Assembly (NCBI GenBank): GCA_020891255.1
Contig: BQFW01000002.1
Span: forward strand, 1,426,001 to 1,490,000
From: Entomortierella parvispora E1425
Taxonomy: Eukaryota; Fungi; Mortierellomycota
Direction of reading: 5' to 3'
DNA length: 64,000 nt
Positions 1-64,000 of the stretch are shown here, piece after piece. How positions within the stretch are numbered: position 1 is the first letter of the stretch; the number at the start of each line of letters is the position of its first letter. The notes beneath the pieces are model-generated. The model worked only from the letters and a program-made list of their open reading frames with translations, made no database searches and was not told where the DNA came from. The position numbers and the translations under genes were made by a program.

Positions 1-385
1 GATGGGGAATGACACCATCGAATGGGCGCACAAAAAAGGGCGCAGGGTGGATCAATGAGCAAAGGGCACCAAGGGTTGTTAGGGCAACACGTTTGGCGTC
101 GAACGATCGATTGTTGTTGTCAGGTTTGAAGGACGACACAACGACACGAGGCAGATCAAGGCAGCGTGATGTGGTTGTATTTTTCCAGCAAATCGAGTCG
201 AGTTTTGTTCACAGTGCGTTGATCGAGAATAAAGACCATATCCATCCATCCATGACAAAGATGAAGGCAAGACAAAAAGGCAGTGGGGATGTACAAAAAG
301 AAGAGGAACCATTGCGATTAGCAACGTATCTTTTCACAGGGGCAAATATCTGCGCATCAGATCCACTCGAGAAGCAAGTCCTTAC

Positions 386-503
386 CGTTCTTGCCGTACT
401 CTTCCAAGCCAGCAGCGACCTGGCTTGGAGTCAAACCCTTGTCGGCATCGACTTTGAAGTGGTCGAGGATCACCTTGGGTGATCTCGTGAAGGAATCGTT
501 CAT
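386..503 (-). CDS. First exon of a P-type (SERCA-like, type IIA) Ca2+-transporting ATPase; the rest of the gene lies before the window start
   Basis: ATG at 503 gives MNDSFTRSPKVILDHFKVDADKGLTPSQVAAGLEEYGKN, followed by a GTAAGG donor at 385. This matches the cation-ATPase N-terminal pattern (..F.V....GL+..QV......YG.N ELP). No further exon is visible in the window. Confidence 0.75.
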
Positions 504-1033
504 TGCAGTTGATCCGATGAAGAAGCGGAAATGAGCTCTAGAGGAATCCGGATCAGGACAAGGACGAGAGGGAGAGGGAGAGAGAGGGTGGAGGTTAGTT
601 GGGGAAGGAAGCAAGCAAAAAGAAAGAAAGAGCGAAGGCGCCGCGCAGGTTGCCAGGTCGAGTCTGGTCGGTCGGAGGTTGGTCCGGTGTCTGGTGTGGT
701 GTCGATGATGAATCAGATGATGGGGTCATCAGTCTCTCTCTCTCTCTCTTGCTTAGGGGAGATGACAGTGGACAGTGGCCAGTTACCTGAAAGAGACGGA
801 ATCGATTCTGCGTTCTGGCTAGTGCAAGTAGGGCTTCGGGGAAAGAAGCGAGACTGGCAAGGACCAAGAAGGGAGAGGAAGGAAAGGACAAAGGAAGGGG
901 ATGATGGAAAGAGATGGAAACAAGATGATGATGATGCGCGTCCCTTTTTTTTTTTTTTTTTTTTTTTTGGGTTCACATTCAACACAAAAAGAAATGCATT
1001 CAGCCTTCAGCCCAGCTTGCTTAGTTCTGTTCT

Positions 1034-1035
<2 letters not shown>

Positions 1036-1071
<36 letters not shown>

Positions 1072-1125
1072 GTCTCTCTCTGAATGAACCAGTTGCAGTG
1101 CACCAGCACATACACATACACATAC

Positions 1126-1156
<31 letters not shown>

Positions 1157-1170
1157 TACCCATACACATG
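1036..1170. repeat. Compound microsatellite: (CT)n followed by about 10 copies of (CACATA)
   Basis: Directly visible; it produces the spurious HTHTHT/VYVYVY/MCMCMC ORFs. Confidence 0.95.
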
Positions 1171-1203
1171 CACACAACACCCCCCGAGAAAGACCAGATC
1201 GGG

Positions 1204-1213
1204 ATCACGTGAT
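1204..1213. promoter_or_regulatory. Palindromic extended E-box ATCACGTGAT (candidate bHLH site) about 700 bp upstream of the Ca2+-ATPase
   Basis: Exact 10-bp palindrome; function is inferred only. Confidence 0.25.
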
Positions 1214-1345
1214 GCGTCCTTTTTGGCGAGTAGATGTGTGCCTGTGTGCCTGTGCCTGTTTGTGCGTGTCATCGTGGTGGTTGGTGCCTGGTCCTTTCGT
1301 TTCTTTTTTTCTTTTTTATTATTAGCCCATGCTGGCTGGCTTGCT

Positions 1346-1349
1346 TGCT

Positions 1350-1390
<41 letters not shown>

Positions 1391-1392
1391 TT
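1346..1392. repeat. (CTT)n trinucleotide microsatellite
   Basis: Directly visible; source of the poly-E/poly-K/poly-L/poly-F ORF artefacts. Confidence 0.9.
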
Positions 1393-1827
1393 GTATCGCA
1401 GTGCAGTAAGGACAGATCTCATCCTTTGACTCGGTCTCGACTCGGCTCTTCCACGCAACACCGTTCCCTTTCCTTTCCCTCATCTCTTCTCTTGTTCTCT
1501 GTTTTCTTGTTCTCCTTTCTTTTGTGCTCGCTGCCTGTGCTCTTGTAACCAGACCTGCTGCTGCCTCTCTTGTTCCAGCCCACTGGGCCCACGTTGCATT
1601 CGCTGAACTCAAAACGCTGACAAATGAGCGCTCTTCTTCTTTCGGGTCCAGTCCTTGCGCCCCCATGCTGTTTATTTCTTCATTTGTTGCTATCGACTTT
1701 ATATTTTTCAACGGCCGTCCGTTGTGTACCCATGGTGCTTGTGCGCAGAATCATTGTCCCTTGGTAAAGAAATTGCTTCTTTTTTCTTTTTTTTTTTCTA
1801 CTCATTTTTTTTTTTTTTTTTTTTTTT

Positions 1828-4049
1828 TTACCAGACATATCGCATGTCAATCAGCTCTGTCCTCAGTCTCTCGTCCAAACCCTCAAGCGGGGTTGGTGGC
1901 ACACTGCTCTCGAACGATTGCCGTGACAGACTCTGGCGAGCCTGACGAGCCGCCCTGGACTTTTGAACTTCCATTCGTCGGGCCATGTTGAACTGGTACT
2001 GGCCCAACGCCTCTTCCAGGTGTGCATTCCAGACTTCGTAAGATTGGGCTGAATCTGAAAAGGCGTACATGCAATAGTCGAGCTCATCTGCACGCACACC
2101 AGCACCAGTCTTTGGGTCCATCCCGTGCGGATCCACGACAAGAGACATGCCGTTGGCTCCTACATCCACCTTTTCGTAATCAGGAGGTTGCACGCCAGTG
2201 ATATGGGCCAACGGAAGCACAGAGATTACGTCGCGTTGCTGTTTGTCAAAATGAAAAACAAGACCATGTGTTGTGTTACTGCTGTGGACATGCACTTGGT
2301 TCAAGAACATGGCACCTGAAATTCATCACGGTCATCTTACCAGCTGGTACTCTGCATCGTATAGCTTGATAGCTCGACCCTCCAAAACGGCCCAGTATCT
2401 CTTCCAGGACTAGAGAGTATCCATGAACGGTTCAGTTAATTGGGCAGCCTTGGCTATTGCGGCATGCAGCATTGAACGCCTGTTTTTTTTTTTTTTGCTT
2501 ACAGACGACCTTCCACCCCGAGTCATCATCGTGAGGAATCCCTGATGCAATGTCTCTGTTTCCCATGCCATGTCCTCTTCTGGCTCTTCAGCAATGTGCA
2601 TCGCTACCATGACCACGACCTCACAGTCCGTCTTGATGCTGGACTTTGCAGAGTCGGGCGTCAGTCGGTAGGTATGGATGGACTTTTCCATTGACTCGAG
2701 GCAGAAGGAGAGTCCAAGGCTACCCAAGTTCACAGTCTGATTGTTGCAGAAACCTGCCATAGTTCCGAACTTTGTCACTACAGGATTGCCCAGAACAGTG
2801 ATATCCAGCTGAAATGAATCATTGACCTCACTAGAGACATAGAGGAAGAGTGAAAAAGTCAGCGTCAACGGCAGGCTGGTTAGAATGTCCATCGGATAGC
2901 AACCGCGTAAACATGATGATGCAGGGTATCCACGTAGAACAAAGAAGGAAAACCTTACAACATAAAGACCTCGTTCATCGTCGCCGTGTTGCCGGGATTG
3001 TCCTTGAAGGATCGCGATGGGTGAGATGCTCCTTCCTGGGATCCGACACGGAGATTCCACTCGACATCAAATATCTTTGTCGATGCCTTGTTGGTCACTT
3101 GCATCACTATTCCACTCAATTGAAAATACAAAAGATATGTAAGGATTGCTATTCTTCTTTGCTTGGTCTATCGATCCACTTCTCCAGCGCGTGTCTCCGC
3201 ATTGAACAGCACTGTACGCACATCTGACCAGAAACAGTCCTGTTGAGTCGTGTGCTTCGACGGGCGATCTATATTGGCCGTTTCTATCCACAGGAAGAGC
3301 CACATTGAGATAGATGAGTATCAAATAGAATCAAGTAGCCAATTCTGATGCAGGGACAAGAGATAGCGACAGCGAGCTTTGGAACCGACAAAAGGCAACG
3401 GAGCAACGAAAACAACGGTAGAGAAATTCAAAATCATCAACATGGAATAAAGCCTGTTCTCGTCCTCCCTCACTCTGTTATTTTTTTTTTTTTTTTTTTT
3501 TTACCTGTGCTCCCATGCTGGCTCTGTGTTGAGGACCTTGTGAATCCATGCCTGTCTCTGATCTGAGAATTGGTCCATAGAAGACACTCTGGATGGAAAG
3601 TGCATGATGGGTGGCTCTTCTTTTGTAAAGATCTTTCCGGACCCGGGACTCTGTGGACTCTTGTATCCACCAGTGCGACCGGTCTCGATCATACTGCCGC
3701 GACGACCCGACTTTCTCGTTGTCACCCTCAAGAACTGGCCCAAGGTTGGGTTGTGAGCATTGCCGATAGGCAAGTTGGTATTGTTGGTACTAAGGCTCGA
3801 GGTGGTGGCGCCACTGCTGTTGGTGTTGATCCGGGAAATGTTGTTCTCCAAAGTAGAATCACTGATTGCTGAAGAAGGTGAGCTAGGTTCGATCATGGTC
3901 TTCACGGCTCGATGAGCCGTCATTGCATCCTTTTTCCTCTCTCCTCCTGAAAATGGCGACTTTTTCACCTGCTTGCTCAAGTAGTGAGCAGGAAGGGACA
4001 GCGCGCCTTGAAGGTCCTTACTGAATCGTTTAAAGGTATCGTTCTGCAT
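1828..4049 (-). CDS. Multi-exon anillin/Bud4-like protein (Ser-rich N-terminus, C2-like region, C-terminal PH domain); 5' end uncertain
   Basis: Spliced segments ETLHQGFLTMMTRGGRSS / SWKRYWAVLEGRAIKLYDAEYQL / RDVISVLPLAHITGV...YCMYAFSDSAQSYEVWNAHLEEAL form a PH fold with the terminal Trp helix. They are preceded by the C2-like stretch EVNDSFQLDITVLG...LGSLGLSFCLE. Confidence 0.6.
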
Positions 4050-5903
4050 GATGATATGGGTGTTAACGGGGCCCAGGCGAGGAGTTGGGTTGAATGACGC
4101 TTGATAAACGTCCTGAGCAAGTTGGAAGCAGAAAAGGAAGAAAAGGTGAAAGCGATAGTAGTCATAGAGATGACGCTCTAGCGGACTGTCTGATACGGTT
4201 CCAACGTCGCAGGACCTTGACGGGTTCCAGCCCCAACCAGGACGTGAAAACTAAAAAAAAAGTCCGTGCAGCAGCAACGGCTCCCTTTGGCAGCGTAACA
4301 CACAAAGTCCTGCGTCTGAATTGGTCCTTTCGTCATGTTTGGCATCTCGTCCTCTTTGGTACTCCTATCCTGGCCCCAGAGATCCGTTCGCGGCGCGACG
4401 CGTCCTGTGGGTGCCAATACAGCGCTCGAGCCATGGACCCTTGACTACGACTGCCCGTAATCAACTCCTTTTTGGATGTGGTTGTCGATCTTCTCCCTTG
4501 CTGATACGGCCCCCCATTTTTTTTTTTTTTTTTTTTTTTTTCGGTTGACCGTCCCCTTTGTTAGCTCCGTGTAGATGGTCTGGTCCTCCTAGAGAGTCCA
4601 GGCCATGCTATTGCTCCGGTGGCCATCTTGTGAGGAGAGCTGCCAAGAGACCAGCAAGTAGAGCATCTCAAAGCAACTTGATGTTCCTTTGGGTCCATTG
4701 GTGTACCAGTAAAAATAGTCGACATCCGATAAGAAGAAGCTCTTGCACAAACAAGAGTGCAGACGAGCAAGCTAGAGGTACTCGAGTCGAGCAAACAAAG
4801 AGAGCTAGCTCTGTCTGTCCGTTTAGGTTGTTCTTCACTCTCTTGTACTTCCGGAAACTCATGCATCCTGCAGCCATAAATTAATTTACTTCGCCGTCCG
4901 CTGCATGGTTGTCGTTGCTTCCTTGTTGATGTTGTTGACTCTTTGTTGCACACCAATCGACATAAATATCCACAACACATTCCACAACGGACATGATCCC
5001 AACACCTCTGCCCCTCGCGCACTCTCGCCTCTCCGTTACTACCAGCCCATGACGACCATCCTTTAGTTACCACACCGGCACCCCACCTCACCGTCTCATC
5101 CACCACCATTCGCTAACGATAGCCCACTTGGGTCTTTCGTCACAAACTTCATCTTGCAAGAGGAACCATGTTCTTGGTGTACTTATCGAGTCGACAACTG
5201 CCCAAGTGACTGAATCAGCCGCATTCTTGGTCAGGGTCCCTTTTTTTGTCTCTCTTCCGGGCACGCTTCCTTGCACACGACGCACACAACACCGCTCACC
5301 CCTGTCATACCATATCGTATCGTTACAGCAATTTGTTCATTTCGTCAATTCGCGCATCCTAATCGGACTAGACCCGAGTCCATCCGCGGGCCACCATTGG
5401 GCTGCTATCTCTCCTTTTCTGCTTTTGTTTCCTTGCATGCCTGACCCTGATCACCTACTCTGCATCATCCACACATCATCCTATCCACGCCAATAGCCAC
5501 ACGGTGAGGAGTAGCCCTTGTTTTTTGTTTAAAAAAAGGTGTCCCCCCGCTCCCTCCTGTCTGCGCCCCTCTTTTCATTTGTCAAACAATCTGAAGCTGC
5601 ACCTCCCCACCATTCGATATCCCCACCTCCACTCGTTGCCGACCACGCTCTTTGGCAATCCGTATCTCGCCCAAGTGACAAGCTTAAGGAAGTCTGCTCG
5701 TCTTTTTATATCCTGACAAAACCCGCCCTTTTTCTTTTCCTTTATCATTGTTCAATTCCTCGCCTCGCTCTCTTCTTTGTCTTCCTCTCTCTCTCATCGA
5801 ACACTCCTTCCTCTTACTCGTCCTCCCTCCCTCCCTTCCCTGGGCCTTGGCTTAATTCCTCCTTCTTCATTAATTCCGTTACCTCCATCCCCCCCTAATC
5901 ACA

Positions 5904-6602
5904 ATGATGGATCTCAGGTCGCACAGGACGAGTCCGTACCAGCAGAGTCTTGTGTCACGTCCACGACCTACAGGGACCAGCATGTCTCCCGCCCCGCTAA
6001 AGAAGAGCCCACGCCATCGACATTCCGCATCATGGTCTACTCAATCTCCGCGCCAGCGACGCCTGGGCAGCTTTTCGTCGTCCATGGCCCCTACAACCCT
6101 CCACACAGCTGGCAGAGGAAATCTTCAGGAACTTCCGCCCCAGCGCCACGATTCTACCCAAGCCAAGCATGCCCGCAATGCTGAAAGGGGATATCAAGAT
6201 GAGGAGACAGAGGAAGGGAGGGAGGCAAAAGAGGGAGACGATCAGGATCTGAACATGGACGTGGAAGAGGAATTTGAAGACGAGGAGCTGGATCAGAGCA
6301 TGGAACCGGCTATCTTGCGCCTGTGTCCAGAGATACTCGCCTTGATATTCCACTATGTCTATGTGACGCCGGTGGTGCGGCGCCCAACTGCGACTGACAA
6401 GACGGTGGAACCCCGTGTGGAGGGGACCGATCCAGGGCAAGAATCCCTGACTCCGTCTACCTCGTCACTGTCCCTCGATCTGTCTTCAAGCGATTCGTCC
6501 ATGGGGGCTTTGCCTGATTCAACAATAACAGCAACATCATCAACCGCATTGGTCACAACAACGTCAGAGTCGGACCCCCAGCTCGCAACAACAAACAACA
6601 AT

Positions 6603-6639
<37 letters not shown>

Positions 6640-8660
6640 GCACTGCAGGGGGACAAAAACGCAAAGTCAAGTCGACCGTCTACATTCAAAATGACCTCTC
6701 CTCCATGTTGGCGCTTTGCCTGACCTGTCGAGCCTTTTACCCCCAGGCCGTTCGACTGCTCTGGCGACAGCGCACCTTGGCGAACGATGACGACCTTGCC
6801 GAGTTTTACCAGGCCATCGACTTTTCAAACTCGCTCCGGAAGCGACACCAAAAGCAGCGACAGCAATGGGAACAACAGCGACAAAGGCTAGGCATGGGCT
6901 ATGCGATGGAGGAGGGTCTTTTCAACAATGAAGCTGCGCTCCGTATCAAGTCTTTGACATTACTCGATATGTCCCTCACATCTTCCCCTATCTCGTCTTC
7001 ATGTGGCGCTACTCCCTCCTCGTTGTCATCCTCTGCTTTGCCCCTTGCGTCAACATCCGCCGCCGTCGTCGGATCGTCTTCGTCAGGGTCCTCGTCTTTG
7101 GGGTCCGATCCAGTACAGGCCTTGTCTAGTCAATTCTTTGGAAGCAGTTCCAGCAGCCATGGAGACTCCAATTACCCGCTGGCGGGCAGTGCAGGACTCA
7201 ATCTCTGCCGGGGCATCGACTCTTTAACTGGAAGCTCGTCCATGACGGTGGATGAGAATCTGGCTCAGATCCATCAAAGCTATGGCTCGGACAAGGAGCA
7301 GGCTCAAGCGTCCTGGGTCGCTTCATCGTCCTCAAACTCGACCGCTTCCTCACCCTTGGGGTCGCCCATTATGAGCAAGAGACGGCTTCGACAAAAGACG
7401 AGTTCTATTTACAGCGACATGGTCTCACCCCGACTTTTGCATGCCATCGCCCATCATTGTTACGCACTTGTGGACCTGACCATCTGCATGGACAAGAAGC
7501 CGACGATGCTAACTTTTGCGCCTGCGTTCCAGCCTACAATTGCGTTTTCAATCTTGGCAGGCAGTCTGTTGTCGCTCAAGAGACTCACGCTCATGGGCCT
7601 GGTCTGCGACCCGAACCAGAACAAGACGGGATCCGAACTCTTGTTGTTTGCTCAGCAGGCGCAGCCACTGGAGCGGATCTCGATTCGAACTTGTCAGGGT
7701 ATTTCTTTGGAGACCTATCTGGAATGGGCTATTCGATCCAAGGGCAGCCTCCTCTCTGTGGACTTTCAAGGACTGGACTTTGAATCCAGTGAGGACCTGA
7801 CCGAGATGATGGGTGCCTTTGCTTTTCACTGCAGGAGTCTATCGTCTATCACGTTGTCGTGCGTGAATGCATTGTCGCTGGACGGGATGATGGAGACCTT
7901 TGCTTACTATCGCGCCTTTCAAATCCAGGAGTTGCACGTTCTTGGGCACGATACCTTTCGCACCACTCAACAGGCTGCAGCTGCAGCTCTCCCTGCAGCT
8001 CCAGGAGTCGCGGATGGGGCTGCTGCTGCTGCTGCTGCTGGCATGGCCGCTCCTAATGGGCCACAGGCCAACCCAGAAGGTCTTGCGACTGTCCCTGTCA
8101 CGCAGCTTTGTCACGTTGCGGATGCCAATGTGGCCATGGCTCATCTTGCCCAGCTGTCACTCCGACGATTGACCCTATACTGCCCTGGAATTACAGACTA
8201 CGCCTTGGTCCAATACGTGTCACGTTCCCCTCAACTCATCGACTTGGTCTTGAACGAGCCTACAACTATGTTGCAACTACCTCAATTCCATCATTTTGTG
8301 CAGATGAATGCGCCTCCAGCGCCTACAGCCACGACTGCGGAAACTGCTCACGATCCCGCAGCAGCAGATGGTGTTTCACCACTACCAACACCAACACCAA
8401 CACCCTCACCCTCACAGCCATTCACAAGTGCAGGGTTCTTTACGATCCTCTTGAAGAAGAGTCCGTGGCTCAAGTACATCTTTATGAAGTTGACTTTGGA
8501 CACGGCTCAAGAATGGATCGCCCAGCCCTGCTTCAAGGAGCTGGGACTCGACAAGTGTCTTTATCAGTATCGGACGGCCACCGGTGCACCAGCTGTTGTC
8601 CTCATGTGGGATACCCGTGGTTCGAGTGCCCGAGTCACTTCTGCCACTCCCTCTTCCTAA
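5904..8660 (+). CDS. F-box / RNI-like leucine-rich-repeat protein (918 aa, single exon)
   Basis: F-box-like motif ILRLCPEILALIFHYV; LRR-like segments LKRLTLMG, LERISIRTCQGIS, LSSITLSCVNALS, LRRLTLYCPGITD; poly-Asn from (AAC)n at about 6588-6638. Confidence 0.75.
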
Positions 8661-8782
8661 TAGCATTTGATATCCTACCTTTCTCGTACACTACCTTGTA
8701 ACATTGTTCCCACTCATAGTCATAATACCTTTCGTTAGAAACAAATACAACCCTAATACTTTTTTCTTTTTATTTGATGTTG

Positions 8783-9601
8783 TTATTGATATTGTCCTCG
8801 CTGAGGTCGTCCATAGAGGATATCGCTCCTGACAACGTACTTGACACCTTCTGTGACCTTGGAGCCCTCATGGACCAAATCATGTTGAAAGACCAAGATC
8901 TGTCCCGGCTTGGGGCTCACTTCCAGCTTTTCAATGGCTCCTCCTCGATCAGAGCTAAACTCTCGCTCGTTCAAGAACGAGGTGGCGCCTCCTGTGCATG
9001 TGTCGTTCAAATAAAACTGAATCGTGACCTTGGTAACATGACCGGATCCATCGGTGCGACGGTATTCGCCATCCATATGGGGTTGAAACTGATCGCTGGG
9101 TCCATATTTCAGAAAGCGAAGTCGTTCATTCAGTTCGATCCTGGGTCGGTGCTCGTATTCGAGGGGGATATAGGGTTCGATTCTCTTCCACAGTTCGTCG
9201 GCAAAGGCCCTGTCGTCAATGATGCACCGCTGACCGTCTCTGTAACCGGGAATTCGGACACCTACACCACTTGAACCCATGTTGACCAAGGCCTGGCCGT
9301 AGCCGATGGCCTCGGACCGTTCAATCATAGCCTGGCACTCTTCTGGCGTTAGGATGGATTGGACCGTGAGGGCGAGAATATTCTCGTGCTGACGACGCTT
9401 GGAGATGAGATGCTTGAGATCCAGACGGGTCGGCTCGGGCGGCGTTTCTTGAAGGCGGGCTGTGACAGACGGGTTGAGGATGGAGTGGAGAGGCGACCGT
9501 TGCTGTTCCTGCTGGGTCATCATTTTCCTCAGTCTTGGTCTTGGAATAGGGAGCTGTGAGATACGTTGCTTGTTCAGATGGGAAAGAATAGAAAATGTCA
9601 T
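8783..9601 (-). CDS. 2-oxoglutarate/Fe(II)-dependent oxygenase, prolyl-4-hydroxylase-like; the start may be the ATG at 9523
   Basis: LNERLRFLKY...F.PHMDG (HxD), TIQFYLN...GGATSF, LVFQHDLVHEG..V..GVKYVVRSD (distal His and Lys/Arg). Confidence 0.9.
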   Translation of the reverse strand: MTFSILSHLNKQRISQLPIPRPRLRKMMTQQEQQRSPLHSILNPSVTARLQETPPEPTRLDLKHLISKRRQHENILALTVQSILTPEECQAMIERSEAIGYGQALVNMGSSGVGVRIPGYRDGQRCIIDDRAFADELWKRIEPYIPLEYEHRPRIELNERLRFLKYGPSDQFQPHMDGEYRRTDGSGHVTKVTIQFYLNDTCTGGATSFLNEREFSSDRGGAIEKLEVSPKPGQILVFQHDLVHEGSKVTEGVKYVVRSDILYGRPQRGQYQ

Positions 9602-9883
9602 TGCCCATCAAACGGGCAAGGGTGGAGGTATGGGAAAGTGGAAAGAAGAAAAAGAAAAGAGAAGGCCCTTTTTTTATGTTCCCGGAAGTTTACCCCATGG
9701 CAAGCTGCACAACATCGACCACGCCTCACCACCTGGCAGTGCCACAAGCGTCCAGCACGATGTGCTTCGCACCTTCCAGTCACGTGGTCAAGACGCGGTT
9801 TTTTTTGTTGTGTTTTTTCTTCACGCGAGCAGCCATGGCCCCATTCGTCATCACCCTCACCCCTCTCCACTAAACCCTTCAAG
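9602..9883. promoter_or_regulatory. Short divergent intergenic region (oxygenase / Myb-U-box gene) with E-box GTCACGTGGT at 9779-9788
   Basis: Head-to-head gene arrangement; the CACGTG core is visible. Confidence 0.4.
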
Positions 9884-12001
9884 ATGGCCAACTCGAGCAA
9901 TAGCTCGCGCTCTAGCTCGCCCAGTGTTGCGAGTGAAAAGGCACGCTGCACAGTCTTCCGCAAGGAATACGAATATGGTAATGAATGAAACATTTCTTTC
10001 GAATGACATGTAAAATAAATGCCAAATGCAGCACCCTTTCACATTGAATGAGCAAGGCGCTTACACTAGCACGACAACTGTTGTATTGTGCCTGTTTTCT
10101 TAGCCAAAGTGAAAAACAACTTTGCAAAGCCGTCGTCCAAGCCCGCCCTTTCTGATACCCGCCCAGTCAACATGCTTGCGCTGTTGATCAAGCAACGCGA
10201 GGAAGAAAAGGCTCGAGAGGATGACGGGCCTACCCTTGCCACCGTCATGACTGAAGACAACAAAGAGAATGTGTAAGTGGATGGGAAACATATAAACGGT
10301 GGTCCAACATGACGAGAAGAATGGATGATATCTTCAGCGAGAACATGATAACTTAGCATCCCTATTTTTTTATTTCTTATTTTTTATTTTTATTTTTTTA
10401 AAAAAAATAGTGACACGATCCAGACCGTCCGGAAAGAGCGTGTGTTTGAACAGGACGTGACAGAAAAGGAAATGGATATCATCCAGCAGCGCATTGCCTT
10501 CCAGCAACGCCAATTTGCTGCCTTTGAGGAAAAGGAGAAGCTGAGACGTTACAGGAAGCTGAAGCAGCATTACGGATACCTGGTCGAGGCCGAGATTGAT
10601 GAAGCCTTGGAGGACTGTGCCAATGATGAAGACGATGTCTTTGTTCAGTTCAGTACCCGCGGTTATCTGGAAAAGATTAGAAGGACCATCGCTATCCGGA
10701 ACCATAAGCCGGCCAAGGTCACCGTCATGGATGATCAACAGCGGGCTCGATATGAGGAGCATTTGAAGAAGCGAAGAGAAGCTCCACGCATGCGCACCAC
10801 CGAGACTATGAAAAAGTAAGAAATTGCCCCCTAATACTTTGGCACAATTGAAAGACCTTTCTCGTTCCTTTGTGACTAACGAGCTATATTTGTTCCGCCT
10901 AGACAATACCGTATGGGTGGTCGTTTGGGCCTGGACGAGGCTTTGAAGCAGGTTCAGGAAAACAAGGTCGATGCCTCCAAGGCCTTTGAGGGCTGGTCCG
11001 ATGCCCGTGTGAAGGCGTACGCGGCCATTGACAAGAAGCCCAACACTTATTATTACCGCTTCAACGCTCCTGGCGAGGTCCAACGCAAGGGTGCCTGGAC
11101 CAAGGATGAACAAAAGCTTTTCCATGAGCGTTTGAACGAAATTGGGGCTAATGGTCAATGGGGTTTGTTTTCCATGACCATCCCTGGACGTGTCGGCTAC
11201 CAATGCTCGAATTACTACCGATTGTTGGTCGAGACCAACCAGATCAACGATCCCAACTACGTTTTGGACGAGAAGGGCAAGGCTCACTATCTGTTCGATA
11301 AGAAGGGCGCCAACGGAGAGACCACCAAGGAGTTCCGAACCCACAACAAACACAACACGACCGGCGAGGAAAGACCCGTTGTTGTCAAGGCGCCCAAGGA
11401 ACCCAAGCCTCCCAAGGAGCCTAAGCCTCCCAAGGTACCCAAAGCACCCAAGGAACCTAAACCTCCCAAGCCAGTCAAGGAGCCCAAGACATCCGTCGCA
11501 GCCAGTCGCAAAAAGAGAAAAAGACGTGGAGGATACAACAGCGACGATTCTTCGGATATCTCTGAATTTGATTGTGATGACTCTGGATCGTACATGGCGA
11601 AATGGAGCACGACCAAACGAACAAGGGCTCGTGTCGCTGCAGCGGAGGGATCGACTTCTGCGGCTGGCGCTGCTGCTGCTACTGCCGGCTCGGGTGGATC
11701 AGGATCAGGATCCGTTGCTGGCGGTAGCGATGAAGAGGAATACGAATCCGAGAATGAGATTGATGCCATGAACCCACTGCCTGGCTTTATTGACCCTATC
11801 ACTTTGGAGGTGGTGGAGAAGCCTGCCATCTCCAAGTATGGCCATGTCATGGGCTACGACAGTTGGATTCGCTGTCTGTTGCAGGAGGGCTCGACCAAGA
11901 ACATTTGTCCATTGACCAAGAAACCTCTCACCAAGCGCGATGTCACTGTGCTCACTTTTGAAAACATTGAGGAATACAGGGACAAGATTGTCAACATGTA
12001 A
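9884..12001 (+). CDS. Four-exon protein with a UBA/CUE-like helical segment, a Myb/SANT domain, Lys/Pro repeats and a C-terminal U-box-like domain
   Basis: The ORF pieces 9884-, 10088-, 10442- and 10913- are joined through GTAA donors. Myb: RKGAWTKDEQKLFHERLNEIGANGQWGLFSMTIPGRVGYQCSNYYR. U-box-like: LPGFIDPITLEVVEKPAISKYGHVMGYDSWIRCL...CPLTKKPL. Confidence 0.75.
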
Positions 12002-12228
12002 CGGCAACGTCCCTCGTAGCCTTCGGATTGTACGAAATAAAACAATCGCCGTCTTGATAACTGTCCTTTACAATGTCCAGGGATATGTACATGCATGCAG
12101 AAAAAGATAAAGGCAAGAATTAAGCAATGAACAGATAGAAGACAGGTTGGGTTATTTTTTTTTGTGGTGTTCCTTCAAAGGATAGGCAGTTGCCATGCTT
12201 TTTATTGAGAGAGCTGGGGAGTGATTGT

Positions 12229-13342
12229 TTAATCGAAGAGACCTAAAAGGGTTGAGAAAAGAGCGGGGAAAAAATGTCAGTCATCCGAGTTTTTCAAAGG
12301 ATCACACTCATAATAAACACAATCCTTGGAGCCAAAAAACATACCGAATCCCATATCGTCATCAGACTCCTCCTTGGCCTCCTCCTTCTTCTCCTCGGCC
12401 TTCTCCTCAGCAGCGGCGGCACCACCAGCGGCGGCGACGGCACCACCAGCGGGGGCAGAGCCAGCAGCTCCGACGTTGGAGAGCATGGCCTCGACGTCCT
12501 TACCGGCGAGGGCCTTGGCGAACAAAGAGGTCCAGATGGACTCGACCTCGACGTTGGCAGCCTTCAAGAGGGTCTGGAGCTTGTCGGACTGTTGGGGGAA
12601 AAAAAAGAGGGTAAAAGGGTAAGTCTGAGGTTCCTTTTTCCAGTTTTTTTTCTTTCTTGTTGGTCACTTCAACAGTCGGATCCTGAGAGAGTGAAGAGTG
12701 CAGGAGTATCTGTTGGGTGTGTCTGATTCATTGCTGGTGGTCATTGAAAAGTCAAATAGAGTCGGTCAAAAAGATTTGACGGATCCAGATGACTCCAGTA
12801 GAATGTCCCAGGTCAGCCCCGTTGATTAGATCCGACTGCGTCCTCATTGTTTGTCTGCGCCTCTGAATCTGTTGGTTGTATCAAGACTCCTTTTTTTTTT
12901 CCTGCCGCAGTTGAAAGATTGCCACAAGTAAAAAAAAGTCCCATCTTTGGATTTCGTAGTCTTGATGACGATGATGGTCCTCGATCATCTGGGCAGCGAT
13001 CCATCCTGGTGATGAGGATCGAGTTGTTGAACGACAAAGCGAGGTGAGGTTGAATGTTGCCAGAGTGGGCAACTAACTGTCTGCAGGTACAGATGGTCGA
13101 GTCCAAGCCAGGGTCGAGGGTGAGAAGCCCTAAGTTGGGTTTGTATCCATTTTTTTCCAGATATCGATGAGCCATCCATCCAGAGCGGTGGGGTTTGCGG
13201 GTGCATCCATGCGCCAGACAGGTGGGGGCGATGGATGGGATCCTGGAGAGACGGATAGAATGGGCCGATACTTAACGGTGATCTCGACGTTGTCGTCGGC
13301 GAGGATCAAGGCAGCGTAGCTGGTAGCAAGTTCAGCGGACAT
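12229..13342 (-). CDS. RPP1: 60S acidic ribosomal protein P1 (3 exons: 13342-13277, 12588-~12344, 12242-12229)
   Basis: [22 protein letters not shown] / [27 protein letters not shown]...[10 protein letters not shown] / LFD, the canonical P-protein C-terminus. Confidence 0.97.
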
Positions 13343-13560
13343 GGTTGATCGAACTTTGAGTGAAAGAGAAGGAGCTACGACGGCTCTGTGGCGGGCGGGA
13401 ATAAATTGGACTTTGATTTGGTGTTAAGGGGCCTCTGCCTCGGCTTCTCATTGGCTGGCTCCTTTTGCGGTGTTCCTTCCACTCTTTCTCCCTTGGCTCC
13501 ATTCCACCCCTTCTCTTTCCTGTGCCTTCATTCATTCACTCACTCACTCACACAACAACA
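13343..13560. promoter_or_regulatory. 218-bp bidirectional promoter region, RPP1 / NIF3
   Basis: Divergent start codons at 13342 and 13561; ATTGG (CCAAT-like) elements within. Confidence 0.5.
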
Positions 13561-14939
13561 ATGGCTCTCCTTGCACGCGTCATGAAGAGCATGGAGCGCA
13601 TTGCTCCCCAGAGTCTGGCCGAACATGCCTGGGACAATGTTGGACTTCTTGTCGGTAACGACCTTCATACATGACGTTCCTGGGGGAAAGAACTCGACTC
13701 GGTCTTTTTCACGCTTTATCGCAGTTATCTAACCTTGCAAATCACCTTTGTAATTCTTGTTATTCAGAGGCCCCTTATCCTCGCACAAGAGTCGCTTCCA
13801 ACACTCCTCAGCGCGTCTTCTTGACCATTGACTTTACTACCGCCGTTGTCGATGAGGCCCTCAACGATCCATCCGTTGGAGTGATCATCGCGTACCGTAC
13901 GTAAAAAATGAAACGCTATCGACACCTCTTTGATGAAAACCGGTCTTGCTGATACTTTTGTATGAATGCCCAATAGATCCACCCATCTTCCGTGGACTCA
14001 AGCGCTTGCAATTGAAGGATACAAAACAAAGGATGGTTCTGCAGTGTGCGGCCAAGGGTGTCAGCGTGTTTTCGCCTCACACTTCCTGCGACTCTTGCGA
14101 TGATGGAGGTAAGTGGGAGGATAGTGTAATGCCTCTAATCCTTATAATTGCGGTGGATCATGGTTGTTCAATGAAACTAACATTAAGGTCCTTTTTCAAA
14201 CAGTGAACGATTGGCTTCTGAAGGGCTTTGGAAAGGCTGGAAGCATCAAGACATATGTTCCTGCTGCTGATCCACCAGAAGGTAGGCATTGAGAGAGAGG
14301 CATTTTACCTTCAACTGCCCTGATTGAGAGCATGCAGGAGTTCTGAAGTTCCGATGGATCTCGCAAGCCTCTTGCTAATGCAATATTGATATCATAAAAA
14401 AACAGGCCATCCTTCCTCTGGCAAGGGGCGTATGTTTACTTTTGACAAGCCTCAACCCGTTCAGGAAGTCATTGATCAGATCAAGCGTCATTTGGGCATG
14501 ACCCAGGGTAAGCTTGAGCGCTCTACGCCGTTTCTTGCTGATCGTCATTGAGGTTACTGTTTTCTTTAGTCGCGCTTGTTCTAATCCACTGTTTCGTACT
14601 CTGTACCATTTTTTCCCTTTAGTTCGTGGAGCGATTCATCCTACACATGCCAACAATGAGCGACTTATCTCGACTGTCGGCGTTTGGGCTGGCTCAGGAT
14701 CCGAAATGATGGGCCACCCAGCAGACCTCTACCTGACGGGTGAGCTTGGTCATCACGATGTTCTCGAGGCATTGGAACGACAGAGCACGGTGATCCTCTG
14801 CGAACACTCCAACACAGAGCGTGGCTACTTGAGGGATATCCTCAAGGGCAAGTTGGAAAGCATGTTGTCCGAGGATGGTGGTGAACCTGTCGAGGTGATT
14901 GTCAGCACGACAGACAAGGATCCTTTGGTGATTGTCTAA
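13561..14939 (+). CDS. NIF3: NIF3 family protein (GTP cyclohydrolase I type 2 / NIF3L1-like), multi-exon
   Basis: APQSLAEHAWDNVGLLV, LTIDFT..VV.EA, HPPIFRGLK, FSPHTSCD, YLTGELGHHDVL, CEHSNTERGYL. Confidence 0.95.
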
Positions 14940-15321
14940 AATGGTATCCTTCTTTTAGACTGCAAGATGATCCCCATTACCATGTTGACGTGTTGCTGAC
15001 ATCAAGAAAAAAAAATAAAACTGGCAATCCTTTTCCAATCATAAGGTGCAGATAAACTGATGGAGCTGATCCTCCCTCTATGCATTGGGGTTGGATCTCG
15101 TATGGCAACCCCGGCTTTCACTAAAGCAAGCTCACTGGGCATTCATATCTTCGTCAAGGGACTGGCAGGTAATGGTGAAGGTCAAGAATTTATTCGCTAT
15201 CACCAGTCAAAATATACATTAAAATAGTACAAGTAGGAGTTGGAGAAAAGGTAAGGAGTAAAATAAGGCAGAGAATCAATCCTCCTTCCTCTCCGTGGAG
15301 CGACTACGTTCGTCAAGTAAC

Positions 15322-15690
15322 TTAGACAACAGCACCTCCACGACGACCAGCGCGACGACGGCCTCCGCAGCAGCAGCGGGTAAAGATCCACGCAATAATG
15401 AAGATAGCAGCAAGGACAACGAAGATGTGCTTGAGACCTGCGGTGTCACCGATGTGGACGACACCGGCCATGCCCAAGATCCAGATGATCAAAAGGATAA
15501 TACCGACGACAACAAGACCGTCCTATTTTTTTTTTTGTGTGTGATATGGAGATGGGCCAGTTAGTTTATGAAGAGAGTGCAAGAAGCAAAGGTCGATTGG
15601 GGCTGTGTGTGTGGGGGGGGGGGGGGGGGGGGGCGGATAGGATGCCAACAGCCAACATACCCAGGCAATGCATTCAATGGCGCCGCACAT
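15322..15690 (-). CDS. Spliced 76-aa two-TM membrane microprotein, lmo0937/DUF5670-like; absent from the ORF track
   Basis: Exon 1 15690-15661 (MCGAIECIAW), GTATGT donor, ACTAAC branch point, TAG acceptor at 15523, exon 2 15522-15322 (DGLVVVGIILLIIWILGMAGVVHIGDTAGLKHIFVVLAAIFIIAWIFTRCCCGGRRRAGRRGGAVV*). Confidence 0.85.
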
Positions 15691-16587
15691 GTTGTATTAT
15701 TTGTTGTTGTTAAGAGTGAAGGTAGGGGAAAAGGGAAGAAGAGATGATGAGAAGAGTAGATTAGGAATAATGAAAAGAAAGAGGAGATTGGCAGGGGGTT
15801 TTATAGTCGCCAAGAAAGTGAAAAAAATAGAGCTGAGTCCTCGTTGTCCTCCATCACCACACGGTCATTTCTTCAGGTACAGATATTAAGGAGAAAAAAG
15901 TACGAGAGCAAACGAAAAGGAACAGGGCCAGGGCGCTCAATAATGAATAGACGTCCGCCCAATCAAAAGAGCACCGCGCTCGGTCATTACCACCACACTT
16001 CAATTGCCATTACGCTCAGCCGTCTGGGCCCTCTCCACTTGTCCAAGTAGTTTGGCCAATTACGCTCATTCTTGCAGTACGTAAGGAGGGAAAGAAAAGA
16101 TGGAAACAACAACAACGATGACGGCTGTAAGTCATAATGGTGATGATGACCGATCCGGATCTCATTCTGGTGCATACCGTCAGATCAGGAAGGACAAAAG
16201 TGGAGGCGTACGTTCCTGCAGTGCACGGAAAAGAGAAAAGACACAGTTTGTTTGCATTTAGCTCATCCAGTCTTTGCTCTTTTTTTGTCCAGCTGCCCCA
16301 GCAGTACAGGTCGTCATAGTGATTGTTCACACTCTCCCCGCACAAACAGGTTCTTGATATTAACCTTCTTTCCTCTTGACTTCATAAACCCATCGCTGTT
16401 TTCCTCTCCAGAGAAGCTACTTTGCGCCAAGGACGGCAGTTGGTTCCATGCAACCAATTCATGGGAAAACGAAGCAAAAAAAAAAAATCAAAAAAATTAC
16501 AAAATCAAATATCCTAAAATGAGGTCATCCTGACAGCAGCTGGACATTTTTGTTCCATTTAGAGTTGCGCCACAAGAGCAGGGCCCT

Positions 16588-18717
16588 TTATTGCAAACCA
16601 CTATCCATCGAGGATGCCCCTTCGTTGTCGACCCCTGTGGATGGCTCGTTTCCAGTGGCCACGTCAGTGTCGCTCCACCGTAGACCGTTGACATACCAAG
16701 CAAGCGCACCAGGAATTGACCAAAGTCGAATCGAGTTATCAATAGTGTCTTCTAAGGGCAGAGTTTCGACTGTCCTTGACGTGCTCGCATCTGTGGTTGC
16801 AAGATCAGACTCAGAGTCAGAGATGTCGCTATCGGATTCGGATTCGGAATCGAGGGCCAGCTCGTATTTACGCTGCCCAGAGCTGGTTGCAAGCAGGGTA
16901 CCACTAGGGTGGAATGTAGCAGTCGACACAACATCTATATGTACACGAGCGGTTAGAACGCAAGGGGGAGGGCTGATGCTCCATTGCTGACTTTTGTGTT
17001 TGAGTACATACCATCGTGTGCGTGGAAGCGCGCCGACAATCTATCCGCTTCAGAGTCTGCACGATTGGCCAAGTCAAAGAAAGAGACATCGCCATTCATA
17101 TCACCAGTAGAGAGCCAACGACCGTCGAATGATATGTCAAAGCTGATTCGCTGGTTGGTTTTCTCCCCTGGTCTTTCCAGTCGGTAAAGGACATTGGCGG
17201 TATTGCGAATATCCCAGCATCGAATATACGAATCCATCCTAGAGGCAGAGTATAGGTACAATCCGTCCGGTGAAAACTTCAGATCCGTTAATCCACCCAT
17301 TGGTGATGAGGCAGATTGTTGAGTGTTTGTTGACTGCCCTAGGTCACCAGTTTTTTTGTTAGGTCGGTGGCTCTTGTCCCGCAAGAGCATCAGCAGCTCA
17401 TTGGCTCTAGCATCGTATAGTCCTATAGTCTTCAGATATGATCCTGCTGCATAGAGATCGGAGTAATCTGGGTTGAAGGCAAGACAAGATATCACCCCTT
17501 TTTGACCCTTTTTACTCTTCCGCGTCGGTACTGTGGGGTGCTTCTCGTTATCCTTGCCTGGCCGGGATGTGTCAAAAATTTGAACCATATTGTTTGACCC
17601 GCAATAAATCCTAATGTGGAGAGTCAAAGGGTTTGCAGTTGTCAATTGATTTGTACTTCGCCTCATCCAATCCTCGTTCATTGCTCACTTACTTTGATCC
17701 GTCCAGGCTGAAGCAAATGGCAGTAGGGGCAACATTGACCTCACAGTGGTCAACTATAGTGTACGAGCATCTCAGCTTTGGCAGAAGAGTCAGCCTGGAA
17801 TATATCGGAAATTTCAAATCCAGAGAGGCACATATGTATCACGAACTTACTTCGCCAGTGAATGCATCCCAGAGATGAACAGGATGGTCCCTACTGGAGG
17901 ACAGCACGCAACATGTTGCAGGGTCCTGTCTTGACATCTGAGGATACCAGCACATGTCGTACACAACTTCACCTTCTCTGATCAACATGCCGGTCTCCAA
18001 TTGGGTATCTAGGCTCATTTATCGTCAATAGAATGGCATGAGTATACTGTAGGGTTAGTCGTTGAGTTGTCTTTTGACTTCACTCTTTACTTACCATCTG
18101 GGTTTACCGCCAGATCTGGACTAAAATAAGCAAGTGGAGATGATCAATCAGCCTAAGTATTGCTTCATTGCAAAATGTCATGGTCACCAGTCCCAGCTAA
18201 CTTACAGAGCAGTTATCCGTAAGCAGTTGTCGTTTGACGAGGAAAGAAGGCAGCTACCGTCTGGAGACCTGTTTTCGTAAACATGGAGATGTTAATCCAC
18301 CGAAATTCATTGTAATTGCTTGATTTTCCATTATCGGGGTCAAATCCTCTCGACAGATTACCATTTTGTAGCCTTGAAATAGTTGTTCTCGCGCCCATTA
18401 GTCATTTTGACCATGTCATCCCTAATCCCCATACGGAGCCTGCTTTCACCCACGGTCGAGTTGAAGGCAGACTTTGTAGAAAAGGATTTGACAATACCAT
18501 ATCGATCCTTGGAGCTGTCGAAAACACATTCGTAGGCTTGATAGGTTTGAGAAGTCCATGCCCCTGAGGACTCTGCTGCCTCCTGTGCTTGGTGAGGGGT
18601 CGCGGTGCTGTCATGGATCAGGTCAGACGCAACTTCCGTGTTGGTGGCGTTATCCTCGTACGACGGCACCGACACAGAGTCTGTGTCCATTTTGTCGAGA
18701 TGTATTGAGTCAACCAT
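16588..18717 (-). CDS. WRAP53: Telomerase Cajal body protein 1 (TCAB1/WRAP53, Swt21-like) WD40 protein, multi-exon
   Basis: NYFKATKWSPDGSCLLSSSND, SSRDHPVHLWDAFTGE, IFDTSRPG, KGQKGVISCLAF, TNQRISFDI, TATFHPSGTLLATSSGQR. Confidence 0.92.
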
Positions 18718-19023
18718 GCCAGTAATGCACGAAGATTAGATCGTCTTTCCTGTCAATGTGTTTTCCTGGAGGGTTCAATGCTGTCGGTCGTTCCTGGATC
18801 GGTGGCAATGGAATGGGACAAGATCCGCCCATGCGAGGCTCAGAAAGAAAAAGGTTAATCTCAAAGCGTGACTGGTGGTCCCAGACATGCACTTTGTCCT
18901 TGGACATCTTTTCGTTCTTTTTTCTCTTTTTCACACACATCTTTCTTCAGCAAGCAGGAATCCCCCTCACAAAGACTTCTAGAAGACAGCCTCGAACAAA
19001 AGGGATACAAACGAATTCACATC

Positions 19024-19585
19024 ATGGAAACCGGCATCAACAACATCCTAGCCAAGCTGTAAGACGATTGCATTCAGTCACTTTGGTCAATCGACTCAAC
19101 ACTTACCTCTCCTGTTCACTTCTTTTCCAACCGCGATATTAGTACCGAGTCGGAGGGCGTCATTGGCGTCCTGATTGCTGATGAACATGGACTCTGCCTT
19201 GGAGGCATGTCTTGACCTTATTTGGAAGCCCCTTTCCAGGTTTATCATACCGGGATGGCAACTCACAATCTTCACCTTCTTTTCAACTTAGCTCGCGGCA
19301 TTGCAAAGGCGTCGTCCGCCGGATTCATCGCTTCTATCGCTACCCATGCAAGAGAATTGACAGAAATGAAGGGCCGCTCAGACTCCAAAGAAGACACACC
19401 AACCATTTCGGTCGAATACGGAAACAGGTAAAGGATACTCAAAGATAGTTCACCCATGGTCGTCTCGGAGGAACATTAGTATCTAACAAAGGAGAACCTC
19501 TGTCCCTTCTCTTTCACTTCACTACTACAGTACGATATTGATCAGGAGCGAAGGCAACCATACACTGGCGGTATGGAAGAGCTGA
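19024..19585 (+). CDS. LAMTOR5: Ragulator complex subunit LAMTOR5 (HBXIP-like); 4 exons, intron 2 is GC-AG
   Basis: METGINNILAKL/TESEGVIGVLIADEHGLCLG/ARGIAKASSAGFIASIATHARELT...PTISVEYGN/STILIRSEGNHTLAVWKS, a roadblock-fold pattern matching LAMTOR5. Confidence 0.85.
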
Positions 19586-20053
19586 GAAGGATAACGGGAT
19601 ATATAGAACACACAATCAAACCACCCCTGCAGGGACTATATCCAGAGGCAACCCAAACAGGGCTCCCAGTTTCTTTTGAAAATGAATCTACTCACAGTAG
19701 TACCAGTGTCCAGTGAACATGGTTCTGTATTTTGTGCTTGCTAAGAAGTTCAAGGCGACATGGCTTTTGATGACCCATGAGTGCACCCGTCTCGAGTGGT
19801 ATCGAGCAGTAGTTATAAGCCATCGAGCTGTTAGAGATATCAGACAGGTATCTGGAAGGTTACTTTCTCTCTCTTTCAATTCTCGACTCAATTTTATTTC
19901 ATCGTACAAAAAATCAGAAGAGAAAAGGGCAAAGGAATGTGGTCGCAATATCTCTGTTTCTGCATGAGCTGGCTTGTTTCGAGACCTTGTCTTGTCGGGG
20001 GGTCGTAAGATACTCGGTAAGACACGAGGGGGTTGGATAAACTCGAATGTTAG

Positions 20054-21115
20054 GAAACCCGTGCGGCGACAGAAGATCCTTGTTTCTTGAGAGGTTGCAA
20101 GGTGTGCCTCATTGATTCGTTCTTGTGGTGTACGGGGCTACGATCCAACCTAGAGGTTTCTTGAACAGAAGACGCTCTAGACGGGAACGTAGCCCCTCTT
20201 CAGTGGAGCATCGACATAGTTCGCAAGGTTTGAAGTGCCCACTCGTCTGTGGTGATAGACAAGGACCCGGTTCTTTATGGAAAAGTGTGAAGGATAAAGA
20301 TATAAACTTGACGGGGAGCATTGTTCCTTTTATAGCTAAGAGAGCGACTGCGACTGGAGGCGCAAGTGAGGGATACTTTGGAAAGACCATACCACGGCGG
20401 TCGTGGAGGCGTAACATGTTCCAAAGCAAAGATGAGCTCTCTAAAAGAATGTGGCCAACACTGCTCTTTTTCGGAGGCGCGGAAATCTCAGGCGCGTGCC
20501 ACTGCATTGATTTTGCTCTCTGGTCAAGAAAAGGTCTTTGACGATGTAGAAATAGTCTATCTCCCTTGATTCCTGCTGTGCCCCCAAAAGAGACAAGAGA
20601 GCCACTCTGGGCCACTTCCACACGCCGGTATTCAACGCGGTCGGTGTTCATCTTAAGACACGAATAATTGCTAAACCTCCTGCTGTCCTGTTTAACAAGT
20701 CTTCGAAAGCCCAACAATCATCGACGACATATTGGCTGTTGGCTGCGAAGGGTACGACACTCACCAAAATTAGCAATGTCAGTAACGGCACTGGTGCAAT
20801 GTTGTTCAGGATATACTAATTCATTCACATTTACAGCAGATATTTCTTTCTTTTCAACCTCTATAAGTTTACCTTTTTCTTGCATGGAGTCGTTTGATAC
20901 TCGGGAAGGTGCGAGTAACTGGACAAGGCGTATTCAAGTGGTGAGAAACTCGTGCAAGGACAGAAGATCCTTGTTACTTGAGAGGGTACAAGGTATGCCT
21001 GGCATTGACTCGTTATTGTGGTGACTGGACTGTGAGGTTTTTTGAAAAAAGGACTCGTCTGCGGTAATTGACGAGGATCTGGTCCTTTTTTCTTCCAAAG
21101 TGTGAGGGACAGAGA
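20054..21115. repeat. Pair of diverged direct repeats (about 20054-20300 and about 20945-21115) in an unannotated 1.8-kb gap
   Basis: Shared blocks such as GACAGAAGATCCTTGTT(T/A)CTTGAGAGG..CAAGGT.TGCCT and ACTCGTCTG.GGT..T.GAC.AGGA..GGT..TT...AAAGTGTGA.GGA. Confidence 0.8.
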
Positions 21116-21380
21116 GTGCATCTTTTCACAGTGGGAAGAACGTTTCCGAAGCACTAGCATCAGAAGATCAAGTCGTAGAACTGTGGCCTAGACCAGCAAA
21201 AATCTTTCAACTTGTGCCTTTCATGCAGGCGCGGCAGTTTCATTGGAGGTTTGGACCTTTTTTTTTTGCTTGTCCATGCCATGCCTCCGAGCGCGCTCCA
21301 TCACGTGACCATATTTGACGTTTATTCTCTCCCTTCCTGTGAATGTTCGCCAGGCCATCCCATGCAACAACGATGCGACA

Positions 21381-22517
21381 ATGGACTGGTCGCAGGTAAG
21401 CGAACAGCCACAGCTCTGGTGCTTTACAAGAATATTAAATGTTAAAATGTTGAAATGACTGACCACTGAATCGGATTACCACCTCAAGATTGATCGATGG
21501 CTCCAAAACAAGTACGGTTCAGAGGTGATCCCGTCCTTTGAACGGACAGAGGAGTCTGGCAGAGTATTGTCTGAGCTCATGAAACTCAACGAGGCTCAGG
21601 ATTCTCAAGCCAAGAAGGCCATCACGGCCCTCCGTCAACTATCGTCGTCCTATAGAAGAGAAGGTTTGTCAACAAGTTCTTGACTAAGTTTGTCGATCGA
21701 TGGAAACAAGTTCTTCGGTGTGATAATCCCAGCAGCAGTGCTCACCTTGTAGCATCTTGTCTTTACTCTCGTCTCGTTGGTAGACACAAGGTTAAAAGAG
21801 GTCCTGATGCTGTTTGATTTGCACCGGGAAAATCTGCCAGCAGAGACTCTAAGGCAGCTCGCTGATCTTGCGGATCTGGCCATGATCCTGGGCTTGGATG
21901 ACACTCGATTGGAGAGTTTCCAGGCAGGACTCTCTCAACTTCATTTGGATCTGATATACCACACTCGGGCGCAAAGGCTACAGGAGGCACGTCTTGAATC
22001 AATAGAAAGATCCCAGGAAAAGGCACAAAGGGACGTGGAGGATCTGCGCGAACTGCAACATCGTTGGATGGAAGAAAGAGAATCGACGGGTGATATGGAG
22101 TTACGGACGAGACGGCGGAGCACAGAGCTAAGCAAGATACACTCTGCAGAGGACGAAGTTCAATTGCAGAATCTGGAAAAGAGACAACGGGAAGAAGGAT
22201 TGGATGTGAATGCACAGGGATTGTCCGTTTCACAATTGGAGGCCAGCGAACGACGTGTTCACGAATACCAAGAGCAAGTGGAAGCCCAAAACAAGATGCT
22301 CTCTGCCTACCAACAATTGCCGCCGGTAAGTTGGTTCTTCTCATCAGTCTTCTCTTGGCGAAAGATCTTTGTTGTTTGCTGACGTTAGCTTTCCGGACTG
22401 TTTCTTTCTCAGGATTACTCGCTGGCTACGCTCAAGGTCCGAGAGGCAACCATGAAGCTAGACGAACTGTCTGCAGAACACGAATCGTTGGTGGGAAGGA
22501 TGGCTGATAGTCTCTGA
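21381..22517 (+). CDS. HAUS1: Augmin (HAUS) complex subunit 1, 4 exons
   Basis: MDWSQ/IDRWLQNKYGSEVIPSFERT...LSELMKLNE; LADLAMILGLDDT; AYQQLPP/DYSLATLKVREA..KLDEL, matching the HAUS1 family pattern. Upstream ATCACGTGAC at 21300. Confidence 0.8.
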
Positions 22518-22883
22518 CAGACATGCAGGTGGGGCAGGCCTTGCTTACAGCATGATCCAAAAAAAAAAAAAAAAAAAAAATAGACAGAAATTGCAAAAGG
22601 AAAACTTGTATTTTCCGCCAGCCAAAAAACAAGCGCGCGCGAGCCAACCAAAAAAAGTGGCGAATTTCTATTTTTCTTGTCGCTCGTGGTCCCTGCATTT
22701 TGCATCTTTCCACCCTCGCTTTTCCATTCCATCTCCACATCTGCTTGGCCACCCTTTCGTCTGCATCGCACCCCGACGCACATGCCGACTGTAGACACTG
22801 CATTAATACCTCTCTGAATCCATTCCATCCTCGACAACAACAACAACATCAACCACAAAAACGACCCGCCCAAGGAATTCACC

Positions 22884-24589
22884 ATGCTCTACTCGGTCTT
22901 CAGGGCCAGCTGGCGGGTAGCACACTACCTCTGCCTGTTGGCATTCCTCACCCTGGCCTTTGACGTCGGCAGAGACTGCGGTCTGGACTTCTCGCTCTGG
23001 CTGGTGTCCTGGTATGTGGCCACGGTGGTCCTACGACGCGTGTTTTCCCAGCAGGGACCAGTCAAAGTCGTGGTAAGAATAAGCAACACAAACGGCCTCG
23101 CCCACCCACTACAAACAACAACAACACACGGGGCGAGAGCAGCCAAAAAAAAATGTGCTCTGTTTGCACGTGAGGGCCAGCCCTGTGTACCCATCCCATG
23201 TGGGGCTTGATTCCTTGACTGATTGACACTGTTTCTCTCCTTCTCTTCTCATAGGTGAAGACCATGCGCATGGCGGAGCCAGTCGTCATCCTAGCCTTGC
23301 TCCTCCTGGCCATCTTCAGGGCAACAAAGGGCGGGAACACGGCTGCAGCAGGAGCTTCATCCCGCTGGATCTGGGAGGCCATCATCCGGGGATCAGACCC
23401 TGTGCTGACCCTGCTCGAGGGCTTTGGAACTGTCTTGATCATTCAAAAGTCTTCGCAGGTCGTTCGTCGACTTGCTAATCGGAGTGATGGTTACCAGGTA
23501 AAGAGCGGCTGAGAAATTGTGATCTCAATCTTTAATTTTTTTTGGCACCGGACGCCTACAGCCCAACTAAACTTCTTCATCCTTACTAGATGGCGTTCTT
23601 GGTTCTTTCTGCAACAGTGTACGTTATCTCTGCATTCGGCCTTTATCAGCTTTATGCGGCATCCTCGCCCGAGCTTGTGCCCAGTGTCAAGTCAGCGTCA
23701 GTCATCGGATGCTGCATGACCTTGACCATCGTCATTTCTATTGTTGCGTTGGCGTCAGGCAGAGGAGTCATCACCGACACAGCATTCTTGGTATGTGGGC
23801 TATCGCTGGACTCTTGACATTGATAATAACTATGACTGAGTGACACTATGACTGAGTGACTAATTTTTACTATTTTCTGGTTTGACAACAGTTTGCCTAC
23901 ATGGTCATGAGCATGTACATTGCAGCAAGAAACGAAGCAATTGAGAGTGCACCAACAAAGACAAGGATCATGCCTCTTCACAGCGCTATTGAATTTGGGC
24001 AGCTGTCAATTCCATATCTTCAAAGGTACTTACAGTTGAAGACTGATGTTTTTTTTCTGGCCGTATTCTTGACAGATTCCTCTTGCTAACACGGCCTTTT
24101 ATTTCTAGCCTTTCTTTGCAAGACGTGGAAAAGATTACTATCCAGACACTGGTTCATCTCTCTCAGCTTGTCCAAGTTCTCCTGAAAGCTCTTTCACCCA
24201 ACATCCTCATCAGCCTCGTATACCGTATGGGCGTCCTTATGGCTGTTGCTCAAATTGCACCGACTCTCAATATCGGTCAGGACGCCATTTCAGCCTCTTC
24301 GTCTTCGAACGGCCATGCATTCCGGAGGCGGAAATCAACTGATGACATTACAAGCCTTGACGACGACGACGATTCCAGTACTAATGGCGGAGTGATGCCC
24401 TTCCTCGCGAGCATGGCCAAGCCTGTTCTGTTGATGACCCATACCCGTATCCTACTGCAGTATTTCGGATATCTCAAACCAGCCTTGGCCATTTGGGGTT
24501 GGCTCAACAGTTTCTTGTGCCTGGCACTTTTTGCTGCAGAGTTGGTACTGGCTCGGGACGACGTCTGGGACCACTATAGGAGCGATTAA
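22884..24589 (+). CDS. ICE2: ER membrane protein ICE2 family, multi-exon
   Basis: FLTLAFDVGRDCGLDFSL, PVLTLLEGFGTVLIIQ, LSPNILISLVYRMGV, KPVLLMTHTRILLQYFG, WGWLNSFLCLALFAAEL. Confidence 0.85.
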
Positions 24590-25746
24590 GAAGCATGGAC
24601 GCAAGTCGCATCTTTCTCTCGTTTCCCCTCTCTCTCGCTCTCTCTCTGTTCATTTCATCTTTCTAGTCTTCGCTTCCTTTCCTGTTTCGTGCCTATCCTG
24701 TTACTCTTCCCTTCCACATTCAATGTACACCAACCAATTGCCCCTCCTATAACACCATCTGCTTGCATATGTATACCTTCTGGCCGTCCTCATTTTTTTT
24801 CATAAAAAAAATTCATCAAGAGAAACTAGTTTTGATAGGCAGGACCTTTATTTTGTGTAAACATTTTCACACGATATGGACAGGGGTTAAAGGGGCCTTA
24901 CGATATGAGGTAGGCTAGCGAGGAGTTGAGTATAAGGAGAAATGAAGGCAATGGCCGCACGCCGGGTGCGAAAACAATCGAAAGCAAAGAAAGAAAAGAA
25001 AGGGGAAAAAAAATGGAAGATAAAAAGATGTAGCAGAAAAAATGGGATAACACCCACCTCCTCCAGCAATGAAAACTGCTCCATCTCCCTTCGCAGCACA
25101 CTCTTTCTCAGTGGTTTCCACCCCCCCCCCCCCCCTCCTTCTTTTGCTTTCCTCTCTTTGAACCTTGATTGCCTTGGCCGGTCATACTTTTCCGCTCGTC
25201 GTCTGGGAGCTCTCTCACACCCTTTTTTTTGGTCAGGCTGTTCCTTGTTTCCGCTCTGGGATTGGAAGTAAGGATGGCGAGGGGGCAGGAGGAGAAATTT
25301 TGTACAGAAAGAAATGGACATATAAAACACAAAGCAAAAAAGAAAAAAGAAAAAAAAAGTCAAGAAAAGGAGCATCGGAAAGGGGTTGTTGTCTGAATTA
25401 GGGAGGAAAGTACCAGGGGTGTGAAGTCAATAGGAGTTTGTGGGTTACCCACCCCACAGGGTCAGTCGCACGCCTGTCCACTGCAGGGTGCGACTCGAAT
25501 ACAAAAAAAGAAACACATCCCATACACTCACGTACCAAGAAGACTGCCTCCGCCATGGGCCCTTTTGTTTTTTCCATCCTTGACCACCAAAAATCACAAA
25601 GGAGGGAAAAAAGAAACAAACAGAAAAAGAAAGATATAAGAAAAAAAAATATCAAATGAACACAATGAAAGAAGGTAGAGTGGGGAGATGATGAGGGTAG
25701 GGGTTGGGCTGATGGGATGAAGTGCGATACCAGTTTCCTTGCTTTC

Positions 25747-26671
25747 TTAGATCATCATTCCCTGCCCCAAGCGGGTGTCGGCTCCGTAGATGCAGGAGCT
25801 CCAGCGCTGATCCCTGTACTTTCGGGCTTCATTCATGGGAACGCGGGCGTATGAGGGGATTTCCATGGACCTGCCATGGATGGGAACATACTCCGTCACA
25901 GGAGCTGTATTCGTGGTTGCCATAGTGTCCATACCATTTTGGTTGTTGTTGGCGAACTGATGCTGTCCTGGAAGTGCTGAGGGAAGAAGACTCGAAGAAT
26001 GATTGGTCATGGGCGAGGAAACAGCAGCGCTGAGCATTGCATTGGCGTTTTGGACCATCATGGGCGACGCCTGAGCTCCATGGTTGAAAGGAGCTCCAGA
26101 ATCGCCGCCAGTCTCCATATCCATGTCCGTATCCACCATGGGGGAGACTGCAACCGAGGACTGCGCAGATTCTGGGGTCTGATAGCCAGTGTTCAAGGCG
26201 AATCCGTGAGCAGATGCAGACGAGTTCATGGCAGTGCGAAGAAGAGGCGAAGGGTTGGATTGAGCTTGAGACCATGCGGACGCTCCATTGGGAGTCTGCG
26301 GAGCTGAAGCGCGACCAAAGGATGAGAACTGGTTGGCACTTCCATTCATGGGGCTGCAAGTACGCTTTCCGTTTGGCTGCAAGTAACAACGAGAGGACAG
26401 GATGAGAGGAAAGTTAGAACCTTCACAATATGCCAAAGAGATCTTTGCAAGATTATTTTTTTGTGTTTACCTGGACCTCTTGAAGAGTTTCATCATCATA
26501 CTCGTTCGAGTCGAGCTTACGCTTGATGGTGCCGACTTCCAGGTTGAGCATGTTACCTGGAGAGCATCAATGGTTAGTGACTGAATCCAGACAATACTAC
26601 GTGAGCAACAGGGACTAGCGAGGTTTCTTACCTGTGCCGTACTCGACATAGCTGGATCGAGAAGGGTTCAT
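25747..26671 (-). CDS. Hypothetical low-complexity (Ser/Asn/Met-rich) protein, 3 exons, about 245 aa
   Basis: MNPSRSSYVEYGT/GNMLNLEVGTIKRKLDSNEYDDETLQEVQ/PNGKRTCSPM... joined by canonical GTAAG/GTAAAC donors; long final exon; possible NLS (KRKL, KRTC). No recognised domain. Confidence 0.6.
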
Positions 26672-27492
26672 GTTTGGGCTGTGATGGTTTAAACAAATGA
26701 CGAGGGAAAGAAGATGGGAGGGTGAGAAGGCAAGAATGAGAGAGCAAAGCAAGATCGGGCTAGTGACCCACGGAGCAGATGAAGGTGTCAAGGTTGCGGC
26801 TTGATTAAGGTTGATTGTTATGATGCGGAGTGTTTCCCTTTTTTTTTTTTTTTTTTTTTTGGCTGTTCTTTGTCGCCCTTTTGGTTCTCCCGAAACACAC
26901 AGCAAATCGAAATACTGCACTCAGGAAACAGATCAAGATGAGAACGAGAACAAAAGAAGAAAAAAAGGGACACTCAGAAAACAATACGAGACCAGTTCGT
27001 AGTACACTGTTTGGGGTCTGTGTAGGGAACGCGAAATAAAAGAGGTCCATGCACTCGAGAGCCTGCATAAGGAGGTCGCAGGGAAAGATAAACCCCAGGC
27101 GGGAGAGGGGAGGAACACCAAGTCGCCTCTCCTTTCTTTTTTTTTTTTTTTTTTTGTCCTCTTTCTTCCTGATTCCTTGCTCGGGCCTGGGCCGAAGGTA
27201 CCCTCTGTGGATTAGACAGATATGGGGGATAGGGAGAGAAAAAAAGAGCCACTTACAAGCAAGAGGAAATGAGAGGCGGACGGTTTGTCTGGTGGCGGAC
27301 GGAATTCAGAAACAGACGAAGCGAATGCGTGTGCTTCGAGTTTTGTGGTTTGGGCGAAGTCGGGTTTGAGAAAAGCGGAAAATAGGAGAATAGATCGAGT
27401 GATCAAGCGGCAGAGAGGGTTCTTCTGTGTATATGTGCGAAAGGGTAGCGTTTGAGTGTATGTTTTGGTTGATGAGAGACGTTAGGCAAGAC

Positions 27493-27537
27493 TGTGTATG
27501 TGTGTGAGAGAGTGTTTGTGTGCGTGTGTGCGTGTGC

Positions 27538-27580
<43 letters not shown>

Positions 27581-27633
27581 TGAGTGTGTGTGTGTGTGAG
27601 TGAGTGTGTGTGTGTGTGAGTGTGTGTGTGTGA

Positions 27634-27657
<24 letters not shown>
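27493..27657. repeat. Long (GT)n/(CA)n microsatellite (about 165 bp) with GAGT/GCGT interruptions
   Basis: Directly visible. Confidence 0.97.
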
Positions 27658-27666
<9 letters not shown>

Positions 27667-28358
27667 CGGTAGACAGGGATTGATTTCAACAACGGAAAAA
27701 GGGAGGAGGTGGCACGGTCGAAGCAATTGAGCAATTGGGCAAGGTGGGACGGGTGGTCTGAGGGGGGGAAGAAGTGGAAGAGGAGAGAGAGAAAGGAGCA
27801 GAGAAGAGCGAAAGAGAGATATCGCTTCCTTTCGCATCACGGGACCAAAACTTTGCCTGGGACTGCTCCCCACTCTTTGGTCGGGGAACTCGACTCCACT
27901 CAGAAACGGAGCGACGAGGCTTGCCCCACTGCCTGTCCACACCATTGGCCTAATCGGCCTATATATATCTCGCAGTTGAAGGAATATGGCAAGACCCCGA
28001 GATGGTATGCATGAGGGTTATGAGCACAATGAACGCAACACGCAAGCACCCCCATTTGTTTAGCTGTCGTCTGACGTCTGCTGTATTGCATTCATATCAG
28101 CGACCACTATAGCGACTACTGTATCCTACTTCAACGTATTTACAATCCAATAATTGGACAGAAGAACTCATGGTGACAATACGCTGCGGAGAAGTCTTTC
28201 CGAGAGACAGCAGCGAGACTTGGTGGCGGGTTTGCGGCACGGTCTTCAATCAATCGATCCGCCACCAAAAGTGCCTCAGTCTGTCTTAAGGGTTTGTCAA
28301 GCCAAAGTCAAGATGGGACAAGGAATGCGTGTTTCCCACTCCTCTCGATGTACTTACC

Positions 28359-29769
28359 ATGAACCAGGACTCACCGAAAGATACCTCTGCGCCTTCTGGA
28401 ACGAGGATTTTCAAGCTACCATCTAAGGAAGAGCTGGAAGAGCGGAGGAGACTCCTGGAAGAGTCCAGCAAACCACCATTACTCTTCAAGCCCACAGGCA
28501 TTGTCGCCAACAATCCCAATCGGACAGGAAACGCCACCAATTTGTTGAACTCAACTGCAACAGCGCATGGGACCATGCCGACTGAATCGGCGACGACAAT
28601 GGCGGTGCCATCATTTATGAGCTCTCGGCTCCATTTGATACCGCAACAACAACACCAAAAAGGTGCTCAAGTCGGAGATTCACCTGGGAGAGACACGCCT
28701 TTGTCCGTATCTGACGACGAGTTTGGTTTCGGCGACCTGGATGAAGCAATTCTGGACGACGACTTATTCGATATGGACGATGCTGCATCATCCAAGTCGT
28801 CGCCTTCAGTTGTTTCCTCATCTGCGACCCCTGTTTCTGTTACATCTGATAGTGCCACGGCAGCTCTGGTTGCACCGCCAACATTCGTACCTAAATCCAA
28901 AAGTACAATCGTGGTGAAGTCCTCTCAACGTGGGAATCCTCTCTTGCCGTTCATTCGGAACGTGCCGTATGAATTTGGAGATATTGCTCCTGACTATGTT
29001 GTGGGCCTCACTTCTTGCATCCTTTTCTTGAGGTAAGACAGTGCTAATGGACGACACATGTGTTTCTTTTGAGAAGGTTGCACTAACAACAGTGCTTTCA
29101 AAATAGTATCCGATACCATCGACTGCATCCAGAATATATCTTTAATCGATTGGCAGCCCTTGGCAAATCCTTTGTTCTGCGTATTATCTTGATTCTTGTG
29201 GACGTCGTAAGTGCAACTGTTTACCTGACACGCTCGTCGTCGTCTACAGAGGGAGCGCGACTGACTCTTCCCTTTGAACTCTCAATATCACTAGGACACT
29301 CACCAACAAGCAATCCGGGAGCTAACAAGGGTTTCTCTTGTGAACGACTTTACTATTGTTTGTGCTTGGAGTAGTGAGGAGGCAGCTCGATATATCGAAA
29401 CGTTCAAGGCTTACGAAAACAAGGCCCCGGATGCCATCAAAGAGCGAGTAGAAAATGATTATCTCTCAAAGTTGACGGACTGCTTGACTCAAGTTCAGTC
29501 TATAAACAAGACCGACGTGGTGACCTTATCTTCGACTTTTGGGGTAGGTTCTGTTGAGTCCATGCGCTAATCTGATGGAAGACATCATCGAGCTAATCTA
29601 ACTCTATGTTCTTCGTCTCTAGTCGTTCAAGAATATTATGAATGCCACCACGGAGGAGTTGGGCCTACTGCCTGGCTTTGGAGAACGAAAAGTGAAACGG
29701 CTGCAGGATGCTTTTGATCAGCCATTTGCAATTGATCCCAAGAAGAGACGGCATCGGCGTCCAGCATAA
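28359..29769 (+). CDS. ERCC1: DNA excision repair protein ERCC1/Rad10/Swi10, multi-exon
   Basis: [79 protein letters not shown], HhH motif [13 protein letters not shown]. Confidence 0.96.
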
Positions 29770-30922
29770 CAGAAAGAATCATGAAAAAACTACAGTATCT
29801 ATAATACAGCGATTATACCATTTGTCAATGCTGTGCGATGGTATGACAACAAGAAGCAGTAATTCTATGTTTCGGAGCAATGCGAAGGGAGGAAGCTGAC
29901 AAAGATCAGGCTCGATGACGATGGGCAAAAGGGGAACTCTTCCTCTTCTCTCTCCTCCACATGCGTCCAACATCTTACGCAGACAGGCGCCGCGCCAGCG
30001 AAGAAAACCTTCTGATGCACGAACACGCGACGCCCTTGCTGACTCTTGAGAACCAGACTCTCACTAATTATAATTTTTTCTTTCATTTTCCAACAACGTT
30101 GGGCTCAGAAGACAAAGGGACAAAGACAAAAGAGATGGAGAACTAACAGAGAGGACAGAGAGAGAGCCGTGTCCCTCTTCATTTTCGGCCATGGTCACAC
30201 AGATGGAAGCGTGCATGCCGTGGGTTGTTGGTGTCGATTGAATCAAAAGGCACAGGGTCTCTTGTTTGCTCCAACTGCTCCCCCCATCTTTCATCTCTTT
30301 TCTCTCTTTTCTTTCTCTTTTCACTTTGTGCTGCTCCCTTCCCTTCGTCCACCCCCCCGTGCTTTCACCCACCCCATCGACCACTATCCGCACCTCTTGC
30401 GTATTCTATTTGGCCATCAAACGCCCTCGATTGTTTCTCTAACACCACCTCCTTCCTCACTTCGCTTCTCTTTTCTTCTCTTACTCCCAAATATTTTATC
30501 CTCCCCCTCCTTGCCCCTTGGAACATTCACTCTCCAGGAGAGACAGGCAAGTATCCCAAGCTCCTCATCGCCCACTCCCTCCTGCCGCTGTGAAATGCTC
30601 AATCGAACATTGACATCCGCTACTCTGACTCTCTCGCAGCTGCTCATCCATCTCTTCGCCCTCTACATGACAACACCCACCCCCCCTCCTCTCTCCGTCT
30701 CTTTCATTGCACTTACCCCCAGTTTCTGCTTCTATCTGTCCGCCTGTCGGTCATAATACAATACAGCACAGCATTCATCAATTGCACGCGAACAAGAGCG
30801 TTGTGTACTTTGCAGCCCTACCTCGGCACTCTCCTCGACTCCAAACGCGCACACACGCGCGCGCATATCATTTGACAACTCACACGCACCTCACAGGAAA
30901 CTAGAAGGAGAGCCTCATCATC

Positions 30923-33900
30923 ATGTCCTGGATCCTCAAGAGCAGACGGATCCAGTCCGGCCTTGGAGCCACCGGGACCGGCAACGGCAACAACACCAGC
31001 ATAGGCACCGGGAACAGTATTTATAGTCAAGGCAGCGGCAACCTCAGCAGCAGCAGTCTTAGCTCCTCCAGCATGGGTCATGGCAGCAGTAACAACCTCA
31101 GCAGCGTCTCGTTGACCTTAAATACCTCGACCGTCTCTGGCTACGCGCCAGGCGACTCTCCGCACTCCTCTCAGCAGCAACAGCAGCACCATATCGACGC
31201 GGGCGAAGACATGGTCCGACAGTTTGCTGCATCCCAGCTCGACACTCAAAAGACTGCATTCATGCGCTGGGTAAACGTTCAACTCTTAAACATTACACCG
31301 GGCTATGCGCCCATGACCTCGATCGAACGCGACCTTCGGGATGGCAAGCGACTGATTGCATTGCTGGAGGTCATGTCCAAAGAACCACTAAAGCCCGAGA
31401 AGGGCAATATGCGTATTCACCAGATGGCCAACGTCAACAAAGCCCTGACGTTCCTCAAGTCAAGGACGGACGAATCCCTGGGCTCTATCGGAAATGAAGC
31501 CATTGTGGACGGAAACCTGAAGCTGACGCTGGGCCTGGTCTGGATCATCATTTATCGTTTTCAAATCCAGCAGATTGCCAACACCATGGCTGAACAGTAT
31601 CGCATTTTGGGCGAGGACGTTGTGGTAAGCTAGGAACAACAGGGCTTTCGAGAGAGAGGACGGGGGAGGGGAGGGGAGAGGGGGAGGGGGATCATTTGTC
31701 ACCACACCTCCATCTTGTTTTTGCTGGATGAATTGACGGACAGCAACAACATCAACATCAACAAGGGCAACAACACCAGGAGATGGATACTCAGGTGGTT
31801 GCATGACCCCAAGTTGAAAGGAGCACAACACACCATCTATTGTCCCTGAGCTGTGATTTCGGTGTTGTTTTTGGCATGTGCGACACCTTTTTGTGCGCCG
31901 AGAAACGGGAACGGATGGAATATGAAAAAATAGAAAATAGATTAGGTGATAGACCAAGGGCTTTGTACTATCCCCCTCTGGTCTGGCCCGTTGGGCAAGG
32001 GGTTTTGTGTATGGGTTATATTTCCATGCTGCAGCATGTGCAAACCCTCCCTCCCTGTGTTCCGCCTGCTTGTGATTACTTGTTCGTGTTTGCGCATCAT
32101 CCCGCTGGCAAACTTGCGCGGTGTTGTTGGGTTGCTTGAGGCAAATGGTCCGTCCGTTGCACTAAGAAACAGAAAGACACACTACGAGAGATGAGGGCCA
32201 CAACGGGAAAACCACATGCAAACTGTCGCAATGACCAGCCAGCCCTTTCATACTCCTCTTTATTCTTTTTACTGCCGGGATAGACAGACAGTGGGTCTGT
32301 GCCTTTTGTATGAAAAACAAACTGTTTCCAACCCGCTAACCCGATGATGTCTTTTTTTGTGAAAATAGGACGGGGAAGAAAGCGCGACCGGCGGGAAAGG
32401 CAAGAAGAAAGCTTCGTCACAGCAGGTCGATGCGAAGCAGGCTCTCCTACGATGGGTGCGATACCAACTAGAGGACTATTCAGATGTGATACCGCCCATT
32501 CAGGATTTTCACCGTTCATGGAGAACAGGACTCGCCTTTGCCGCCCTCATTCATCGTCACGACCCCGAGTTCCTACCCGAGTTTTACTCATCCGTCTTGA
32601 CGTTGCCCTTTGAGACCATCGACGAATGGCGCAGGACACTTATGTTGGCCTTTGATGTTGCTACATCCAAAATGATGATTCCTCGCCTGCTTGACCCAGA
32701 AGATCTCGTTGACGTCGAAACACCGGATGAACGGTCCATCATGATTTTCATCTCCGAATATTACCTCGTCATGTCCAAACACCAAAGAGAGCAGGATCCA
32801 GAACATGCTGCTGCGATGCGAAAACTGCGTCTACAAGCCAAGGATGAGCGCCTTGCCCTCGCTGGCGAAGATGAACAAGCGCGCCGTCGTCGACTCCAGG
32901 AAGAACAAGAACGCAAAAAACGGGAGGAGCAAGAAGAACTGGAACGCATCCGACTTAAGCGAATGGAGATTGAAGGCTGGTCCCTCCGCGCAGCTGAGCG
33001 AGCTCGAGAAGAAGAAGAGGCCCTCCGGAAACGACGCGAAGAAGAAGAGGAGAGACGCCTCCAACGAAGATTGAGACGTGAGCAGCGTGAACGTGATCGA
33101 GCATTGCTGGATTCCTCATCGTCAAGGCGTCGTCCTGTCTCGCAAAGCGCGCTGGGCTCTTCGTCCGTGGGGTCTTTGTTCTCGGAATCAGAGAATGAAT
33201 ACTCTGACTCTGACACTGAACCCATGGATTCTATGGATCCCAAGGACATTGAGCAGCGTCAAGCAGACTTGGATGAAAAGCTTGCAGAATACAGCCAGGG
33301 CATTGCCGAACTGTCGCAATGGATCCGAGAACAGGAAGCGCTCTTCCCACGAACACCGGATACCAGCTCTAATTTGGACCGCGCCCGTGATTTGGAACCA
33401 TTGACCGAATTCTTGAAAGTGATCGAGGAAGCTCAGGCAGTCAAGGAAAACGAAATGTCACATCTGCACGATGTCCGCGAGGAATTGTTGGAGTACGAAG
33501 GCCCCGACATGGCGCCTGAACAAGTCAGCGATTTGGACAAAAAGTGGTGGGAAGTAGAGACAATATGGACCACTCTGTCGAACAAGGTGGTCGAAGCCAA
33601 GGATACTGCTGAAGAAATCAAGTGGATCCTGGATTGCTCACAGGAGATTGACCGTGTCAATGGCGAAATTCTCAAGTTCGAGACTCAACTTCAGGCTGCG
33701 GAAGAAAAACGATTGAGCGATACGCCTCAAGAGCGCTCCAAACAGACGGTACTAGAGCATCAGGACATGAATCTGTCGTCGATCAGCTTCTTGCTTCAGA
33801 CCTATGTGGACTTTTTGACGTCACTGATGGACCCCAAAGTACACCACTACACAGCACCAGAACACTTGACTGCACTCAACAGCGAGCTCACTACAGTCCG

Positions 33901-36900
33901 ACTTCCTCATCTGGGAGAATTTATCGACAAAGCCAGACAGAACCTTTCGAACGATCGTCTCCTTCGTTCGTTCTTGGAGGCCTTTTATTTGTCTGAGGCC
34001 TGGATTGGCGAAAGTGTTGAATGGCTCGCCAACATTGAAGTACCCGTCTTTGTCTCCAGGGATGAGTGGCACGGTGGACAAACTGTCCAGGAGTATCTGT
34101 CGCGGGACACCTCCAAGGACACTGATCTTGAATTCTTTCATGGTGAAATTGAGGAACTCCGAAACGAACTGACGGAGGAGCAAGGCGAAGTCAACACATT
34201 CCGGTCCAGCGGTTTTGCAAAATTGAACGAACAAGCAGAGGGCGTCATGAAGAGTCTTGTGGATACGAACGATGCCACCACAGAGGCTACTGTCAAGGTC
34301 GTTCAGGGCCTGATGCAGGGTGTTATGGACAATCTGGTAAAGGTGGAAAAACTCCTCCCAACAGAAGCAGTTCATTGCGGCTTTGCAAAGCGGGTACTCT
34401 ACTATCTCTGGAATGCTGATGCGATCCTTGAGGAAATCGAGAACACTTCAACCGCCATCAATGACTGGGAAATGAGTCAGCCGGATGAGGATGTCGAGTC
34501 TGGTGTCGTCACAGCAGAGACGTTGCTCGCTGAAGAAGATGCCTCCTTGGAGTCGGACCCCAAGGAGCCCAAGGTCTACGATGTTGTTCGAGTACGCCAT
34601 ATTGGATTGAAGGCCTTGGTCCAAAATCTGCGGGTTTGCTTCGAGGAGAAGCAAGAGGCAATCCACGGAGATCGACAGATGAGGGACTTTCTCGAGTTCA
34701 CTCTGGCCTGCGAAGCGACTCTGAATGCGATCAAGGACAAGCTTCAAAATGGACCGGTTTTCGAAGGATTTGGCCAGGAAGACTCTGCTCAACTGGACGA
34801 CTTCCTTCGAGTGGTTGCTAGTGCGAGCGAAAACTTTGACAACTTCGAACGAGGCGTGCATGTGCGCTACATGGAGACGGCCTCTGCTGTCACCGCAATG
34901 GCGGTCAATTCTGGCGCCAGACAGGACCCAGCCACTGTTCAGAGGAAGCTGCAGGGTGTCAACACGCTCGTGGATTCAGTCAAATGTCTGAAAGCGGACC
35001 GCGAGCGAGATGTTGCTATCGTGGCAGAATGCAGACGTCTGGTGGCGACTCTTTCCACTTTGCGCGACGACCTCAATACTGTGGACAACGAACTCAAGGA
35101 GCTGGAGCACTTAGAGCCGCATCAGCAAGGGCACCTCAGCGAGCTGGAGGAGCGCTCCAATAAGCTCTCGAGTCAGTTTGCAGTCCTAGAGCAAGGTCGT
35201 CACTTTGATTATTTGGAGCAGGATCCGACTTGCTCAGCTTTGCTCCGATCTATTCGGGATGGCCAAAAGGCAATTCAGGAAACACAGACGCGACTCCAGG
35301 CGAAATTGGATGTCAAGCAGCAGTGGGATCTGGCCTGGGCCACCTTCTCGGAGCGAGCTTCGACCCTCCAACAATATCTCGAGGATACTGAAAAGCAAGC
35401 CCAGGACCGAGGAATTGCAGCTACAGACGCTCTCTCTCAACAAGACGACATCTGGCGCAAGTCAGAAGAAGCGATGCAGGACGTCGCCTTTGCCAACACG
35501 GACATGCTGTCTGGTCTTGACGAGTTTAAAGGGGCAAGGACTGCTGAACTTGTCAAGCTCTCGGTCGCTTTGTACGAGGTTGTGAAGCGTACAGGCGGTC
35601 AAGAACATATGGACAGCGTCCGCGCGGAGCAATACATTCGTTCTCAACAACTTCAAAAGGACATGGAGAACCACCTGGAGCGACTTTATGCAATGAACTC
35701 TAGAGAAAAGACCCAGCTCGACCTCCTTCGTCAGCGTCACTTGTGGTCGCAACAACTTGCAGATTCTCATGCAGATGTTGAAGTATTGTCAAACTCGTTC
35801 TCAGGTAAATCAACTCTTGTAAATTTGCCACAGGTCTACTTTTCACCATGTCGTCGTCGTTCTAGCCTTTCTAACTGTGTATTTTATCCGCTTGCCCTTT
35901 AATCATCTTCAGAAACCTTGACCGAATACACCCAGACCCTAAGCCGATGCAAAGAATCGGATGACACCTCAGGTACGTCCTAATGGCTTCTATCAGCACC
36001 TTATATAAATGGATCTCTTGGTGAGCTAACGTTAGAATTGTCTTTGGTGGTAGGCCTCAACCATGCAATCGCAGGCGAGTGGATTCGACAATTCGATTAC
36101 CTGAAGGGTCTTGCTACGACAAAGAAGGATTCTGGGTTGAAGTTTGTAATGAGTGCTTTCTCTGTGCTAACTCAAATGATTGACAGCGCAGCCCAAAAGG
36201 AAGATGGTGCCAACACCTTAGATGTTCAGCACTTGCACGATCAGGCTCAAGATCTCAATAGCCGATTCCATCAACTTGACGAAAGACTGGACTATGGTGC
36301 CCGAGTCGCTGTTCACACCGACGAAGTTGCATCCTACCTCCTCAAAGCAAATAACGTGGACAACTCACTTGCGGGACTGGCCGTTGTGCTGAAGTCTGAA
36401 AACGAGGCTTCAGCAGAGACGCTCCAAAAGCTTGCGCATGTCCGAGAGGAAGTTCAGGAACTGGAAAAGGACCTTTTGACCACAGTTTCGAACGAACCTG
36501 AGCTGGAGGGATTATCAAGTCGTGATCAGTCGCAACTTTCGATGATTCTGCACAAGAGACAGGAGCAAACCAACGCGCTTGACAAGGCTCTGGATCCTCT
36601 TTTGATCGAGTTCCAGCGACTGTTCAATTACCAGGACGGACTGAGAAATCTGGAGGGCGAACTCAGCCCCTTCATCGAATGGACGTCAGAATCTAGTTCC
36701 AAGATCGATACCATCAGCAAGAAAGTTCTGTCCGTGTTCTCATCTTGGTTGGATGCAAATGCTGAACAACCCGATGAGGAAGTTCAACGGAGCACTTCGG
36801 CCCTAAAGGATTTGCTCCTTCAACTCGAATCGCTACGATCTGATCTCAAGGACCAGACCGCATTCATTGAAAACAAGAAACATGACTACCAGTCTGTGAG

Positions 36901-39900
36901 AGAGAAGGTCCAACAAGCTCTCGCATCTGCCACCATTCACTCTAAACAGTTGCAGCGCCGTCTTGAGAATGCCACCAAGACGATTGACGACGAATTCGAA
37001 GCGCTAGAGTCTTCTGTTCAGAGAACAGCGCGCCAAGTCGATTGTCACGACCGACGTGCAACATGGGAGCAGCAGGCGCTATCGACCCGGGAGTCTTTTG
37101 GTCGACTGGACGCCGCTATCACAAGCTTTGTATTGGAGCAAGCCCAATGGAACCCAGACGAAAAATCCTCCTCGCGTCAGGCTACAGAGTCTGAGTTGAG
37201 CGCATCCCTACTGGCATTGGAGAACCATATGCAGGACTTGGAAAGTCAGAAGGTCCCTGCGGTTCAAAGAGTTTGGTCCGACCTTTGCTCGTCTCTGGTG
37301 TTTGTAGGCCGGGACATTCCCTTGGCTTTGCAAACCCAACAGGATGATGTGGGGGCGCAATGCACTCGTTTGAGAAGCAGAGTGACATTTGGAAACGACC
37401 TTGCCAAACAGCACAAGCTGCTTCAAACCATTACAAAGAAGATGGCAGATCTTGAGGGTCGCAAAACTGAGATCTCCGATCGAGCTGCATCGCTAAGCGA
37501 CGAACAGGATGGTAAGTTCTTATTCCGATTCATGGTTCCTCACCCTTCCTATCTGAGAAGCTGCCCAAACTGACAGGATCTTCTCTTTGACAACCCCATA
37601 GGCTCCTTGGCTGCTTTGGAAGAAAGCTCTCGATCGGTGGCCCAAGAATTGGATGTATTGCTGCAGGAGGTTGAATATCCTATTGATCACTCTTCTGAGG
37701 GATCGAAAAAGCATTCTTTCGAGTTCAACGCTGCCATCCAAAGCCATGTTTCGTCCTGCAAAGACACGATCGAGTCTGTCAGACAGACGCTCGAGAAGGT
37801 CTTGCGTGATAGAGATGTATCAAAGCGGGAGCTGAAGCTCCAAGGCATTCAGCGACAGCAAGACGCTATCATTCGGTGCAAGTTGGACAACCTCGAGCGT
37901 GTATCAGGACTTCTGAATTGGATTGAGGAGACCGCAGAGACAGCGTCGACCCTGTTGAACAACTCTGTAAAGGGCAGCAAGTTGACCATGGAAGACGAAA
38001 TGCAAGGATTGAATGATGGAGCGCACAGCCCCAACCGTGCGCTTTCGCCTTCAACCTCATCGGGTCCCTTCGAATCATCGCCCTCGCTCCTTACCCTCTC
38101 AGTGTCGACCTCCACCATGTCTGCGGCCAGCTTGACACCCAACTCGCCCACTGCTGGGTCTGCAGTCAAATTTTCGGCTAATCTTTTGCCGACATCGGAT
38201 CTCACCCGCCTTTCCCAAGAGATCTTGGGTTCGTTGACAACTCAAATTCGTGGTTTGCGACAGGATGTTGAAGAGATGATGGATCACAAAAACAATGTCC
38301 AAGATGAAATCCAAGCCTCGAGCCTTGAAGAACAAGTTGAAGGCCTGCAGGTCTCCACTGCAGACTGGTTGTCTAACCTGTCTTCCAAGGGATCCGATCC
38401 ATCTTTGGAGGCTCTCGAGAGAACCCTTCACCAGAATGAAGACAAGGTGGCTCATATTCACTCGGACATTGTCTCCAAGTTGAGCGACTTTGACCGAAAG
38501 GCCCAATTCCTTCTGACTTCACTGGATGAGCAAGCTCAGATCGTTGCCAAGGCGCTGGAAGAGCGTGTACGGATCGATCTTGAAATTGCAGCCCAAAAGG
38601 AGGCCGAAAGGTTGCGTTTGATCCGAGAGCAAGATATCAAGCAGTTTGAGTCGTCAAAAGAAAAGCTCCTTGCTTGGACGGATGCGTACAGTCGGGACCT
38701 TTGTCAACTCTGGGATACCTATGGCTTCCTTGACAAGACTGAGGAACTGGTTCGAAATGGAGACGGGGGTGAGACAGTCGAGGATCTTGTCGCCTTCTTG
38801 GATGCTGACAGCCATCGGTTGAACGATGACCTCTCCTGTCAAGAGTCCCATTACCTTGAACTCAGAAGCAAACTGGATGCCCTGTTCAATGGACCCGAAC
38901 ACAAGGACGAGTTCCAGTCACACGCAGAGTCTATTGGCCGTGCCTGGTCTTCCGTCAAGTCAGAGTCAGAGAACTACATGTCAATCCTCAAGCAGATGAA
39001 CGAATGGTCGAATCTCAGGGGATCTCTTCAAAAGTTTAACAAGGAGGTCCTCGATGTTCTGGAAAAGCGGGTGGAGGCTCTTCGTTGGATGCCTTGGGAC
39101 GCTTTCCAGTCGGAAGAGGAGGCACTCTTGGCCTTTATTGAGGACTTGGAGCGTCAGTTCGCGGAACTTCAACAACGAGCTGAAGACATTAGTTCACAGC
39201 CTCCCATCGCCGGCCTCCAAGAGAAACAGCTTGCTATCTTGGCAGCGAACAAGACCTTTTTCCAGCAAAAGATGGCAACGATTCCTGGTCGAGTAGCGTC
39301 TGCCAAGACTCAGATGACAATTATCCATGAGACCTCCAAGGAGATTGCATTGCACGCCAAGTTCCACGCGGACCTTGTCCGTATTGAGACTGCAATTGCT
39401 CAACAGATCGAGGCCGTCAAGGCCAGGCTGGGCAGCCTGGAGCGGTCCAGTTGTTTTGCTTTGGATAGCAAGGCTCTGGAGAACCTGGTCACTGCGGCAA
39501 ACGAGGTGTGCATGGACGGTAAATATCAGCTCTCGGTCCTGCAAGAGGTCGAATACTCTGCTCTGCAACAGACTGCCTTTGACCTTGATATGGGTGATGT
39601 TAGCGAGGACTCTGTAGACTCTGAAGGTCAACCTTCCTCCAACCGCTCTGGAGTGCAGGAGTCTATGGAACGTATCCGTCAAGCTTTGAGGCAGCTGGAA
39701 AACTACATTGAGGAAGACTGCTTCGAGACCCTTCTCGCTGCAAAGTTCTACACTCACTCCAAGGCCACTGAGGATATTCGCCAGTGGATTGCCGCCTGCC
39801 GTGACTCCATGGGCCAAGTGAGTGCAAAGGAGCTGGGAGGAAAAGAGCTGACGGAGCAGGAGCAAAAGGAGCAATCACACGAATGGAGGACCACGCATCT

Positions 39901-42682
39901 TGCAACTCTAGAGCGGCGACTGGGCCAGTTTGGAGAAACCATTCAGCACTACGACGCCCTCTCGGGAGAGTTCATGCTCCTTCACCACCCGCAGACGAGC
40001 ATGTTCGATCTGTCGACCGTCGCAGAAAACAGTCTTGCTGAGGATGAGAACAAGCCCATCTCTATGAGAGTGATTCTCCGCCAGACAGTTCAAGAACGCA
40101 CCAAGAGAACTCGTGAGGACTGGGAGCTGCTGAAGCAAGAGTTCATGTCCAAGACCGAAGAGGTCAACGCCGAGGCTGAAACTGGCGCAGATGGGCAGAA
40201 CGGTGAAAACGGTGGTCTCACTCGGAGTTCCTCAGTAATTAAGGCCAAGACATTGACACGGTTCGGAGCCGAGATATTGGAAGACATAGCCCGTGTGTCC
40301 AGAGAGATTCAGGAGATGTTTGATCACGGGTCGGCCAGCCATTCCACCTTGTCCCTTGCTGTAGAGTCGGACGGCGCTTTGATCAAGTCTAAGGAGGGTC
40401 AAGCGCGTTTGGGGATGATTGAAAACTATATCCGCGATGTTTTGCAGGCCAAGGTGGACAAGCTCGATTCTATGTTGTCGGCGTCCGATAACCAGCAGTC
40501 TGCTCAGGACTCAAGTCCAGTCCAGGAGCCCAGCCCAACCAACGCTCGACACCATGAAAAGATGGTAGGCGTGGCAATGCAGCGGGGATTGATTGCTGAG
40601 GCTATGAACAGACTCGTAGAGTCATGCCACCAGCAGCGTCGGGAAGTTGAGGAGACGGTGAAGGTGCAGAACGCCATGGATTTGATTCATGAGACGAGTC
40701 TGCTCTGTGACTCGATGATGAAGACGATCCAGTCTGCTGATGGATTGCTTCATCCCAAAGAGAGTGGATCTTTGTACAGTCTCTCTGCTGCCTCTTCCTC
40801 CTCTTCGTTGGCGTCCATCATGTCCCCTTCGCGATCGCCTTTTGCCAGCCCAACCATGTCCCCTTCGTCGACTACCTCCAGAGCGACTGCATCACGTCAG
40901 CGTCGAACCTCAAGAATCTCTATGAACCGATCCTTTTCAATCTCTTCCATGAATGACGAGGAGTTTGGAGAGTGGGAGTCCAACTACCATTCTCTCATTC
41001 AAAAGCTGGAAGGATACACCCATGATATCGAGCATGGACTCGACAGTGCCCAGACGATGGCTGATCGATTGAATGACTGGAGATTGGACGAGAACATTGG
41101 TATTGCAACTGAGCACTGGCAAAAAGTCAAGGCAGCTGCTCTGGCCAAGAAGGAGGAGCTGGATCGAGTTTTGGCGCGACGATCTGGAGACAGCACACCC
41201 CACACCGCAAACGGCGTCCATCCTCTGGAGTCCAATCCTGTGTCGATCCGTCCAAGTCTGTTGCAACCCACAGCATCGTCCAACAATCGTGTCAAGGCCA
41301 TTTTAGGATCGCCTGTGGATGCCGCTGCACCTCTGCCTCGCAAGAAGCGCTTCTCGACTGGAAACATTATGGCTCGGGGCACCTTTGTGCCACCATCGCC
41401 TACTCCTTCTACTGGAAGTCGATCGAACGTTAATCTTGCAGGTAGTCGAGTACGAGCAGGAACTGCCCCCAGCTCAGCCACTGTGAGCACAAGCGCCAGT
41501 GGACCCCAAGAAATGGCGAGGAGGTTTGGAACGGTGGGATCACCCAGTCGCCAGGCCAAGTCACCCACATTCTCGAATGAGACCAAGAGGCGGCTCCCTA
41601 TCATTCGCAAGAACGATTCAACCTCTTCGATCTCTTCGCTGGTGCTTGGTCAGGAGCCCGGTAGTCCTTCTGTTAAGCCTCAAAAGACTGTTTACAAGGC
41701 AGACCCGAGCAACGCCCTGGATGTGGAAGTGGCATGCGTTGTCAATGCAAGCGGATACTCCATGAAGGTCCAAAGACTGAAGGATGGCCCTGGCTCTCAT
41801 GTTGTAACTGGTCTGGGCACGTCAAGCCGACACAGATCTGAATCTACGCCGAACCTGGCCCTCAGTGGCCAGTCTGACAATGGGGGCCATGACGGTGTGG
41901 ACAGTGCTAGCAGCAGCCCCCGCGTGGTCAAGACCATTCGAGGACAGAGCCGGCCTGGAACTCACTCCAAAACCAACTCGACCTCAACCTCGGATTCCAG
42001 CAGCTCCACTGGTGAAGTTGGACGGTACGTCTTTGGCGATGTGGAGCCGAAGGTGTGCTATTGCCGTATCCTTCGAAGTCGCAAGGTCATGGTTCGAGTA
42101 GGAGGTGGATGGTGTGAACTTTCAAAGTAAGCCTCGATTGATTGAATTATTCATTTATTTTCTCGACTCTTTTTTTTTTTTCTTCTCGCCAAAAGGAAAG
42201 TGTGTTGCTAATGTCATGGTTCATATTTGCTTTTAATTAGGTTTATGGAGGACCACGCTTCGCTCGAACAACGGAAGGCCAAGGCTCGACTTTTGTCGGC
42301 ATCGACTTCGTCAATCTCGGTTGCGTCTCACTATGGAGGATCGACCTCGTTCCTGAGTGCGACGGATTCGAGATTGAATCTCGGTGGCAGTCGCAACCAG
42401 ACCAACAACAACAGCTCGGACAGCCTCTCTGATGGCCAGATGAGTGGCAGTGTACACGGTGAGGGCATCAGTATCATGAGATCCAGGAGTAACACGAATG
42501 TGTCAACTGCCGCAGTAGCGGCTGGAAGTGGTAGAGAGGACGCGAGGACTCCTCGGATCCGCAAGAAGGAGGAGCCGGTTTTCTATATCCGACCAAGCGA
42601 TAGTCTGTCGCTCAAGGCAATGACGCTTGCAAAGAACGGTGCGGGTGAGGGACTAGTAGCCCTTCAACTCGATTCGCGATAG
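30923..42682 (+). CDS. Giant (about 3,540-3,560 aa) spectraplakin-like protein: tandem CH actin-binding domain, E/R-rich helix, long helical rod, GAS2/GAR domain, Ser-rich tail
   Basis: Exons 30923-31624, (31744-31794 optional), 32369-35804, 35913-35972, 36054-37511, 37602-42126, 42241-42682; all splice phases are consistent (10,623 or 10,674 nt). CH1 QKTAFMRWVN...DLRDGKRLIALLE...GNLKLTLGLVWIII; CH2 AKQALLRWV...DFHRSWRTGLAFAALIH...PRLLDPEDL...PDERSIMIFISEYY; GAR GRYVFGD...CRILRSRKVMVRVGGGWCELSKFMEDH. Confidence 0.9.
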
Positions 42683-43063
42683 ATCTAGAAATATACCCTC
42701 GGGTTTGAAACCAGTTGTCCAAAAAAGAAAGAAAAAAGGCAACAAGCGCAATTGACGTTGCACAAATAAAATTATAAAATTATCCCGAATAATAATTTAT
42801 ATTCGTTTCTTTATTCGAGGCTGGCCAGGCACGCGTCCGCCCTTCACTTCTCCACTGCCCTTTTTTTTTGCTTCTTCTCTCCCTTCTCTTCTCCTCTCTC
42901 TGCTCCTTCAGACATACGATACCCTCCGCCTCCATTCCACCCCTCCATCTCTAAACCCTCTCCAGGCACCTCTTTAGCTAGCCTGCATTCCACTCTCTTC
43001 GTCCTCGCCCCCTTTCCTCTTTTACTCTCTCCCCCCCTCCGCACACATTCACATCTCTTCGCC

Positions 43064-45210
<2,147 letters not shown>

Positions 45211-46396
45211 AGAGGAAACACGCGACCAACGCTAGTGCTCAACATGAAATACGAAAAAACACCTCCACCCACATCAAAGACACGGACTCTTCCAGGACCA
45301 ACAACCATTCCAAACACGACCCACCATTATTGTAGATCTCTCTTTTTTCGTATCCTTATGTGAGTCCTTTTTCATCAGTTCAACATCACCACCTCGTCTT
45401 GTCCTCTCTACTCGTCCTCTACTCGTCCTCCCTCTACTTATCTATTTCTTTCAATAATATCCGAAATTCGTTGTTTCTCATCCTCAACTGCCAAAGAAAG
45501 AAAGAACATGACATACTGCATATCGTCGTCATGATCCTGTCACTGGTGACAGTCGAGATAAACAAACAACCAACAGCCAACAGCAAGAACAACAGCGACA
45601 GGCAGGGGAGTCAGAAAGACAAAGGACGGAAAAACAGGATGGCTGACAAACAGAAACAGCCAGACCCTGTGCCAAGAGCATTGCTCTTGACTCTTGATCC
45701 ATCCACGTGACATAACCTTTGGAACTTTGATAGATGACCCCCCACCGGTCTTGCTGCATGGAGTTCGCATGCGTGGGTCCATCCACCGCTTACTTGACCC
45801 AGACGGGCATTCCCCCCTTGTCTCTTTCCCTTGTTTCCTTTTCTATCTTTTCTTCCTCCTGCCGCTCTTTTTCCTCCTCCCACCGACTCCTCTTCCTTAT
45901 TGAAATCACGCACCCCTTCCCTGCCCCCCTTTTTATTCTCCTCCCTTCTCTCTTCTTCGTGTCTTTCGTGTCTCTTCATCCCTCTTCCTCTCGCTCGTGT
46001 CTCTCTCTCCTGGGTTCTACACCCCCCACCTCGCTTCTGCTGCACTTCCCTTATCCCCCCTCGTTACCGCCTGCCTGCTCTCGCTACCCTTGGATTATTT
46101 GGACCGAAGAAACAAAATCAACATCCACATCACATCGCTGTCGACAACAATAGCAAAACAGAAAGAGAGAAAAACGTGGCTCTCTCGCCCTTTTTTTATC
46201 TCTCTCTTTCTCTCTTTCTTGCGCGTTCTTGTTCATCGCTCTCTCTTTTTCTCTTTCCATCTGTCCGACTTCTCCTCATCATTCCATTCGCTCTCATCTT
46301 CTTTCCTTCCTTCCTTCCTTCTCTTTTTTTCTCTCTTTCCTGTTTCCTCTTCCCTCCTACCCCCTCTCTTCTCACGCACGTATAAATACCGCCACC

Positions 46397-49300
46397 ATGG
46401 CTGCCTTGCGGGCCATGCTGCAGCTCCGGTCCAACTCGCAACCAAGTGCGCTGTTGCCCTCACAGCAACCTACCTATCACAGCCACAATCATCATTCCCA
46501 TCACAGTCGTCGTCAAAAGTACCAGCCCGAAGCCCCCTCTTCCACCTCCTCTTCTATTCACAAGAACAACAGTAACAGCAATACCAGCTCCACAATGACT
46601 GTTACCTACAAAAACTCCCACAATACCAACAGCAGCAACAACAGCAGTGTCTCCTCTGTCCACAGTGTCTCCACTGGCTCTCTCCATCATGGACACTCGG
46701 CCTTTGGTGCCGCTGCGGCTGCTGTCGTGGCTGCCACCCAGCACCATCATCACTCACCCACTCAAAAGTCACCTTCCTCGAGTAAGAAGCAGGCGCCGTT
46801 CCAGAACCTTGGACTTCACTCTGGTGCAGCTCTTGGTAACCTTGGTATGTATCCATGATTCGACTCTCCAGAGTCCATTGCAATCAGACCCAGAACAGAT
46901 GAGGATGGGGGGACACGCGCTTTGTTTTACTATTGGTGCCGGCAAGCAGACTGGGAGGAACGGGACGAAAGGCGGCGTAACAAAACGTAGTGCTGCAAGG
47001 AAAAACTCAAACACCAACGGCTGCCTTGCACGACAGCCTGTGAGCAGGCAAGCCCGCACACACACCACCACACACACACATGCACATAACACCCTCGCGC
47101 GCACTTGTACCCAGGTCGACAGTATGAGCCTTAGCAATACGAATGAGCTAGCGGGCACTGGGACACAGACTGGACGCAAGGTCCCCTCCTCCTGAACATC
47201 CCCGGCTCTCGGCCCTTTTTTTTTTTTTGCCTTTGCAATTGTTGTTGACGTTCGTCTTGCAATACGAGAGCTGGCTCTTGTTGTTGTTGTTGACAATATC
47301 GCGGGTGCAGTGTGGGTGGACGAACGGCAGGTCCTATGCGTGTTTGTCCCGAGACGAGCCCTTTTTTTCATGTGCCCTCAAACAAAGGAAAAAAAATTCT
47401 AGCGCCCAGAGCTGTCCCACGGGAAAGAATGAGATACACCTTCCGATCCCCTTTCGATCCCCTACTGACTGAAAAGTCGAATATGGCTGCTGCACCCCCT
47501 GCGAGGGTCGGTCATACTCTCGACTGTGCATTCTCGCAACCCTTCACCTCTTTTTCGCTGTCAGCAGCAGGATCATAAGACCCCGAGACTAACGAATGGT
47601 CCATTTTCACTTTGTTTACGTCTGGTGTTAGGTTTGGTCAAGTTTGCGCTTGATAACGGCCAGCCGATCGATTCTGTTGTGAACGGTGTCTCGGCCATCC
47701 ATGCAGCCTGCTGCAGCAATGCCAACGTCGCCGTGGTTCTGTTCTTGATCGAACGAGGTGCAGATGTCAACGCTCGGAGACTGCCTCGCAAACACAGCAA
47801 TGAAAAGGGCGTGTAAGTAATAGTCTAGTGAGCCGGCTTTCCTGCTGGCTCCTTCTCAACCTGGCCATACGCCATGCAGTAGAATAGATCAATTTGATCC
47901 AACAGTCCAAAACTTATACCAAACGCAAGACAGCTAACCTTTTTTTTTCTCCGTTTGTTTCGATGCTCCCGCTGCCGACATTGATATTGATACCAACGCC
48001 GATAACGATCTTATTAGTCAAACTGTGGGTACTACCGGATCGACTCCTTTGCATTTTGCAGCAGCCAACGGATGTCTAACTGTCGTCGATATTTTGCTGC
48101 GACACGGAGCTATCGTTGATATGACAGACAAGGTAAGATGCAGAGTCGCATGCACACCTCCTCCGTCAAATAAAGCGTGGACAGACGAAACGAATCGAAA
48201 CGAAAAGGGTCAAAACTTCTAACAGTCTGTTACATGCAACCCTTTGTTTAATTTGTTACTCTAGTATGGCTCCTCGCCTCTGTCAGTTGCCGCTGCTCGG
48301 AACCATCCAGAGGTGGCCAGTCTGCTTCGTCAGTATTCCGCAATGCAACGTGGCGTTCAGGATCTGACACCGGAACTGGAGACCAAGGATCCAATCGCGG
48401 AGCGTCGCGTGAGTGCAGATCGATCCTCGCGCTCGAGCCACGAAAGAGACAGCAGATCACAATCGCCCCTTCAGTCCGCAACTCGACCCCTTCCACCGTC
48501 CACAACTACTCGTGTGCCTGGTCAGCGGCGTATCAGTCTCCCCTCTATTGTCGAGGGCCCCAGCTCGCCCAATATGTCGGCGCCCCCTCGCCAATCTTGC
48601 GACTTTGGCCGCCTGCCCCACTCCACAGAACCGTTGGCAAAGAGCGCGACTTTTATTCGATCAACACCGTCTGTGCCCACCCGAAACTACTCCAAATCTA
48701 CGGCCACGTCACCCTTCAAGCCAGAAGATCGATCCTCGGGATCGAAATCGCCCCTGCCGACATCGGCAACACGCACAAAGAAGGGCTCTCCTGGACGCAC
48801 CAGCATGCAGCGTTCCCACACGTCTCACGGCACTTATCTTACTGCGCCTGAACCTCATTCATCCGTGAAGAGGCGCCGATCCATGGACTTCCTTTCACCA
48901 CAGCCAGCCTCAGCATCGACTGTCAACCGACGAAAGTCCTTTGATCAGCTCTCGGCTATGACCAACAAAGATCCAAAAACACGCCGGTCTTCTGATGCCT
49001 CGACGGATTCTCAAGGAACGGCCTCTTCAGGAACAGCGGGATCTTTGAGGACAGTAGACACTGCAGCCTCTGACCCTCCTTCCGAGAACTCGTTTGAGGA
49101 ACATGATGGCGCAAAGTATGCTCAAGTTCACTCCATGTCCAGGCCCATTGACTCTGGAACTGCCTCTATCAACCCCTCACCCTTGACCCGCTCAGTCTCC
49201 CAGCCTGTTTTGGAAAACTTGCGACCCTATCGACCCGTGACCTTTGCCACCGAGCCTGCAGTTCGACAGTCCTTGGATATTCAGATGCTGATGTCGAACC

Positions 49301-49782
49301 AACAGCGTCAGGAACGTCAGTCGATGGACATTCCTCGAAACGATTCGGATCCTGATCTCTCTCAACAGCTCTATCGTCGTCGGACTATGCAAGAAAATGG
49401 TCAGCCAAAGATGGTGACGATCCCTCGCAATCTGAGCATAGGTCCAACCATTGAGGTCCTTGCTGCCTCAGGATCAGAAGAGTCTGTGCCGAGGCACCGC
49501 ACGTCGACCAGTAGCTCAGTCTCGTTGCAAGAGGCAGCGCCTCGTCATAGCACCGGATCGTATTCTTCCACTCAGTCAAACTTGTCCTTCTCTGGCAGTG
49601 CCACCGTCTCTGGACGACTCTCACGAATGTGGTCATCCAGTGGCAAGGAGAACGGGCCCAGCGCTGGGAACTGGAACGTGGGCGAGTTTGCAGAGGCCAG
49701 TGGCGAGGCCGCCGCCCAAGGATTGGTGCGCTCAAAGAGCAGCATGCTGAATCGTCTGTCTGGAATCTGGTCCCGTCGATAA
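46397..49782 (+). CDS. Ankyrin-repeat protein with a long Ser/Arg-rich disordered C-terminus
   Basis: GCCACCATGG start; GVSAIHAACC...LFLIERGADVN, GSTPLHFAAANGCLTVVDILLRHGA, GSSPLSVAAARNHPEVASLL. Confidence 0.85.
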
Positions 49783-50020
49783 ACCAGAAGATGAAAGCGT
49801 AAAACACTGACACATTTTTGTATATATCCTCCCCCTCGGCTGCATCCGATACCAGAGGAACATTCTATTCCTTGGCATGCAGCCCACCCCATTTTTTTCT
49901 CTCCATTCTCCCTTGTAAATAAAAAGTGCTTGCCTGCTTTTGAGTATGGCAATGTTGTCGCGATTTCAATCTTTTTTGTCTAATTTTGGTTGTTTAATTA
50001 TGGATACATGATCGTCTGCC

Positions 50021-51654
50021 TTAGACTCCTTGAGATGCAAAAGTGTTTTGAAGAGTAGCCATGGTGATCAAGAGGGCCTCCTCTGTTCTGACAACCCTGC
50101 TTCCTTGAGCTGGGCAGGTGTTGAGCCAATAGTCAAACATATCCTTTGCATCCTCGGCGTTACATTTCAAATCTTCGTCGGCCTCGACAGCTGTCTCGAT
50201 TCCACTGGCGCCTCCAAAGACGATCAGGGCGTGTGCGAAGTGGGGGATAGAGGATGTCACCTCGGTCGAAATGGGTGTTCCCTTGTCTGAAGTTCCAATA
50301 GTCAAATCGTATCCATTCTAAAAAAAATCGCAAGAGAACATATTAATGAACAGGTCATGTCGCCACTGTTACTAACCAGTATCAGTATCATATAGAAGGA
50401 CTTACGGGGAATGGTGACTCGGTAAAGACCTTGGAAACAGAATCCACCAAGCGAACTTGATAACCCCAGTAATAACCAGTTTCCTCTCTTGGGGTCTTTG
50501 GTGAGACAACGGTACCCATAAAGAACTTTTGGTTGGCCATTTTTTCCTCCGCGCTGGCTTCCATGGCTGCCAAGGCCGCTTGGGCCTTGGCGTTCTTGTC
50601 CTGCTTCTTATTCTTGTCCTTTTCTGCACCAGCGATCCTGACCGTCACACGGGATCCTGTGGGGACAACACGGTCAATCAAGACCTCCTTACGCATACCA
50701 CAGTTGACGATGGACGACTTCTCGTCCCTGGCTCGAACAACGACACCTTCTCTGAAGAGGGAGCGTTCATCCAAATGCACATGATGAGGTGGGTCCAGAG
50801 GGTTCAACAATCCTGCGAATTTGAGATCACGATGCATAGGGAAAAGAAGCTTGCGGAGGTAACTAAGAAAGAAAGAAAGAGCCTCAGTCAACAAAGTGGT
50901 TTCCAGCTGAAGGGAGGATATGGCGATAGAAACATAAACGAGACTCACAGTGGTGTTTCCAGATATTGAAGAACGCGTCCCATGAACAAGTTGGGATCTG
51001 ATTTTGGCAGGTAATCGTCCTTTCCGAGATTCTCCTTGGACAATCCCTTGGCAGATTCATTGTAGATCACGATCTCGTCCACATTGAACATAACACAAGC
51101 TCTTGCGATCTAATACATAGATTGAAAGAAAAAAAAGATAAGAAATCAACAGCCTTGAAAAAAAAAACCCCTCCTTCCAAAATGACAAGAAACTACACGA
51201 AAACGATCATTTACCTGTCCAACGAGATATGTCTTCAACTCTACGGTCAAGGATCCATCGAGAATACTTCCAGGCAACGCAATGGAGACGGTCCATTTGC
51301 GACCCTTCTCGGGCACTGGGAACTGGTACGCCAAATGAGCCAAATGTTGCTGTTGCTGTAATGAAAGCGCCTTGGGCTTTGGTTCACCGTCTCTGTCCTC
51401 CCGCTGATGGCTCGTGTTGTGAGGGCGGTCCCGGTTGTTGTTGTTTTGGTGATGGTGCTTATGACCGGCCTTCTCTTCCTCATACTCTGGCCCTGATGGA
51501 CCCTTGTTATCATAAGTTTTCCGACGCTGGGAGACGTCAATAAAGCGGAAGGTTAATATGGTCTTCCAGAAAAAAGTCTCTGTGATTCAATAGCGTTCTT
51601 CCTGTTCTTCCTGTGTATGTGTACCTTGTTGCGCTGTTCGTCCATGGATGCCAT
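50021..51654 (-). CDS. SPOUT1: SPOUT-family RNA methyltransferase (SPOUT1/C9orf114/CENP-32-like), multi-exon
   Basis: TVSIALPGSIL, IARACVMFNVDEIVIY, LQYLETP/QYLRKLLFP.H.DLKFAGLLNPLDPPHH, FREGVV, GYYWGYQVR, LIVFGG, NTCPAQGSRVVRTEEALLITM. Confidence 0.95.
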
Positions 51655-51864
51655 TGTGCTTGAGAAGGTGGAGGGGGGGTATGGGTCTGTGGAATGAGAT
51701 CTTTTTCTGTGCTGTTTTTGTTTTGTGACTGCTGTATCTCATGTTGCAGAGCGATCGCATGCAGCAAGAAGCGACCTTCATTGTTTGTACAACCCTCGTT
51801 CTTTTCATTACCCTCTGCATCGCACTCTCGATATTCAGGAAACTCATAAAACACCATAGCAAAC
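51655..51864. promoter_or_regulatory. 210-bp bidirectional promoter region, SPOUT1 / MPP6
   Basis: Divergent ATGs at 51654 and 51865; inverted ATGAGAT/ATCTCAT pair and a GCGATCGC palindrome inside. Confidence 0.5.
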
Positions 51865-52736
51865 ATGGCAGACAATATCCACAAGAAGGCCCTTTCGGGA
51901 AAACTATTGACCATGAAGGTAATGACGGTGTCATTTGGACTACGGACGCGCAAAGCGATGTTCGAGTCGTGAAGCTTTATACCCGTGCTGTTCTCCTCTT
52001 GCCTGTCCCACAACAAGCATTGTTGGTCCTTAGTAAAGGGAGCTGCTTACTTACCTTCTTTATTGTACATATATATCTAGTTTATGCAACGGCAACAAGA
52101 ACAGGAGACGAGAAAGAAATTGGAACAGGAGCAAGTCAGGGTCGTCACAGAGGCACATTGGGTTCTGGATCGCAAGGGTGAAGAAGCTCCCAAACCGTAA
52201 GATTAAGAACCTACAGGAGTCATGGAAGACAAATGAGTCCAGATCTGATGGAGGACACGTTGCCTATCAGACAAGTTACTGAACAAACATACCAACTCTT
52301 GTTTCTTTAAAACAGAAAATTCCAAGTCGAGATCGAGCCCAGTTTCTTGCAGATGGATTCAGTAGAACGGTCAAGTGTGGGCAGAGTCTCTTTCCAAAAG
52401 TTCAATGAAAATGTTGAGGTAAGAGAAAAATGAGACGACTGGCTCACTGTGCAGCACTTCCTTGTCCGATGTAGCACGAAAACTTATGAATCCCTTTTCT
52501 CTCTCCTTCATTAGAAAACTGCCACCAAGGTAGTAGGGCAGCAACAATTGGACCGCGAATTGAAGAGGGAACGTCAGATGGAAGTCGGAGACGAAGAGAT
52601 GGCAAAAGAATTGGCGCTCTCCAACAAGGCCAAAAAAGCAAAGACGAGTCTTAACAGCATCAGTGGAGGAGGCAGTGGCAACTCCGGCGAGAAAAAGAAG
52701 TTTAGCAACCGGAGAGTCGTCAAGTCAAAGAATTAA
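51865..52736 (+). CDS. MPP6: M-phase phosphoprotein 6 (nuclear exosome cofactor); exons 51865-51918, 52081-52196, 52316-52418, 52515-52736
   Basis: MADNIHKKALSGKLLTMK/FMQRQQEQETRKKLEQEQVRVVTEAHWVL...GRVSFQKFNENVE/...EVGDEEMAKEL parallels human MPP6 (LSKNLLRMKFMQR...EEHWYL...GRMSFRGFNPEVE...VSDEEMA). Confidence 0.9.
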
Positions 52737-52826
52737 AATACCATTGATGCATTCTTCTTGTTACTTCCTCTCCCTTGCGATGCAATGGCGCAGGGATATT
52801 TTCCACCTACTAGTTTGATATCCATT

Positions 52827-53939
52827 TTATTGGCCTTGAAAGCCTCTATTAAAGGCTTCAAGTCGCTGGACTTTGAGCTGATTAAATGCCAATTCTCGCT
52901 CTAGTTCTCGCACTTTTTGTTCCAAGACCACGATTTTTTGCTCGTCGTGCTCTGAGACTTCGATGGCCACTGTGCCCGTCAACTTGACCACGCGCCACAA
53001 TCGGAAGATGATCAACAGATTTGTCAGCTCTTGCTCGGCACCTTTCAAGAAGATCTCGAGTAAGAAGGACGTCAGAATAATCAATGCATCCAGCAAATGT
53101 AGGAACCAGTGTTTAGTCCCTGGCAAAAAATAACGTGGTCCGGATGCAAAGAGCTTGAGCAGGATTTCCACCATGAACAGGGAAATAATGGCCAACGATA
53201 AATGACCAAAGAGGGCAATGATCCAAAGCTCCTCTTTGGTCTCGTCCAGATGTAAAAGCGAAGCACCGATCTGAAGCATGACTAGGATAATATCCACGAC
53301 AGTGAGCAACAGGATAACGATGTGGGCTGTTTTGGTCTCCATGGATACACCGATCCGGTGACGGACTCTGGCGAAACAGGACGCTGTTGACTCGTCCCAG
53401 GGCTCCTCATCCTCCGATCTACTCGCATTGTGAAATCTTCCTGGTTCAAAGGGATGAGGTCCGTAAAGTCGAGACTCTTGAGTCGTGTATCCTTGCCCAT
53501 TGATTTCAAGCCTCAGGAGCGCCTCATGGTCGAGCGGAGGGCAGGTCTTGGATCGATGCAAGGGAGCACCGTTCAGATCTTGCGAATCCAACGGCAGTTG
53601 CTGCTGCTCCTCTCCCTGCTGTAGTTGTTGTAGCTGTTGTTGCTGCTGCTGTACTGGAACAAGTGATAAAGGCTGCAGACTTCCTGGGTGTTGTGGTTGT
53701 GGTTGTGGTTGTGGTTGTGGTTGTGGTTGTGGTTGTGGTGGCGCCTGAGAACACTGGCCCCGTTGTGCCCACGTTTGCTCTCGTTCTACCAACATATACT
53801 GCGCGATATCGTTGCTGGTATTGTTGTTCCTGTAATCGACATTATTATCAACATATGGACCTGGCCGCTCTGTCATCTCAGTCATTTCCTGCCCTGTAGG
53901 CTGATTTTGCCGTTGGAGCTCCTGGTACTCTTGATCCAT
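52827..53939 (-). CDS. HVCN1: Voltage-gated proton channel Hv1-like (single exon, Gln/Pro-rich N-terminus, S1-S4, C-terminal coiled coil)
   Basis: S1 LLLTVVDIILV (selectivity Asp), S2 SLFMVEILLKLFA, S3 HLLDALIILTSFLLE, S4 IIFRLWRVVKL, then EQKIVVLEQKVRELERELAFNQLKVQRLE. (PQ)n comes from a GGTTGT hexamer repeat at about 53689-53738. Confidence 0.88.
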   Translation of the reverse strand: MDQEYQELQRQNQPTGQEMTEMTERPGPYVDNNVDYRNNNTSNDIAQYMLVEREQTWAQRGQCSQAPPQPQPQPQPQPQPQPQHPGSLQPLSLVPVQQQQQQLQQLQQGEEQQQLPLDSQDLNGAPLHRSKTCPPLDHEALLRLEINGQGYTTQESRLYGPHPFEPGRFHNASRSEDEEPWDESTASCFARVRHRIGVSMETKTAHIVILLLTVVDIILVMLQIGASLLHLDETKEELWIIALFGHLSLAIISLFMVEILLKLFASGPRYFLPGTKHWFLHLLDALIILTSFLLEIFLKGAEQELTNLLIIFRLWRVVKLTGTVAIEVSEHDEQKIVVLEQKVRELERELAFNQLKVQRLEAFNRGFQGQ

Positions 53940-55496
53940 GGCTCGACTGTTCACTACTGGGTTTATGAGAGAAGAAAAAAAGGCAAAAACAGAAATTTGT
54001 TCCGAAGTTGATCAGTTTGCTGCACTGGTCCGTCATGGAATATACTCCGTACATAACAGGTGAATTTGGCTGGTGAACTGAGAGAACCAAAGCCCCGGTT
54101 CATTATCCTATCGATGACACGGCTGAGTTGGGAGAGAGACTCGATGATGATTTTCGACGATAAGTGAAAAGGCTCCTGATGTGATCGACTTGTGACACAA
54201 GTCCCCAGTTTGACAGTCCATGACATTGACATAGCCCCAGGTTGGAAGACAGTTTGAGTTGGTTCAAGTCTACGGACAGTTGAGTAAAGAAGGTGCCTGA
54301 TGACCGATTTGGTGGAGAATATGGAGTGTCGTGCAACGGTCTCTCAAAGAGCTGGTGTCCAGAACGCCACCAAAATATGTGAATATACCCTTAAAATATC
54401 AGACCCTTAATTGTGACTGCGTTTACTGTGGGAAACAAACAAAGTGAACCATGAAAATCACCCGACAAACTTTTAGCGAGAAACTTTTGCTTGTTCGGAC
54501 AAAAGCGCCCCGATTCTCCTTTGGTCAAACAGAGTGGAAGCCCGGGAGGTGACTTTGAATGAGAGGACCTCCCGAGATCTAATCCCGGTTCGGTCCACTC
54601 AATTAAAAAAAGTCGTCTTAAAAGATAAAAAATAATACGGAGTCTCGAAGCGGCATGAACTGATTAAACCTACAGTTCTTCTGTCGTCAATAGTACTTCC
54701 AAGATCAGCCTACGGGTCCATTCTTCAGGTCAGCCATCGCTCGAATTCCACCCGCGATTAATCTATAACCAAAGTTTGGGATATTCCTCTTTTTTATCCT
54801 CGTCTTTCTCTCTTTCTTTTTTTTTTTTTCGAAAACGTCGACAAAAAGAAAGGTCAAAAGACACTTTTTTCGCTCAATCATCCACTAAGGAAGGTCATCT
54901 TCAGAAACCTTTTGGCCAGAGTGAACCCAGCAGGTTGTGTTTGCAGTAGGTAACTCGTAAACAGGCAATTCGATAGAAGGCTCAATTGCAGCATGCACAC
55001 ATACTCACTCTCTCTCCCTCTCGTCTTGTTGGCCAATATACACCTCTTCACAGCGACTTCAAACAGACGCCTCACCTGATACCTTTTTTCTTTCACTCTT
55101 GCTGTTTACGCGGTAGCAGTGACCCAGCAAAACACCCAATTGCCGTCTGTTTCTCTCTCTCTCCTTCTTCCCTTTCGTCTGCAACAAGTGCACAGCAATA
55201 GAGCAATCGGGCAGAACACTCAATTGCTCCCCGCTGGAAAGTCTCTCCTGTTCTTTTTTTTTTTTGGTGGACAGGACACTGTCTTTTTATTTTCTGAGAA
55301 CTGAATGCGAATTGGCTATACTAAGGTGAATGAAAGGGACATAGGGTATAATGTTTGTATGAACAAAGCAAGTGGCAATGAGAGATATGCAAAGAAAAAA
55401 TACAGAAGGCTGGGAAGGCTGGGAAGGAAAATGGAAAGAGCAAAAATTCACAGAGCGAATTCACACACTCCCCTGTTTTTTTTTTCCTCACTCTCT

Positions 55497-57275
55497 TTAA
55501 GCCGAGGCCATGGCGCGAGCCTCCATCAACTTGCGACCCTTGCGCATGTGGGCCCAGAACAAAAGACCCGCAGACAAGATAGAGATCAATTGCAACAAGG
55601 ATGCAACTCTGAAACCAGAGTCATAGCAAGCTTTGCCCAAGCAGGTCACACTGTCCTCATGGACGGAATCCACGGGCTGAGGGGGCATGGCATTGACGGC
55701 CTTGTCATAGAAGACACCGTAGATCTGGTTGGCAATGATGGGGTTGAATCCGTTCAAAAGCATGACCATACCGCAGGCGGAACCGTAGTACTTGTCACCA
55801 AAAAAGTCGCGAGTCATCGAGGCGAACAAGGCGCCAGTGGCTCCATAAGTGGCTCCAATGAAGCAAGAGGAGATCACCAAAGAGGTCATTGAAACCAATC
55901 CGCTGGTGAAGCCCATGATCAACAAAGGGACCAAGATCAAGATCTCAGAACCAAAGAAGAAGATTGAGCGCGAGATACGGTAGCGGTTGATGACCCAGTC
56001 CGAGATAATACCGGAGCCCAAACGACCCAAGCAGTTACCAATGGAGATCAAAGTAACGTGAAGACCAGTTAAGGACACGGCACGGTTAACAGTGTTGGGG
56101 TCCAGAGGATTCAAAATGGCATGGACGATCGAGTCAATGTTGTTAATGTACGAGAATCCTTGCTGGAACAGCTGGCCAAAGACAAAGAACCAGAAGGTTG
56201 GCTCCGACAACAAGGCGCGAGGCTTCATGTCGATCGAGGTCAAATAAGGGTTGAACCAAGTCTTGGGATTGTTGGCGTTGGCCACTGCTGGGATTGCAGC
56301 AGCAGTGGTGGGTGCAGTCTCCTCCAGGATGTTGTCGCCGGGCAAATGACCGGTCTCCCTCTTTCCGTCCAGATCAAGGGTGGTGCTGGACTGGTTCCAT
56401 CCCTCACGACCCTCCATCATCGAGGATGTGAAAGTGGTGCTACGAGACAATACTGCGCGGTTGTTCTTTTCATCAGTCTCCTCGTTCACAGTCGTGTTGG
56501 AGTTGGAGCCGGAGTCAAGGCTCTTGACAACAGGCTTGTGGATCTTGACCATGAAGACAGCCGCGATCAGGTAAATGGCAGTAGTGATGATGGTCAAAAA
56601 GAGCAGGAAGTTCTGGGTAGCCTTGGTGCCTTTGAGCATCGAATTGGGGTCCGTCTCCTCATTGTCGCCGGAGAAAAGATGGGTCTTGATCTGGGAGAAG
56701 AGAGTAGCGGAGAGACCGAAGAAAGCAAGGAGAATGCCCGACACGGTACCGGAGGTTGAAGAAGGGAAGTTGGCCATGTTGGCAGCCAATGCAGCCAAGT
56801 AACTAGAGCAATAAAATATACATGCAGCCTGTTAGAACAATGTACCATTTGTACCATTGTCAAACCTTGTGCAAACTTCAAACTAGAATATCAATTCTTA
56901 CCCCGCAGTAGAGGCAACGCCAGCAAGGCAGTAGAGGACCATCAGGAACCCAAGACCACCCCAAGCTTTGGCATAGGCAATATACATGCCTCCATAGCCG
57001 AGGAAGGTCAAGATCGAGGCAGTGATCAAAGTCCAACGCTCACCGAAATGGTCGTAGATAGGGCCGACAAGCAGGAAACCGACATACATGGAGGTATCAC
57101 CGATAGCAGAGAGGAGATTGATGTTCGAGGACGTAAAGCCGAAGCGGGCCTTGAGATCGGTACTGATGGAGGCAAAAGAAAAAAGCGAGCCCGAGAGGGC
57201 CATGACCAGAATGCCGATTGCCAGTGAGACATACTTGACTGTCCGCTCAGACAAGATGGATTTGGCAGTGAGCAT
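55497..57275 (-). CDS. MCH1: MFS transporter, MCH1/nodulin-like (NFD4) family; 2 exons
   Basis: ALSGSLFSFASISTDLKARFG, GPIYDHFG, NMANFPSSTSGTVSGILLAFFGLSA, YINNIDSI, ISIGNCLGRLGSG, DFFGDKYYGSACG; about 12 hydrophobic segments. Confidence 0.85.
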
Positions 57276-59767
57276 GGTTGCGGTATCGATAAAGGTACAG
57301 AGAGAGAAAAAGTTGGCGGGAAGTGGACGTCTAAAGGAAAGAGGCTAGGGCCAAGGTTGTTGTTTGTTTGTTTGTTTGGTAAACAGTAACAAAGGATCGA
57401 CGAAAAAAAATAAATGCAAACACGAGGAGGATGTGGAGGGAAAAAATGAGGTGAGCTAGTGTTGCCACGAGGAAGGGGGTGTAGGTGGATGGGTTATATG
57501 CGAAGCAACAAAGGGTGTGGCGAAGGGATGGGGGGTATTAATGAGGGGTATGCTTGAACATGAACTAGTGTGAAAAAGAGAAGAAAGCGGCCAGGAGAAG
57601 CCCTCTCTTTATAGCCGAGAGGAGAGACAAAGGCACTTTGCCCAAAGGCGAGGGCAACAAGAGAAACACCGCACAAATCCGTTGCGAATCGCGTTCACCG
57701 GGCGGGGAGAAAACTGTCGACGAGTAGAAGCGAAGAAGGTTTCTCTGGATTTTTTATTATATGGAAAGGAGTCAACTTACAATACCCGCGATTGAATTGA
57801 GTGGAGATCGGACTCTCGTTTTCCTCGTCCTTTCTTTCGTTCGTCCATCTCTCATCCATCCATCGATCCATTCCTCGCTTGTCTTGCGTGCGCCTCCCTT
57901 CTTCTTTGTACTTCGTGTTCACTATCATATATACGGGCATTTTTTTTCTTGAACGAGATCTGGGGTGAGGGAAAGCATGACCTCAATTGCGAATTGTGCC
58001 GTTTTTCCTTCTTGAAGTGCAACCTGTAGCTTTACACCTGCTCAATCTACCGATCCAGTTCAACCACCTTGCAAGAGACCTGTCGCCACTCCATTGCTCG
58101 TCGCATTGGCCTCTTGCCATCAACTTCCAGGCCCTGAAAATGTTCATCCCCCGCTTCTTCCGATTGACCAGCATGCCATGGTCAGCCCCCACTCCCTGTG
58201 CTATCATTGACTCCGCTACAAAACCGTTCACTTTGGTTAGACCATGACGCTCGTATCGATCACGCAGCGCTGCGCTTGGGACAGGCTGCAGCAGGTTATC
58301 AATTTAGGAATGGAGAAGCGTGTCAGGCCACAATGCTGAACTAACAGAGTGTGAAAAAATCGGAAAAGAACCCTCCTTGTACTGAGACGAGGCCCTAGAC
58401 CCTGTGCAAGTTTGGGTGCCTCCAATCCCACGCCATCCCCCCACCAAACATTATGAAGGCAGTTCACGTTCTGCATCTGAACAAGCAGAGACAATCATAA
58501 AGCCAGGGAGGAGCACAAAGAAGACCAAGAACAAAACGAAAAAAAAGATGCTTTTGGGTCCGACGATTCATGAAGGGATGCAAACTGTGTCGGGTCAGTG
58601 GCCTCTAGAAATTTCGATGTTGAAGAAGCGAGGGGGATAAGGATAGCCCGTACGAGAAGAAGCGCAATGAAAAGCTGAGCCCTGATCGTTTGAACAAAGA
58701 AAAAAAACTTTGTCAAGAATGAATAACGACTGAATTGGGGCCCTTATGTCAAAAAAAAATTCGCCCAAACTTGACTCCTTTCTCATTCAAGGCCCGCCAG
58801 ATTTTTTTTCGTTCCCTCCTTTTCCTTTCATTCCCACCCTGCTTTGGACAATTGTGCCCAGCTGTTCAAACCTTCCCCACTCTCCTCCACCTTCCCCCCG
58901 TCCACTCCTCTCTCCGAAAAGACTGCGTGTTCAGTTGTCTAGATGGAGGCAAAGCTGGAATGAAGCTACTTTTCACTTGGTGGTGGTAATGATGACTGTG
59001 CTACCAGGGATGAGGTGCTTGCAGCACGTCCAACAATCAGGGCCGATCGCAATCCATTTGCCAGGTCCCAGATTTTTTTTCTTGGGATTGTTTACCGAAA
59101 ATGGAAACTCCCACACTTCTCATGTCAATTTTGGTGGCAAATTTTTGCTCAATCATCAAGGGGCTTGCACAAGAGACACCGCAGTGCAACAGAGAGAATC
59201 AGCAACGGATATGAGTATGGTGGGCGCAGGTATGGGATGTAGGTTTAGTATGGATACGGGTGTGCGTATGAGTATGGTGTGGAAAGCACCAAGAGTCCAC
59301 CCACAGATCCAACATCGCCTACCCGAAAATCCAGCATCTATCCCCTTCCAATGCGCCTACGGGCAAACCCCAAGTGTCGCGTTTGTCAAAGTAGACCTGC
59401 TATTACCAGACGACTCGTGTATCCATTGAAGTCTCAATGCCTCCGGCGTTTATCGGATCTCCATGCAGTCAAACATGGGAGCGGAGATGTTTCTCTTTTT
59501 TTTCGAGAATGGAGAGAATGAAGGAAACAGAGCAATGAAGCGAAAGAGCACGCGCTGGGATTCAGTGTTGAAGAGCGAATATAAGATCGGAGGAGACGTT
59601 GTATGAGATGGAGTGGTCAGTAAGAGAACAAATACAACCAAGAAAGAAAGAAAAAAAATCAAAAAATCGTGGACATGATCGGCAGGCCATACACATGCAT
59701 CAATCAAGACAAGACCAACATGGGATATACAGAAACATATGTATTGATGAATTCTAGCTCTATTCGT

Positions 59768-61370
59768 TTATTCCTTTGCCGGTGCTGTAGTCTTGCTCCT
59801 TTGCTCCGCAAGATACTGTCGAATGTATGTTGAACTGATCTTCAAATGGACCTCATCTACAGCAGTCTCGGTAGGTGAGATCACGTCAATCACCTCAATG
59901 GCTAACTGTGACAGGCCACGGCTGTCCCGCTCTTTGTTTACTATAGGCGTAGTTTGGGATTAGGACCAGCCATTAGATGATAGCTCTTCCTTGTGTTTTT
60001 CTAACAAACAAGAAGTCATGTACTGCTATCATGCAGCTTACCTGCTTCACCGCCCTTGAGCGTTTCCTTTGAAACCATTATAGCTTGGATGTTTGTGTCT
60101 GTGGCTGTGGGTCCATAAATATCATGAATTGGAACAACCTAGTAGGATTCAAAGACATGGTCTATGATCAGGACGTATTGCTTCATTCGTACGAATGTGG
60201 GCATGCTCCAATCCAAACCCTTGGCTACCTCAATGACCAGACTTCGTTTGAATGCCCGCAAAAACCGCTTGACTGCATCGACCCTTGTGTTCAACGACTC
60301 CAGCTCCTCTTTGTATTTCTTGGACTGTAACATCGAATCATCTAAGCAGGATCAATTGTATGATTAAGAAATCGTATGACACACAGCACTCAGATTTCTG
60401 ACTAGAATGACCGCCAACTAATTACCTGTGACACCGCAGACAACGCGTTTGCTAGCGATCCATGCTGTCATTGAGAGCAAAATCTTGTGTCCAGCATGAA
60501 GGTGATCAAAAGTTCCTCCAAGGACAACATTTTCGTACTCTCCCTCGTGAATTTTTGAGTGGGCCACTGTCGAGTCCATGTCTTCAACGAGATGGCAATG
60601 GATCTCTCTTTCAGGCGTTAAATCCAATGTATAGACGGGTAGCGCCTTACTCCCGTTTTTTGTTCGCTCCTGATTGATCCCGGCAAGCGCCTTGGTGACT
60701 ATAATACAGACAGGCAATACATACGCGTCAAAGATAGAGATGACATAACCGTGACACATCAATTCCTGCTGGTGGCTGTTTTGCCTAAATTATTTTAGGT
60801 ATGCACCGTCGATCACACCATCGACTCGCAAAATGTCTTCATTTTGACCAAAGTGCAAGAGAATTCGCACGGCCCTCTTCCAAACAGCCGAAGCAACAAA
60901 AGTGGCGGCTCGCATGAAGGACCGCCTTTCAAAAAAAAAAAAAAAAGAGAAAATAAACCTCTCTTACCTGCAGGCAATCCCAAAAGTACATGAAACGGAA
61001 TCTCGTCAGCAACTCCAGTGCCGATTTTATACCCACAGGTATCCTGGAAGACAATGTCCAACTCTGCCAATGGCCTCAGCAGCTCTTGAGCATGTTTCGA
61101 GAAGCTGACGTAGAGGGCAGAGAGAAACCGCTGGACATCGTGGAAGGATGTAGCAGCTTTTTTGTTTAAAGCTCCGTTGCTGTTTGAGTAGTCCGAGCCG
61201 GAGACTTTAGTTGAGCTTGACTCTGAAATGCTGACGACGAGGGTAATTCGATGACAGAGAAGCAACGCACGCTTGAGTGCATGGAAGGTCTCATTCAGGG
61301 GGGCATCAAAGTCTGTAATGCTGGTAAGGAGAAGTCCATGCGAGGACACGGAATGGTCGGTGGTGGTCAT
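59768..61370 (-). CDS. CAB4: Phosphopantetheine adenylyltransferase (CAB4/PPAT-like), multi-exon
   Basis: VVLGGTFDHLHAGHKILL (HxGH), VCGVT/DDSMLQSKKY, IHDIYGPT, IMVSKETLKGGEA/VNKER..RGL, LKISSTYIR. Confidence 0.92.
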
Positions 61371-62017
61371 TGCTGCTCTTCAGGTCGTATTGTTTCGCTG
61401 AATGAGATTCGTTTACTTGGTTGGTATAGCCGCAGTCTTGTATCGGTCGATGTCGGTCGATGGCCTCCTGTTATGGCACAGAGACTAGCGTTCGGTGCAG
61501 GGGAATAGGGAGGGTGAGGGTAAAGGAGGAGGAGTTGACTGGTGGTGCGGGTCGCTTGGAGATGGGGGCTGCATGCAAGGGCAAATGAAGTCTGGCGCAC
61601 GTGACGTGTTCAGTGGGCAGAGCAAGAGCCCAACTTCATGTATTCAACTCTCCCTTCCTCCACTCTTCGTCTCTCCAGAAACAGGGAAAGTCAAGACCAC
61701 AAGACGACCGAAGATGCAAAGGAGGTCGCGGAACAAGTAGGACACATCTCCTTTGAGAAAACGGATGTACATATGTCGTGTTTATTGCATTACAGATGAC
61801 TGAACTCAGTTGTCACTCATAAAAGAGTCGATCAATAATGTTGTCTTTGCCCATGGTTCCAGTGACGGCGACGGCGAGGGCACAGAGAACAATTCCTCCG
61901 CTGGGGACGCCATGGATGATGATGCGATCGTAATTTCCATGTCGTGGTCTGTTCTCTGCCTTGTGGCATCTGACACGTCAATTCGTGCAACATTTTTCGA
62001 AGTGCTCGGCTTCGAGC

Positions 62018-62870
62018 TCAGTCATTCCAGCCGCTAACTGACCTCGATGAACAAGGCCTCTTTGAGCGGCGCTGGTTGGATTTGATGGGCGAGTTATCTC
62101 TCGTCCCTAGAGTTAACCCCATGGAGAATTGTCCTGCCCTGTCGTGGACATTCAACGCGTTTCTAAAGAGGATGGTCGAGCCTGCATCTAGTTCCTCTAA
62201 ATCAACATCAGACTCACTGAAGAGGATGGCTGGGGCGGTATCGAGTTCATGTAAATCAACGTCAGGCTCGCTGACGAGGATGGTTGAAGCACTATCTAGC
62301 TCTTGAAAAGTGACGTCGCCATCAAGTTCACTGGTTGAGGCAGCTTGTTGTTCCTCCAAATTAGCGACGCCATCAGGTTCGCTGAACAAGATGGTTGAAG
62401 CGGCATCTAGCTCCTGTAAATCAGCGTAAGGCTCGTTGAAGAGGATGGTTGAGGCGGCATCTAGCTCTTGTATTGCCTCAATAGGAGGCTCAGATGACGT
62501 GACTATTGCATGAGACGAGTCTACTTGGTTGCGGACGTTTGACGATGACCATGCAGACAGTGATGATGGCAATACGGGCGGTGATGACGAGGAGAAAGGA
62601 GCGTGGGTCTCCCGCTGAATCTCCTTTATCCAAGAGTCAATGGCCCTGAGGCGATCAGAAAGACAAGCTCGCATTGACGAAGAGGCAGGGTCGATGGTAG
62701 GAAGAAAGATGATAAGGACAAGAGGATCAATACCTCGGGCTGACATATATTGATATCCATAGTTTATTTATCGTGGTACCACAGCTGTCAATGAATGTTG
62801 GATGCCCATGCACAAACAGAGAAGGGTCTTTGCGAAGGTCTTGCGGCAACAGGAATGTTTCAAATTCCAT
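62018..62870 (-). CDS. Hypothetical protein with acidic 18-aa tandem repeats; proposed exon 1 62870-62734, intron 62733-62646; 3' end uncertain
   Basis: MEFETFLLPQ...WISIYVSP-R-AIDSWIKEIQRE... joined by a GTATTG...CTGAT...CAG 88-nt intron; the frame is open through the repeats. A further GTCAGT donor near 62040 may extend the gene. Confidence 0.5.
62166..62480 (-). repeat. Coding tandem repeat: about 6 copies of a 54-bp unit (consensus EPDVDLQELDAASTILFS)
   Basis: Plus-strand AAGAGGATGG-like anchors at 62166, 62220, 62274, 62385 and 62439 (spacing 54, 54, 111, 54). Confidence 0.9.
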
Positions 62871-63604
62871 GTCCACAATAGCCACGGACGCTGGAAAGGG
62901 TATCGGCGGCGATGTTGTCCATGCATGCATACGGGTCACTGTGATCGGACAGATCCTTGTGGTAGTCCGTTTCAAAAAGAAAAGAAAGGCACGCAGGTTT
63001 TCATGGACATTGTGGGCATGGCCACAACATCCAGGACCACAGATCTTCCCCTTCTTGAAACCTGCACGCGTCGAAAAAAGCCCGCCTCTGTGGCCCAAAG
63101 ACTTGAAACCCCTCTTCCCTTTTCCTTCTCCGTTTCCAGCGATACGTAGTTGGCGACAGTGGAATGCAAAGACAAGAGAGGAGAAGGATGAAAGGGGAGG
63201 GGAAGAGTACGGCAAGGAAAGGGAGGAGGGAGATACAAGAGAGAGAAATAAGCTGAGAGAAAATCGATGCGAGGTGCAAAGTGGAGGATTGAGGATAATA
63301 AGTACACGAGCTGAACGTTCTTCTATCAGACAGTTGATAGACAGACAGAGACAGACAGAGAGAAACTCGGCAATGCAATGAAATCAAGGAAGGACTCTCA
63401 GTCGCCTATAATCATTTTGAGGAGGAGGACACATGCAAACAGAATTTACTGTAGTGATTCTCCTATGAACAAAGAAGTGCAGGGACGACATGGTGCAAAT
63501 GCAAGGTTCTTGCACGTGGTTGAGTCGGAAAATCACACAAAAGCAAGGAACGCGCACCTTTTCCTCGACTGCATCCATCCATTTCACTACTCTTCATTGC
63601 CATC

Positions 63605-64000
63605 ATGGGCCACAATGACCTTCCTGGCTACTGGGGGCCTTCTACATCCTCCATTGACTGGTGTGAAGGTAATAATGGTTCACCTCGATTCAGCCCTCAA
63701 GCCCTCATCTCATTCTTACCAATAGACACCCACTTTTTTTTTTGTATTTTTTTTTGCCTTAGACAACTATGTCGTGTCGTATTACATCGCCGAGTTCTTC
63801 AACTCCATATCGTCCTTTGCTATGATCATCTTGGGCGAAGCGGCTTGCCACAACATTGGTCGGCTACAGGCCGCTATGGACAAGGACAGCTCAAACTCAA
63901 CTACCAATCTCTTTCGCTACAAACTCGCCTTCCGCACCATCACGATCGTAGGCATCGGCAGTATCCTCTTTCACGGGACGTTGCTACACCACATGCAGAT
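63605..64000 (+). CDS. Alkaline ceramidase (YPC1/YDC1/ACER family), 5' part; runs off the window end
   Basis: MGHNDLPGYWGPSTSSIDWCE/DNYVVSYYIAEFFNSISS...VGIGSILFHGTL (CREST-family motifs). Confidence 0.93.
   Translation, partial: MGHNDLPGYWGPSTSSIDWCEGNNGSPRFSPQALISFLPIDTHFFFCIFFCLRQLCRVVLHRRVLQLHIVLCYDHLGRSGLPQHWSATGRYGQGQLKLNYQSLSLQTRLPHHHDRRHRQYPLSRDVATPHAD

Follow-up and report, generated by a model that had tools for sequence, protein, structure and literature searches.

A conserved two-exon microprotein gene of Entomortierella parvispora and its probable distant kinship with the bacterial lmo0937/DUF5670 hairpins

A short locus on the minus strand of Entomortierella parvispora E1425, at positions 15322-15690 of the window (the whole 64,000-nucleotide stretch of contig BQFW01000002.1 that was analyzed), is a genuine nuclear gene that is already annotated as EMPS_01323. 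Taken together, the evidence is very probably best explained by a real gene for a two-pass membrane hairpin, which belongs to a vertically inherited fungal family, is a distant homolog of the bacterial lmo0937/DUF5670 microproteins, and is proposed to act as a membrane-tuning proteolipid.

The gene has two coding exons, of 10 and 66 codons, which together specify a protein of 76 amino acids. Its features are the following, all on the minus strand.

15799..15805, minus: TATAAAA, read in the sequence 109 nt 5' of the ATG
15661..15690, minus: coding part of exon 1, 10 codons (MCGAIECIAW), with the ATG at 15690
15523..15660, minus: intron of 138 nt, phase 0
15660-15655, minus: donor GTATGT, read in the sequence
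15565-15560, minus: branch site ACTAAC, with the branch A 37 nt before the acceptor AG
15525-15523, minus: acceptor TAG, read in the sequence
15322..15522, minus: coding part of exon 2, 66 codons (15522-15325) and the stop codon (15324-15322)
15469..15519, minus: transmembrane (TM) helix 1, about residues 12-28, a hydrophobic stretch in the sequence (AF2 helix 3-28)
15379..15435, minus: TM helix 2, about residues 40-58 (AF2 helix 38-62)
15379..15513, minus: core aligned to the lmo0937/DUF5670 model, residues 14-58 on model positions 2-42 of 43
15367..15375, minus: Cys60-Cys61-Cys62, directly past TM2, candidate S-acylation sites
15325..15366, minus: basic tail, rich in Gly and Arg, with a hydrophobic Val-Val end; its G-R-R start aligns with the conserved bacterial G-R-R
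15189..15194, minus: AATAAA, read in the sequence about 128 nt past the stop, a likely polyadenylation signal

In a mechanical list of open reading frames, this gene appears only as two unrelated ORFs, and the first-pass annotation, made from the sequence alone, had presented it as a hidden spliced gene. The splicing it described is correct in donor, branch site, acceptor, and phase, and the same protein is deposited in GenBank as EMPS_01323 (76 aa), which starts with the ten residues of exon 1 and is 100% identical over exon 2; the gene is therefore not hidden from public annotation. Gene calling in the genome paper used AUGUSTUS with transcripts assembled from RNA-seq, on a line of E. parvispora that had been cured of its endobacterium (PMC8759367). 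A TATA-like box lies at a comparable distance from the ATG in two paralogs of the same genome (L002 and L003). The deposited identical protein, the conservation across many genera, and the purifying selection reported below place the gene model beyond chance. Within the intron, 21 consecutive C residues (15633-15613 on the minus strand, or G21 as read on the plus strand) precede a (CA)n repeat, the whole region spanning 15601-15633. The G-run may form a G-quadruplex, and the length of the homopolymer may be inexact, since the assembly is Nanopore based.

The helical hairpin that had been described is borne out by the two hydrophobic stretches of the sequence and by AF2, which, run on the family alignment, predicted the two helices listed above with moderate confidence (pLDDT 64.7). 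The CCC cluster and the Arg/Gly tail can both be read in exon 2. Cys2 and R59 are nearly invariant throughout the fungal family, while C60 and C61 are invariant or nearly so in Mortierellaceae and common elsewhere. In the aligned core, TM1 ends in W-I-L-G and, after the loop, TM2 starts with G-L-K-H-I-F-V-V-L-A.

Relatives of 68 to 76 aa were found in 11 Mortierellaceae of the genera Mortierella, Linnemannia, Dissophora, Haplosporangium, Gryganskiella, and Entomortierella, with 74 to 84% identity over the full length and 74 to 88% in local alignments of exon 2. The Mortierellaceae proteins align end to end and share 33 invariant columns. The E. parvispora genome itself has three further matches, one on contig 14 (L003) and a tandem pair on contig 5, which amounts to at least three full-length copies including EMPS_01323 and a partial match in the tandem pair. 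Both full-length paralogs share the phase-0 intron after W10, as does the M. alpina ortholog, which carries a second intron after K41. Comparison of EMPS_01323 with the contig 5 paralog and with M. alpina gave a dN/dS of about 0.06 to 0.07 with near-saturated dS (Nei-Gojobori method); the comparison with the contig 14 copy was left out, since an indel in the loop shifts the ungapped comparison. The genomic neighborhood is partly shared too: a WD40-repeat gene (16953-17681, minus strand) lies upstream of the microprotein gene in the same orientation, and a WD40 gene adjoins the M. alpina ortholog (L131) in the same arrangement. On the other side, the end of a NIF3/DUF34 gene (14514-14939, plus strand) is convergent with the microprotein gene.

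Some details of these loci are worth recording. About 1 kb downstream of L002, the tandem paralog on contig 5 (L004:1300-1612) seems, read by eye, to have an additional loop intron, GTAAAA...CACAAG, ahead of G-L-E-H. The contig 14 paralog is shorter in the loop, and its tail contains extra Cys and fewer Arg. Several family members look mis-spliced in public gene models (P0006, P0018, and P0021-P0028): the M. antarctica model lacks exon 1, and others read through the intron into unrelated tails or keep an intron-derived insert in the loop, suggesting that automated annotation often mishandles this small gene. Elsewhere in the window, an ORF of 362 aa (10913-12001, plus strand) matches a Myb-like DNA-binding domain exactly at the Pfam cutoff (24.4 bits) and a U-box just under it (20.2 versus 21.4 bits), a pairing that would be unusual.

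The family extends well outside Mortierellaceae. An exhaustive HMMER search with a Mortierellaceae profile retrieved 22 cluster representatives at an E value of ≤1e−3, including members in Mucoromycota (Umbelopsis ramanniana and Calcarisporiella thermophila) and Chytridiomycota (Geranomyces variabilis, Powellomyces hirtus, Fimicolochytrium jonesii, and Rhizophlyctis rosea). Identity to EMPS_01323 falls from 74 to 84% in Mortierellaceae to 61 to 63% in Mucoromycota and 35 to 51% in chytrids. All share an M-C start, an Asp before TM1, W-I-L, a His at the start of TM2, a Trp and an Arg at its end, a basic tail, and a C-terminal Val or Ile, usually together with Cys-Cys. None of the named fungal proteins carries a domain assignment. 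Intron placement was studied in three related loci by asking whether removal of a GT...AG segment reproduces the deposited protein: in the two chytrid genes examined (Powellomyces and Rhizophlyctis), the intron lies elsewhere, after residue 30, and the Umbelopsis gene has no intron. Judging from neighboring accession numbers, Geranomyces has two adjacent copies.

Two members come from metagenomes. P0029 is encoded on a rhizosphere contig beside a split HSP60 gene whose closest relatives of solved structure are mitochondrial HSP60s of fungi (436 and 431 bits, compared with about 313 for GroEL), and the contig is accordingly taken to be fungal. P0032, a member of 72 aa, was found on compact intron-free contigs (L006:3547-3765 and also L007 and L008), where its neighbors encode a D5_N/PriCT_2/DUF5906 primase-helicase and HMG-box, RING-finger, AAA, and MscL proteins; this gene set looks like that of a giant virus (Nucleocytoviricota) rather than that of a fungus.

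The first-pass annotation had recognized a resemblance to the bacterial lmo0937 proteins. The resemblance proved specific but distant, since EMPS_01323 itself falls under the cutoffs of both curated models. Against NF033488 it scored 16.9 bits, and exon 2 alone scored 17.4 bits (E = 0.0034), compared with a cutoff of 30; against PF18919 it scored 9.9 to 10.8 bits, compared with a gathering threshold of 23.5. Though below threshold, NF033488 was the top match of exon 2 and was spanned over its whole length. The same model was the top NCBIfam match for 19 of the 22 fungal members, with Umbelopsis reaching 26.7 bits (E = 4e−6), under the cutoff, and P0029 exceeding it at 34.5 bits. PF18919 was matched at an E value of ≤1 by 11 of the 22 (best E = 2.7e−6), and P0029 has a precomputed PF18919 assignment.

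To these searches we can add profile-profile comparisons with bacterial sequences fetched by a degenerate DNA pattern for W-L-L-G...I-H-x-L-L-V-x-A, which left 118 of 124 translated ORFs, typically of 47 to 50 aa. The 40 bacterial members tested all passed NF033488, with control scores of about 65 bits. As the retrieval pattern fixes residues, this sample is biased, which sharpens those columns and limits the tree described below. Alignment of the fungal and bacterial families with hhalign gave a probability of 95.5% (E = 1.4e−8) over 43 columns, and with all 118 bacterial sequences, a probability of 96.2% (P = 2.2e−9; score of 46.1) over 54 columns. The score of 46.1 was about 15 standard deviations above 150 column shuffles (11.1 ± 2.3; maximum, 19.1), far above reversed alignments (13 to 14), and about 7 standard deviations above 100 shuffles that kept each column inside its own segment, be it TM1, loop, TM2, or tail (13.6 ± 4.7; maximum, 27.4). 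The match thus runs across the whole hairpin and exceeds controls matched in composition and in architecture. W-I-L-G, G-L-K-H-I-F-V-V-L-A, and G-G-R-R-R fall in aligned columns, although the retrieval pattern dictated several of the bacterial ones. When the search was turned around, the fungal profile, run against 5.8 billion proteins, recovered the fungal family down to an E value of 7e−12 and then only PF18919 proteins (27 of 27; E = 3e−3 to 0.09), with no intermediates between the two groups. Other searches contributed little: the NF033488 profile had no match in the E. parvispora genome or in control genomes, the model being very short; a phmmer-type search with P0029 found only P0029 itself; tblastn of P0029 against plasmids found no match, probably because of the low-complexity filter; and the ESM Atlas search gave no usable match.

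Both groups are two-helix hairpins in which TM1 ends in W-[IL]-L-G, a short Gly-containing loop follows, and TM2 starts with G-x-x-H-[IL]-[FL]-x-V-x-A and is followed by G-R-R. In size and makeup they differ, since EMPS_01323 is a eukaryotic, intron-bearing protein of 76 aa extended at both ends, whereas the bacterial proteins have about 47 to 50 aa, start with M-L-W-T, and have neither cysteines nor introns. Compared with them, the fungal proteins are extended at the N terminus by 10 residues, Cys2 among them, have longer helices (about 4 more residues in TM2) and a loop longer by about 3 residues, and carry in addition a CC(C) cluster, a longer polybasic tail, and a C-terminal Val or Ile. 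Cysteines at the N terminus and next to the membrane, a longer basic tail, and introns had been regarded from the outset as gains relative to bacteria, and the bacterial proteins indeed lack all of them. On the sequence comparisons, the relation is specific and most likely homologous, at the level of a superfamily rather than of a family. This view is drawn from the match in register, the shuffled controls, and the reverse search, with which the curated models, independent of the retrieval pattern, agree. The fungal genes represent a eukaryotic version, with added features, of a bacterial microprotein family already known.

Two other families of small membrane proteins were considered. Pmp3/RCI2/YqaE proteins (UPF0057, PF01679) are two-TM hairpins of about 55 to 75 aa that occur in bacteria, in fungi, and in plants, are frequently multicopy, and have a link to membrane stress. 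PF01679 was absent from the Pfam matches of EMPS_01323 at an E value of ≤10 and from the best 25 of 26 Pfam matches of the whole family, and the motifs differ, so that membership was rejected: Pmp3/RCI2 is the best functional analogy for EMPS_01323 and not a homolog. UPF0391/YtjA (DUF1328; PRK13682) is likewise a small bacterial two-TM protein, and one source labels P0032 as such. PRK13682 matched 3 of the 22 members weakly (best E = 2.5e−4), far under its cutoff (21 versus 83 bits), and did not match EMPS_01323; with all matches far below threshold and lmo0937 the consistent best match, this identity was also rejected.

A maximum-likelihood tree with 22 sequences from fungi and 40 from bacteria (72 columns, with the biased bacterial sample) separated fungi from bacteria by a single long branch (support, 100/98) of about 2.3 changes per site. 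Mortierellomycota were monophyletic (97/94), Mortierellomycota and Mucoromycota grouped together (92/93, which is under the strict support threshold of the tool), and the chytrids fell outside this group. Sequences of Burkholderiales were nowhere near the fungi. With only 72 columns and a biased bacterial sample, the tree cannot name a donor. The tree broadly follows the fungal phylogeny, and the family is vertically inherited in the early-diverging fungi (Mortierellomycota, Mucoromycota, and Chytridiomycota). How it came to be there is a separate matter, for which an ancient transfer into an early fungus and a deeper common descent are both possible.

These results bear on several other explanations. 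That the gene model is a prediction artifact from which no protein is made has a negligible probability, given a conservation that crosses phyla, a dN/dS of about 0.07, a kept intron position, the synteny, the TATA and AATAAA signals, and an annotation built with transcript hints. Convergence deserves more weight: membrane physics could favor the same interface residues in unrelated short hairpins, namely, Trp and Gly at one helix end, His at the other, and basic residues after TM2. The aligned core is short, with some 43 to 54 mostly hydrophobic columns, EMPS_01323 is below threshold for both curated models, nothing lies between the fungal matches (E ≤ 7e−12) and the bacterial ones (E ≥ 3e−3), and other two-TM families (PRK13682/YtjA and FliO) match weakly too. 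However, the match is in register along all 43 model positions and stands well clear even of the shuffles that keep the architecture, a fungal member passes a curated cutoff, and the next-best matches are all DUF5670 rather than a mixture of hydrophobic proteins, which makes convergence unlikely. A recent acquisition from the Burkholderiaceae-related endobacteria of Mortierellaceae (Mycoavidus), the origin first suggested for this gene, is extremely improbable. The host strain does carry Mycoavidus (PMC8759367), and many Burkholderiales encode lmo0937-family proteins (Duganella, Massilia, Janthinobacterium, and Rhodoferax). Yet the fungi form one clade on a long branch, apart from every sampled bacterium, Burkholderiales included; chytrids and Mucoromycota have the same family with the same eukaryote-type additions; intron sites differ by lineage; synonymous sites are saturated even between paralogs; and the sequenced line had been cured of the bacterium. 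The tree, the range across phyla, the lineage-specific introns, and the shared additions together rule out a recent gift of the Mycoavidus kind, in favor of the vertical descent described above.

The protein may be placed in the membrane from its charges. By the positive-inside rule and with its Arg-rich tail, both termini would be cytosolic and the short loop would lie outside the cell or in a lumen. Cysteines directly past a TM helix are classic substrates of DHHC S-acyltransferases, for which the E. parvispora genome has about 10 loci, and palmitoylation of the candidate juxtamembrane cysteines is plausible from their position. These cysteines would be S-acylated by DHHC enzymes and, together with the basic tail, would press the end of the hairpin against an acidic cytosolic leaflet. 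A Val at the C terminus is known to assist export from the endoplasmic reticulum. The invariant W-I-L-G facing G-x-x-H suggests a fixed interface between helices or within an oligomer, which would be the part inherited from the bacterial core, and the protein would act, probably in oligomeric form or in partnership with a larger membrane protein. By analogy with Pmp3/RCI2, it could be a small proteolipid that responds to membrane stress or tunes the membrane. The only functional hints come from Listeria, where lmo0937 is strongly sigma-B dependent (54-fold; PMC2813243 and PMC7690807) and is bound by the small RNA Rli51 (PMC11394854), and it is because of them that the membrane-stress proteolipid is favored. 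The MCG start resembles the N terminus of plant ERF-VII proteins. An oxygen-sensing N-degron was considered on this basis and set aside as unsupported speculation, since a search of the whole genome gave no PCO/ADO match (PCO_ADO, PF07847); the genome does have the arginyltransferase ATE1 (PF04377), on contigs 14 and 7.

The main alternative to the proteolipid role is that the hairpin serves one larger membrane machine, such as a P-type ATPase, a transporter, or a channel, as its dedicated small regulatory subunit, in the manner of other micropeptide regulators. The very high conservation of interfacial residues (D11, W24-I-L, H42, W55, and R59) and the strong selection would fit a fixed protein partner, and the several paralogs could serve paralogous partners. 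Against this, there is no conserved functional neighbor or fusion, the neighbors being the WD40 and NIF3 genes, and we regard the subunit role as possible but doubtful. A bolder and quite improbable reading makes the lmo0937/DUF5670 hairpin a cross-domain oligomeric unit, conducting protons or ions or sensing pH at the outer membrane interface; the W-x-L-G and G-x-x-H faces would build this unit, and an early fungus would have gained it from bacteria before the split between chytrids and mucoromycetes, with control by S-acylation and the polybasic tail coming later. Were it true, the fungal genes would be a handle on the function of a widespread bacterial stress microprotein.

The annotation lmo0937/DUF5670 is among the commonest for bacterial microproteins (sORFdb preprint), and DUF5670 had no mention in the literature searched. 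The present result is a modest advance in annotation and evolution rather than in mechanism. It shows that a bacterial-looking gene in a fungus hosting endobacteria need not be a recent transfer. A eukaryotic branch that is conserved, multicopy, strongly constrained, and equipped with additions of the lipidation type shows that what the hairpin core does is general enough to serve in both bacterial and eukaryotic membranes, and genetically tractable fungi, such as Mortierella alpina, offer a route to the role of this core.
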